Of a stretch of 64,000 bases of DNA, positions 1 to 64,000 are shown piece after piece. This DNA comes from Salpingoeca rosetta. Lineage: Eukaryota > Protista > Choanoflagellata. Under the pieces are notes generated by a model, which saw only the letters and a program-made list of their open reading frames with translations, was not told the DNA's origin and made no database searches. The stretch lies in the NCBI GenBank assembly GCA_033442325.1, contig JAWQFM010000014.1, positions 952,435 through 1,016,434 on the forward strand, in the 5' to 3' direction. How positions within the stretch are numbered: position 1 is the stretch's first letter; every line of letters begins with the position of its first letter. Both the position numbers and the translations under genes were made by a program.

Positions 1-787
1 CGCCCAGTATGGAACGCCCTCCCCGCAGAACCGCTCGCTCCACACGTCTTGGTGCATGTCCAGCAGCACCCAGATGCCTTGTTCCTCGCACATGGCCGTG
101 ATGTTCTGTGGAGGAAATGGCGGGCAAGTGTGAAGAATCGCTGAAGACGGCACCAAAGAGGGCAGTGGAAGAAAGGATAGAGCTGCCGGCAGCTCACAAG
201 CCGGCACGAAAGCCACGAGGCGTACTGGAGTAAGCAAACACACACCCACACACCCACACACATGCACACCTGCAAGTGCTGCAGGTACGTTTGGTTGTAT
301 TTGCCCTTCTCTGGCTCAACCTGAGGTTTGTTGGAGGGCAGTCAACGCAGGTGTTGCTGTTGAGTCAGTGGCTCTCGCGTGAAGCAGCGTTGACGTATTT
401 AGCCGTGACCGACAAGCCCGGCACAAGCGAGAGCAGTGACGCGCATCCAAGCCAGCACGACAACGCAGCTGCCTTACCCCGGGCCACATGACACCGAGGC
501 GAATGGCGTTGACGCCCCACTTTGACAGGAGGGCGACATCGTCCTTGCTGAAGCTGTACTGATAATCGAATCGATCGATGATGGGCACATATGGTGGCCC
601 CTTGAAGACGACGTTTGTGCCTGTGTTGATGAGGGGGGGGGGGCGACCCGGTGTGGTTGCAGCATCGTTAAGCGTCGGGATTGGGCACACAGGGCACGGA
701 CCGACCTTCGACAGCCATCAGCACATAGCCGGAGGTCGCAAAAACGAACACACCAGCGCACACTGACACACTCCCGCACACAGCAAC

Positions 788-825
<38 letters not shown>

Positions 826-845
826 CACACACCACACACACCACA

Positions 846-876
<31 letters not shown>

Positions 877-957
877 CACCTAAGGGACGCTCCGCTCGCC
901 GTCAGAATGCCACCCATGCATATGAGCTTCACCATGCGGCTTTACGGGGCCCTAAAG

Positions 958-995
<38 letters not shown>

Positions 996-1244
996 CTACA
1001 CACCCACCACACACCACCACACACACCACACACACACACACACCAACACACACTCACACACCAACACACACACACACTCACCATGGAAGATGCGCTCGCG
1101 GCCGTGGCTGTCAACGAGCCGCGATGTGGTTGTGTTCACGACGAGGGGTTGTGCAGCCACATGCTGTGGGTCCACAACACAGATCCCAACAGCCACCACC
1201 AGCACTGCAGCCGCAGCCACAACACCAACACCTCCTCCACGCAT
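1..1244 (-). CDS. Endoglycoceramidase-like glycoside hydrolase family 5, 5' part (gene runs off the left edge)
   Basis: Joined exons (~1244-1082, ~621-480, ~330-270, ~106-1) give a signal peptide [20 protein letters not shown], then [11 protein letters not shown]|[24 protein letters not shown]|[13 protein letters not shown]|..[26 protein letters not shown], the typical EGCase/GH5 N-terminal motifs. Confidence 0.88.
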
Positions 1245-2120
1245 GCTCAACCAACCCACACACACACACGCACAACACTGCAAACACAAACAAACCAAAG
1301 TGGTGGAGTTCGCGGCTAAATGCTGGCACCCGACACGATGAAAAGTAATGAAATTTCGTAGAAGATATGTGGGAAACCCCGTTTCCGAACAAACGGTGAT
1401 TTGTGAAAGATGTCTCCTAGTTTTCTCATGCTTCCTTCCATCAAACAACCGCCGACGACAACGCAGCAACAACTCTGCATTCTCCCTGCTTGGTTTGTGT
1501 GTGAGCGTGCAGGCAACCGAACGAACAGATTCATCATCGTCGTCCATCCATCGTTCTTCTTGCCTTCTTCTTGCCTTCATTCCTCCCCCCCCCTTTGGTG
1601 TGCCTGTGTCTGTTCCATTACCACCCTCAAGGACGCGCAAGTCACCCCCACAAAGGTTTGTCGACTTGCTTCGCATGGCATTGCCTACTCTGTTGCGTTG
1701 CGCAGGTTTGTTGTTTCGGCCTTGTTGGTTTTTTTCCCGCCTATTTTTGAGTGTCGCTTTTGCTGGGTTGTGCTGGCGCGCTTACGGTCGCCAGCGCGAA
1801 TCCCCAAGCGCGACCCACCACCTCCGCATACACACAAACTTCACTTTTTTTTTTTTTTTTTGGAGAGCAAGAGGAGGAGGACGAGCAGTAGGAGGAGGAG
1901 GAGCTCCTCTTTGCAGTCTTCCTCGTGACGTGGGTGCTGTCTCTCTCTCTCTCTCTCTGTCTTCTTGTGCAAGTGTGATGCTCTCACACACATTCACACA
2001 CACGCACACACATTCACACACACACACACATTGACGACCACACACAAGACCACCGTCATTGTTGCATGCGCATGTGCGCGAGAGTCCTTGGCGGCCAGTG
2101 CAACGAAGCCGCGCGTTGGA

Positions 2121-9409
<7,289 letters not shown>

Positions 9410-9945
9410 ACGACGTGTGTTGTTGTTGCAGAGGTGACCTTGCGGCGGAATGCTCCCTTTCGCTGTTTGTTTGTGTGATTGGAGCTGTTACTGCTGATGA
9501 GATGGTGGTGCGTGCACAGTGGTGCTTGCAGACGGAGATATGTTGACCACAGACAGCGGTGCCATGTGTTCATGTGCCTTGCTTGATTCAGGAAGGGTGT
9601 TGTGACTGCTTTGCGTTTTGTTGTTATTTTGTATGTGAGGGTTGAATGTGCTCACAAAGCATCGTTGTTGTGGGTGATTTGACCTAAGCGATTGCATTGT
9701 AATTCTTCTTCGCTCGTTCATTCACCTTGCAGTTTGTTTATCTGCGTTACCTGTGCTGTTTGATTCATTCATTTCCTTTTCTTCGGTTACGGTTACTCGT
9801 CAAAGCGCTCTGTGCATAACATAATGACACCCCTCTTGTTCATACACGCAAAACGTGCATGTGGCGAGGCAGTGCAGGAAGTAAGCGAGTTGGTGACAAA
9901 AACATGCAACCCTGGAACAACGGTAATGTTGTTGTCATGGTGGCG

Positions 9946-10303
9946 TCACACAAGGCCAAATCCTTGCGCGTTGTCGATGGCCGTTTGAACGCTTGTAGAT
10001 GAAAGAGAGAGGATCGGGCGAGTGAGTGTTCAAAGGATGAAGAACGAGTTGCGCGGAAAGAACAAAAGTCGCACACAGACGAAGACACACGCACACACAC
10101 ACACAGACGAAGACAAACACACACACATACGCACGCACACGGGCTCACCGCTGTCTCAGCAGCTCTTCTGTCGGGTACGCGGGAAGGACGAGGCGGTTGA
10201 AACACGTCATTGCCGTTGGCAGCCGGCTGTGGAGCGAAAAGGATTGAATCAATCGTGAGTGACGTGGTGTAGCGAGCAAAATGCGGGCAAGGGCCATGCG
10301 CGG

Positions 10304-10392
<89 letters not shown>

Positions 10393-11560
10393 CGAATGTG
10401 CCCGCGTCCAGAAACAAAGCAGCAGTGGCAGACGTGACCAATGGAAGTTGTATTGCAAGTCACACTCCCTCACTCCCACTGTGACACTCTCACTCTCGCT
10501 ATGGCACTTGCATAAACACGCACCCGAGCGCTGCGACGCCAAGGAGTTTTGCGCGCTCAGTTGTCATCTGAAACGCGGCAGACGTGAGAAGAAATGGCGA
10601 CTCGAAGATACAAGACGAACAACGTGGGTTTCATGCACACAAACACACACACACACACACACCTCGACGAGGGCAAAGCTGGCGAGGAGGCGGAGGGCGC
10701 TGGAGTTGCCAGAGTCCGAGGCAACGTGCTCAAAGGTGGGCACGAATCGGCGCTCTGACGATGCGGACGCTGAAACCGTTGTGCGGAGCCGCTGCATGAA
10801 GCGGGCGCGGTTGAGTTGGCCAGCAGAGTTGAAGTTGTCTGACCTCCACAGCTCGGCAAGAGGGGTTCCATGCGCTTGAAGGGCACGAGCGTGTTCTACC
10901 GCAGCCTGTACGACGAGCGGGTGTGTGTTTGGGTACTTCTTGCTGGTGTACTCGCCTCGTTTCGACAAGCTCACCATCATCTCTTCTTCAAGGTGATCGT
11001 CACTGCTGTCCTCATGCCTGCCAGGGCATCACGCACAACCAAGATTAGGAATCAACATACATGGTAGCTTTGACTCAGCACGGCAGGACCGTGACCAAAT
11101 TGAAGCACACGTCAATCATCACAACGACGCAGAAACCAAAGATAAAAACATGGAAGCGCAAACACAAACACAGATACAATGTGCAAGCACTAGCACACAC
11201 ACACACACACATACACACACACACGCACACGCACAGAAGCTCACACACACACAGAAGCTCACACACACACGCACTCATTCACACACGCACTCATTCACAC
11301 ACTTACACAGACACACGCACATACTCACAAGCACAGACATACGCAGACAAACACACTCTCACACATTCACACAGATACACAGAAACGCACATGGCGCGCT
11401 GCGCGTTCAGGAAGAATGAAAGCGTCGACGCCATATCTGTTGCATCTTGTGCAAGGCCCTGGCTGGCAGCGTGCTTGTCGCGTCTCTGTCGTCGACCACC
11501 ACGACCGCCACTGCGAGCACCACCACCAGGAGCAAGCAGCCGCTGTCTTGCTGCATCCAT
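9946..11560 (-). CDS. ~230 aa protein ending in only the last ~40 aa of a HECT E3 domain
   Basis: Five exons (11560-11391, 11017-10663, 10567-10524, 10226-10149, 9991-9946) join in frame at GT-AG sites (693 nt). The C-terminus RLPTAMTCFNRLVLPAYPTEELLRQRVQTAIDNAQGFGLV* matches the HECT end LPxAHTCFNxLxLPxY..AI.N..GFGL. Linkage of the upstream exons is inferred from phase only. Confidence 0.6.
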
Positions 11561-11642
11561 CTTGTTCCGTTGTTCGCCTCGGTTACGGAAAATTATAGCA
11601 TGTTTTTCATAAATTTTCAGCAAACAACAGGACCAGACGACG
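11561..11642. promoter_or_regulatory. Putative compact bidirectional promoter
   Basis: Only 82 bp between two divergent ATGs, with an AT-rich core (GGAAAATTATAGCATGTTTTTCATAAATTTTCAG). Confidence 0.45.
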
Positions 11643-12986
11643 ATGATGGCAGACCACCGTGACCACGAAGCAGCGCCCTCCGCGACAGCGACAGCAGCCG
11701 ACCTTTCGAACAGCAGTGCTGGCAAGGAGGAAGGCGGACACAAAGAACACAGCGGCCAAAGTCAGAAGAGTGGTGGTAGCAGTGGTAGCGGTGGTGATGA
11801 CGGTGATGCGAAGACCATCGCCGCACAAGAGGCTGCAGACGACAAGGACTTGTACGCGTTGCTGAACTGCTCCCAACACGCCTCGGTGCGCTGGTGGAAA
11901 TGGTGGTGTGAGCATGTGGCACCACCCATTGCAGTTCTCAGAGCCCTCAGCACTGTGTGGAATACATAGACCACAAAAGGAGCTTCCGTGTAGGGTTCAT
12001 AGCCGGTCTCTCTGCCATCCACTTTCATGCGCATGCGCATGCACAGACACGCACATTCTCCTGCAGTGCAACCACGCTGCCGTCCTCCCAGCCTCACCTT
12101 GCCTTTTGGTTGATGAACGTGGTTTGGTTCGTGCCATTTGTAGCCAGAGCAAATCAAGACAGAGTTCATGCTGCTGGCGAAGAAGCACCATCCAGACAGA
12201 CAAGTGCCCGCCACCCTTGAAACGACGCAAGGAGCGGAAACCTCCAATCCAAATGTCGCTCGGCCACCGCCTGCCTCGGAATCAAAAGCAGTTCATGACA
12301 CGACCGAGCGGGGCACACACGTACCTATATCCTTCACACGCCTATCGCGGGCGTATTGCATTCTCTCCGACCCATCCCTTCGGTGAGTTGGACGTGAATG
12401 CGCGATGTGTGTGTGTGTATATTTTTGCGTTTACTGTGTGACTGTGCGACTGTGCTGTGTGTGTGTGTATTTGCGTTTACTGTGTGACTGTGTGACTGTG
12501 TTGTGTTGACTGTGACTGTGTTGTGTTGACTGTGCAGGGGTGGAGTGACGTGGGTGCGTGCTCCATGCCCATGTAGTTGGCCGATGTTGGTTCACGTTGT
12601 TGTGACTCTCATGCTCCTCCCAATCAGCAAGCAATATGACGACTGGCGTGCCGCTGGGTTGAACATCTCCTTCACACAATGGCAGTCTGCACAAATGTCA
12701 TCGGTCAGTGCTTGTTACCCTTGCTTGAGCTGGACTAGTTCGTGCGTGTTTTCGTCACACAGCTGTGGATCTGTGCTAATGTTGCGAGCCATACACACAC
12801 ACACATGCACATGCGCGTTCGTACGTTTTGCCACGTGTGCTCACATCCAGTTCCTTTCGCGTTCGTTCGTTCTTCTTCTTCTTCTTCTTCTTCTTCTTCT
12901 TCTTCTTCTTCTTCTTCTTCTTGTTCTTCTTCTTCTTGTTCTTCTTCTTCTTCTTCTTCTTGTTCTTCTTCTTCTTGTTCTTCTTC

Positions 12987-13058
<72 letters not shown>

Positions 13059-13508
13059 CGGTGTCGTTGCCATGCACTTACCCCCTTTCCTCTGCCCCTG
13101 TGCAGCGACTGCACTTTGCCATGTCCACCAAGAAGCCCTTGCAGTTGGAAGAGAAGCAGGACCAAGGGAAACATGGCGATGAACCGAGCACAAAGCGGCC
13201 CCACACAACTGTGGCTGCCCCATCCGCCTCCGCCACACTGCAGGCCTTTCGTCAAGGTGACAGGACTCTAGAGACACGTGGTGGTGCTGCTGCATGCTTG
13301 TGCGCGTGTTCGAGTGTGGTTTGTGTTGTAGTCTGTGTGTCCGTGAGTGGGCGTTTGTCCGTATGTCTCAAAAGCGCATGTCGGCACTGCTTGCAACCTC
13401 GCACAAGACACAACTGACTGTGTATCCTACAATCATCACACATCACTTATCACACATCACACAGGGCAGTCGCCCGACGCTGCCTTGCGCAACTTTCGTG
13501 GATGGTAG
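11643..13508 (+). CDS. DNAJC12: J-domain protein, DNAJC12/JDP1-like
   Basis: DLYALLNCSQHAS|PEQIKTEFMLLAKKHHPD..SFTRLSRAYCILSDPSLR|KQYDDWRAAGLNISFTQW|..LHFAMSTKKPLQLEE..|GQSPDAALRNFRGW*. The HPD motif, the YDxWR..F.QW and KK.L.LEE segments and the LRxFR end parallel DNAJC12. Confidence 0.75.
12871..13057 (+). repeat. Compound (TTC)n-(TTG)n intronic microsatellite
   Basis: Read directly, inside a DNAJ intron; it generates several spurious poly-L/K/Q/T ORFs. Confidence 0.95.
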
Positions 13509-13932
13509 AAGTGGAGCCATGGCAAGGTGGACGACAGGACGACGCATGCAAGTGGGTGTTTGTGTTTATTGTGATGCTGCTTGCGCTCGTTATCCTGCCT
13601 CGTCCCTTCACCGCACGTATCATGTGTTTGGTTGAGCGGTTGTCAACGCAAGTCATGTATTGATGCCATTCATGTGATGTTGGAACGTAACGGAGGGGGA
13701 CCGGAGTTATTGTAAACGAACAGCCACCAAACAACGTGTCAAATGACGGATGAGAAAGGTGGCAAGAGGCGCGCTTACTTGACGCCGTGTAACACAAGCA
13801 AAAAAGAAAGAGAAAGCAGGCAGCAGGTTTGGTTCTGTGAGGTTTTCTAAGTGAACACCCACGCTGCACGTATGCAAGCAGAAACGATGGGTTGGTAATC
13901 AAAGGCGTAAACGAAGAAGACGCCAACACGCT

Positions 13933-13992
<60 letters not shown>

Positions 13993-14014
13993 GCAAAAAC
14001 AATGCCGGCGCGCA

Positions 14015-15271
14015 TCAGCAGATGCGCTCGAGAACGAGGACGGAGGAGATGGGAGGGGAGGTCGTCGATGAACTGGGGAGGGCAAAGATGCGGCCATCGG
14101 GGGCTGCGGCCGCGCCACTCAACTCGAAGTCAGTGCTGTCAAGCGCCACAGACGTGGCGTCGGAGGAGTTGGTGTTGGTGTCAAACAAAAGGAAGTTGGA
14201 GACGCCTTCAAGGGGGATTCCATACACAAGACCATCATTGCCCGCAACGGCCGTAAACCATGCGCTGGTTTCGCCCAGGTTGTCAATATTGACGGCATCA
14301 GCATCGTTCGTCTCAGGATCGATAACAAGCACAGCATCAGCAGAAACGGGCACAGCGTACAACTTTCCATTGCCTACAAGCACAATGTCAGCCCATTTGT
14401 CGCCACTCCCAAAGCCAGTAGTTGCAATGGAGGTGGTGTCGACGGTGTTTGTGGCTGGGTCAATGATGAGCACGGATGATGCGCGTCCGGGCGCGGCATA
14501 AATTTTGCCATTGAGGGCCAGTACACCTCCAAACCACTTGTTGTCTTCAGGGGCAACCACCATGGTGGTGATATCCGCTGTTCGCGTTGCCGGGTCAATA
14601 ATGAGGACCGCGTCGGAGCGGTCGGGAATGCCGTAGATCTTGCCGTTGGGCGCGAGCACGGCGCCCTCCCACTTGTCACCACCGGTTCCTAAACCGACGA
14701 TAGAAGTCATATCGACGGTGTTTGTTGACGGGTCGATGATGAGGACTGAGTCTTCGTCCTGCGGCACACAGTAGATGAGGCCGTCAGCAGCCAGTGCCCC
14801 GCCCGCCCACTTGCGCGCTGTGTGAGGGAGTCCGGTGATGGAGGAGGTGTCTGCTGTGAGGGTGTTGACATCAATGATCAGCACGGAGGTGGACGAAGCC
14901 GGGACGCCGTAGATCTTGCCGTTGGGCGTGCACACAGCGCTCCACCAGGCAGGTGTGTCAGCCCCTTGGTAGATGTTGAGGCTGACGCTGCCCATGCTGG
15001 TTGTGTCCATGATGTGGTAGTGCGAGTGGGCGCTGCAGAATGCCCGCCAGAGCTGGCGGGTCATGCTCAGGTACTGTTTCATCTCGCTCAACTCAGCCTG
15101 CACGTCCAGGCCGTTGAGGAGCACGCGCTGTGTGGGGTTGGACGTGTTCACATGCAAGTCTCCAGCTTCATCCTGCTTGATCACGGCGGTCCCCGCGCCC
15201 CACACCAGGCCAACTGCCACACCCAAGACCAGCAGCGCCACAACCACACCAAACTCCTGCTGATGCCTCAT
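14015..15271 (-). CDS. Intronless secreted protein with a 7-bladed beta-propeller (~418 aa)
   Basis: Signal peptide MRHQQEFGVVVALLVLGVAVGLVWG; short N-domain and helix (IKQDEAGDLHVNT..LNGLDVQAELSEMKQYL); seven ~45-aa repeats of consensus W.G.VLA.NGKIY.VP....SVLIIDP.T.T.D. No introns. Confidence 0.85.
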   Translation of the reverse strand: MRHQQEFGVVVALLVLGVAVGLVWGAGTAVIKQDEAGDLHVNTSNPTQRVLLNGLDVQAELSEMKQYLSMTRQLWRAFCSAHSHYHIMDTTSMGSVSLNIYQGADTPAWWSAVCTPNGKIYGVPASSTSVLIIDVNTLTADTSSITGLPHTARKWAGGALAADGLIYCVPQDEDSVLIIDPSTNTVDMTSIVGLGTGGDKWEGAVLAPNGKIYGIPDRSDAVLIIDPATRTADITTMVVAPEDNKWFGGVLALNGKIYAAPGRASSVLIIDPATNTVDTTSIATTGFGSGDKWADIVLVGNGKLYAVPVSADAVLVIDPETNDADAVNIDNLGETSAWFTAVAGNDGLVYGIPLEGVSNFLLFDTNTNSSDATSVALDSTDFELSGAAAAPDGRIFALPSSSTTSPPISSVLVLERIC

Positions 15272-15699
15272 CCTGGTGCAGTTGGAGACTGTCTGTGGTG
15301 TGGTGAGCTGGTGAGTTGGTGAGTTGCAGCCAAGCGATCGAACATCCAATCCACGTCAGAGTGAGGTGGAATGAGCAGCGAAGAAGATTGGTTTGTTCTT
15401 TTTGTTGTGTTGTTTTGCTGTCCTCCTTCCTTCTTGGTTCTTGGGTCTTGCTGACGTCAGCAAAATCACGTGAGTCAGTTCCACCACTGGCACTGACAGC
15501 CACCCCTCTTGTCCGCAAACTTCTGCGGCTTCTTTGCTTTGTTTTGATTTGTTTGCTTCTTCTTGTGCGACTTCTTGTGCTCACTTTTCCCAGCACACTC
15601 TCGCAGACACAACCTCACACCCAATACACACACACACACGCACACATACATCCAATACACACACAGACACACACCTACACACCCCACCCAAGCACGAGC
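15272..15699. promoter_or_regulatory. Putative bidirectional promoter between the beta-propeller and ZNFX1-like genes
   Basis: 428 bp between divergent ATGs; contains CACGTG overlapping TGAGTCA (~15467-15478; E-box and AP-1-like) and TGACGTCA (~15452; CRE-like). Confidence 0.4.
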
Positions 15700-18600
15700 A
15701 TGTCGTTTCGTCAACGTGGTGGTGGTGGTGATGGCAGCCGCCCTGGCTCTGCACAACATCACCCACGAGGACGCGGGCGTGGTCGTGGTGGCAGCCGCGG
15801 TGGTCGTGGTGGCGAGCGTGGTCGAGGTGGTGGTCGTGGTCGTGGCCGTGGCGGTAGTGGGCGCCGGAACAGGCGCGAAGACGACCCCAGGCGCCGCTAC
15901 TTTGATGCCATCAAGAAAAAAGACGGAAGCGCCACGATCAAGAGCCACCGCGACTGCGAGAGGTTCCTGGAGAACGTGAGAGAGCACAACGACCGCATCC
16001 ACCTGATGTATTCCCTGGAGTCCACAGACATGCTCAACCGCCTCACGCTCTTCCTTGGACCAACCAACAACGTCAACGCGTACCTTCGCCAGTACCTCAT
16101 CCCGGCGCTGGAGATCTTTGCCGAGGGCGACTGCGACCTGCCCTCCATGCAAAACCAGCGCGACACCATCTTCCTGGCCCTCATGGAAGCACCAAACCTC
16201 TTCCCGCACTTCACCAAATACCTCAAGCTTGGCGCTGCGCCAGACACCCACGTCTCCTTCCTGGGCTGGTTCCTCACCGAGCTCGCCGGTGCCGCCCGCC
16301 GCAACAACAAGCGCGACGAGATCCTCGAGCGCCAGGACCTCAAGGACCTTGTGGATACCCTCTGCGCCAGAGAAGTTCCGTTTGCAGAGGTGCTGCGCGG
16401 GCACCTGGCCACCAACGGCAACGGCAACGGCAACGGCAACAACGCCCTGCCCCCAGACCAGCTGCACCTCGCCGCCTTCGACCCGGACTCTGACGCCCTC
16501 GTGCCCTTCCGCGACATCAGCGTCACCCCAACTGTCAACGATATTGGCCAAGCACCGCCAGCGCACCTGCCCCGCCCGCCCTTCACCGACAGCCTGGAGG
16601 CCGTGCTCAACGGCCAGTTCCGACTCCTGCGCGAGGCGCTGCTTGGGCCCATTCGCGAACGGCTACAGGACGCCGCTGTCACCAGGGCCAGCGGCAAGGA
16701 GGCGTTCCGCACCCTGTTCAAGGTTGGTCCCGTTGGCGCCAACGCCAAGTACGGCGCAGAGATGACGTTTACCTTTGAGCTGCATCACAACCACCCGTAC
16801 CACAAGCGCAAGAAGAGCGACAAGGCAATGTTCTGGGAGCGCACGTCCCTGCTCAAGCGTGGCTCGCTGGTGCTGCTGCTGCAGAACGGCGAGCCCGCCA
16901 TGCTGGCAGAGGTGATGCAGCGCGACCCAAAGACACTGCTCAACGACCAAACCGTCGGCCTGCGCATGCTGGAGCCGGGCCATCTCGACGATGTCATCAA
17001 GCAGAGGACCACGCGCTACCACGGGTACACCATGGTCATGGTCGCGCCAAACTTCTTCGCCTTCCGCCCCATTCTGCAGCGTTTGCAGGACCTGCACCAG
17101 CTCCCCTTCAAGGAAGAGCTGCTTGGCGGCCAGCCGCCAGAGGGCGAGCGCGCACCGGAGTACTGGCGCGACGACGTGCAGGTCGAGGCAGCTGCACTGG
17201 CGGAGGAGCTCACACTCAACCCGAGCCAGCGTGAAGCGCTCATGCACGGCATGAGCAACCGCGTTGCGCTCATCCAGGGCCCGCCAGGCACAGGCAAGAC
17301 CTTTATTGGCGTGGCGCTGGCCAAGCTGCTGGTGCGCACGTGCAGACAGCGCATCCTGCTGTGCTGCTACACCAACCACGCCCTCGACCAGTTTCTGATG
17401 GAGCTCATCGAACACGTCACCAAGAACGTGGTGCGCATTGGCGGGCACTGCAAGGAGGAGGCACTGGAGCCATACCGCTTGGAGATGGGCAAGTCCGACT
17501 GGACGCGTGACCAGGCATCGCGGTACCACGAGCTCAAGGACGAGCGCACCCAACTTGAGAAGGACGTTCAACGGCTCGACAACGCACTGAAGATGAAGAT
17601 GGGCGTCAAGTGGTGGTCGACGCTGAGGCGGCACCTCGAAGACGAGCACCCAGACATGTGCACAAGCCTGTCGCTGCCTCCACATGCCGCCGAACCACTG
17701 CTGCGGCAACAGCAGCAACAGCACCGGCGGCGCAACCGACACGAGGCGGAGGGCGATGGGTTTCAGGTGGTCGGGAAAGACGGCAAGGCCGTGGGGCTCG
17801 AGTATCTCTTTGAGCGGTGGTACGAGGGCAAGGACGCAGGCGTGTTTGCCCAGTACAGGGCAGGCGACCCGCTGTGGGCGTTGTCAAAGAAGGAGCGGCG
17901 AGCCAAGTTTGGCGAGTGGGAGGAGGAGATCCGGGCCCCGCAGCGCGAGGAGTTGGCGCGCAAACTTCGACGCATCCGCACCATCACGGCCGAGATTGAC
18001 GCGCTGCGTGCGTGCGGGCAGGAGAAGAAGCTGGCCAACGCCGATGTCATTGCGTGCACGACGTGGGGCGCGGCGCAGAACGCCATGCTGCTGCAGCGCG
18101 TGCGCATGCCCGTGGTGATGGCGGAGGAGGCCGGGGAGGTGCTGGAGGCGCACATCCTGACTGCGCTCCCGCGCGACTGCAAGCACCTCATCCTCATTGG
18201 CGACCACAAGCAGCTGCGGCCCAAGGTGGACCACTACCCGCTCACCCGCGAGTCCGGCAAAGGGTTTGACCTCAACGTGTCCATGTTTGAGCGGCTGGCC
18301 GACACGCTGCCCGTGGCCAAACTCCAAGTGCAGCACCGCATGCGGCCCGAGTTTAGCCGGCTCGTGCGCGAGGTGTTCTACCCTGGCGTGCTCGGCGACC
18401 ACCACAGCGTGGAAGGGCGTGAGCACATCCGCGGCCTGCAGGGCGATTTGGTCTTCATCAACCACAAGGAGCTCGAAGCGGCGGCGCAGGCGAAGATGGT
18501 GCAGCACCAGTCGCACAGCAACCCGTACGAGGTGGGCATGGTGCGCGCCACCGTGCGCTACCTCATTCAGCAGCAGTACGACCCCAGTGAGATTGTGGTG

Positions 18601-21153
18601 CTCACGCCCTACCTTGGGCAGCTGCTTGAGCTTCGCACGGCGCTGGCCGACGTGACGCACAACGTCGGCGTGGCCATCGACGACCGCGACATTGCGGACG
18701 CGCGGCAAGCTGGCGCAGACCTCGACACCAGCGTCAGGCACGAGCACGTGCACCGGGCGGCCACAGCCGGCAAAAAGGGCGCCAAGGACAAGGCGGGCGA
18801 CGACAGGCAGCAGCAGCAGCGGAAGAACGGTGATGCTGGTGGTGGTGGTGGTGGTGGTGCTGATGATGATGGCAAGGGTAATGATGACGTTGGGGATTTG
18901 AAGAAGCAGAAGCAGGCAAAGGCGAAGGCGGTGCGTGTGGCCACGATTGACAACTACCAAGGGGAGGAGTCGAACATCATCATCCTGTCCCTGGTGCGCA
19001 GCAACAAGCAAGGCAGCATTGGCTTCCTCAAGGAGAAGGAGCGGGTCAACGTCATGCTGTCACGTGCCAAGCTGGGCATGATCATCATTGGCAACCTGGA
19101 CACCTTCTACTTCGCCAAGGCAGAAAAAGGCCGCGACATGTGGCAGAAGCTCATCGACATTGTTCCTGCGGGCTGCATCACGGCCGGCCTGCCGGTGTGC
19201 TGCCAGCAGCACGCGGAGGTGCGCAACGTGCTGCGAACGCCGCAGGATTTTGACCTGCACGCGAGGGACGGCGGGTGCGAGCGCCAGTGCGTGTCTGTGC
19301 TTGCATGCGGCCACCCGTGCCCGCTCAAGTGCCACAGCGGCAGCCACGACCACATCCGCTGCACCCACGAGGAGTTTGTCAAGTGCCACAGCGAGAAGCA
19401 CGTGCTGCAGGTGAAGTGCTACCAGCTTCGGGCAGTGGAGGAGATGCGCAAACCACTGGAGACGCAGCAGCGGCGCGTCAGCACCAGCGACACCCCTTCG
19501 TTGTACTGCTCCTTCTGTGTGCGCGAGGGAAACCTTAAGCGATCGTTGGAGCGTGCCAAGGAGCAGCGACAGAAGCAAGAGATTGACAATCGCGTCAAGA
19601 TGAAGCTCATGTACGAGGAGATTATGGTGGAGCACGAGAGGCAGCTGGCCGAGCTGGAGCAAACGCGCCACACGCGCGACTACGAAGCGGAGAGGAGGCA
19701 AAAGGAAAACGAGATGCTGGAGAGCGTGAAGCAGATACGGCGGCAGATGCAGCAAGAAACGGCCGAGGCCGAGGAGCAGCTGCTCAAGGCCACTCAGGAC
19801 ATGAACGCCAAGCTGAAGGACCTTGAGGAGCAGGCGCAGAGAAAGCGCGTGCAGCTGACAGGGGAAATGACGAAGCGCCTGCAACAGCTGCGGCAGGAGG
19901 AGGAACGGGCGCGGACAGTGGCAGACGAGCGCGCACGCGACGAGCAGCGGCGACTGCAGGAACAGCTGCGGGCAGAGCAGCAGCGCATTCGCGGGCTGGA
20001 GGCCACGCTGGCAGCGCAGGGGGAGCAGCACAGGCAGGAGGTGGAGGAGAGGCGCGCGCAGGTATTGCTCGAGGCACGGCGCAGGCAGCAGCACCTGCAG
20101 AACTTGATTCGCACCAACAGGGCCCGCACCAACGCGGAGCTGAGGCAGGTGGAGGCCGCCAAGAAGCAGTTGGCCGAGGAGGAGTTTGAGTGCTGCATCT
20201 GCTTCGACGTCAAGCAGCGAGTGGACGGCATCACGTGCAAGCGCAACCCCCATTTCATGTGTGACGAGTGCTTTGATGGGTACGTGCACAGCATCGCCAC
20301 ACACGAGGAGCGGCTGGCAAACGGCCCTGAGGTCCGCTGTCCCGGTATCGACTGCGACAGCCCCGCCTTCACCTTCCGGGAGGTGGCCCAGCACGTGGGG
20401 GAGGAGACGAGCGAGCAGCTGTTCAAGCTCATCCGAGAACTGGCAGAGAAGGACGCCAACGCTGACTCGCGGAGGCGCATTGAAGAAGAGGTGGAGCGAA
20501 GGCTGAAGCAGACGCAGCAGGAGCGCAAGAAGGAGGAAGCACGCAAGCATATTACAGGGGAGATTCTCACGCTCCGCTGTCCTCGCTGCAAGACGGCCTT
20601 TGTTGACTTTGACGGCTGCTTTGCCCTCACTTGCAACAACTGCAAGTGCGGGTTCTGTGCGTGGTGCTTGAGGGACTGCGGAACGAACGCGCACCAATGT
20701 GCTGCCAGGTGTGGCACGCGCCATGGCGGACGTGGATACCACGGCACAGAGCAGCAGTTCAACGACCACCACAGAAAGCGACGTCAGCGCCTGCTGGACG
20801 AGTACATGGCCACGCTTGAGCCCGAAGTGCGCGAAGCCGTTACAGTTGCCTGCGAGAAGGATGCGCGTGACCTTGGACTTGTCATCTCGTCCAGGCCACG
20901 ACGACGCTCGCCATCACCGCCACCGGCAGCAGCGGTGGCACGTGCAAGGGCTGATGGTGTTGGTGGCGATCGTCGTGTAGCCCAGCGCGGGCGTGATGGC
21001 TTGGCCGCACGATTGCGTCGCCAGCCGCTTGTCGGTGCACGGCGCCACGATCCCTTTGGCCTTGTGAACAACGTTCATGGTGATGACGACGACGATGATG
21101 ACGACGACGACCACGTTATTGCGCGGCAACTGGAACAGATGCAATTCTGGTGA
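15700..21153 (+). CDS. Intronless ZNFX1-like SF1 (Upf1-like) RNA helicase with NFX1-type Zn fingers, coiled coil and C-terminal RING1 + RING2(Rcat) (~1817 aa)
   Basis: RGG-rich N-terminus. Walker A GPPGTGKT (17278-17301), CYTNHALDQFL, Walker B AEEAGEVLE (18121-), LIGDHKQLRP, ATIDNYQGEES, RVNVMLSRAK. NFX1-like C..VLACGHPCPLKCH (~19280-19400). RING CCIC..C..H.MC..C..RCP..C (20191-20356). Rcat CPRC..FDGCFALTC..C..FCAWC (20578-20712). First ATG at 15700. Confidence 0.9.
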   Translation: MSFRQRGGGGDGSRPGSAQHHPRGRGRGRGGSRGGRGGERGRGGGRGRGRGGSGRRNRREDDPRRRYFDAIKKKDGSATIKSHRDCERFLENVREHNDRIHLMYSLESTDMLNRLTLFLGPTNNVNAYLRQYLIPALEIFAEGDCDLPSMQNQRDTIFLALMEAPNLFPHFTKYLKLGAAPDTHVSFLGWFLTELAGAARRNNKRDEILERQDLKDLVDTLCAREVPFAEVLRGHLATNGNGNGNGNNALPPDQLHLAAFDPDSDALVPFRDISVTPTVNDIGQAPPAHLPRPPFTDSLEAVLNGQFRLLREALLGPIRERLQDAAVTRASGKEAFRTLFKVGPVGANAKYGAEMTFTFELHHNHPYHKRKKSDKAMFWERTSLLKRGSLVLLLQNGEPAMLAEVMQRDPKTLLNDQTVGLRMLEPGHLDDVIKQRTTRYHGYTMVMVAPNFFAFRPILQRLQDLHQLPFKEELLGGQPPEGERAPEYWRDDVQVEAAALAEELTLNPSQREALMHGMSNRVALIQGPPGTGKTFIGVALAKLLVRTCRQRILLCCYTNHALDQFLMELIEHVTKNVVRIGGHCKEEALEPYRLEMGKSDWTRDQASRYHELKDERTQLEKDVQRLDNALKMKMGVKWWSTLRRHLEDEHPDMCTSLSLPPHAAEPLLRQQQQQHRRRNRHEAEGDGFQVVGKDGKAVGLEYLFERWYEGKDAGVFAQYRAGDPLWALSKKERRAKFGEWEEEIRAPQREELARKLRRIRTITAEIDALRACGQEKKLANADVIACTTWGAAQNAMLLQRVRMPVVMAEEAGEVLEAHILTALPRDCKHLILIGDHKQLRPKVDHYPLTRESGKGFDLNVSMFERLADTLPVAKLQVQHRMRPEFSRLVREVFYPGVLGDHHSVEGREHIRGLQGDLVFINHKELEAAAQAKMVQHQSHSNPYEVGMVRATVRYLIQQQYDPSEIVVLTPYLGQLLELRTALADVTHNVGVAIDDRDIADARQAGADLDTSVRHEHVHRAATAGKKGAKDKAGDDRQQQQRKNGDAGGGGGGGADDDGKGNDDVGDLKKQKQAKAKAVRVATIDNYQGEESNIIILSLVRSNKQGSIGFLKEKERVNVMLSRAKLGMIIIGNLDTFYFAKAEKGRDMWQKLIDIVPAGCITAGLPVCCQQHAEVRNVLRTPQDFDLHARDGGCERQCVSVLACGHPCPLKCHSGSHDHIRCTHEEFVKCHSEKHVLQVKCYQLRAVEEMRKPLETQQRRVSTSDTPSLYCSFCVREGNLKRSLERAKEQRQKQEIDNRVKMKLMYEEIMVEHERQLAELEQTRHTRDYEAERRQKENEMLESVKQIRRQMQQETAEAEEQLLKATQDMNAKLKDLEEQAQRKRVQLTGEMTKRLQQLRQEEERARTVADERARDEQRRLQEQLRAEQQRIRGLEATLAAQGEQHRQEVEERRAQVLLEARRRQQHLQNLIRTNRARTNAELRQVEAAKKQLAEEEFECCICFDVKQRVDGITCKRNPHFMCDECFDGYVHSIATHEERLANGPEVRCPGIDCDSPAFTFREVAQHVGEETSEQLFKLIRELAEKDANADSRRRIEEEVERRLKQTQQERKKEEARKHITGEILTLRCPRCKTAFVDFDGCFALTCNNCKCGFCAWCLRDCGTNAHQCAARCGTRHGGRGYHGTEQQFNDHHRKRRQRLLDEYMATLEPEVREAVTVACEKDARDLGLVISSRPRRRSPSPPPAAAVARARADGVGGDRRVAQRGRDGLAARLRRQPLVGARRHDPFGLVNNVHGDDDDDDDDDDHVIARQLEQMQFW

Positions 21154-21683
21154 TTGGCAGTTGGTGGCGATGGTGGCGACGAGGATATGATCGCTGAAGG
21201 AGCTGCTTGTTTTGCTTCACCAGCGCGCATGGACAACATGGGTTGTCCTACCGTGTGCATCATCTTCTCTCACTTTCTTTCTTTTGAAACACTTTTCTCT
21301 TCTCAGAGCGCATGCATTTCACCCCACACGAGACGAATCCCCCCAACACTCGTTGCCGTTCTGTTTGAGCGGCACATGTGCATGAACTACACCTTGCCCA
21401 CAGCGCTATAGCGCTGCTGTTCAGATGTCCTGATGATCTGATGTGACTTGTCCTCACTCATGCCAGTGCTGGAGCACTCGAGCATGTATGCGTGTGCGTG
21501 CGACTGTTGTACCTGATGCCGTTCCCATATCTCGAAGTTTTGTATTGTCTTTTGTGTCGCCTACCTGCTTATGGATCGTGCGTGTTTCTCTCCCACGTTA
21601 CATTACTTGGCTGTTGTTCTTCTCCTAATGATGGGTGGTTGGAGTGTTGGACCCCAATAGAGCGCAAACGTTACATCGCGCGC

Positions 21684-21717
<34 letters not shown>

Positions 21718-22132
21718 GAGAGGGAGAGAAGCATTTGACATGACATGGTGGTTGCGTGCATCGAAGTTGCTGTTTAGTTGGTTGTTGCTGTATTGTGTGG
21801 AGAGAGAGCCAACGTACAGGGGCACTGGGCACAAGCTAAACAATGAGGGGACTCTGGTGACACAAATACCACGCGAAGAGGGCGTGCGAGCACACAACTG
21901 CCTGTCACGCAGCCCGCGGGTGCTTGAAAATTGCACAACACGTGGGGAGAATGAATCCAACACAGCCGTCCACTCTCCACATACTCTCACGTAACTCAAC
22001 AGTATACAAATTGCACGAATACACCAGATGTGACGCACATGTCACGCATAACATGCATGAGAGCGCGCCACACACACATACACACACACATACGCTTGCC
22101 ACGCGTGGCTGCACCAAACGATGATTTCGAGC

Positions 22133-23391
22133 TCATTGTTCCGCTGCGTCGGGCTTGTCTGCATCTGGTGCGTCGCCATCAGCACCGTCGTCATCGTCAT
22201 CACCGTCCTGTCCATCCTCATCCTCATCCTCCTCCTCCTCCTCGTCACTCGACCACGACTCCTCCACGCAGTCGCGCACTTTGCGCTCGTACTCTCTCCT
22301 GTTCTCCCGATACAGCTGTGCCGCCTCCGCATTTGCCGGGCTGTTTGGGTTTGGTTCGTCCAGCAGCGATTGGATGGACGTCAGGATACCCGTGATATTG
22401 TACGTCGGGCTCCACTTGTTCTGCAGAATGTCGAGGCATATCGACCCATCCTTGTACACTGCACAAGTGTGTGTGTGTGTGTGTGAGTGTGAGTGTGTGT
22501 GTGTGAGTGCGTGCGTGTGTGTGAGAGAGTGTGTGTGTGAATGTGAGAGAGACAGTGTGTGTGTGTGTGTGGAATGCCAGCGTTGTGATGAAAGCAAGCA
22601 TCCACTCAAAATTGCGCGAGAAGGGAGCGCATGCGCACTGCGTGTGTACAGACGATACGCCCTGCTGCTGGCCTCACCGTTGGGGTGGTAGACGCGGGAA
22701 ACAAACTTGACGACAGGCGCCTTGTTTGGGTAATCCTCTGTAAATGTGAGCGTCAACTTGAATGCGCCATCCTCGAACGGTGTTCCTTCAGGTCTGAGGT
22801 ACGAAGACAGGACGAAGGCGTGAGATCGTGCAAGTGCGCGTCTGTTCAAGAACACTGGTTTGGTGCCTGCGCGTCGTGCTGGTGTGTGCCTGTGTACTTG
22901 TGTCTCATTCAGGCACACACACACTCACACATTCACACTCATTCACGCACACATACTTGTCTCATTCACGCACACATTCACACACACACATTCACACCCG
23001 CGCGCGCACGCGTTAGCGTACCCGAAGATGACGGCGTGCCAGGTCATGATATCATTCTCCACGGGAGCACCCATGATGCCCTGGATTCCCACACCACACC
23101 AACAAAAAATGCGTCAGTTGAGAAGTGCCACGGTGTGATAATGATCACCTTTGTATGCACGTGCATGTACGTATGAACGTGTGCGAGTGTGTGTATGTGT
23201 GTGTGTATGTTTGTATGTATGTGTGTGCAGGTGTTGAACGCTGGGCGGCAGCAGTTGCAGGTCAGGCGCATTCAGAGCAGCCCGTCTGCAGTGTGGTGTT
23301 GTGTCAAGGGGTATACCTGAGGTGGATCCTCCTGCAGGCGCTTGAAGTCTTTCATGAGGCGCTTGCGCGCGGGTGTGATGGAAGAGGACAT
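22133..23391 (-). CDS. RAD6: Ubiquitin-conjugating enzyme E2 Rad6/UBE2A with acidic tail
   Basis: Four exons: [25 protein letters not shown]|[20 protein letters not shown]|[17 protein letters not shown]|[33 protein letters not shown], followed by a D/E-rich tail. Confidence 0.95.
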
Positions 23392-23894
23392 GGCTGTATT
23401 GGGGGGAGGGGGGAGTTGTTTCGATGCTCTGCAAGGTATGGAAGGCTGTGGTGTTAGTGCGCTTGGCTTGGAGGAGTGCGTGATGGGCGACGGCCGCTCT
23501 TGGAAAACACGCGCACAAATGCGACGGCAGTCCCGGCGTTGTGTGCTTGTTTGAGCGATGTGATGATGACGGTGTGGATGTCGACACAATTTGACTTTGA
23601 AGCCAAAACGAAGGTGCTGGCGGTGTCAGAGGTCTGCTGCAGTTGAGCGTACGCAAAGTGTTGAAGCTACGTGCAGGTATGTTTCTGTTCCGTGGCCAAG
23701 AACACAGAGAGCGTTGACAACCAACGGAGAACAACAAGGAAAGGGAGGAGGTGGGGGTGGAGGGGCAGTATTCCTGGTGCTTGTTGTTGTGATTGTTGTG
23801 ATTGTGGTGGTGTGTGTGTGTCGTTGCGACCGCTCTCGTCGTTGCTTTTTGTGATTGTGGCTACATTTTATGCTGTCGATTTCAACATTCGAGG

Positions 23895-25619
<1,725 letters not shown>

Positions 25620-25692
25620 CCTGCGTGTAGTGTTCGTGGACGAGACAGTGTCGATGCAGCTGTACGTTTGTTTGTTTGTGTGTGAGTTCGTG

Positions 25693-25730
<38 letters not shown>

Positions 25731-25958
25731 GTAGCCGTACGTCTGCGCGCGCGCGTGTGTGTTTAGCTGTACGTCTCTGTGTGTGTGTGTGCCCTGTTCA
25801 TGTGCGTTTTGTTTTGTTCTTGTCAGTTCTATTCGACACTCATGTCTAGTGTCAGCATGTGTGGCTAGCTGTTGCCTTTTGGACACTGCGCCTTGCTGTC
25901 AACAAAAACACGCAATGTGGCCTGTGTTCTGCACATAAACAACACCAAACACCACCGC

Positions 25959-26019
<61 letters not shown>

Positions 26020-26202
26020 CTACGACTGTGTTCAAAGTGTCGCTGGTTTAAGTACACTGGTACACACACGCAAAAGGCTCGCAAGAGAAAACGGAAAGAT
26101 GCAAAGCAAAACAAAGAGCAATACGCACGCACGACAAGGAGGAAGCAGAAAGGCAGAAAAAGAGCAGAACAAACACACACGTCAGTCAAGTCATTGAAGA
26201 GA

Positions 26203-28003
26203 TCAGTTGTCGGCGTTGTTGTCGTTGTTGTTGTCACCGCCTTCGTCGTTGTCGTTGTTGTTGTCACCGCCTTCGTCGTCGTTGTTGTTGTTGTCACCAC
26301 CTTCCTGGTTACCCTCACCACCTTCCTCGTTGTTGTTCTCACCGCCTTCCTGGTTACCCTCACCACCTTCCTCGTTGTTGTTCTCACCACCTTCCTGGTT
26401 GTTCTCACCACCTTCGTCGTTGTTGTTGTTGTTCTCACCACCTTCGTCGTTGTTGTTCTCACCACCTTCCTGGTTGTTCTCACCACCTTCCTGGTTGTTG
26501 TTCTCACCGCCTTCCTGGTTACCCTCACCACCTTCCTGGTTGTTGTTCTCACCACCTTCACCACCTTCCTGGTTGTTGTTCTCACCGCCTTCCTGGTTAC
26601 CTTCACCACCTTCGTTGTTGTTGTTCTCACCGCCTTCCTGGTTACCTTCACCACCTTCGTTGTTGTTGTTCTCACCGCCTTCCTGGTTACCCTCACCACC
26701 TTCCTCGTTGTTGTTGTTGTTCTCACCACCTTCGTCGTTGTTGTTCTCACCACCTTCCTGGTTGTTCTCACCACCTTCCTGGTTGTTGTTCTCACCGCCT
26801 TCCTGGTTACCCTCACCACCTTCCTGGTTGTTGTTCTCACCACCTTCACCACCTTCCTGGTTGTTGTTCTCACCGCCTTCCTGGTTACCTTCACCACCTT
26901 CGTTGTTGTTGTTCTCACCGCCTTCCTGGTTACCTTCACCACCTTCGTTGTTGTTGTTCTCACCACCTTCCTGGTTACCCTCACCACCTTCACCACCTTC
27001 GTCGTTGTTGTTGTCACCACCTTCACCAACTTCACCCTCGTTGCTGGCCGTCCGAGCAATCACCTCCTGCGCCTGCTGCACGTGGCGAGTCAGCGCGTCC
27101 TGGTCTCGCATCAGCGCCACCGTGGCCTCGTCGTCTTGTTCGAGCAGCATCCCCGTGATCCGGCCCGCGTTGACCCGGTCGAGAATCTCCACGCGCGCAA
27201 ACAGCCGGTCGCCAAGGAACTGCCATCGCTCCTCCTTGCTCTTCCCCGCCAGCTGCTCCAGAATGTCCTCGGGAAGCGGTGCAAGCAACTCATCGTCGTG
27301 GCTGGCTGGCACAGCTGGTTCGTCGCCAGCATGCTCGTCATCATGCTCGCGGTTGGCATCCTCACCATTCGCTTGGCCCTCACCAGCTTCCTCACCTTCA
27401 CCTTCACCATCACCAGCTTCCTCTTCACCCTGTTCACCATCATTGGCACCATCACCACCATCAGCGTCGGCCTTGGATGCTGCCACGGCCGCAATCATCT
27501 GTTCCATCTCCTGCTTCTTCGCCTGCACGTTGGAGAAGTCCGGGTCGACGTCTGCACAGCGCGTGTATGCGTCCAGCGCGGCATTAAAGTCCTCCAGCCC
27601 TTCGTGTGCCTCTGCTTTGCGGAAGAGCGCCTTGACGTTTGCTGGGTCCTTGTTCAGCACAACAGCTGTGTCAGCCAACGCCTCCTCATATTGCTTCAGC
27701 TTCAGGCGGCACTCGGCGCGGTTGTTGTATCCGCCAAGGTTGTTGGCGTCCAGCTCAACGCAGCGCGTAAACGCGGCCACCGCTTCCTCAAACTTTGAGT
27801 CGTTGAAGCACGCAATGCCTTCCGCCCTGGCTGCCTTGTACTGCTCCGCAATGTCATCGTCATCGGGTGTGGCGAGCTCTCCTGTGCTGCTGGCGGGTGC
27901 AGGTACTTGCTCCCCCTTGTTGTCGCCAGACTCATTGCCGTTGCCCGTGCCGGTGTCATCGCTGTTGCCACCGTTGTTGTCGCCAGACTCGTCGTCGTCG
28001 TCG

Positions 28004-28049
<46 letters not shown>

Positions 28050-28887
28050 CGTCGTCGTTGTTGTTGTTGCTGCTGTCGCCACCTTCGTTACCCCCCTCGT
28101 TGCCATCGTCACCAGCATCAACGTCGGCAGGGGCAGGAGGCTCCACGATGCCAATTGTGACGGCTGTGAGTGTCGAGTGTTCGCTGACGGCATCGCCAAT
28201 TGCCGCACGCAGCGCGTCGCCGTCCGCTCGACTCACGCCCGTCACCCTGAACGTCGCGAGCCCAGGCACATGGAGGGGTGGGGGGATACATGTGAGCGAG
28301 TGAACGTGTACGTTCGTATGGAATAGTGAGCGTCAGCTCGATAGACACACACACACACACACATATGCGTTGAGTGGTGTTCAGGAGCGAGAAAGCAAAG
28401 TGCAGCCTTTGAGAACACAGGGCGAGAACGAAGAGAGGCAACTCACGTGACTGTCTTGAGGGTGGTGCTTGACATGATGGCCTTGCGAAGCCAGCTCGCA
28501 TCATCACTGTCACCGCACTTGGCGCCGGGTAGCCTGCACATGTGCGCGTATGTGTGTGCGTATGTGCGTGTGGTTGTTGTTGTGTGAATAAACAGGGGGG
28601 TGTAGAGGCGATCGACACAGAAGTGACATTCAAACAGGAGTAAACGGCGCACAGGTGTGGTCATAGATGCTTGTGATTACATACGTCAAGTGCTGGAGAT
28701 GAGGAGTGAAGAGAAGCAGCGTGGACACGCTGTCACGCACACTCAGATCGCCGTCCGTGCGAGAGAGATCGAGGTTGGAGAAGCTGCAGCAAGAAAGGAT
28801 TCAGGGTTTGTGTGTCGTTGTACGAGTGAGAATGGGAAAGTTGGCATGTCGATGCATTGTGTGTGTGTGTGTGGTGTGGTGTGGTGT

Positions 28888-28947
<60 letters not shown>

Positions 28948-31900
28948 CGTCGTCATGTGATTGTTGCATGCAGGCATTGAAAAAAGGAGGGACAAGCACA
29001 ACACATGAACCAAGCACACACACACACACACCCTCCCCCCCCCCACACACAACCCTCATGAATTCTACCAACCTGACAGAGGTGAGATGCTGGCTGGAGG
29101 AGAGGATGTTGACCGTGCTGACGAGCACTGGAAGCTCAACGTCAGCACCCACGTCGGCTCTGTGTGCACACAAGAGAGAAATACGGCACGAGAAAAACAA
29201 AACAGCCAATCGTGTGAGTACAAGTATCTATCTCCACGCTCTCACGATGGTGTTATGAAGACGCACACACACACACACACACACACACTAAGACGCACAA
29301 ACACTAAGACGCACAAACACTAAGACACACACACACACACACACACAACGATACATACGCATTCACACACACATACTGTACACACGATACATACGCATGC
29401 AAGCACACAAACACAAGATCGAGCACAAGCCCACGAATGAACGCACGAGAATTCTGTCAAGGCGGCATCCTGCGTGCGAAGCTGCTGCAGCGTAAACACG
29501 GCCTCTTGCGAGAGGCCTGGCAGGTTCTCAGGCGTCACATCCTCAACAGCAATGGCACCGAGCTGGTCGGCTGCATGCGTGTCCATCTGGCGGTTGCGAA
29601 GGCGGCAGATGTCACCGAGGGCCTCGTTCAGCTGCGTAATATCGTCAAACAGCTGCACGCGCTCACGCACCACTGTCTCCTGCTCCGTGAGATCAAAGGC
29701 GTGCATGCGATCCTCCAGCACAGCCTTCCTCATCGCCTCCCAGTCAATCACCATGGCCGCGCTGGCAACGTACATGTGCAGCTTGCCCGTGAGAGGCTTG
29801 AGGTCGGGCGGCGTGTACTCCAGCGAAGCGGGCGTGACGATGCCATCGTCGTCGTCGCCTCCACCGGCGCTGCCGGGATGGTGGCGGAACGTGAACAACG
29901 TGCGATGATCGCCCACAAAGGTGGCAGAGAACTCCGCCACGGCGAGCGCCAGCACGCTGTCCACGTTCTCGTGGAAGAACTCACGCACGGCTTGTGCGGT
30001 GTTGGCGATGAAAGTTGGGAAGCGGTGCACGTTCATGGGCGACGTGTCCTCCTGCAGGGCACTTTTGACAATGTCGGCCACGGCACCGGCGATTGTCCCA
30101 TCCCTCAGGTCGTTGACAACGGCCGCAAGCTCATCGCTCAACTCGCGGTGCAGCTGACGCGCCTGCGCCACGAGGGCGGTGGTGGCATCGATGCCGGCAG
30201 CGTCGCCTCGCGCGCCCTCACGCACACGGTCCTCCGCCTGCTGTAGACGCCTGACGATCAGCTCAAACACGCGCCTGTTGATGGTGGCGTCAATCTCACG
30301 CTGGCGCTCGCCAATCAGCTCCGCGCTGCGGTCGCACAGCAGCACGCGCAGCTCGGCCTCTGGTGTGGAGGCGAGCGGGGAAGTCGCGTTGGTGGCGTCG
30401 AGACCGTTCAGCGTCTGCCTGGAGGCGGTGCACGCGTCGGGGACCGGGGTGGTGAAGTATGGTGACAGCTCCATGACGCGCGCACGCTTCGCCATGCACA
30501 GCTTGTGGGCGGTGTGGTAGGCACGGCCCACCCACAGGCGCATGTGGTCGCTGTCGTACACACGCTTGAGTGCGGCCAGGAACGCGGTGCGTCCAATGCG
30601 GCCGTTGAGCTCGTCAAACTGCTGCAGCCTGTCCGTGAGCTGCTCTTCCTGGGCGAGTGCGGGGGCGTATGCGGTGTGATCTGCCACGTCAGGTGTACGT
30701 GGGCTCGGCACGACAACAAAGCCGTTGCCAAACGCGTGCAGTAGATCGGCGTCAACCAGGGCACGCGCGTTTTCCTCTGGCCGCACGCCATTGTCCATGA
30801 GTGTCATGACGAGGGTTGCAGTCTCAAAGAGATGTGGGAACTTGTCTCCCAACTCGCCAATGGCCAGCACGTTGTTGAGCAGCGTGCCTGCGCGTGCCAG
30901 CACAATCGCGTGCAGGTTGTTCTGTGCCAACATCCTCTCACGAATCACCCTGTAGGTGTGCACGCGAACATGTTGTGTGTTTGTGCGTGTGTGCGTGTGT
31001 GCATGAGTGTGTATGAGTGTGTGCATGTGTGTATGAGTGTGTATGAGTGTGTATGGGTGTGTGTGTATGTAAGTGTGGGGTCAATGCTGTGAGGAACGAT
31101 GGTGACAGTGCAAGGGCAACACAGCAAACAAGGGAAACAAAATGAACAGCGAAGTGATTGCACACTCATACGAGCAAGGTGACGCACACAACACATACAC
31201 ATACGCACACAACACACACATACGCACACACACACACAATTGTACACACGCACACACGCACATGCACACTCATGAACACACACACACACACACTCACGTG
31301 ATGTCTGTGGCGAGTGATGGCGGGAGGACGACGCGACCAGGAATGTCGTAGGCGTTGATGCGCGGGAAGTGTGGTTGGGTAAGGCGGATGACAATCTCGA
31401 CATCGGTCGTGGCGTGCGGGTCAGTGCCCTGCAAGCGTGCGGCAAGGGCATCAGCACGGGCCTTGGCGCTCTCCTTGATGTGGTTCCATGGCACGAGGTC
31501 TCCAGTCACGCCTGCCTGCTGCTGGCCAGTTGGACCGCCACCGAACACGAGCGTGTCCAGAGCCACCTCCGTGCCGTCGGAACACGTGCGCTGCGTGATG
31601 TGCGGCAGCTGCATGGGGCCTGGGTGGAACTCGACCACAATGGTGGCGCGCGTGTTGTCGGGAAGAATGGGGATGTCGATGATGCGGTCGAGCAGCGAGG
31701 ACGCGCCGTCGCGCTGGCTGGCGGAGACCCCAAACTTGGTCTCAGGCAAGGCGGGCAAGGTGCCGTTCTCGAGGAGCTGCTGCACGTGTGGCAGGGAGAA
31801 GTCGGAGATGCCCTGGGGACGGGCGGCATCCGGCGCTTTGCTCACGTGGCGCTGCAAGGCGGCGAGCTCTTCCTTCTCGAGCGGCACTCCCCCCGTCAAT

Positions 31901-32120
31901 GGCTCTCCCGTGAAGAAGGACCTCAGGGGCTCATCGCGCCCAACCGTGGTCGCGTTGTCTGCCGTTAGCGTGCGTGTGCGGGTGTGCATTTTTGGTGAGG
32001 AGAAAGAAAGCAAACACAGACAGGAGAGAGTGTGTGATGATGTGTTGATTGTTGTTGGTGTGCAAGGTGTTGTTGTTGTCATCAATGCTGCAAAGCGGTC
32101 CATCAAGCATCAGGAGCAAC

Positions 32121-32165
<45 letters not shown>

Positions 32166-32506
32166 GTCAGGACAAAATTGGTGTGTCACATCATGTCACA
32201 TCACATCAAGTCAAGCCATACACACGAGCCATGGCGAGGGAAATGTGTCGACAAAACTCACAGCAGAAGTTGTCGTGGGCCCGCACCAGGTTGGCACAGT
32301 TCTGTTGTTGCGTGTCCGTGTGTGTGTGTGTATGCGTATGTGAGTGAGTCAAGAAAGATGAACACAAGGGAACATGGAGGCATGAAGACATAAGCCAGAA
32401 GAATATGGGATGAGGCCAATGCCATGGTGTGCACCAAAACACACACCAGGGGCTCGCCTGTCCGGGGATCCAGGTTGCACCCGAAAAAGTTGGCGAAGGC
32501 GGGCAT
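26203..32506 (-). CDS. Dynamin-like pseudo-GTPase + helical stalk + LRR-like repeats + TPR + MLLE(PABC) + Gly/Glu/Asn repeat tail
   Basis: Exons ~31959-31298, ~30950-29449, ~29158-29072, ~28784-28686, ~28533-28448 and ~28247-26203 join in frame at GT-AG sites. Dynamin-like G1 region LPETKFGVSASQRDGASSLL, IVIRLTQPHFPRINAYDIPG, G4 TLMD. TPR ~27500-27850 (YNNRAECRLKL..KALFRKAEA). MLLE ~27060-27260 (QFLGDRLF..AGRITGMLLE). The 5' exons and the start codon (32506) are uncertain. Confidence 0.72.
26206..27030 (-). repeat. Coding minisatellite (EGGENNN(Q/N/D) and EGGEGNQ units) with a 288-nt higher-order duplication
   Basis: Units of 21-30 nt; the sequence at 26413 recurs near-identically at 26701 (offset 288 nt = 96 aa). 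Confidence 0.9.
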
Positions 32507-33593
32507 GTCGGCGTTGACGGATGGCAATCGAATGAAGCGACGCCGTGGGCGGTGATTGTAGGGGGTGTTGGCGTTTGTGTCCTTGCTTGCTTGGTGGTGG
32601 TGGAAGCGATATCAGTGCTGATGTGGATCAGGTGGCGTGAGATATGAGATGTGATGATAATGTGAGGCTTTCTTCGTTCTTGCGGTGTGCTTTGTTCTTC
32701 GGTGTTGGGGAAAATGGACGTCAGGACAGAGCGAGAGCGCGGTGCTGTGCAAAATGGCTTTGTCCACGCCCGCTTGCGCCCACGCTCAGACGCCTGACGT
32801 CTCACTGACTGGCTGGCTGGCTTGCTTGCTTTGCGGGGTTGGTCGCAACCACAACATCATGACTCATGCTGCGACGATGAGGATGACACAACAATTGGTG
32901 GAAAATGCCAAGTCAGCGTTTTTTCCATGACTGCGGCTGTGTGACATGACAGACTGCTGCTGTGGCGTGCCCTTGCCCTTGCTTGCTTGGCATGTCCCAT
33001 GCTCTGCTGCCTCCCTTCCTGACTCTCGACCCTCAACGTGTACACATCACACGTGGCATGTCACACATCATTTGGTGACGTGCAAGTGTGTGACGGAAAT
33101 TTTTCAGACCTTCGGCGTCAAGTGACAACTGTGCATGCATGTGTGTGTTGGCTGTTGCTGATGGATAGATATGTCTTTGTCGAGGACACAAGAGGACACC
33201 AGACCGGACATCAACAAAGCCATCGTGGTCATCAAGTCACGGCATCACACACACACACACAGTCACAATCGTCGTAGTCGCACTCATCACAAGACACACA
33301 CGTGCACATCACATTGGACATGGCATGCAACGCCATGCAATGCAACGGACGCCAGCAATATACCCGCAACAGCAACGCACCAACTGAAATGAAAGCCCAA
33401 ACGCAGACAACGGGGCTTCTTCGCGCAAGCAAGATAAGATAGTCACTGCCTTGCACGAGTTCAAAAATAAAATCACACATCAAGTACAATATGCAACGCT
33501 CAGAACGAGGGAGCGCCGCAGGCACACACACACATACACACACACACGCACGCGCATCTTTGGAAGCAAGGGCTGCCTCTTGGATGGCAGCGC

Positions 33594-36500
33594 CTACTCT
33601 TCCTTGTCAGCCTTGACTTGGTCGCTCTGGTTGCCACTCTCAGCAGCAGCATCAGCCCCCTGCTCTTCAGCAGCTGCGTCGCCGTCAGTCGAGGCATCGC
33701 CACTCTCCTCTTCCTGCTTCTTGTCCTCCTCCTGTGCCTCTTCCTGCTCCTTCTCCTGCTCCTTCTCCTGCTCATCTGCCGCGGGCTCGGCCTGCTCGTC
33801 CTCGTCACCAGCAGCTGCCTCCTCCTCCTCCTGCTGCTCATTCGTCTCCTCCTCCTCCTTCGCGGGCTCCTCCGCCTCTTCCTCCGCGGTCGTGTCATCA
33901 CCACCAGCCATCTCCTCGCTTGCCTCAGTCTCGGCAGGCTCCTCCTCTTGCGGCTTCTCTTCAGTCTCCTCAGCCGGCTTATTCTCCTTCTGCGCCGCCG
34001 CCTCCTGAGCCTCTGGTTCAGCTGCCTCATCCTCCTTCTCTGCCTCTGCCGTTTCCGCAGCGGGCTCTTCGCTCTCGCCCTCTGGCTGCTGCTCTGGCGC
34101 ATCCTCGCCTGCATTCTCCTCTGCATCAGCAGGGCTGCTGTCATCCTCCGTCTGCTTCTCTTCCTCCTCTGCGGCGGGCTCGTCGACTGCCTCTTCTGCC
34201 TCCTCTTCCTCGGACGGCTTCTGGTCTTCTTGCTCCTCATCTTCCGCGGCATCTTCAGCCTTCTCCTCAGGCTCAGCCTCCGTCTTCTCTTCCTCCTCAG
34301 CAACAGCATCGGCTGGCGCCCCTTCCTCCTTGTCCTCCTCCTCCCCGGCTGCATCCTCGTCCTTCTTCTCCGCTTCCTCGGTCACTGCTTCGACCTCATC
34401 CGGCTTGTCGCTGTCGGCGCCGTCAGCAGGGGCAGCGGCCTCTGCCTGCTCCCCCTCCTGCTGCTGTTCCTCATCCGCAGCAAGTGTTTCCTCGCCCGCC
34501 TCCTCGTTCTTGTCTTCCGTCGTCTCCTGTTCCTCGCCCTCAGGCTCCGCTGCCTCTGGTTCTGCCTCTGCCTCCTCTTCTTCCTTCTCCCCCTTCTCCT
34601 CTTCAGCGTCTGCTGCCTCATCCACATTGTCTTCCTCTTCTCCAGCTGTGGTCTCCTTCTCCTCCGCCTCACCCTCTTCGGTTGCCTCCTCATTCTTCTC
34701 TTCTTCTTCCACTTGCTCTTCTTCTTCCACTTGCTCTTGCTGCTCTTCATTGCCGCTGCTCTCGCCACTCTCGATGTCGTCCTCCTTCTCTTTGAGCAGC
34801 TTGATGCCCTTGTACAGCGCGCAGATGATCTCCGCCTCCGTGATGCAGAAGCGCGCGCGTGGCGAGATGTCGCACACACCGCCCTCGCCAATCGGCGTGT
34901 GTTCTCCACCAATCCCGCGCACACTCAGCCCAAGCGGCTTGCACACCTCCTTCGCCTTGGCATCTGTCCCGTCAGCCGTCAGCTTCGGAAGCCCAATGTG
35001 CACGCTCGCGCGCATCCCCGTGCCCAGGTTCGTCGGGCAGCTCGTCACAACGCCGTAGTCTGGCGACATGGCAAACGACAGGCCCTCAATCCCGCTCACA
35101 ACATCAAGCGCCGTCTTGAGCCGGTCAAACACGTCGTTCAGCACCGTGCCCTTCTTCATGCACATGATGCGCAGGTGGTCCTCCTCGCCAACCCAGATCA
35201 CAAACCCGCGGTCCTCAGACACGTAGCACCCGCGCCCGTACGGCCAGTCAGACGCAATGCCCGCGCTCGCCAGGTACGGGTCTGCCGCCATGTCCTTGAA
35301 CATGATGTGGTCCGCCACCAGCTGCTTGTACTCCTCGTCGCTGATCTTGTCCGGGTGCCCGGGCGTCAGCGAGTTGTACCCGCCCCCGTACTCGGGCATT
35401 GCCTTGAGCTTCTCAAACGCCTCGCACATCTGTGTGCCATGTGTGCCATGTGCGTGCGATGTGAGTGATGTGTGAGCGAGCGAGGAAGAGAGTGGGGTGT
35501 GTGCGATGTGAGTGATGTGTGAGCGAGCGAGGAAGAGAGTGGGGTGGGGGCGAGGTGAGGCAGTGAGGGCTCACGCATCAGGGTATGAACGCACACGCAT
35601 ACACATGCACACACACATGCACACACACACACACACACCTTCTTCTCGAGGCTGACGCGGTCCTCCTGCGTCATGGCGCCTGGCAGTGGGAAGTCAGCAA
35701 GGTTGCGTCCAACGCGCACGCGCATGCTCAGGGCTGGCAGCCCAAGTGCCGCAAGGTCCAGCTTGCCGCCCTCAGGAAGGCCCTCAACCCCAGACAGGTC
35801 CCAGCTGTTCACGTGCTTGGCATCCTCGGCAACGCCGTGGTAGTCCGCAATCACCTTGCTGAAGAACGGCTTGAACCGGTCGTAGTCCGCGGGCTGCATG
35901 GCGTCTGTGTCGTGCCGTTGTGCACGTGCGAATGTGTGTGTGTGTGTGTGTGTGCGTGTGCATATGTGTGTGTATGTGCATGTGCGTGTGTGAATGCGTG
36001 TGTACGTGTGTGTGAATGCGCGCGCGTGTGTGTGAGCGAGTATGTAAAGGAAAGAACGCATGAACACGTAGGCGAGAGAGAGAATGTGTGTGTGTGTGTT
36101 TGTGTGTTTGTGTGTGTTGAGGCATACGCAACACCAACCGAGCAACATCACGGCCAACGCAAGCCCAAAACACGCAGCAGCAAAATAACAAAGCATGGCT
36201 GCGCGCGCACGGTGTTGTCGCATCTACTCACAGCAGCCCATGGAGGAGTCTGGGTTCTCCAGACCGCTGCGGCAGCACTGCACCAGACCGCGCTGTTGGT
36301 CCTTGTCGAGTTCCATAAAGTACGCAATGTCAAAGTGCTTGGCCATGCGGTTCTCAGGGTTGGACTCGCGAATCTGGTTGATCTTCAGGTTGACGTTGTA
36401 AGCGTGGAGAAACGCCGGCTGCTCGTCCTGCTTGTCGGCAGCATCCTCGCCCTTGGGCTGCTCTTCCCCTGAGGCGGTGGCGGTGGCGGGCGCCGTCTGC

Positions 36501-36715
36501 ACTTCCTGGTGGGTGGCGTCTTCTTCAGCCACAGTCTCCAGCCGAGAAGCAACACCGGCGCCGTTGGCCTGGGTGTTGTTGTCGGCCTTGCCGTTGACTT
36601 GAGTGTTGTTGTTGTTGTTGGCGGTGGCACCATTGCCATTGGCGTTCATGCCGTCGACAGGGCCGTTCTTGCCGCCAAGCACTTGCGTGGAGTTGCAGCT
36701 CGCGCAGTTGCCCAT
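33594..36715 (-). CDS. Phosphagen (ATP:guanidino) kinase with N-terminal acylation motif and a ~390-aa acidic C-terminal tail
   Basis: Three exons: MGNCASC..SGLENPDSSMGC|YAMQPADYDRFKPFF..SMRVRVGRNL..|..DWPYGRG..WVGEEDHLRIM..TSCPTNLGTGMRASVH..SVRGIGGEHT..DISPRARF, followed by an E/A/D-rich tail. Confidence 0.93.
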
Positions 36716-36951
36716 GGTTGTGGTTGAGGCTTGGACGATGGACAAACTAAGTCGGTTTGGAGGAGTGGAGGAGGGAAGGGTGGGGAAGACTCTGTTGTGG
36801 AGATAGACTGGGGATAAGGTGGTGTGGATTTGGGCGCGCGTGTTCGTGTCATGCGTATGTATGCAAGTCCATACCGTAAGCGCGCGAGTGTGGCAACGCA
36901 AACATGAACACGTCGACAAGCACCACACACACACACACATACACAAAAGCG

Positions 36952-36997
<46 letters not shown>

Positions 36998-37792
36998 GGA
37001 CCCTGAGTGCTCTTTCAACGTAGCAGTGCCGTGAACTTGACGTATGTGCACGTGTATGTGGTGTGTGCCGCGCACCGAAAACGCACACAATCACAAACAC
37101 AAACAACACCACGTGATGGGAGATACATGTGCACACATGCATGTACACACACACGCACACACGCACACACACACACACACACAGCCATGTACACACGCAC
37201 ACACGCGTACACATGTACATTCACGCACACACGCACGCACACACACACCTTGCTCCTCGTCTTTGCTCGTTGGGTCGTCGGCTTTGTCAATGTTTGTTCG
37301 AAGGCGGGTTGTTGGTTGCTGTGGTGTGAGCCACGAATGAGCAGATGCGCAACACACAAGGGAAGGAAACAGGCGTGTTGTGCTCTCACAAACAAACAGG
37401 CAGAGAAAAGGTCATGAAGCAGAGGGAAGGTTGCTGTGCAAAGTGTTGTCAAGCACACAGACAGAAGAAGAAGAAGAAGAATCAGAGCAGGGGGAAAACA
37501 AGCGAGAGAAGAAGAAGAAGCAAACATCAGTTTCCGCTTCGCGCCGAAACAGCTATCCACCACGAACGCAAATGACGTCATCAAAGTGTGGCGAACTGTC
37601 TAAACGCGTTTATCTTGTTTTGTTCAGCGACGCGCCGCCGACGACGACACACGAAGATGTTGGTCATCATCCATCCACCATTTGCACGAAGGACAACCGC
37701 AACGTGCTGGTGGTGCTGGTGCTGGTGCTGGTGCTGACCGACTGCTGCTGTGCTGCTGCTGGTTGCTGTGCTTGCTTCGCTGTGACTCGAGG

Positions 37793-38494
37793 ATGGAGTC
37801 GTTACCTGCACGAAGACGGCAGCTCGCCCTCTTCACACACAAGCTGGAGCAAACCGGCGGCACATCGGTCAGCCACCGCGTGTGTCATGTGTGTGATGTG
37901 TGTGTGATGTGTGGTTTGTGAGTGTGGGAGTGAGTGTGTCTTCGTGAGTGTGATGCGGGTGATGCGTGTGCATCGTTGTGTGTGTGTGTGTGTTGCGATG
38001 GCAATGCATATGCGTGGTGGGTGTCAGTCGCAGCAATAGAGCGTCGCGCAGGCCGTCCCTTCCACGTGAAACATCCCAAGAACGTTGACACATTACAACG
38101 CACTTGGCCACACTTCACAATGCGTCCATCACTCTCACGTCCTCATGTTCGCACATTTATGCGCGATGCAGGCGCTGCTCTCCGGTTTCGCCCTCGTGGC
38201 CATGGTGGAGTTGAACTTGCCAGAGGGACGTACACATGTGGAAGAGTTTGACAACAACCCAGTGTTCTACATCTTTTCTGCAGTAACGTCGGTGCTGATC
38301 GCGCTCCATCTGTTCGCACTGATGGTGTCAACCAGCGTACTTCCCTATCTCAAAAGTGCCATCGAAGACATTGATCATCACCTTGCACAGAGAGCACTCA
38401 CCGCCCGCGCAAAGGGCCAAGCCCTGCACAATCTCATCGGGCCCCAAGGTGTCGTGCTTCGTGTGCTTTCGTGTGTGTGTGCTTGTGTGTGTGC

Positions 38495-38567
<73 letters not shown>

Positions 38568-38642
38568 TGGGTGTGCTTGTGTGTGTGCTTGTGTGTGTGC
38601 TTGTGTGTGTGTGTGTGGGTGTGGGTGTGCTTGTGTGTGTGC

Positions 38643-38689
<47 letters not shown>

Positions 38690-39876
38690 GCGTGCGCTGC
38701 ACCACACTGCACCGCACTGTACTGTACTGCATTGCACTGCACTGCGCTGCACTGCACTGTCAGACTGTGTATGTACAATCCGTGATTATCAATGACACTC
38801 AATAATGCATTGGCTCATCTCGTACTGTTGGGTGCCCCCTTCGACGCTGCTACAGACACTCTGTTTGATGATACAACCGACACTTCCCACGATAATGTGC
38901 GATCCGACGTATATGTGCATGTGTGTTCGTGTGTGTATGCGTGAGTGGATGTTGTGCATGTACCGTTGTGTATGTCTGTGCGCATGTCTATGTGTGTGTG
39001 CGTGCATTTGTTATGAAGATGGCTCTCTTCTGTGTCTGTCGTTGGTTTGGCGCTCCTCATCGTGTTGTGTTGGTGGCTGGGATTAAGGGGTTGCTGGAGC
39101 GTGTGAAGCACTTGGACCAGTTCTCGTCGTACATCAGCAAAGCGTGGTTCTTTGCCAATGGCGTCGGCATTGCGCTTTTCCTTCTCCAGCTCGCCCTCAT
39201 CTCATACATCAAGGTTGGGTTTGTGCTTGAGCTTTGCGGTCGTGGTTGTGGTTGTGGTTGTGTTTTGTTGTTGCGTCTTTGTTTGCATCTGTCCTCGTGA
39301 TTGTGGTTGCGGCTGCTTTCGTGGCTGCCTCTGCTTGTGGCTGCTGAGCCTCGTACGTGCACGTGTCTCCCCCCCCCTTTTCTAGCTTGCCACCGTGATA
39401 CCAACTTGCTTGCCCGTCCGCCTGCCCAAGGCTCCTCCTTGAATGGCTCACGAATGACTTGACACGCACCGCATTTCTTCTCTGCTAGTTTCTGGCGCAC
39501 ACCCCTGGTGCTGGGTGGACTGGCGTGGGCACCCTGAGCCCGGCATTTGTCCTGTTTATGGTTTTCATCTATCGCTTCTATCGCAAGATTGTGGGCTCCC
39601 AATCAACGGTCCTCAAGGCCACCGCAGAGCAGGTTACACGCGGATGGATGCTTGTGTCTGCATGTGACTGAATACGTGTGCTTGTGTTCGTGTGCGCATG
39701 TGTGCGTGTGTGTGTGTGTGTGCATGCGTTTCAAATTGTTTGCTTGTGTCGATGTCAAATGTCAAATGTCGCTCGTTGCTTGTGTTTCATCTGCGTTTGG
39801 GGGGGGGGTTCAATATCCAAAAGCTTAACCCTAGATCCAACCTACACCTATCCACACCTTCACATCAGCCTCCCCT

Positions 39877-39926
<50 letters not shown>

Positions 39927-40326
39927 TCACACACACATGCGCGCACACACACGCGCACGCAACGACCAGGTGGAGCAAGCGGCAAACGACTACGACCAGA
40001 CCAACACGGTTGCGTTCCAGCTGCCTCGCATTGAGTCCAACTTGTCCAATTTGAGCTTCCACTCGTTGCCGAGCGAGCAGACACCGACGCCAAGCATCCG
40101 ATCACAGCACAGCGAGCACGGCGAGCACAGTGATGCAACACAGCAACAACGGCGCCAGCAGCAGGGGCAACGGCAATACAGCGAACAGCAGCGGCCGTCT
40201 CCCAACCGCCTGAGCGTTCCCACGTTTGGTTCGCCCATGCTCAAGCGACGCACGTCCTCGCAGTACTCGTCCCCTTCCACGCTCTCCGAAGCAAGCAACG
40301 AGGACCAGCGCTCCTCGGTCGTCTAG
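37793..40326 (+). CDS. ORAI: Orai (CRAC channel) homolog
   Basis: Six exons: TM1 KLEQTGGTS|[13 protein letters not shown]; TM2 [21 protein letters not shown]; small exon DTLFDD..SD (~38856-38908) that restores phase; TM3 [28 protein letters not shown]; TM4 [20 protein letters not shown]; Ser-rich tail. Confidence 0.92.
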
Positions 40327-41473
40327 CAGTCGCTGTGTTTGGTTGTGTGCGTTTATACGTTTGTTATGTGTTTGTGTACATGTGTATATCTTTTGTATGT
40401 TTATCTGTCTGTGGCACAGACACACTCACACAGACACACTCACAAACAAACACACAAGCAGACAGACAAATTCGTACTTCCGTGCTCACAATCGCGCACA
40501 CTACATGCCGTGTCCCTTCACCATTGTTTCTGACACTGCCTTGTCTGACATACGTAATTGTTGCTGCTTCTGCTGCTGTACATACCTGTCATGTGAATGA
40601 GTGGATGTGTGAGTGACCGCGCGTAAATCCGTGAGCGATTGAATGGGAGAGTGAATGGGAGATTGTGAGTGGCTGATGTGAGCGAGTGCGAGGGTGAATG
40701 GGAGATTGTGAGTGGCTGATGTGCGCGAGTGGGTGCCACGACCACGAACACACACACCGCACGAACACACACGAACACACAACACAAACTGGTCCACGAC
40801 CAGCCATAATCACGACACCATAAAAATGTATTTTCCGGACGGAAGGACTGTTTATTCGTCAGGAGCGTATTGAGTGGTGGATAGCGACGTCTGCAGCAAT
40901 TTAGAGTACAATTTGTGCGAAACGTAGATTGTTCTGAAACGTGCCTTCGGTGCTATTCGGCGCCCTAAACGCCACCGCCAACCCCACGAGCACCTCACCA
41001 TCAAGGCATGCAGCGGAGGCGCGGGTGTGGTTGTTGACAGACAGCCCCAAGGCGCACAGGAGACGATACGGATGCTCCCTTACCAGTTTCAAATTCCAGC
41101 ACGAAAACCGCACACACACATTATAAGTCATACGCAGCTTGTCTCGTCTTTCGAGCACCCCCGACTCTCTGTTGTCTCCCCTCTGTCTCCATCCATCTTT
41201 GCTGGTGCCATCGAGTGCTTCTTGTGTTGGTGGTGGTGGTGTTGTTGTTGTTTTGGCACCTCCTCAAGCAAGGCAGTTTGCATTGCCAACCAAACACAAC
41301 CAACCCCAGCCAAGCCAGCCACATCTACCACCACCGCATCGCGCACCCGGCGTCCGCGCATCCCACAGTAGCGAACAACCTTGTCCACACCGCCTTTGTT
41401 CAACACCCCCCCCCCCCACACACACACCTCACGAGCACCGCTTCAGCTTGCACTGCCAGCACAAGCACGCGGT

Positions 41474-42086
41474 ATGGAGCGTCGTGGCCGTCACAGGCAG
41501 AGCTCCATGCGCGGCCGCCGCTTGGCTCGGCCAACCACCCCTGGCCGGCTGCCGGGAACAGAAGGGACGGACGCTACTGCACCTGTGCAGCCGCCACATG
41601 ACATTGCCGATGCAGCGGCAACCCTCAAGCCGCCACTGTCCCCATCGGACACCGCCAACACCGAGGGCAGGCGCTCCAAGCGCTCCTCGAGACGCAGCAG
41701 CTTTCGGCTGTCGTGGCGTCGGCGAAAGAAGCCACTCAAGCAGGACGCCGACGACGACACCTGCAGCGGCACCAGCAAGGCTGACAGCACCAACGCCAGC
41801 TGCGCCGACAACAAGTCTGCTGCGGACGAGAAGACATCCGTCGCCTCCCGCGTCCGCCGGCTCTTTGGCGGCAGCCTGCGCAGGTCAGCGTGCATGTGTG
41901 TGTTTGCATGGACGTGTGTGTGCGTGCATGAATGTATGTGTGTGTGTGTGTGTGGGCATGAGTGTGCACGTAGGTGCGTGTGTGTGCATGAGCTGATGTG
42001 ATGCCATTGCAGTCCATGTTTGCACTGCCAACCTTTCAAACACACAAGCGCACAAACACAAAAGCATGTACACTCACACACACACA

Positions 42087-42160
<74 letters not shown>

Positions 42161-43836
42161 CACGTGTCACTCTGCTCCTGGCGTGTGCGCTCGTGCGTAT
42201 GTGTGCGTGTGTTGTGTGTTCTCGAGGCGTTTGAGATGGCGCGGCTTGTAGGCGCTCCTCTGCTTGTCACGTTAACTCCTTCATTGTGCACCCACTGCTC
42301 TGCTCCACTCTTTCCACTGCTCACTTGCCTTGCTCCCCGCAACACGGACATACACACACCTTAACGCGCATACGCACACATGCAGATGTTTGGCAAGTCA
42401 AAGAGCGAGTACAACAGCGGTGCGCTTGACCCGACCCAGATTATGGCCCGCCGCCACACCGCGCGCTCCCGTCTCAAATCCGTCACCAGCAGCGACCGCT
42501 CCTCCCCTGACGCCGCCCGCGTCTTTGGCCGGCCACTGGACGAGGTGTTGCCAGTGTGTGCGTGTGTGTGTGCGTGCGTGCGTGTGTGTCAGGCGTGTGT
42601 TATGCGCTGCAATTTATCTGGTATCCTTCTCCAAACCCACTCACCCTCCCACCTTCACTGCCAATGTTCTCCAGTTGATTGCGCACGACAAGAGGACGTT
42701 TCACATGCAGACACTTCGCGTCCCCTTCATTGTCCACAGCACATGCGAATACATCCGAGAACACGGTGTGTGTGCGTGTCTGCGTGTGCGTGTGCCTGTG
42801 CCTGTGTGCGTGTGTTTGCGCTTTTGTGTCCGCCCATTTGTCTTCCTGTGTGTCTGGGTGCCTGCCCGTACCTACCCGTGTCTCGTTCTCTCCCTCCCTC
42901 ACAGCACATTTCCAACACTTTATTGCAGGGTTAACTGTGCATGGAATCTTCCGCATCACCGGAGCAGCACGCAGAATCAGAATGGTGCGACGCATACGCT
43001 TGCTCATGCCTCACATGTGTGTGTGCGTGTGTTTCTGTCACCACAACCCCAATCACACGCCTGTAAATGATATACGCCCGTTGTCGGCGTCATCTTGCTC
43101 CCTCCACATGACACTCTCCTTTTCACCGCGCCAACACCCCATCCCACTCCACCCCATCACCCGCTCGACCCCTGTCACCTGATCAGATCAACGAGGCGTT
43201 TGAGGCCGGAGAGCGGCCAGACTACGACGGCATCCGCCCTGCAGACGTCACGTCTGTGCTCAAGTACTTTCTCCGCCAGATGCCCGAGCCACTGCTCACC
43301 ACCAGCCTCTATCGCGCGTTCCTCGATGTGCCCCAGCTCGACAGTGCCGTGCAGTTGCGTGCGCTGCGGCTGCTGTGCAGTCTTCTGCCCATGGAGCACC
43401 TGGAGGTGTTGCGCACGCTGCTCGCCCTCCTCAACGACATTGCCATCCGCGCACACGAGGTGCGTTTATATTTTTATTGTGTGTGTGATTGTGATTGTGG
43501 TTGCGTGGTTGCGTGTGTGTATTTGTGCGCGCGTGTGAGTGCATTAATCTGTGTATGACTGTGCTGTTGGCGGTTCTTGTACATGTACGAATGCATGCAC
43601 GCATGCGCCGGAAGCACTCACCATACGCGGGTCACTTCCTCGTGTGTGCAGACTGGCGGATCCGAGATGGACAGCCACAACCTTGCCGTCATCATGGCGC
43701 CAAACATCCTGCGACAGGTGAGCGAGCACACATGCATGCGCTTCAGCCGCTGTATGGAGAATGCATGATATGACGGCCGTGGCATTTGTGCATGCGTTCA
43801 GCGCGACGTTGGCTGGAGTGATTGCCGTGCCTCGCC

Positions 43837-43885
<49 letters not shown>

Positions 43886-45505
43886 CACGCAGACACACAC
43901 TACACACACTCACACGACACACACACGCACACACACATCACACATCCAACACCCAACGTCAACCTGCCTCCCTCCCTGCCCACAGGCGGCCTCTGATGTG
44001 GCTGCGAGCTCAAAGCAGCGGGCGCGATCACGTAGCATCGACCAGCGCACACTCATGTTCTCCGAGGACGCCTCAAAGAAGGTGGACCAGGTGAGCCTTG
44101 ACCAACCGTGCTCGCTGCATGCATGCAATTGTCACTCTCTGCTTGCCTTGTAGTGGGATAGAGATGCATGCTTTCATGCGTACGCATCATCACACGTGTG
44201 TTCGTGGCTGAGTTCTTGCTGTTTTTCTCCATTTCAACACCTCATGTCCGTTGCTCTCCACATGCATGCATGCATGCATTCTCTCACGTGCGGCTGCAAC
44301 CTGGACTTGTCCTCTGCAGGAATCCTATGCTGTCGAGCTTGTGGAAATGCTCATCGACTACAACGAACACATCTTTGTGGTGCGTTTGCGTTCACTTTCG
44401 CTCTTCAACACACACTTTTTACATGTTCATTCTGCTCATCAGTTGACACACGTTTACAAACGCAAACACACGCGCACACACACACACACACACACGTGCA
44501 CACACACACGTGCACACACGCGCACGCGCACATGAAACTTGACGTGGTTGACACCCCCTCTCCCTCTCCCTCTCCCTCTCCCTCTCACCACCACGCCACA
44601 CCTTGCGCCACATGATGCCTCTCCCTCTGCAACCACCCAACCCACCACCAGATCCCGCCAAATCTGCGCGACGAAGTGCTGCAGCATCACCAGTACGACA
44701 GCCCAAACATGGTGCTCATGATCATCACGGGGCTCGTGCGGGCACAGGCACGCCTGCTCCCGCCCTCGCCACCCAGCACCCCGGCTGCCGTGCGTGATTC
44801 TGTGGGCAGTTTGCCTAGCACGGCCGCCGCCACGACCGGCAGTGGGCAGATCCGCTGGTCGTCGCTCTTCCCTGGCAGCAGCACTGCCACGTCACGCATG
44901 CAGACACCAGACTCGCTCGCATCAAGTCGACGCGCCAGCACAGCAGCACACGCGCCCATGTCACCATCGCGACTGCGTGATGCTCCGAGGGCGGGCACAG
45001 GCGCAGGTGCAGCGCACAACGGCATCAATGTTCGTGTTGATGATGACTGTGCTGCTGCTGGTGATGATGATGATGACGGTGACGGTGATAACAGTTTCAG
45101 TGGCCATAACCGTCTGCGGCCCGGCGCACAGCAGCAGCCAACCCCACATGGCGGGGGTGACGTTGACCTGCACCGGGTGTCGCACATGGCTGTTGCTGGT
45201 GTGTCATCACAACTCTCCTCTGCGCGCGCGTCTCTCGATTTTGACAACGGCAGCAACGGCAACCAGCGGAAAGGTGGCCGCAGCAATGCAATCCCCAACA
45301 ACGGCAACAGCAGCACCAGTGCCGGCGTCAACATGAAGCAGCAGCTCATGGCTGATGGGATGCGCTTGAACAACACCATTGTGAACAACAACAGCAGCAC
45401 CAAATTGCCGGACCACACACTGATGCGCGCCAACTCAGACGCATCCGCAGACAGCGAGCTTGCGGCCCTGTGTGTCACCAACCACCACCAGCGCCACCTC
45501 CAGCA

Positions 45506-45539
<34 letters not shown>

Positions 45540-46577
45540 GGGCACCGTGCACATCCATTGCAATACGTACAGGACACGTATGCGACGCAAGACCTCGGTA
45601 CTGATGAGGACTACGGCGACGACGACAACAACAACAACAACAACAGTGGCAGCAGTCAGCACACGCCACACATGCGCGCGAATGCACAGCATGACCACCA
45701 CTACCAGCAATATCAACTGCAGCAGCAGCAGCATGCTGTGAGCGTGGACGCGAGTGAGAGCGACGACTTCAGTGCAACGTTCAAGGAGATGATGCCGGCG
45801 ACTGTCCCCTTGCGTCAGGGGTCCTCTGAGCAAGTGGGCGGTGCTGGTGTGAGGCAGTCGTACATGCACGCGCTGCGTGGCGTCAACACAGACTCCACCT
45901 ACTCCACCGGCACGGCGACAACAGCCTCGTCCAACGCATCGTCCACCACGGCTGACTGGCGCGAGCACGTGCGACAGCTCGATGCGGACATGCAGCGGCA
46001 GCAGCAACAGGCAGCGGGCGCGCGCGGCGGTGGTGTGGCGGCGTTCCAAACCTCCAGCGCCAGCGCTGACAGCACTGGTGATGGCGACGTTGGCGATAAG
46101 CTGCTGCAGGAGCTTGCGGCTGCGTGGGACACGGCCGTGTCGCGTGCATCCCCGAGCGTCACCAGCCAGCACTCGTACCAGCAGCAACAGCAGTCCCATG
46201 GTCGTGGATCCACCGACTCGCCTCGCAGCAGCAACGGCGGTAGCGGTATGCACGTGAGCGCGCAGCTGCCGTTCTCACCCGACACCATGATTGCATATGG
46301 GCCACGCGGCCGCCCGCAGCAGCGACGACGCCAACACCAGCAGCAGTTTGGTGGTGAGCAGTACAGCAGCAGCCCACTGCGTCCCAATGCCCAGCAGGAT
46401 GCAATGCAGGCAGCACCCACCTCCGCTGCCATGCCGCCGCACTTGAACAAGAACGCCCGGCACGACCCGTATCTCGATGGCGCCGTGGCCAGCGGTGAAC
46501 TGCACACGTGTCGCTCATCGTCAAACTCCAGTCCAGGCGTTGAACAGCAGAACCTCCTCCTCCAACAGCAGCAACAA

Positions 46578-46609
<32 letters not shown>

Positions 46610-47078
46610 AGAGGCCGGTGTTGTGTTGAGCCACCGTCCTCCGGCGTATATGGAGCGATTCGGACAATCCACAGACCACAGTGGCGACGCGAATGGTGAC
46701 AATCACCCGCACCAGCCGTACATTCTCAACACCACGCCCCCTCGCCAACAGCACCAACAGCAGCAGCAACAACAGCAACAACAGCAACATGTGCGCACGC
46801 CCGGTGTGACGCGGGAGAGCTTTGATGCCGCGCTGCAATCTCGTCATCAATCAACAGCAGCGACACTCAACCATCCACCGCCATCTCACCAGGACAGCGG
46901 ACACAACGCCAGCGCTGTGGCGGGGACAGACGGGCATCAGCGCAGTGGCGAGCGTGGGAGAGGGACAGCACGGCCCGTTCTCGCCGCTCGCAGCCGCTCT
47001 GGTCGTCTCGTTGTCCTTCGTCGTGCCTCGGGCGTTGCGCTTGGGGACAACAACACCCACCACGGCACTGTCGTGTAG
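41474..47078 (+). CDS. RhoGAP-domain protein with long disordered Q/S-rich C-terminus
   Basis: VFGRPLDE|..VPFIVHSTCEYIREH|GLTVHGIFRITG (arginine finger)|..DVTSVLKYFLRQMPEPLLT..|MDSHNLAVIMAPNILR. Last exon ~44652-47078. Confidence 0.88.
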
Positions 47079-47839
47079 ACAAGCACGGTGCTGCTTGGCA
47101 CGCTGTGATCTGGTGCCTTGTCGCCCATGCACTTGCTGCTGTGTGTGTGTGTGTGCGTGTGTGTGTGTGTGTGTTTTGTGCACACGTGTGCGCTGTTCTG
47201 CCGCCTGTGGCTCGTTTGCTCCTGTAAAATATATTTGCTGTGACCGAACGCATTGTTCCTGTTCTTTCTGTTCTCGTGTCCATAACCCCATCCCTTTTTT
47301 CAATGTGCAGGCTTTTCCTGCCACCTGCTTCTTCCCAGTTGTTATCCGTGCTTCCTTTCCTCGGCTAGTTGTTCAAGTTCGTCGTGTCAGCAATCATGCG
47401 GTCACTGTGGCGCTGTCATGCGGTGACTGTGGCGCTGTCATGTTTCTTTGGGCGGTGCCACTGTTTCAACCTGGTGCTCTGCCTTGCTGTTCTTCGGCTT
47501 GGTTGGCTCTTGTCCGTCTTTGTCTTGTTCACGTCATATCGCTTCGAGTTTTGCTCGCTTCCGCGTCGGTCCGTCGTGTTACGCTTCATTCATTCCCCCA
47601 TTGAGATTGGTTACAGCTGGCTCGCTTGATCCACGCATGCATTGGATGCTTCCATTGTTGTTTGCCGGGATGTGTGCTGGTCATTTTGCCGCTTGTGATT
47701 GCCTGGTTTCTTCCGCCATTGATGTCGTTTGTTCACCTTGTTTGTTCATGTTGTTTGCTTCTCCCTTACCCCCTCCAATTCTTGTCCACCTTGCCTGTCC
47801 CAGAAAGCCCGCTCTCAGACAATAAACAAACATTCCCGA

Positions 47840-47887
<48 letters not shown>

Positions 47888-48059
47888 TGTGTGTGTGTCT
47901 GTGTGTGTGTCTGTGTGTGTGTCTGTGTGTGTGTCTGTGTGTGTGTCTGTGTGTGTGTCTGTGTGTCTGTGTGTGGAACGGTGCGAGACATGATGGCGTG
48001 ACAGACACACACACACACACACGTTCGCACACACGTTCGCACACACGTTCACACACACG

Positions 48060-48119
<60 letters not shown>

Positions 48120-48887
48120 AACACGAGGCATCCAAGTCAATTGTTCAATCGAAGCGAGCACGGGAACGGGGATAACAGCAGTCGCTCAGAGCGCATGACA
48201 CGAGAGAGAGAAGGAGACGTGGCCAAGGACAACGCTAACAACACCGCGGCGCAAGGCATGGCTTGTGTGAACAGGGCAGGAGCAAGTAAGCTACAGTTCA
48301 CTGCATTCGATTCGTTCCAGAGCGATGAATGCCAGTGAAAATCGGCATCGGTGACGTGGAAGGACACATGCCAGTCACACATCGCACTGATCAGCGAAAA
48401 CAAGACTGCAAGCATCTGCATAAGCAGACTGTAGCTGGGAAGAAAGCAACGTATTAATGCGACAAAGTCAAGAAGGGCGCGGGCAACGACGCATGCGTGC
48501 ATGTAAGAGCGAATAGAACACGTATCAAGAAGAAAGACAACAGCACGATGCACGTCATACAGCACGGAAAGAACAACGTGCCATGACACAAGCAAACAAG
48601 AAAACAAAAAAGAACAAACCATGAAATGGCGAACATTGTCCCAATAACAAGCGCAACAGTGGTGCAATTAAAAAGTGCTGACATCGTGCAGCTATCAAGA
48701 AATACACGAGGCCAAACAAGGCAAGGGGAAGGAAAGGCGTATGGACAAACTCTAAGCATGAGGCCTGTGTATGAATGTGTGTGAGGATTTACAGGCGAAG
48801 GAGGGAACAGGACAAGGCCTGTGATACCGTGAGGTTCGTGCAACAGCACTGGCTACCCATGAAAGCACTCCAGAGTTTGTGATTGCA

Positions 48888-49644
48888 TCACGCATGGCTC
48901 GAGTTGGCGCCAGCGCCGGTACGAAGCGAGCGGACGCTGCGCGGGTGTCCTGTTGCTGCAGTTGGTGTAGGTGTTGGTGTAGGTGTTGCTGTTGTCGTGT
49001 CGTGGGTGTAGCGGCGCACGCGAGAGGTATGGGCATCGCTTGGATACGTGTATTCGACCTCATCGTACACACCGGTAAAGTCCACGCATGCACCTTTGGC
49101 GTGGTCACTGGCACATCTACCATGATCACTACCACGCGCGCCCTCATCGTCCTCATCATCGTCATCGTCGTGCGACGTGTGCAACGACAGCTCACTGGTG
49201 CTCACGGGCACCACTACGTGTTGCGCTTTGTTGCGCCCATCGCTGCCACGGGCACCATTGTCAGCAGCACCGCCATCGCTGGCCTTCGCACTATCACCGA
49301 CGCCAGCGTCAACAACAACATCATCGTCAGCAGCATCAACCTCATGGTGATAATGGTGATCATGGACATAGTCATCGTCGTCACCACCATCAATGTCTTC
49401 ATCGAAATCGGGATGGTCAAACGCTCGCACTTCCTCTTCAGGAATTGCAGGCAGTCCAGCAGCACCGTTGTCGTCGTTGTTGTCATTGTTGTTGTTGTTG
49501 TTGTCGCCAATGAACACGTTGTTGTGTTGGTCGTCGATCAAGTGCACCACCATGCGCATACGCGCCCTGTGCAAACCAAATTCATACCATGGTGGCGACG
49601 TTGGTCAGTGGTGAGGACAGAGGTGAGTGAGTGAGCGAATGAGC

Positions 49645-49682
<38 letters not shown>

Positions 49683-51767
49683 AGAAGCAAGTGCGGTAAA
49701 TATGCTCACGTACTCGCACACGCACACACACGCGCACACGCAAATACACTCATCTACACAGAAACCCCCACCCACACACACACACCCACACACACACACA
49801 CACGTTCGCAGATAGCCGCACGAACGTACCGCTTGAGGAACTTGTCGTACATGAAGAGGCCAGCAAGACCAAGCACAAAGATCACAACCATAGCAGCGGC
49901 GGCAATGACACCGGGCGGTAGTCCTGTCATCAACAACAAAAAGGCGAAGAGGAAGGTTGCGCAGCATGAGCACACGCTGGCAATTGGAAAGCAACGACGA
50001 AACATGCCAGCATGTCATGACACACGAACACGCACATGTGACTGTAATACACGAAATTCATACACACCCACCCACACACACACACACACACGCACGCACG
50101 CACCATGCGACTCACCGCTGCTTGGAGTCGTGTCTCTTGATGGGTGTGAGGAGACTTGAGTGGCGGTGGTGTGAGTATCACCAACGCCAGGTGGAGGGTG
50201 ACTGCTCGTGCTGCTGCTGCCGCTGCCAGTTGGCTGTGAACCGCCGCCGCCCCCGTTTGTGGCATGTCGATGCGTGGTTGTCGAGACGGTGGATGCTGCT
50301 GGCGCTGTGTCGGTGCTGGTGTGGGCGGTGGTAGTATGCGGCATGTGTGTCCCTGTCGTGGGGACCCCTGTGGTGGTGGTGGAGCCTGACGAGGCAACAG
50401 ACGCTGATTTCGTGGACAGGGGTGGTGGCGGTGATGGTGGTGGTGCCTCGCCAACGAAATCCATGCCGTAAACGACAACACGCAGCTGTCCCTTGTCGCG
50501 CAGCGCTTGCACGCGCTCCGCAACTGGCCTGCTGGAATCGCCACTGACATTACCATTGGTACTGCTGCTGAAACTGCTGCTGCTGCCACCGCCATGACTG
50601 GCACTGCTGCTGTTAGCGCTGCACCAGATGGTGGTGGTGAGCGCCTCGTCGCCATCAACGCGGTGCACGTGCAAATCACTTGGGATGGAAAATCCAGCCG
50701 CTTCCAGGTGCACTTCAACCGCCGCGGCAAACATGGCGAGCGCGCCACCATGACGCGGCTCGCCACCACTGCCAGCATCCTCGCTAGTTGGGTCCACAAA
50801 CGCGGTGTTGGCGATGTGTGCGCCCGTTGCTGCTTCCAGCATGGCCCGACCACCAGGGAACACGACCACAACTGGTGTGAAGGCTGCGTCAACTGGCGTG
50901 GTCGTTGTCGCTGTCGTCGTTGTGGGTATGGTTGGTGGTGTCATGGTTGTGGCGGCTGTTGCAGTCGTTGCTGTGACCTTCATCGTTGCTGCAGTGGTTG
51001 GTGATGGCCCGGCGGTGGGCGTTGTTGATGCCAACGACGAAGATGAATGCACGATCGCGTGTGGCGTTGTCGTCGTTGAACCCATGACTTGGGTGGCAGT
51101 GGAAGAGATAATGACACTGGCACTGCTGCTGCTCTGCTTGTTGGCGTTCGTGGACGTGACGGTCGTTGATGGGTGCTTGCCTCCATCAGTCGGCGAAGAC
51201 GCGGCCGCTGGCGATGTTGATGTTGTGGACACTGTTGACTGCTGGGACGCTGATGATGATGATGATGATGATGACGACGATGATGACGATGCTGGTGATG
51301 AAGATGATGCTGGTGATGATGATGACGATGTTGATTGTGGCGGCGGGCGTGGATGGTCGGCTGGCACGGCAGACACCATGACCTGCCCAAAGCTGATGGC
51401 CAACAGGGAAGCGTGGAGGCAATGGGGCAGGTGGAGTTGTGAGGTGTGGACGTGTGAGGTGTGGACGTGTGCTGACAGAGAGCAATGCACCCACTCAAAA
51501 AGAAGCGCGCGCTCACCGAATGACGTCGTCGATATCTCCCGCGCTGACAATCACTTGAATCCGCAGCGATGACCCGGAGATGGGCGGGGAAGTGACTGAA
51601 CACGCAGCATGATGTGTGGTGTGTGTGTATGTGATGTGATGTGATGTGTGTGATGTGATGTGATGTGTGAGTGTGTGATGTGTGAAAGATACGTGTGATG
51701 GGCAGTGCAAAAGCAGGGCAAGGCAGGAGGAAAGCACAGCGCCAGTCCAACAAAGAACAGAGCGGGG

Positions 51768-51809
<42 letters not shown>

Positions 51810-54633
51810 GGCAGCTGTAACTTACTCGTCAAACGATTGCAGAGGCACGTGCCCTTGCAGTAGTTGAGGCAGGAGTATTCGTTGTAGTCGGAGTTTGTGC
51901 CTGTGATGTGCGCAATCGGCTGCCACTGATTCGATTCGGGCGTCCTGTCATGATGGGCAATGATGACATCGTGATGGCAGCATGACGAAGGTGTGATGAT
52001 CACGTGTTACAGGGTGTGAGGTGAGGGAACGCGTGAGACATGAGCGACGTGGTGAAGTTCCAACCCTTTCCAAAAACATGAGAGAATGAGGGAAGCTGAA
52101 AACATGCATGCACACATATGTGGACACGCACGCACACAGATGCATGCATACATGCACACACGCACGCACCAGACAGCAACAGAGATGAAGTCTGTTGCTT
52201 CAATGGAGAAACGATCCGATTCCGCCCAAAGCGACACGCGCGCAGACGAATACGCGGAAATGTCAATTTTGTCCGTCGTCCACGACATTGCAGTCTGAAC
52301 ATCATGGACAACAGCGAGGGAAGATGGGATGTGTGCGTATGTATGTGTGTATGTGTGTATGTGTGTATGTGTATGTGTGTATGTATGATGCATATGTGTG
52401 TATGTGTGTGTGTGTGCGTGTGTCAGCAAGTGGATGTGATACATGAGAAATGTGAGCAAGTTAGTGAGTATGTGTGGTCGTGTTTGTGATATGTGCACCC
52501 ACACACACACACACACTCTCTCTCTCTCTCTCTAAGACGTGTGCACATCATTGCATGCTACACCACCATGTACCAGACACAGTCGATGACATGGCAGCGG
52601 TATGCAACCCACCGGCAGGGCAGCCGTCTCCATGGCCAGTGGTATCTGTGCAGTGACGTCTGCGTTTGTGCTGCGCGCGTGTGTTTGACGCACGAGCATG
52701 TAGGAGAGGGGGAGCGCCGTGTATGGTTTTGATTCTGGAGCGATGAACCAGCGGAGATGTGGTCCGTTGTACCAGGACGGCGGAAACATGTACGTGGTGC
52801 CTGTGCAGTGCAAGTGCGTTGATTGTGTGCATGTGCGCGTGCATGATGTGTACGTGAGTTGGTGGTGACACAGGGAGAAACCCACAGTTGGACAAAGCCA
52901 AATAGGGAGAAGCGCATATGCACACGCACACACATACACACACATACACACACACACACACACACATTCGTGCACGTGTTTGGAGATGACTCACCGGACA
53001 CACCGACGCCTTCCAGCCCTTCGAACGTTTCGAGCCAGACCATGCTATCCTTCCTCTCCCCCGAGACAGTGACTGTGCGCACACGCATGAACGAGGCCTG
53101 GTCCTGGAGCGAAATCACCACCGCCACGTGCGTTGCTGTCGCAGGGATTGTGGCGTCCACGCGAAACAGCCCGTCCGCTGGTGGTGGTGGCGGCAAACGT
53201 GTGTGTGTGTGTGGTTGATAAGAACGCGTGAACTCTGAAAATACACCACCGTGACCATGCACATGTACACGAACACGCAAACCCTCACAGTCACACACAC
53301 ACACGCACGCAAACACTCACAGTCACACACACACACACACTCTCTCTCTCTCTCTCTCTCGCTCACACACACATACACACACCTGTTGGCTGGGAGCTGA
53401 CGGAAGTCTGCGCTGTAAGCCATGCGTCGAGCGGCGCGGAGCTTGGAAGCACATCGCTCGCGTACTTGATGGCGACGCGGCTGCGGTGCGTGATGAAGAA
53501 CGAATTGGCCTCCACGTCCACAGACACCTTCGCATCTGGATGTTGACAGCACACAAATCACAAAACGCACAGGGGTGAACACGCTTGCAGCGAGGAAACC
53601 AATGTGATGCGCAACAGCCTCTTCTCTTCATGCACACACGCACACACATACGCGTACACACAACAGTTGTGTTATCTTGCTTGTACATCAACACAGCGAG
53701 CTCACCGTGCAAGTAAGTCATGTCCAAATGGGGCGACACCCAGGCGGCTTCATACACGCCAGACACTGCAAACACCGCGCATGCAAGGGTATGGGTGAGG
53801 TGAGGTGGTTGATACGTGCATCAGAGACCAACAACAGGTGCTGAAACGACCGAACAGTATCATTTCAACACACACAAAACACACAGACACTGACACTGAC
53901 ACACACGAACACTGACACACACGACAGACACACACACACACACACATACACACACACACACACAAAACACACACGAGCGCGCGCACAATCCTGAACCTTG
54001 GAGGAATGTGGCGTCTGGCCTGTAGGAAGAGGCGCGACCGGTTGCGCCGATGGTGGGCAAGGAAAATCCGCCCATGCTGCGGATGATGCTGACAGACCAG
54101 CCACTCACGCACTCCTGATACAAGCCGTTGAGATAGCCTTGCGGGCCGACGTGAAAATCCTCCTGCAACACATTGAAGAGTTCACAGCGGCTGCCGTGGT
54201 AGCCCTCGAGGCATTGACACGTCTGTTTCGGCTCTATTCTTGTTCCACCGCCGACGGTGGATGCGTCGACAACGCATTTGCCGCCATTGCGGCACTGCAA
54301 GTCGCATGCCTGCTCCCGTGCATCGTTTGGGTTCACGTTGGTGCTGTCGTTGATGATGCCTCGTTTGTCCGCCGCGCCGCCGCCGTCCTCATCATCCGGG
54401 CTCAGCATGACGAGGCGCAGGCCGCCCGTGACGCAGCAGGACTGGCATACAAGCAGCAGGACAACTGCAAACGCCACGCTCGCCGTGGCTCGCCAAGGCG
54501 ACTGCTGTCGTCTTCTTCTTCTTTTGCTGTGTTGGTGGTTGTGGAAGCGGTGGTTGGTCTGGGAGGTTTGCTGGTGGTGTTGCCTGGCGTGCTTGTGCGC
54601 TGGCGGGGTGACAGAACCGACTCTCACCGCCAT
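48888..54633 (-). CDS. Type I membrane protein: signal, EGF domain, beta-rich (MAM-like) modules, Ser/Thr mucin stalk, TM helix, acidic Tyr-containing tail
   Basis: Hydrophobic ASVAFAVVLLLVC; EGF CDLQCRNGGKC..CQCLEGYHGSRCE (~54180-54310); modules WVSPHLDM and WTTDKIDISAYSSARVSLW; S/T-rich exon ~50120-51380; TM VIAAAAMVVIFVLGLAGLFMY (~49850-49910); tail with DDDYVH and GVYDEVEYTY. Internal exon boundaries are only partly resolved. Confidence 0.7.
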
Positions 54634-55267
54634 AGTCGCAGGCGCTGAGCGGTGGGTGCTGGTGGTCGTTTTGCGGTGCAAGTGGTGCAGCGACACTGCA
54701 GCTCGTGCTGCAGGGTGCCCAGTGTTTCAAGCCACCAATCTGCGTGTGTGAAAGGAGAGCACAGCCACTGATTCAGCCCTTTGTGTCTCGTGGTCGTCGA
54801 AACGCTTGGGTCGGTGGTGTTTGTCGTTTGCCGCAAGCGAGTGAGCACGCTAGCCTCTTTGACGCATAAAGCTGAGACCAGGGAAGGCGCAGGAGGCACA
54901 GGAAGGAGAGGGGGGGGGAAGGAAATGGGCAGCGAGCAGCAAGCTAGAGGGTGGGTGTGTTGCTGTGTGCGATGTTGAACAGAAACCCAACGTTGGCGAT
55001 GGCGCGGAACGCGAATGGCGTTGCGCTGTTGCTGGTTGGTTGGAGTCGGAAGGGGTTTGTTTTGTTTTTGCACGGGGTGCCTTGTGCTTTGGGGTCGGTG
55101 CCAAGCAGTGAGGGGACAACAAGCAATGGTGGTGGTAAGGGTACGAGAGGGAGTGCGCGTCGGCGATGTCGTTTGCCGTGGTCCTTCGTAGTGCAGAAAT
55201 TAGGTTGAAATCATCCATGAATCGTCGAGCCACGCCAGCTGTTGTGTGTGCTTTGTGCTTTGTGTGC

Positions 55268-55298
<31 letters not shown>

Positions 55299-55478
55299 CT
55301 GCGTTTACATCATCATGTCCTCATGTCACGTGTTGCCTGTTCGTCTTCCTGTTTCAGAATCAATGAGAAGGCTTTTTAGTGTCACCCTTTCCGTCACACA
55401 CACACGCGCAAACTCAACCACACACAAACACACACAAGCACACGCCATACCAATCACCACACATGTGCACGTGTGCAC

Positions 55479-56251
55479 TCACGACCGCTTGGAGCGCTTG
55501 CGTGCAAACGCGGGCACGGGCTTCTTCTTCCCGCCACTGCCGCCCTTCTTTCCACCGCCACCGCCACCAGCGGCTGCTGTCATGGCCTTTGCGCGCGCTG
55601 CGTTGGCGGCTGCGCTCTTCCTGGCCTGGTTGCTGCTGCCCTTGCGCCCACGGGACGATGACTTGGCCCGCTTCATCGCCAGCTGCTGCTGCTGCTGTTG
55701 CTGCTGCTGCTTCCGCTGCGTCTGCGCCGCGTTGATATCAGTTGTGCGTGAAGGGTCGTCACTCCTCCGCTTCGCGCTGTCGCCATCGCCCCTCTTCCCG
55801 TGCTGCTGCTGTTCCTTCTTCTGCCGCCACTTGGGCAGGTACCCGCGCTCACTGCTGCTGCCGTGCTTCTTCTTGGGCCGCGACCGATTCAGGTTCATCC
55901 CTGAGAGTGCAATCATGATTGCATGTGTGTGTTTGTGTGTGTGTGTTTGTATGTGTGTTGGTGCATGTGTGTTGGTGCATGTGTGCATGGTTCAGTGTTG
56001 GTGTGCATGTAAGCGTTTGAAATGAGCAAGTTCGTGGGCAGTTGTGTTTGCGCGTGTGCGTGCTTGTGACTGTGAGTGAATCACTGTGTGAGACTCTGCG
56101 TGAGAGGAAAGCACGAGTGAAGCGACGTCAACAGCTCTATCTCTCTGTGTCTCTCTCTGTCTCTCTCTCTCTGTCTCTCTGTGTCTCTCTCTGTGTCTCT
56201 CTGTGTCTCTCTCTGTGTGTCTCTCTCTGTCTCTCTCTCTCTCTGTCTCTC

Positions 56252-56311
<60 letters not shown>

Positions 56312-56323
56312 TCTGTCTCTCTC

Positions 56324-56368
<45 letters not shown>

Positions 56369-56635
56369 GTCTCTCTGTGTCTCTCTCTGTCTCTCTCTGT
56401 GTCTCTCTCTTCCTCCTGTGAGCAGCAGCACCCATGATTGTTCAGCACCAAGCATCTCACCTTCTGGGACCTCCTCGCCAACCTCCTGCTTGTAGTATGC
56501 GTTGTCGTCGTCCTCTGACCACAGTTCCACATCCTCTTCCTCCTCCTTCTTCGCCCCGTCAGCGGGAATGCGGCCCTCTGTTGGTACAGAGTGGACGAGG
56601 CAGTGGAAGAAGGCATTTGTGAGAACGAAGCAGCG

Positions 56636-56684
<49 letters not shown>

Positions 56685-57930
56685 TGTGTGTGTGCAAGTG
56701 GGCGCTTCCACCACCACCAGCATCACCCCCTCCCCCGCCCCCAAACGTTATCACCACGTCCCATACATATGTTGGCTGCACCTCTGATTGCCTTTGCGCG
56801 CTGGCCGGCAATGGAGCGCTGCCGGTTCTCCTCGCGCTCTTTCTTCTTCCGCTCGACGTTCCGCTCCTGGCAGTCGTGGAGATGGTCGCGGTCGTGATGG
56901 TCGCGGTCGTGGACAAGTGTTCAGGTGAGAGGATGCCAGCAACAGTGCAAGCAAGAAAGGAGAGTGTTCACAACACAACAGTCAAGCACGTTCTGTGTCC
57001 TTTATTCCCAGTATCACCACCACCACCACCATCAACCATCAACCATCATCCACCACGCCACGGCACCTGCTGCTGTCGGCGTCGGGCCTTCTCTGTCATG
57101 CGCTTCTGTCGCCGCCGCTCAATCTCCTTCTCTTCTGCGGGCGTCTTGTGCACTGCACACATGCACGAACATGTGGAGTGAGTTGTTCATCACGACATGC
57201 AGGCATGACAAGCGCCAGGTGAAGCATTAATTCGTGTCTCACAGTCACGCACACACGCACGCACACACGCACACACACACACACACAGCATGCACAGCAT
57301 ACACGCACCGATGCTGTGGTGGAGCACTTTGCCTTCGCACAGCCCCTCCTCAATCTTGATCAGCTTCAGATTCAGGCGCGGGCCAATCTCTGTGACGGCG
57401 ATAACGTGGTGTCGTGTGCCATGTGTCATGTGATGTCGTGTCGTGTGTCATGTGAGAGAGCGAAGAAAACACAACAGCGATTTGAAACAAATCAACAACG
57501 CAGACCATGCCATCACCAGCAGCGCGATCACCCCCTCTCGTTCCCCTCCAACCCACTCCCCAACAGCCGCCCCATCCCCACCATCACCACCGTCTCAACA
57601 CCACCACGAATACCACCATCATGGTGCTCACCGACGAGCTTGATGGCGGACTTCTGCGACGCCTTGTTGCCTGCGCCCTTTACCGTCTGCGGCAGCACCA
57701 CCTTGCTCGTGCCCATCGCAGCCTCCGCATCGCTCTCGTAGCCGTCGGCGTGTCTGGTGCAAGTGGTGGTGGCAGCCGATGTGGCAGAGATAAGACACGT
57801 GAGTTGGCAACGAGTGGAAGCAAGAGGGGAATTGGATTGGATGTAGCAACACAGGGGTCGGTGGTATGACACGAAGCACAGCGGGGCAAAACGCGCAGCA
57901 CACCAAAATCAACCAACACACACACACACA

Positions 57931-57968
<38 letters not shown>

Positions 57969-58605
57969 CAGCTGTGAACGTACTCGAGGACAAATGAGCT
58001 GATGTCGTCGTATTGGGAGAGGTCGAGGGCTTTGGTGCGCAGGACAGCCTTGATACCGCGCGAGAGACCGACCGGCTTCACAGAAATCTCGTAGTGCCGC
58101 AGCTCTGATGTTGTGGCGATTGGTGATGGTGGTGATGGTGATGATGGTGGTGGTGATGGTGGTGATGGTGATGATGTTGCCAGCGAAGGTGTTGGTGGTG
58201 GTGATGGTGGTGATGGTGATGATGTTGCCAGCGAAGGTGTTGGTGAAGCGGAGAAGGTGGCGTGAGCACAACAGAGCGCTCTCTCCAGCCAAGCAATACG
58301 AACATACTCAACACATACGCACATGTGCATGCACACATGCACATACACATATACGCCGGTGTGCGTGGCGGCGTGGCGGCTGCACTCACCAATTTCTTCT
58401 GTTTCCTCGTTGAAGTAGAACAGGGCGACGCGACGCAGCGCCGACAGCGCAACCTGCGATCGGCAGCACACGCGATCGACGGGCGAGAGGGCGAGAGGGC
58501 GAGAGGGCGAGAGGGCGAGAGACGGGCGAGACAGATAAATAGAGACAGAGAGAGGGAGACGCAGAGGTGAGGGCAACAAGGAGAGAGGGACATACACACA
58601 CACGC

Positions 58606-58651
<46 letters not shown>

Positions 58652-58652
58652 A

Positions 58653-58684
<32 letters not shown>

Positions 58685-60174
58685 CACACAGACCAAAGAC
58701 AGCACCTTCTCGACTTTGATGGCGGGGAACATGTTCTGCAGGAGTTTGGCCATGAGCCGGATCTCCTTGCGCGGTTTGTTGAAGTTGTTCAGCACCAGCT
58801 AGGATGCGGCATGCAGCGGTGTAGTGTACGGAGGAGGATGGAGGGTGGTGGGGGTGCGGTGATGTGGCGTGAGCGGACGTGCGTGGCTGCAGTTTGCACA
58901 GGGACAACCAAACACAACGGACTATTCCCCACAAACTTTACGCATTCCTCACACACACACACACACACACACACATGAGACACATGGGGCATACCAGAGG
59001 AGGCTTGTCGAAGAAGACGGGGACGCCCTTGCTCTTTGGCTGCGAGGTGACGACATCCTTGATCAGCGAGTACTGCACACACGACACACATGCACACATA
59101 TACAAGGCAAATACGCACGCGCATAAGAAGGATGTGAGCGTATGCGCATATGCAGGGGTGTGCTAAGTTGTCAGTGCCAGCATAGCTTCGCAGATGACAA
59201 ACAGAACAGAACAGCGTGGTCAGTGTCGCCATATGGCGTGGTCACCACACAGCCAGTCGGGCGTACCCTCATCACGCGGAATGTGAGCGTTGGCCCTCGC
59301 GGCACACGGGCCATGCGCTAATGAAGAGGATACCAAGATTGAACGCGGTGTGTCAGGCAGGTGAGCGGAGAGATGAGGATGACGACGAACAGCGGAAAGA
59401 AACGCGAAGAAACATGCGATCACACCAGCTGTCAACACTACCAAGGAAGGCAGCGCATTCCGGCAGCACCATCACTCTGTGATTGCCAACAGCTGCACTT
59501 ACCAGGTTGAGGCCTGTCTCTGTTCTGGAGAAGAGCATAAAGTGTGTGATGCCGAGCATACCCGCCACGCTCACGTAGTCCTTGAGCACATTGTTGCGCT
59601 TGGCCTGCAAGTGTGAGCGCATGCGTGTGTTGTTGTGAACACATGCATGCCCTGTGCAAACCCCTGCACTGAAAAGGAGACAGAGAGAGAGAGAGCGAAC
59701 CAGCGAACAAGAGACAGATACATGCACAGATAGACAGACGCACAAAGAGAGGGAGAACGAGATTAAGTTCACACATGTACATGTGCAGTGCAGTCAGAGG
59801 AACGTACGCGCAGCTTGGATGTGGTGTATGGCTCCATGATGCGGCGAACGTCAAGCATGAGGTGGTGGCCATTGATGCCGAGCGGTGTGCGGTTGATCAC
59901 CAACGTCTTTGGTGCCTTTTCATCCTCCTCGTTCACCGGAGCTGGCAGATGTGTGGAAGAGACGATAGTTGTGTGAGGGTGGAGACGGAACGACAATGTG
60001 TGCTGGATCGTGACGTGACACACGCACCTGCCCTGTTGCAGCAGCAGCAGCAGCAGCAGCACCATCCCACACACAGCACACACACACACACAGAGCACGC
60101 ACACACACACACAAACATGGCTGGCACTTACCAACTGTTCCCTTCTTGGACTTTTTCTTGCCTCGTCGCCCCAT
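55479..60174 (-). CDS. PPAN: Brix-domain ribosome biogenesis protein Ssf1/Peter Pan
   Basis: Many exons: MGRRGKKK..APKTLVI..LMLDVRRIMEPYTTSKLR|AKRNNVLKDYVSVAGMLGITHF..|RIARVPRGPTLTF|..LVLNNF..LQNMFPAI..ELRHYEI..QKSAIKL|TEIGPRLNLKLIKIEEGLCEGKVLHH. Confidence 0.92.
56134..56410 (+). repeat. (CT)n-rich intronic microsatellite
   Basis: Long imperfect CT/CTGT run inside a PPAN intron. Confidence 0.9.
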
Positions 60175-60178
60175 CTTC

Positions 60179-60218
<40 letters not shown>

Positions 60219-60477
60219 ACACGACAAAGGACCACGTGTGTTGGCTTGGCTGTCTGCTGTGCTGCTGTGCTTGTTCTAGCTATGTTTTATGATGTCGTTT
60301 GAAGTGATGGAGATAATGGGTTGAAGATTTCCAAAGATTTTCAGCAATGCCTTCATTTTTTCAACAAGCGGAATTCGAAGCAAGCAAAACCAACGAGAAC
60401 TCACCACCACCACCACCCGCGCTCTCACCACCACCACTCTCGCACCGCATTGCCTTTGGTTAGTTGCACCGCAGAGC

Positions 60478-61255
60478 ATGGCGGATGAGGACAAGAGCCA
60501 ACATGACGTGGAGGAGCTGCGGAGACGAATCGAGGCGCTGACGCGCGAAAACGAACGCTTGAAGCAGCAGAAACAACATGAGAGCCACAACAACAACAGC
60601 AGCAGCAGCCTCCACAGTGGTGTTGGCGACAACGATGATCAGGTCGCTGTTGTTGATGGCATGCTGAGGAGCGACGGCGCAAACGGGCCCTACAAACAGC
60701 ACTGGCGAGTGGAGGACGAGGACGAAGATTTTTCCTCCGACCTTGCTGGTGTTGGGAATGGCAATGGCACAGGACGACCATTGTCAAGAAGCAGCAGATA
60801 CAGCAGTCGACAGAGCAGCCGCAGCGCATCGCGCCCTGGCTCGTCCCTCAACTCCAGCCGGCGTGGTCGCATGAACGGGCGGGCACACAACCGCCGCCGC
60901 CGCTATGACGACGATGATGGTGACGATGCCGACGAAGACGGATACCGCACACCATCGCCAGAGTACGTGACAGCCATCGTACTGTCCTCTGTCCTGTTTT
61001 GTTGGCGCGTACTTTTGACCGGCTCATCATCCCGTTGACGCGTCCTTCCTTCCTTCCTTCCTTCCTTCCTTCATTCATTCATTCATCCATTCCTTTGTTC
61101 AATTCTTTTATTCATGCATCACAAACAACGCTTGCTGTTGCGTGCGCTTGGTGCAGCGCTGGCCTGGACGATTCGGCGATCCTTGACGCCGTCGACCCCA
61201 TTGACATGGACGACGAAGACAACCTCGGCAACAGCGAAGACAACTGGTGTGGTGT

Positions 61256-61301
<46 letters not shown>

Positions 61302-62352
61302 CGAGCGTATCCTTGACCTCGAACACACTCAAATGCAGCACTCACCACATGCTTGAACACTCGCGCGTGCTACAATACGCCAAACACACACACAACACAC
61401 ACGCGCGATACACAACACTCACTCACTCATACGATGCACAACACTCGCATACAATATACAACGCGCATCACACGTGATGGATGGCAGGCTGTACACGTCG
61501 CCCGCGCACTCGCGGCGGCGAATGTCGTTTCTGTCGCCGAAGGACTGGCTGAGCAGCGAGCGGGCACGCGACCACTTCTTCGACGTTGTGGAGCGCATCC
61601 CGCGCACGCTTCAGGGCACGAGCGACGAGGTGTGTCTGGAGGACAGCCCACTCAACCGGTCGTGGGACGGGCGCAGCCTTCGCCCCATGCGCTCGCCAAT
61701 GCAGCCGCTGTCTCGCAGCTTCAACGCCGCCGGCCTGCGCGCCCTCTACAACAGCAACAACAACAGCAACAGCGGCAGCGGCATCACCAGCACCAGCAGC
61801 ACGAGCAGCAGCCCGACGAAGCTGCCGATGGGGACCCGCCAGCCCGCGCTGTCTGTGTCCCCGGTGCGCGGGCCACGCATGTCGTCGCCACACGCCCCCG
61901 TCTCATCGCCACTCACACCATCCTCCTCCACCGCACACGCGCACGCATATGCGAGCACAGCAGGCAGCTACCTGCCCTCGGCAGCAACAGCAGCAGCCGG
62001 CACAAACGCAGGCAGTGCAACATCGACAACAATGACGACGATGATGACGGGTGGCGACAGCGCGTCGTTGAGCGCGCGACCAGAGCGGTTAGCAACGCCG
62101 CCGCGGGAGGGGTACGTGCACGTGCCAGACCCAAATCGCGTGCGGCGAAAACACGAGCGGGAGCACATGGAGCGCGTACCCATCACGGAGCGGCTGAAAC
62201 TGCCGATGGGCCGTGGAGGGTCACGCCCCCACAGCGCAGGGAGCGTGGATGGAAGTGGAAGCATCAGCAGCACTGGGGGGCATGTGAGCGGCAGCAGTGC
62301 TGGTCGCCGCCGTGCTCGCCGTATCTCTGCACAGTACACATCGCAGCTGTAG
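60478..62352 (+). CDS. SLAIN-like coiled-coil / disordered protein
   Basis: Exons 60478-60962, 61157-61246 and 61488-62352 join in frame. N-terminal coiled coil DVEELRRRIEALTRENERLK; ILDAVDPIDMDD..EDNW|LYTSP..SFLSPKDW resembles SLAIN2 LLDEVEPL..EESWLYSSP..SVSPLVW. Confidence 0.7.
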
Positions 62353-63007
62353 TCCCAATGATGATTGATGATGATGATGACGTCGTCGTCGTGTGCGTGT
62401 ATGTCTCTGTGTATGTGTCTGTGTGTGTTTGTTTGTGTATGTATGTGTGGCTGTGTCTCTGTTTGTGTCTGTTTCTATGCGTGTGTGTGTGTGTGTCTGT
62501 GTGTGTGTCTGTGTACGTGTGTGTTTATTGCGAGGGAGGGGAGAAAATGTGACGCACCTCATGTTGCTGTTTCGGTTGGAGTTGAGCTGGTATCAACAGG
62601 TGGTGTGCGCTGTCTGTGAGTGCTGACACACGCGTTTTGTTGGTGCTCTGTTGCCTGGGGTGTTTCCTCCCTCCTCCTCCTGCCCCCCCCCCTCTTCTTC
62701 TCCTTTCTTCTTCTTTATTCAGCCCTTCGTTTCATGCGGTTGTTGCATCATGTCACTCTTATGTGTTGCCTCTCTGTCACTGGCAGCCTCGACCTGCTTC
62801 TTCTTCGTTCTTCTTCTTTTCGCTGCTTGCCTTGCACTGCCTCGTTGAATCCTGTCCATAACGTGTTTGTATGTATGTATGTACGCACGGTTCCCTCTTG
62901 TCTTTGTGTGTATGTGTTGTAAATGCTACGAATTGACTCGAGTGCCGTGTGATGTGATGGCGTGATTGCAGTGGTGACACGGTGATGATATCATGTCAAT
63001 GGTGGTG

Positions 63008-63131
<124 letters not shown>

Positions 63132-63231
63132 NNNNNNNNNNNNNNNNNNNNNNNNNNNNNNNNNNNNNNNNNNNNNNNNNNNNNNNNNNNNNNNNNNNNN
63201 NNNNNNNNNNNNNNNNNNNNNNNNNNNNNNN
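63132..63231. other. Assembly gap (100 N) next to a long (CA)n run
   Basis: Run of N in the sequence. Confidence 0.99.
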
Positions 63232-63345
63232 TCGTCAGCTAGTCATCGCAACTAAAACGGTGCAGCTTTTGCACCACACACACACACATACACACAGCAC
63301 AACACAGCACAACGCAGCGTAACAAGACGCAAGCGTGTGTGGTTG

Positions 63346-63916
63346 TTAGTCGTGCTTCTTGTTGCCGTCGGCGGCTGCTGCCGTGGATTGGTTAAAGGTG
63401 TCCACCGCCTTGCCATCAGCAGACTGCTGCTTGTGCTTCCTGTCCTTGCTGCCAGCACCACCAAAGTGCCTGAGCACACCGCGCATGAGGAGGGAGAACC
63501 AATACAGCTGCGGAACAACGAAGAGCACGGTGCCAATCCAGCAGGTGCGGCGGAGGAGGGAGGGGGCCGTGTGCCAGGGCTGCCCGAGCGACGTGGCGTA
63601 CTCAATCATGAGACGCGGGATAAGCAGCACGCGCGTCCAGAAGAACACGGCAGTGAACAGCAGCCCGTTGACGGTGTAGGCGAGCGTGTCCTTGCGGTTG
63701 GCGGTGGCAAGCATGCCGCGCAGCACCATGAAGATGGAGCTCGCCTCGCACACGAAGAAGTGGCCGAAGAAGTAGTCGCCCATGTTGACGGTGATGAGGA
63801 GCGGGAAGCCAAGTCCAACCGTCAGCACGTGGTGCAGCAGGATGAGGCCTTGGTCCTTTACCAGGCTCACCAGCCCGCGCTGACCCTTGGCATTGCCAAA
63901 GCGCAAGTGCTGGTAC
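63346..63916 (-). CDS. TLC-domain membrane protein, TLCD3/FAM57-like; last exon (gene starts beyond the right edge)
   Basis: LILLHHVL..GDYFFG..CEASSIF..VNGLLFTAVFFWTRVLLIP..PQLYWFSLL matches FAM57 motifs; the C-terminal KKHD is a KKxx ER-retrieval signal. Confidence 0.85.
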
Positions 63917-63925
63917 CTGCACCGG

Positions 63926-64000
<75 letters not shown>

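What the first reader, a model, noticed from the sequence alone, without database searches (positions are those of the whole stretch)
15700..21153. ZNFX1-like RNA helicase fused to an IBR-less RBR-type ligase module: candidate RNA-triggered ubiquitin defence enzyme
Seen: an intact SF1 Upf1-like helicase with ZNFX1-type motifs (TNHALDQFL, EEAGEVLE), an RGG N-terminus, NFX1-type Zn fingers and a ~230-aa coiled coil. These are followed by RING1 and an Rcat domain with the catalytic-position Cys (DGC, 20617-20619) but no IBR. The usual GCNH His is Ala (GCFA). The terminus DDDHVIARQLEQM resembles an MIU ubiquitin-binding helix. Known: animal ZNFX1 is an antiviral/small-RNA helicase with a C-terminal RZ finger, and RBR ligases use RING1 for E2 binding and the Rcat Cys for a thioester. 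Inference: this is an independently built helicase-sensor + E3 effector using RBR-like chemistry, i.e. a possible protist innate-immune enzyme.
Basis: partly seen in the sequence, partly recalled or inferred. Interest (0 to 1): 0.85.

Follow-up and report, generated by a model that had tools for sequence, protein, structure and literature searches.

The report
ZNFX1-type helicase with IBR-less RBR module
A choanoflagellate gene encodes a ZNFX1-family RNA helicase whose tail is a RING1 plus Rcat-like zinc module with no IBR, so it probably passes ubiquitin through a cysteine as RBR ligases do, in place of the RZ-finger module of the human antiviral ZNFX1.

Summary
Window 15700-21153 (+) is one intact, unspliced, transcribed ORF of 1817 aa in Salpingoeca rosetta.

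- **Architecture:** RGG tail, ZNFX1-type SF1 helicase (PDB 9q9z, E 4e-85), a short NFX1-finger stretch, a ~230-aa helical stalk, a C3HC4 RING1, a 56-aa helix with no Cys or His (so no IBR), an Rcat-like domain, a helical hairpin and an MIU-like tail.
- **RBR homology:** sequence, profile, language-model and fold searches all place the last 330 aa with RBR ligases. Cys spacing matches the CUL9 Rcat without gaps.
- **Key residues:** Cys1640, at the catalytic position, is kept in 232 of 236 relatives. The usual His two residues later is Ala in 229 of 236 and never His.
- **Family:** the module is a large cassette that Pfam does not capture (4133 clusters at E<=1e-3). In protists it is fused to SF1 helicases, kinases, CCCH fingers and PARP.

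Human ZNFX1 was shown in 2025-26 to be an RNA-stimulated E3 with an "RBR-like" two-step mechanism (Z-RING/Miz, then RZ Cys1860). This gene is therefore a new variant of a known kind: the same helicase with a different transthiolation module.

Enzyme activity, RNA dependence and an immune role are all untested. The scan also noted an IBR-less RBR-like module elsewhere in this genome (s1-433612).

The parts
15649..15699 (+). 5' UTR; transcript start lies at about 15649-15683
   Evidence: RNA depth is zero over 15450-15648 and rises from 15649. The transcriptome contig of run X5 starts at 15683. There is no ATG before 15700.
15700..21153 (+). Complete intronless CDS of 1817 aa (P0001), ZNFX1-family helicase with an RBR-like E3 module
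   Evidence: Stranded RNA-seq is continuous with no spliced joints.
15700..15894 (+). RGG/RG-rich disordered N-terminus (aa 1-65)
   Evidence: Translation; 64% R+G over aa 1-70.
15907..17019 (+). N-terminal ZNFX1-like region (aa 70-440)
   Evidence: Pfam ZNFX1 domain PF25396 at aa 371-435 is weak (E 0.002-0.003, below the cutoff). The region is shared with P0174, P0166 and P0003.
17206..19104 (+). SF1 Upf1-like helicase core of ZNFX1 type (aa 503-1135), with a low-complexity insert at about aa 1000-1075
   Evidence: AAA_11 7e-31 and AAA_12 4e-42. PDB 9q9z ZNFX1 at 4.4e-85 against Upf1 at about 1e-34. Walker A is at 17278-17301.
19189..19485 (+). Short NFX1-type zinc-finger stretch (aa 1164-1262)
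   Evidence: Collinear with human ZNFX1 residues 1347-1426, E 0.044. No Pfam hit. 19% Cys+His.
19492..20184 (+). Helical or coiled-coil stalk of about 230 aa (aa 1265-1495)
   Evidence: 72% E/K/R/Q/L/A and 2% P+G. Not folded here.
20191..20355 (+). RING1, C3HC4 (C1498, C1501, C1513, H1518, C1521, C1524, C1547, C1552), with an RBR-style final 'CPxxxC' pair and an E2-contact Ile/Val at 1500
   Evidence: Ligands are conserved in 92-100% of about 170-195 relatives. Foldseek matches RNF144A RING1 (1wim, TM 0.71) and HOIP RING1 (TM 0.62-0.66). The family profile hits parkin RING1.
20401..20568 (+). Single long helix (aa 1568-1623) in place of the IBR
   Evidence: AF2 helix at residues 89-144 of the module. 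No Cys lies between C1552 and C1627.
20578..20712 (+). Rcat-like two-zinc domain (aa 1627-1671)
   Evidence: Gap-free alignment to the CUL9 Rcat. AF2 pLDDT 92.8. All 50 best Foldseek hits are RBR Rcat or IBR domains, rmsd 1.3-1.7 A over 35-37 residues.
20617..20619 (+). Cys1640, at the position of the Rcat catalytic cysteine
   Evidence: Cys in 232 of 236 relatives. It is kept even where neighbouring C1650 or C1660 are lost.
20749..20871 (+). Family-specific helical hairpin after the Rcat (aa 1684-1724)
   Evidence: AF2 helices 68-88 and 92-108 of model mc86db91c3385. Conserved in alignments A2 and A3.
21082..21150 (+). Poly-Asp run plus MIU-like helix (DDDHVIARQLEQM)
   Evidence: The same D/E-x-x-[LM]-A-x-x-L-[QE]-x-E-E tail follows the module in at least 14 relatives, 6 of them helicase fusions.

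Best explanation
The gene encodes a ZNFX1-family RNA helicase coupled to a transthiolating E3 ligase module derived from RBR ligases.

Shown here: the protein is expressed and unspliced. Its helicase core is ZNFX1-type with intact ATPase motifs. Its C-terminus is an RBR-type RING1, one long helix instead of an IBR, and an Rcat-fold two-zinc domain. After eight zinc ligands are assigned, the conserved residues left over are one almost invariant Cys (C1640) at the catalytic position and one spare His or His/Cys (1665 or 1667).

Inferred mechanism:
1. The RGG tail and helicase bind RNA in an ATP-dependent way.
2. The zinc-finger and coiled-coil stalk dimerises or positions the E3 module.
3. RING1 docks a charged E2 through Ile1500, with no linchpin Arg after the last Cys.
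4. Ubiquitin passes to Cys1640 as a thioester and then to a substrate. Candidate substrates are the protein itself, RNA-bound proteins or, as reported for ZNFX1, RNA.
5. The MIU-like tail binds ubiquitin for feed-forward or allosteric activation, which is the job the RING1-IBR region does in canonical RBRs.

Because the C-x-H histidine is Ala across the whole family, a different base (invariant H1665, or H/C1667) or a different acceptor chemistry is likely.

The biological role is most plausibly RNA surveillance or defence. This rests on analogy with human ZNFX1 and on the cassette's other fusion partners (CCCH fingers, PARP, kinases, other SF1 helicases).
For: - Helicase: PDB 9q9z ZNFX1 at 4.4e-85, against Upf1 at about 1e-34. 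Pfam AAA_11 and AAA_12. The finger stretch is collinear with ZNFX1.
- Whole-module model: nearly all of the 50 Foldseek PDB hits are RBR ligases; HOIL-1/E2-Ub is best at 1.7e-4, followed by RNF216, HOIP, parkin, HHARI and ARIH2.
- Rcat model (pLDDT 92.8): all 50 best hits are Rcat or IBR domains, including the parkin Rcat-Ub and HHARI catalytic domains.
- Sequence: CUL9 Rcat at 7.7e-4 with no gaps; parkin, HHARI and HOIP Rcat also hit. The 49-sequence profile hits parkin RING1 and parkin Rcat separately, and CUL9 at 5.8e-4. IBR_1 is found in 15 of 49 members.
- Language-model neighbours are RBR, IBR and Rcat_RNF216 clusters.
- Conservation in 236 relatives: C1640 98%, the eight ligands 97-100%, A1642 never His.
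- Architecture recurs: at least 15 helicase+module proteins (Spongospora, Telonema, Ochromonas, metagenomes).
- MIU-like tails recur.
- The gene is transcribed.
- Precedent: human ZNFX1 is an RNA-stimulated E3 with an E2-binding RING-like domain feeding a catalytic Cys, described as 'RBR-like' (10.1101/2025.09.05.674436; 10.1101/2025.10.14.682297).
Against: - There is no biochemical evidence of any kind.
- Every similarity score for the small zinc domains is weak on its own: Foldseek E is about 0.2 for the Rcat alone, and VIA-align Z is at most 4.3, inside the noise.
- The IBR helps bind donor and allosteric ubiquitin in known RBRs, and it is absent here.
- The histidine that completes the last transfer step in HOIP, parkin and HHARI is Ala.
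- Ten residues are conserved in the Rcat-like domain, and C1650 and C1660 are mostly Cys as well. A third zinc site that uses C1640 structurally is therefore not excluded. Model coordinates could not be inspected.
- The immune or RNA-triggered role rests only on analogy and on the fusion partners. No virus of S. rosetta is known to me.
Confidence: 0.6

Rival explanations
1. RING-only E3. RING1 activates the E2 directly, and the second zinc domain is a non-catalytic IBR-like binding module for ubiquitin, RNA or protein. Cys1640 would then be structural or regulatory.
For: IBR and Rcat share one fold, and Pfam hits are to the IBR families, not to an Rcat-specific model. The catalytic His is missing. 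Human ZNFX1 keeps RING-like one-step activity without its catalytic Cys. The extra conserved Cys and His could form a third zinc site.
Against: The spacing C-x2-C-x9-C-x4-C equals that of the CUL9 Rcat without gaps. C1640 is conserved at 98%, more than its possible third-site partners C1650 (78%) and C1660 (91%), and it persists when they are lost. RING1 has no Arg or Lys linchpin after its last Cys, as in RBR RING1s.
Confidence: 0.17
2. The enzyme has the same chemistry but a housekeeping role rather than defence. Examples would be small-RNA or transposon silencing, or RNA-granule and mRNA quality control, as for C. elegans ZNFX-1.
For: The gene is expressed without any known challenge, at depth 20-400 in two runs. 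ZNFX1 relatives have non-immune RNA roles; C. elegans ZNFX1 is discussed in 10.1101/2025.10.14.682297. The RGG tail is typical of granule proteins.
Against: The distribution is patchy and the protein has diverged fast; the closest relative is 33% identical. C-terminal effectors are swapped across the helicase family: RZ, AAA+, PARP and RBR-like. The cassette's other partners are CCCH fingers, PARP and kinases. Expression is about 40-fold lower in one run of the same study, unnormalised. All of this fits a conflict system better.
Confidence: 0.3
3. The module conjugates a ubiquitin-like modifier other than ubiquitin, or modifies a non-protein substrate such as RNA, sugar or lipid hydroxyls, using an active site that lacks the usual His.
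For: Loss of the C-x-H His across the family, with a new invariant His1665 and H/C1667. Within this protein family and fold there are precedents: RNA ubiquitination is reported for ZNFX1 (PMC13710534 abstract), and HOIL-1 and ARIH1 carry out non-Lys ubiquitylation (PMC10657180).
Against: Nothing in the sequence specifies the modifier or the acceptor. The MIU-like tail points to ubiquitin itself.
Confidence: 0.15

Closest known systems
Human ZNFX1 (NFX1-type zinc finger-containing protein 1; PDB 9q9z)
   Same: The SF1 helicase core is closest to it (4.4e-85). The N-terminal region and the first NFX1 fingers are collinear. The helicase is followed by a stalk and then a two-part E3: an E2-binding RING-like domain and a catalytic-Cys domain. 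That mechanism is called 'RBR-like', and the E3 is stimulated by RNA and ubiquitin chains.
   Different: This protein has no RZ finger and no detectable single-zinc Z-RING/Miz domain. It has a two-zinc C3HC4 RING1 and an Rcat-fold domain instead. The finger stalk is much shorter and a ~230-aa helical segment is added. It also has an RGG N-terminus and an MIU-like tail.
RBR E3 ligases (Ariadne/HHARI, ARIH2, CUL9, parkin, HOIP, HOIL-1, RNF216, RNF144)
   Same: The RING1 has the RBR-style last ligand pair. The Rcat has identical Cys spacing and the catalytic-position Cys. These are the best fold and sequence matches.
   Different: There is no IBR; one 56-aa helix replaces it. The C-x-H histidine is Ala. 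A family-specific helical hairpin and extra conserved His/Cys (1665, 1667) are present. Sequence similarity is below Pfam thresholds.
Classical helicase-RBR proteins (DEAH-box helicase + RING1-IBR-Rcat; for example P0364 here, and the plant and fungal 'helicase' RBR subfamily, recalled from memory)
   Same: An RNA helicase is fused N-terminal to an RBR-type ligase.
   Different: Those have an SF2 DEAH helicase and a canonical IBR (Pfam IBR hit in P0364). This protein has an SF1 ZNFX1-type helicase and no IBR.
RNF213 and MYCBP2 (other non-HECT, non-RBR transthiolating E3s)
   Same: A RING or RING-like E2 dock feeds a separate small zinc domain that carries the catalytic Cys. In RNF213 a nucleotide-binding ATPase regulates the E3.
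   Different: The catalytic domains are unrelated (RZ finger; tandem-Cys domain). No homology was detected here.

Membership tests
ZNFX1 family | SF1 Upf1-like helicase core closer to ZNFX1 than to other SF1 helicases | tested here: met
   9q9z at 4.4e-85, against NAM7/UPF1 at about 1e-34. Walker A and motifs Ia, II, III, V and VI are intact.
ZNFX1 family | NFX1-type zinc-finger stalk after the helicase | tested here: inconclusive
   Collinear weak match to ZNFX1 residues 1347-1426 (E 0.044). No Pfam hit. Only one or two fingers are visible.
ZNFX1 family | C-terminal RZ finger with catalytic Cys | tested here: not met
   No zf-RZ (PF20173) hit at E<=1. The C-terminal zinc domain matches Rcat/IBR instead.
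ZNFX1 family | Single-zinc Z-RING/Miz E2-binding domain | tested here: not met
   This test rests on the ligand count alone. The domain in the equivalent position is a full eight-ligand C3HC4 RING.
RBR E3 ligases | RING1 with cross-brace C3HC4 ligands and an E2-contact hydrophobic residue | tested here: met
   The eight ligands are conserved in 92-100% of relatives. I/V at position 1500 in 144 of 169. Fold matches RNF144A and HOIP RING1. The profile hits parkin RING1.
RBR E3 ligases | IBR (in-between-RING) zinc domain between RING1 and Rcat | tested here: not met
   No Cys between C1552 and C1627. AF2 predicts one helix.
RBR E3 ligases | Rcat fold with a non-ligand Cys between the second and third zinc ligands | tested here: met
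   Gap-free alignment to the CUL9 Rcat. All 50 best Foldseek hits are Rcat or IBR. C1640 is conserved in 232 of 236.
RBR E3 ligases | Catalytic His two residues after the Cys (C-x-H) | tested here: not met
   Ala in 229 of 236 relatives, never His.
RBR E3 ligases | E3~ubiquitin thioester intermediate | not testable with these tools
   Needs biochemistry.
MIU ubiquitin-binding motif | Acidic run, then hydrophobic-x-[LIVM]-A-x-x-L-[QE]-x-acidic on one helix, with a critical central Ala | tested here: inconclusive
   The pattern is present here and follows the module in at least 14 relatives. The central Ala is essential in RNF168 MIUs (PMC2699339). The consensus string is recalled from memory, and binding was not tested.

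The most novel reading that the evidence does not exclude
The RING1-helix-Rcat cassette, with no IBR, no C-x-H His and an invariant His1665 and H/C1667, would be a distinct and so far undescribed class of transthiolating E3. Protists would use it as a plug-in effector behind RNA helicases, CCCH fingers, PARPs and kinases. In the ZNFX1 lineage it would be a second, independent solution to RNA-triggered ubiquitination, possibly acting on non-protein acceptors such as RNA. [quoted passage not shown]
Probability: 0.25. Interest if true: 0.85.

Novelty: new variant of a known kind. Interest (0 to 1): 0.66.

Why it matters
Human ZNFX1 was recognised only in 2025-26 as an RNA-stimulated E3 that hands ubiquitin from a RING-like domain to a catalytic Cys. 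This gene shows that the same helicase chassis carries a different transthiolation module, built from real RBR parts, in a choanoflagellate and in distant protists.

Across the helicase family the C-terminal effector varies: RZ, AAA+, PARP or RBR-like. That pattern of one sensor with interchangeable effectors is what immune gene families usually show.

The work also exposes a large IBR-less RBR-like family (over 4000 clusters) that Pfam does not capture. It offers a natural test of two questions: what the IBR and the catalytic His contribute to RBR catalysis, and whether helicase-gated ubiquitination predates animals. S. rosetta can be edited genetically, so these questions can be tested directly.

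Tried and rejected
- **Second zinc domain as an ordinary cross-brace RING.** The family profile hits RNF4 (2e-5 summed over a tandem construct, about 0.05 per domain). I rejected this reading. It leaves the invariant C1640 and C1645 without a role, and every fold match of the high-confidence model is Rcat or IBR, none RNF4-like.
- **Third zinc site using C1640.** Not excluded, but weakened. Its possible partners C1650 (78%) and C1660 (91%) are less conserved, and C1640 persists without them.
- **VIA-align against 48,161 chains.** Z was at most 4.3. RNF216 and parkin were among the top rows but not above the noise.
- **Downstream E2 gene as a dedicated partner.** It is a RAD6/UBE2A orthologue (3e-48). 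It is a housekeeping gene, so the adjacency is probably chance.
- **Viral origin.** No relative was found in IMG/VR.
- **Helicase tree (FastTree, 130 rows).** RBR-like fusions fall in a poorly resolved non-fungal grade together with RZ, PARP and AAA+ forms. The tree neither forces nor excludes a single origin of the fusion.
- **Pfam on the NFX1-finger stretch.** No hit.
- **Literature.** Searches for IBR-less or RBR-like cassettes, and for ZNFX1 in choanoflagellates, found no description.
Full report
**Observation**

The window holds a single long ORF on the + strand. Its first ATG is at 15700 and its stop at 21151-21153, giving 1817 aa. The identical protein (P0001) is called on NCBI assembly GCA_000188695.1, scaffold GL832966.1. 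A paralogue of its C-terminal module is named PTSG_09987 [Salpingoeca rosetta], so the organism is the choanoflagellate S. rosetta.

Stranded RNA-seq from 2026 covers the whole ORF at depth 20-400 in two runs, on the strand expected for a + strand mRNA. There are no splice joints, and the 5' end lies at about 15649-15683. No ATG precedes 15700 in the transcript. The gene model is therefore real, expressed and intronless. This agrees with an earlier scan note (s1-431568) that the gene sits in an intronless two-gene island.

**Anatomy**

| Residues | Feature | Evidence |
|---|---|---|
| 1-65 | RGG-rich tail | |
| 503-1135 | SF1 helicase, all motifs intact (GPPGTGKT, TNHALDQFL, EEAGEVLE, GDHKQLRP, DNYQGEE, MLSRAK) | |
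| about 1164-1262 | Short NFX1-type finger stretch | |
| 1265-1495 | Helical or coiled-coil stalk | |

- The helicase matches Pfam AAA_11 and AAA_12 strongly. Its best solved relative is human ZNFX1 (9q9z, 4.4e-85), far ahead of Upf1/NAM7 at about 1e-34.
- The stretch after the helicase aligns collinearly with the first NFX1-type fingers of ZNFX1 (E 0.044), but Pfam does not call it.
- Residues 1265-1495 are 72% E/K/R/Q/L/A with 2% Pro+Gly, as expected for a long helical or coiled-coil stalk.

**The C-terminal module**

Four distant full-length homologues share the whole architecture, including the last 250-270 aa. They are P0002-P0004 from environmental assemblies and P0008 from Spongospora subterranea.

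A profile of this module was searched against 1.84 billion representative proteins. It found 4133 clusters at E<=1e-3 and 950 at E<=1e-30, nearly all matching the module from end to end. So this is a large, conserved cassette.

AlphaFold2 on the module gives four elements in order: a RING-like domain, one 56-residue helix, a small zinc domain and a helical hairpin (pLDDT 77). The zinc domain plus hairpin was folded with a 49-sequence alignment and reaches pLDDT 92.8.

**Is it RBR-like?** Six lines of evidence agree.

- **Fold, whole module.** Nearly all of the 50 listed Foldseek hits in the PDB are RBR ligases: HOIL-1/E2-Ub at 1.7e-4, then RNF216, HOIP, parkin, HHARI and ARIH2. The RING part matches RNF144A RING1 (TM 0.71) and HOIP RING1 (TM 0.62-0.66).
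- **Fold, second domain.** All 50 best hits are Rcat or IBR domains of HOIP, parkin, HHARI, RNF216 and HOIL-1. E-values are weak (about 0.2), as expected for 40 residues, but rmsd is 1.3-1.7 A with 30-36% identity.
- **Single-sequence search.** phmmer finds the Rcat of CUL9 (7.7e-4), parkin, HHARI and HOIP. The CUL9 alignment has no gaps from CPxC to FCxxC.
- **Profile search.** The 49-sequence profile hits parkin RING1 and parkin Rcat as separate domains, and CUL9 at 5.8e-4. Fifteen of 49 members touch Pfam IBR_1 below threshold.
- **Language-model neighbours.** They are RBR, IBR and Rcat_RNF216 clusters.
- **Conservation in 236 relatives.** The pattern fits an Rcat. Eight positions are 97-100% conserved ligands (C1627, C1630, C1645, C1648, C1653, C1656, C1671, and H1665 and/or H/C1667). 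One more Cys, C1640, is 98% conserved and sits nine residues after the second ligand and four before the third, which is the catalytic position.

The RING1 keeps all eight C3HC4 ligands. It has an Ile or Val between the first two Cys, and its last pair has the RBR-typical 'CPxxxC' form.

No Cys or His lies in the 74 residues between the two zinc domains, so there is no IBR. The His of the RBR C-x-H motif is Ala in 229 of 236 relatives and never His.

**The tail**

After a disordered Pro/Arg-rich stretch and ten Asp, the protein ends DHVIARQLEQMQFW. The same kind of tail follows the module in at least 14 relatives, six of which are helicase fusions. Examples are DEELAMRLQEE, DFLLAQQLEQEE and DEQLALALQ.

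This matches the MIU pattern as I recall it from Rabex-5 and RNF168. The central Ala is known to be essential in RNF168 (PMC2699339). Its recurrence supports function, but ubiquitin binding is untested.

**Partners and distribution**

- About 15 of the best 150 representatives carry a ZNFX1-like helicase.
- Of 17 long proteins found with the module, 13 carry SF1 helicases. One of these adds an N-terminal CCCH finger (P0356), and one has a weak, below-cutoff Pfam match to a C-terminal PARP domain (P0354). Three others are kinases, and one (P0364) is a classical DEAH helicase with an IBR.
- Seven of eight other long members tested carry a protein kinase just before the module.
- Short members include CCCH, PARP, RWD, UBA and RanBP combinations.
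- Named taxa include Spongospora, Telonema, Euglena, Ochromonas, Symbiodinium, Chromera, Balamuthia, Creolimax, Rhodomonas and S. rosetta.
- S. rosetta has at least one paralogue, CCCH + module (P0128). Another scan note reports an IBR-less RBR-like module elsewhere in the genome (s1-433612).
- No relative was found in IMG/VR viral contigs.

On a quick helicase tree, the RBR-like fusions lie in a poorly resolved non-fungal grade together with RZ-, PARP- and AAA+-bearing relatives. The C-terminal effector has clearly been exchanged within the family, but the number of origins is open.

**What is known**

Three recent papers show that human ZNFX1 is an interferon-induced, RNA-stimulated E3.

- An unannotated single-zinc RING-like domain (Z-RING or Miz) binds UBE2D. 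It either transfers ubiquitin directly or passes it to Cys1860 of the RZ finger.
- The authors call the second route 'RBR-like' and note that ubiquitin chains enhance activity (10.1101/2025.09.05.674436; 10.1101/2025.10.14.682297).
- PMC13710534 refers to RNA-ubiquitinating activity.
- Squair et al. describe the pairing of an SF1 helicase with an E3 as previously undescribed.

I found no paper on an IBR-less RING1-Rcat cassette or on ZNFX1 relatives in choanoflagellates.

**Interpretation**

The best-supported reading (confidence 0.6) is a helicase-gated transthiolating E3. RNA and ATP are sensed by the ZNFX1-type helicase. RING1 binds the E2~Ub, Cys1640 takes ubiquitin as a thioester and passes it on, and the MIU-like tail supplies ubiquitin binding.

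- **Shown here:** expression, domain identity, fold class, conservation and recurrence of the architecture.
- **Inferred:** E2 binding, the thioester, RNA dependence, the substrates and any defence role.

The missing IBR and His mean the protein fails the membership test for canonical RBRs, although it probably works like one. The missing RZ and Z-RING mean it is a ZNFX1-family helicase but not a ZNFX1 orthologue in its effector.

The main rivals are these:
- A RING-only ligase with a structural IBR-like domain (0.17).
- The same enzyme in housekeeping RNA biology rather than defence (0.3; this concerns role, not mechanism).
- An altered acceptor or modifier chemistry (0.15; compatible with the main reading).

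**Verdict**

It is not categorically new, because ZNFX1's helicase-coupled 'RBR-like' E3 mechanism is now published. It is a new variant, and it exposes a large unannotated family. It also sits in an experimentally tractable relative of animals.

Noticed in passing
window 14015-15271 (-): The head-to-head upstream neighbour is an intronless gene for a Tachylectin/Kelch-like beta-propeller of 418 aa (Pfam Tachylectin 6e-06, below cutoff). It shares a roughly 430-bp promoter region with the helicase gene. A lectin-like protein next to a putative defence E3 could mean co-regulation.
   Followed up: partly
window 22133-23391 (-): The downstream neighbour is an intron-containing RAD6/UBE2A-type E2 (3e-48 to human UBE2A). 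It is a housekeeping E2, so its adjacency to a putative E3 is probably coincidence.
   Followed up: yes
window 15450-21400, RNA runs X21-X23: Read depth over the gene is about 40-fold lower in run X23 than in X21 and X22 of the same study, at a similar number of reads. The figure is unnormalised. It may reflect condition- or cell-type-dependent expression.
   Followed up: no
window 15590-15690: A CA-rich (ACACAC) low-complexity tract lies immediately upstream of and within the 5' UTR. The in-frame ORF extension back to 15316 is not transcribed.
   Followed up: yes
window 18700-18920 (aa about 1000-1075): A low-complexity Gly/Asp/Lys/Gln insert sits inside RecA2 of the helicase. Human ZNFX1 has a regulatory insertion that occludes the RNA groove. 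Whether this insert is analogous was not tested.
   Followed up: no
P0354, P0356, P0128, P0359 (relatives, not in the window): The same IBR-less module is combined with an SF1 helicase and a weak, below-cutoff PARP match (P0354), with CCCH + SF1 helicase (P0356), with CCCH alone in the S. rosetta paralogue PTSG_09987 (P0128), and with protein kinases such as that of Chromera velia (P0359).
   Followed up: partly
window 33594-35429 (-) and 1965-4307 (+): Other ORFs in the window carry an ATP:guanido phosphotransferase domain (3e-53) and a bromodomain (1e-15). These are ordinary eukaryotic genes, consistent with a nuclear chromosome region.
   Followed up: no

What the first reader, a model, noticed from the sequence alone, without database searches (positions are those of the whole stretch)
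26203..32506. Pseudo-GTPase dynamin fused to LRR-like repeats, TPR and an MLLE domain
Seen: six exons join in frame, linking three separately called ORFs into one protein of roughly 1500-1600 aa. The dynamin-like G domain keeps G3 DIPG (31336-31347), but G1 GxxxxGKS reads ASQRDGAS (31696-31722; Gly and Lys lost) and G4 TKxD reads TLMD (30793-30804). A helical stalk with a GED-like helix (VRERVQLFDDITQLNEALGDI) follows, then ~29-33-aa one-exon-per-repeat LRR-like units, 3 TPRs and a clear MLLE domain (RITGMLLE). Known: MLLE is best known from PABPC and UBR5 and binds PAM2 motifs; dynamin-family Mx proteins are antiviral. Inference: a catalytically dead polymerising scaffold linking membranes or ligands to chaperones and to translation/mRNA-decay factors. 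I know of no described protein with this architecture.
Basis: partly seen in the sequence, partly recalled or inferred. Interest (0 to 1): 0.85.

Follow-up and report, generated by a model that had tools for sequence, protein, structure and literature searches.

The report
Dead-dynamin LRR protein with TPR-MLLE tail
A choanoflagellate (Salpingoeca rosetta) gene encodes a 1526-residue dynamin-family protein that has lost its GTP-binding lysine, and it alone among its few relatives carries a chaperone-binding TPR domain and a poly(A)-binding-protein-type MLLE domain on its tail; the combination is real and apparently undescribed, and its function is untested.

Summary
On the minus strand, eight GT-AG coding exons (not six) span 32506-26203 and give one 1526-aa ORF. 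A family profile and predicted folds show a dynamin-type G domain plus stalk. Three Hsp70/Hsp90-class TPRs and an MLLE domain (Pfam 5e-18) are clear. The LRR call rests on sequence pattern and a paralog's model only.

The genome is Salpingoeca rosetta. The protein belongs to a very small family: 5 clusters among 1.84 billion representatives, the identifiable ones all choanoflagellate. Every member lacks the P-loop lysine, so the pseudo-GTPase state is family-wide. The annotated paralog PTSG_04903 has matching intron phases and colinear exons. Relatives end after the last LRR unit. Here the same final exon runs on into TPR and MLLE, and transcript-like assemblies hold that stretch almost completely.

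I found no U-box support, no membrane-binding feature and no literature on the family. The proposed function (a nucleotide-independent stalk scaffold recruiting chaperones and PAM2 proteins) is inference. The scan had already noted paralogous loci elsewhere in this genome (s1-433379, s1-431384, s1-433491).

The parts
32447..32506 (-). Coding exon 1 (60 nt, ATG at 32506; MPAFANFFGCNLDPRTGEPL), phase 0-0
   Evidence: GT donor after 32447. It is colinear with exon 1 of the annotated paralog PTSG_04903 (51 nt, ends ...GQPL).
32262..32301 (-). Coding exon 2 (40 nt; NCANLVRAHDNFC), phase 0-1
   Evidence: AG/GT sites. The paralog's exon 2 is also 40 nt with the same phase.
31298..31958 (-). Coding exon 3 (661 nt): rest of the conserved N-terminal module and the first half of the dynamin-like G domain (G1, switch I, G3)
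   Evidence: tblastn of P0001/P0002/P0005 gives 32-38% identity. Atlas features match Dynamin_N clusters, score 0.94.
31699..31722 (-). Degenerate G1/P-loop ASQRDGAS (dynamin GSQSSGKS): first Gly and the Lys are lost
   Evidence: The family alignment shows no member has the Lys. The profile aligns this segment to the Vps1 P-loop.
31642..31665 (-). Shortened switch I LPDNTRAT; the Thr aligned to the dynamin switch-I Thr is kept
   Evidence: Profile alignment to Vps1, 'LPqn....TRvP' against 'LPRGqgivTRRP'.
31336..31347 (-). G3 DIPG (DxxG kept)
29447..30949 (-). Coding exon 4 (1503 nt): second half of the G domain, then the helical stalk with a beta-hairpin at its tip and a GED-like last helix
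   Evidence: phmmer hits to 5 family clusters. AF2 model: pLDDT 72.6, pTM 0.55. Foldseek top hits are Drp1, dynamin-1 and MxA. The nearest ESM Atlas shapes are Mx clusters.
30793..30804 (-). G4 TLMD (dynamin TKLD; relatives have TRxD): basic residue lost, Asp kept
29608..29670 (-). GED-like helix VRERVQLFDDITQLNEALGDI, preceded by the family-conserved LDLTE-E-VV-ER motif
   Evidence: It lies in helix 424-463 of the exon-4 model, where pLDDT is about 90; conservation.
29073..29159 (-). Coding exon 5 (87 nt, phase 2-2): LRR-like unit
   Evidence: The paralog has an 87-nt exon at the same place and phase.
28685..28783 (-). Coding exon 6 (99 nt, phase 2-2): LRR-like unit
   Evidence: The paralog has a 105-nt exon at the same place and phase.
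28447..28533 (-). Coding exon 7 (87 nt, phase 2-2): LRR-like unit; in the paralog this unit is part of the last exon
26203..28246 (-). Coding exon 8 (2044 nt including the stop at 26203-26205): last LRR-like unit, linker, TPR, linker, MLLE and repeat tail in one open frame
   Evidence: Transcript-like runs hold 0.89-0.98 of the words of 26995-28246.
28144..28246 (-). Last LRR-like unit (VTGVSRADGDALRAAIGDAVSEHSTLTAVTIG); relatives stop right after this unit
   Evidence: It aligns to the C-termini of P0004 (…ITIEGVADAEAVRAALMSLKDQHSSLKNVDVK*) and P0002.
27859..28143 (-). N/D/G-rich acidic linker, including an (AAC)22 poly-Asn microsatellite at 28003-28069
27514..27858 (-). Three-TPR domain of the Hsp70/Hsp90 co-chaperone class
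   Evidence: Pfam TPR_1 6.9e-14. The nearest solved relatives are SPAG1 TPR3 (1e-33 for the whole chain), Sti1/Hop, TOM70, RPAP3, PP5 and CHIP.
27064..27303 (-). MLLE (PABC) domain with the signature RITGMLLE
   Evidence: Pfam MLLE 5e-18, 65.3 bits against a cut-off of 27. PDB hits: PABPC1 MLLE 1e-7, UBR5 4e-7, Rrm4 3e-4.
26206..27063 (-). E/G/N-rich acidic tail (net charge -83), encoded by nested tandem DNA repeats
   Evidence: TRF: period 288 nt x 2.6 copies at 95% matches, plus 45- and 120-nt sub-periods; composition.

Best explanation
Shown. This is one expressed eight-exon gene of Salpingoeca rosetta encoding a 1526-aa protein. It belongs to a very small branch of the dynamin superfamily whose identifiable members are all choanoflagellate. 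Members share a conserved ~55-aa N-terminal module, a dynamin-type G domain, a dynamin/Mx-like helical stalk and a short C-terminal array of ~29-aa LRR-like units. Every member has lost the P-loop lysine (G-x-Q-x-D-G-[VA]-S-[ST]). This paralog has also lost the first P-loop glycine and the G4 basic residue. It is the only member found whose last exon continues past the usual stop position. That extension encodes an acidic linker, an Hsp70/Hsp90-type three-TPR domain, an MLLE domain and a repeat tail.

Inferred. The G domain no longer works as a canonical GTPase, so the protein acts as a nucleotide-independent scaffold or adaptor. The stalk provides self-association and the LRR-like end binds a protein target. 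The flexible acidic tail carries two peptide-docking modules. The TPR would recruit the EEVD tails of Hsp70/Hsp90. The MLLE would recruit PAM2-motif proteins, the class that includes eRF3, PAIP, PAN3, Tob and ataxin-2. Together they would couple whatever the LRR/stalk module binds to chaperones and to the translation and mRNA-decay machinery.
For: Gene model: all seven introns are GT-AG and in frame. The exon order and every intron phase match the independently annotated paralog PTSG_04903: 51/40/700/1632/87/105/157 nt there, 60/40/661/1503/87/99/87/2044 nt here. The product is colinear from residue 1 to the last LRR unit with transcriptome-derived homologs. Runs from four studies hold 0.51-0.56 of the intron-containing stretch, and the exon-only prediction is 0.558. 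Runs from the same studies hold 0.89-0.98 of the stretch from the last LRR unit to the MLLE.

Dynamin membership: Dynamin_N passes the gathering score in P0001 and P0002. The family profile, which includes this window's sequence, hits Vps1 at 3e-9, then DRP1A, dynamin-1, MxA, Drp1 and OPA1/Mgm1. Atlas features score 0.94. Foldseek matches for the paralog model and for this window's exon-4 model are full-length dynamin, Drp1 and Mx, and the nearest Atlas shapes are Mx clusters.

Pseudo-GTPase: the motif table comes from the alignment.

TPR and MLLE.

Precedent for a self-associating DRP-like pseudoenzyme: Mmc1 (10.1101/2023.10.03.560745).
Against: Transcript support is therefore indirect. This protein itself was not retrievable from either protein collection, so I could not see how it is annotated. 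The window's own G-domain halves give no Pfam or PDB hit alone. Model confidence is moderate (pLDDT 66 and 73) and TM-scores are low (0.2-0.4). The LRR call has only weak support: no Pfam hit, and profile hits to the tropomodulin LRR at 0.0035 and to RNase inhibitor at 0.09. The first-repeat Asn of the TPR carboxylate clamp is Ile, so EEVD binding is uncertain. Switch-I Thr, G3 and the G4 Asp are retained, so some nucleotide binding cannot be excluded. Self-assembly and all partner interactions are untested.
Confidence: 0.55

Rival explanations
1. NLR-like immune sensor built on a dynamin chassis. The LRR-like end senses a pathogen or danger ligand, the stalk oligomerises in place of a NACHT domain, and the TPR-MLLE tail is the effector arm, for example sequestering PAM2 translation factors or chaperones. 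The paralogs would carry other effector ends.
For: The order is tripartite: N-terminal module, oligomerising NTPase-like core, C-terminal LRR-like units. The LRR units sit on symmetric phase 2-2 exons, and their number differs between paralogs. The family is lineage-restricted and fast-diverging, 21-35% identity between members. Mx proteins are antiviral members of the same superfamily (established knowledge). Earlier scan notes read the paralogs the same way, which is not independent evidence.
Against: There is no ligand, induction or infection data. The LRR array is very short (about 4-5 units) and unsupported by Pfam. The N-terminal 'U-box' effector is not supported by any test. The same features fit an ordinary scaffold.
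Confidence: 0.2
2. An atypical but active GTPase: the family binds and perhaps hydrolyses nucleotide with a non-canonical P-loop, so it is a working mechano-enzyme or switch rather than a pseudoenzyme.
For: The switch-I Thr, G3 DxPG and the G4 Asp are retained across most of the family. The altered P-loop is itself conserved as G-x-Q-x-D-G-[VA]-S-[ST], which suggests constraint.
Against: The invariant P-loop Lys is absent in all members. This paralog also lacks the first P-loop Gly and the G4 Lys/Arg. The top PDB sequence hit is the Vps1 P-loop K-to-A mutant entry (6vjf, titled as such), because it reads GSQSSGASS like this family. That such K-to-A mutants are catalytically dead is my knowledge, not something tested here.
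Confidence: 0.1
3. Two products: the TPR-MLLE part is, mainly or also, made from its own internal promoter or start, or the dynamin-LRR mRNA ends before it, so the fusion protein is minor or absent.
For: No junction-spanning reads were seen. Relatives end exactly where the extension begins. A 95-aa low-complexity linker with a microsatellite separates the two parts.
Against: The last LRR unit, the linker, TPR and MLLE lie in one exon and one frame, with no stop for 680 codons. A dynamin-LRR-only product would need a stop that is not there. Intron-free assemblies hold 0.89-0.98 of the words across the whole stretch. A search restricted to 378-1204-aa proteins found no separate TPR-MLLE protein.
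Confidence: 0.07
4. A young, drifting duplicate without a specific function. The extra motif loss and the repeat-rich tail would reflect relaxed constraint after a chance fusion.
For: It is the most degenerate member at G1 and G4. No ortholog above 35% identity was found in other choanoflagellates. A young tandem-repeat tail (95% identical 288-nt copies) and a poly-Asn microsatellite sit inside the ORF.
Against: A 4.6-kb ORF over eight exons is intact, with all splice sites canonical. It appears in transcript-like assemblies from four studies. The TPR and MLLE score well above Pfam thresholds with their signature residues kept.
Confidence: 0.06

Closest known systems
PTSG_04903 of Salpingoeca rosetta (P0001, 923 aa, 'Dynamin N-terminal domain-containing protein') and its relatives in Microstomoeca roanoka (P0002) and Barroeca monosierra (P0005)
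   Same: Same N-terminal module, a G domain without the P-loop Lys, the stalk motifs (D[TA]S.VK..RF, LFTF, LDLTE.E.V..ER), LRR-like C-terminal units, and the same intron phases in colinear exons.
   Different: Identity is 21-35%. They stop right after the last LRR unit, whereas this gene adds about 650 residues with TPR, MLLE and repeats. They keep TRxD at G4 and the first P-loop Gly, and this one does not. This gene has one more intron, and so one more exon, in the LRR region than the paralog.
Classical dynamin-related proteins (dynamin-1, Drp1/Dnm1, Vps1, MxA/MxB)
   Same: G-domain sequence profile, and G domain followed by a long helical stalk with a GED-like last helix. There is an insertion at the stalk tip, about where (by my reading) dynamin has its PH domain and Mx its L4 loop. 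Here it is a small beta-hairpin.
   Different: No GKS P-loop, no TKxD, a shortened switch I, no PH domain or basic membrane-binding loop, and extra LRR-like, TPR and MLLE modules.
Mmc1, a DRP-like pseudoenzyme of fungal mitochondria (10.1101/2023.10.03.560745)
   Same: A distant dynamin relative that lacks key GTP-binding and hydrolysis residues. It self-associates into large assemblies and is proposed to be a scaffold.
   Different: Mmc1 is an inner-mitochondrial-membrane protein of fungi working with MICOS. No sequence relationship to this family was seen here. It is not described there with LRR, TPR or MLLE domains.
MLLE/PABC-domain proteins: PABPC1, UBR5/HYD, Ustilago Rrm4
   Same: The MLLE domain, with the KITGMLLE-type signature (RITGMLLE) and about 35-40% identity to the PABPC1 MLLE.
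   Different: The host protein has no RRMs and no HECT domain. The MLLE sits between acidic low-complexity stretches at the end of a dynamin-like protein.
Hsp70/Hsp90 TPR co-chaperones (SPAG1, RPAP3, Sti1/Hop, TOM70, PP5, CHIP)
   Same: A three-repeat TPR domain of the same subclass. Clamp positions aligned to SPAG1 TPR3 keep Asn, Lys and Arg, with Lys to Arg at the first position.
   Different: The first-repeat clamp Asn is Ile, and the domain is attached to an entirely different protein.

Membership tests
Dynamin superfamily (Pfam Dynamin_N G domain) | Significant sequence-profile similarity of the G domain to dynamins | tested here: met
   Paralogs P0001 and P0002 pass the Dynamin_N gathering score (29.3 and 35.9 bits against 27). 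The family profile containing this window's sequence hits Vps1 at 3e-9 and 30+ other dynamin-family chains. The window pieces alone give no hit, so membership is through the family.
Dynamin superfamily (Pfam Dynamin_N G domain) | G1 P-loop GxxxxGK[ST] | tested here: not met
   ASQRDGAS at 31699-31722. The Lys is absent in all family members, and the first Gly is also absent here.
Dynamin superfamily (Pfam Dynamin_N G domain) | G2 switch-I Thr | tested here: inconclusive
   The Thr of NTRAT aligns with the Thr of dynamin/Vps1 'TRRP', but the loop is 4 residues shorter.
Dynamin superfamily (Pfam Dynamin_N G domain) | G3 DxxG | tested here: met
   DIPG at 31336-31347.
Dynamin superfamily (Pfam Dynamin_N G domain) | G4 [NT]KxD | tested here: not met
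   TLMD at 30793-30804; relatives have TRxD.
Dynamin superfamily (Pfam Dynamin_N G domain) | Helical stalk (middle domain plus GED) after the G domain | tested here: met
   AF2 model of this window's exon 4 (pLDDT 72.6): Foldseek top hits are Drp1, dynamin-1 and MxA over about 470-520 columns, E 3e-5 to 1e-3. Paralog model: E 1e-12. TM-scores are low (0.2-0.4), so this is a fold-level match of moderate strength. There is no Dynamin_M or GED Pfam hit.
Dynamin superfamily (Pfam Dynamin_N G domain) | Assembly-stimulated GTP hydrolysis | not testable with these tools
   Needs purified protein.
MLLE / PABC domain (PF00658) | Profile match above the curated cut-off and the KITGMLLE-type signature | tested here: met
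   65.3 bits against 27, profile positions 2-66 of 66. RITGMLLE at 27139-27162. PABPC1 MLLE 1e-7.
MLLE / PABC domain (PF00658) | Binding of PAM2 peptides | not testable with these tools
   No PAM2-like motif inside the protein itself. Partners were not searched.
Hsp70/Hsp90-binding TPR domains (carboxylate clamp type) | Three consecutive TPR motifs plus a capping helix | tested here: met
   TPR_1 6.9e-14 with 3 stretches. It aligns end to end with SPAG1 TPR3 and Sti1 TPR domains.
Hsp70/Hsp90-binding TPR domains (carboxylate clamp type) | Five clamp residues K-N-N-K-R | tested here: inconclusive
   Read off the SPAG1 alignment, using my own assignment of the clamp positions: R-I-N-K-R. One change is conservative and one Asn is lost.
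RNI-type leucine-rich repeats | Repeated about 28-29-aa units with L..L.L..N/C pattern forming beta-strand/helix turns | tested here: inconclusive
   The units are 29/33/29 aa on single exons. The paralog model shows four strand-helix repeats at residues 805-922, with pLDDT about 55-69. Weak profile hits: tropomodulin LRR 0.0035, RNase inhibitor 0.09-0.5. No Pfam LRR hit even at E 10.
U-box E3 ligases | U-box domain profile or fold | tested here: not met
   The N-terminal module (D-P-x-T-G-E-x-L ... D-G-x-x-Y-N-A) looks U-box-like by eye. There is no Pfam hit at E 10, no U-box among PDB profile hits and no Atlas hit. It is modelled at pLDDT 45-62.
NLR / STAND receptors | NACHT or NB-ARC STAND NTPase core | tested here: not met
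   No such domain was found; the core is dynamin-like. Any likeness is in domain logic only.

The most novel reading that the evidence does not exclude
Choanoflagellates, the closest living relatives of animals, have a class of intracellular sensors in which a nucleotide-dead dynamin/Mx-like stalk replaces the STAND NTPase of NLRs. The LRR-like end recognises a pathogen or stress ligand, and the stalk assembles. In this paralog the TPR-MLLE tail then captures chaperones and PAM2-bearing translation and decay factors, shutting down or redirecting translation. This would be a new receptor-effector logic linking Mx-type and NLR-type immunity.
Probability: 0.12. Interest if true: 0.85.

Novelty: new variant of a known kind. 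Interest (0 to 1): 0.55.

Why it matters
Dynamin-family pseudoenzymes are only beginning to be recognised; Mmc1 is the one precedent I found. The family here pairs a dead G domain with an LRR-like end, in the sister group of animals, where the origins of animal innate-immunity and signalling architectures are being traced. As far as I know, MLLE domains are described almost only in poly(A)-binding proteins, UBR5 and fungal Rrm4. Finding one on a dynamin-like scaffold next to a chaperone-type TPR predicts a specific physical link between a self-assembling scaffold, Hsp70/Hsp90 and the PAM2 network. To my knowledge S. rosetta is genetically tractable, so tagging, knockout and pull-downs could test this directly.

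Tried and rejected
(1) Laying RNA reads over the junctions. Exon references only were used. The one exception is a local tblastn in the sandbox with the whole window file as subject, which sent nothing outside.

(2) Finding this gene's own annotated protein. It was absent from the representative library, from a family-profile search (saturated at 8000 candidates) and from a targeted search on the shared ELSPYFTT region. I could not tell whether it is held out or unannotated.

(3) Looking for other TPR+MLLE proteins. One search returned only generic TPR proteins and was saturated. The Atlas returned only TPR clusters.

(4) U-box reading of the N-terminus: rejected for lack of any support.

(5) Membrane binding: no TM segment, no PH domain, and all segments are acidic.

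(6) Internal PAM2 or EEVD motifs that might give autoinhibition: none.

(7) A further paralog inside the window: none.

(8) Literature on PTSG_04903, on dynamin+LRR in choanoflagellates, or on MLLE+TPR: nothing relevant.


Full report
**What is there.** The window is eukaryotic, about 56% G+C, with introns full of (CA)n. On the minus strand, three long ORFs (31294-32106, 29320-31026, 26203-28269) are joined by short exons. I placed every splice site by hand and checked them by script. There are eight coding exons: 32506-32447, 32301-32262, 31958-31298, 30949-29447, 29159-29073, 28783-28685, 28533-28447 and 28246-26203. All seven introns are GT-AG. The total is 4581 nt, giving 1526 aa and one terminal stop.

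**Which organism and family.** A full scan of 1.84 billion representative proteins with exon 4 (500 aa) found only five related clusters. They are:
- P0001, Salpingoeca rosetta PTSG_04903 (923 aa, 35% identical)
- P0002, Microstomoeca roanoka (a complete ORF from a transcriptome)
- P0005, Barroeca monosierra
- P0003 and P0004, two unnamed environmental or run-assembly proteins

The P-loop string GNQLDGVST that an earlier scan note reported for 'the same genome' is that of PTSG_04903. The 4786-letter span of note s1-433379 equals that gene's span in GL832965.1. The window is therefore S. rosetta, and the scan has already met paralogs of this gene elsewhere in the genome. This gene's own protein could not be retrieved from either protein collection.

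**Is the gene model right?** No reads could be laid. Three indirect lines agree.
- The product is colinear, from Met1 to the last LRR-like unit, with the transcript-derived homologs, including the parts encoded by the two tiny 5' exons and the three small 3' exons.
- I rebuilt the exon map of the annotated paralog from its locus. Its exons are 51/40/700/1632/87/105/157 nt with phases 0,0,1,2,2,2,2. The phases and exon order match this gene's 60/40/661/1503/87/99/87/2044 nt. This gene has one more small exon because an extra intron splits what is the paralog's last exon.
- Assemblies from four studies hold 0.51-0.56 of the sampled words of the intron-containing stretch 28200-32600. An exon-only transcript with a 5'UTR of at least 94 nt predicts 0.558. 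Without the small LRR exons the prediction is 0.516. Assemblies from the same studies hold 0.89-0.98 of 26995-28246, the stretch from the last LRR unit through the linker and TPR into the MLLE.

The fusion point itself needs no splice. The last LRR-like unit (VTGVSRADGDALRAAIGDAVSEHSTLTAVTIG) aligns to the very C-terminus of P0004 and P0002. Where those proteins stop, the frame here stays open for about 650 more codons within the same exon.

**Dynamin relationship.** The window's own pieces give no Pfam or PDB sequence hit. The family does.
- Dynamin_N passes its gathering score in P0001 and P0002.
- A profile of the family that includes this window's two large exons hits Vps1 (3e-9), plant DRP1A, dynamin-1/3, MxA, Drp1 and OPA1/Mgm1.
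- Language-model features of exon 3 put it with Dynamin_N clusters (score 0.94, 187 of 256 features shared).
- An AF2 model of the paralog (pLDDT 65.7) matches full-length dynamin-1, Drp1, MxA/MxB and OPA1 over 700-800 columns (E 1e-12 to 1e-9).
- A model of this window's exon 4 (pLDDT 72.6, pTM 0.55) matches Drp1, dynamin-1 and MxA (E 3e-5 to 1e-3). Its nearest ESM Atlas shapes are Mx clusters (TM 0.39).

TM-scores are low, as expected for long hinged helical proteins and shallow alignments. I take the G domain as firmly dynamin-type and the stalk as dynamin-like with moderate confidence. A motif conserved across the family (LDLTE.E.V..ER) precedes it.

**Pseudo-GTPase state.** The alignment gives these motifs:

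| Motif (dynamin) | This gene | P0001 | P0002 | P0005 | P0004 |
|---|---|---|---|---|---|
| G1 (GSQSSGKSS) | SASQRDGASS | GNQLDGVST | GDQGDGVSS | GQQGDGASS | unrecognisable |
| G3 (DxxG) | DIPG | DVPG | DLPG | DLPG | LVPG (Asp lost) |
| G4 (TKLD) | TLMD | TRVD | TRAD | TRAD | not read |

Switch I is shortened by four residues, but its Thr is kept. Loss of the catalytic lysine is therefore old and family-wide, and this paralog is the most degenerate of the members with a recognisable G1. Loss of canonical GTPase chemistry is a strong inference. Residual nucleotide binding cannot be excluded.

**C-terminal additions.**
- TPR: residues 976-1090 form three TPRs (TPR_1 6.9e-14). Their nearest solved relatives are the Hsp70/Hsp90-binding TPR domains of SPAG1, Sti1/Hop, TOM70, RPAP3, PP5 and CHIP. 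Read against SPAG1 TPR3, the carboxylate clamp is R-I-N-K-R instead of K-N-N-K-R, so EEVD binding is plausible but not assured.
- MLLE: residues 1161-1240 form an MLLE domain (65.3 bits against a cut-off of 27) with the signature RITGMLLE. The nearest relatives are PABPC1, UBR5 and Rrm4.
- Linkers and tail: the linkers are strongly acidic. One contains an (AAC)22 run. The last 286 residues (net charge -83) are encoded by nested tandem repeats, with 288-nt copies 95% alike.
- Absent features: no TM segment, PH domain, basic patch, internal PAM2 or EEVD motif.

**What is not supported.**
- The N-terminal module is conserved and looks U-box-like by eye, as earlier notes also say. Pfam at E 10, a PDB profile search and the Atlas give nothing.
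- The LRR call rests on the RNI-like pattern, the 29/33/29-aa one-exon units, the strand-helix repeats in the paralog model and weak profile hits to tropomodulin and RNase inhibitor LRRs. Pfam finds nothing.
- Nothing indicates membrane binding.

**How it most likely works (inference).** It is probably a nucleotide-independent, stalk-assembling scaffold. Its LRR-like end binds a protein target. In this paralog only, the flexible acidic tail presents two peptide-docking modules, a TPR for Hsp70/Hsp90 tails and an MLLE for PAM2 proteins. The fungal DRP-like pseudoenzyme Mmc1, which self-associates and is proposed to be a scaffold, is a precedent for the first part. The main rivals are an NLR-like immune sensor reading (compatible with this one but untested), an atypical active GTPase, separate products, and a drifting young duplicate.

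**Novelty.** The family is known to databases only as hypothetical or 'Dynamin N-terminal domain-containing' proteins. No paper mentions PTSG_04903 or this architecture. No TPR+MLLE relative was found, although that search was saturated. I class it as a new variant of a known kind, namely a dynamin-superfamily pseudoenzyme with an unprecedented domain combination. It is of moderate interest until function is tested.

Noticed in passing
window 33594-35429 (-): The upstream neighbour on the same strand encodes an ATP:guanido phosphotransferase (arginine/creatine-kinase type) catalytic domain (Pfam 3.4e-53). It is followed by a Glu-rich acidic tail of about 390 aa. The N-terminal domain must lie in upstream exons.
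   Followed up: partly
window 26214-27024 and 28003-28069: The coding sequence contains a young nested tandem-repeat array (288-nt period x 2.6 copies, 95% alike) and an (AAC)22 microsatellite encoding poly-Asn. Both are likely to vary in length between isolates.
   Followed up: partly
window 28447-29159; L001 6824-7188: The LRR-like units sit on symmetric phase 2-2 exons (87/99/87 nt here; 87/105 nt in the paralog). This gene has one more intron and exon in this region than the paralog. Symmetric exons could be gained, lost or skipped without breaking the frame.
   Followed up: partly
P0005 residues ~640-883: The Barroeca monosierra homolog carries an SMC_N/AAA_21 C-terminal piece (3e-29) right after the start of its LRR region. 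This is most likely a chimeric gene model rather than a real fusion.
   Followed up: no
window 28860-28960, 30972-31290, 32125-32180: Introns of this gene are largely (CA)n/(GT)n microsatellite.
   Followed up: no
whole gene 26203-32506: The paralog PTSG_04903 is present in both protein collections, but this gene's product was found in neither, at any length allowed. I could not tell whether it is held out or missing from the annotation.
   Followed up: partly
exon 4, model residues ~605-635 (window ~29800-29900): There is a small beta-hairpin (LFTFRHH ... SLEYTP) with a Gly/Asp-rich loop at the stalk tip, about where (by my reading) dynamin carries its PH domain and Mx its L4 loop. The flanking residues are conserved in the family and the loop is variable.
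   Followed up: no
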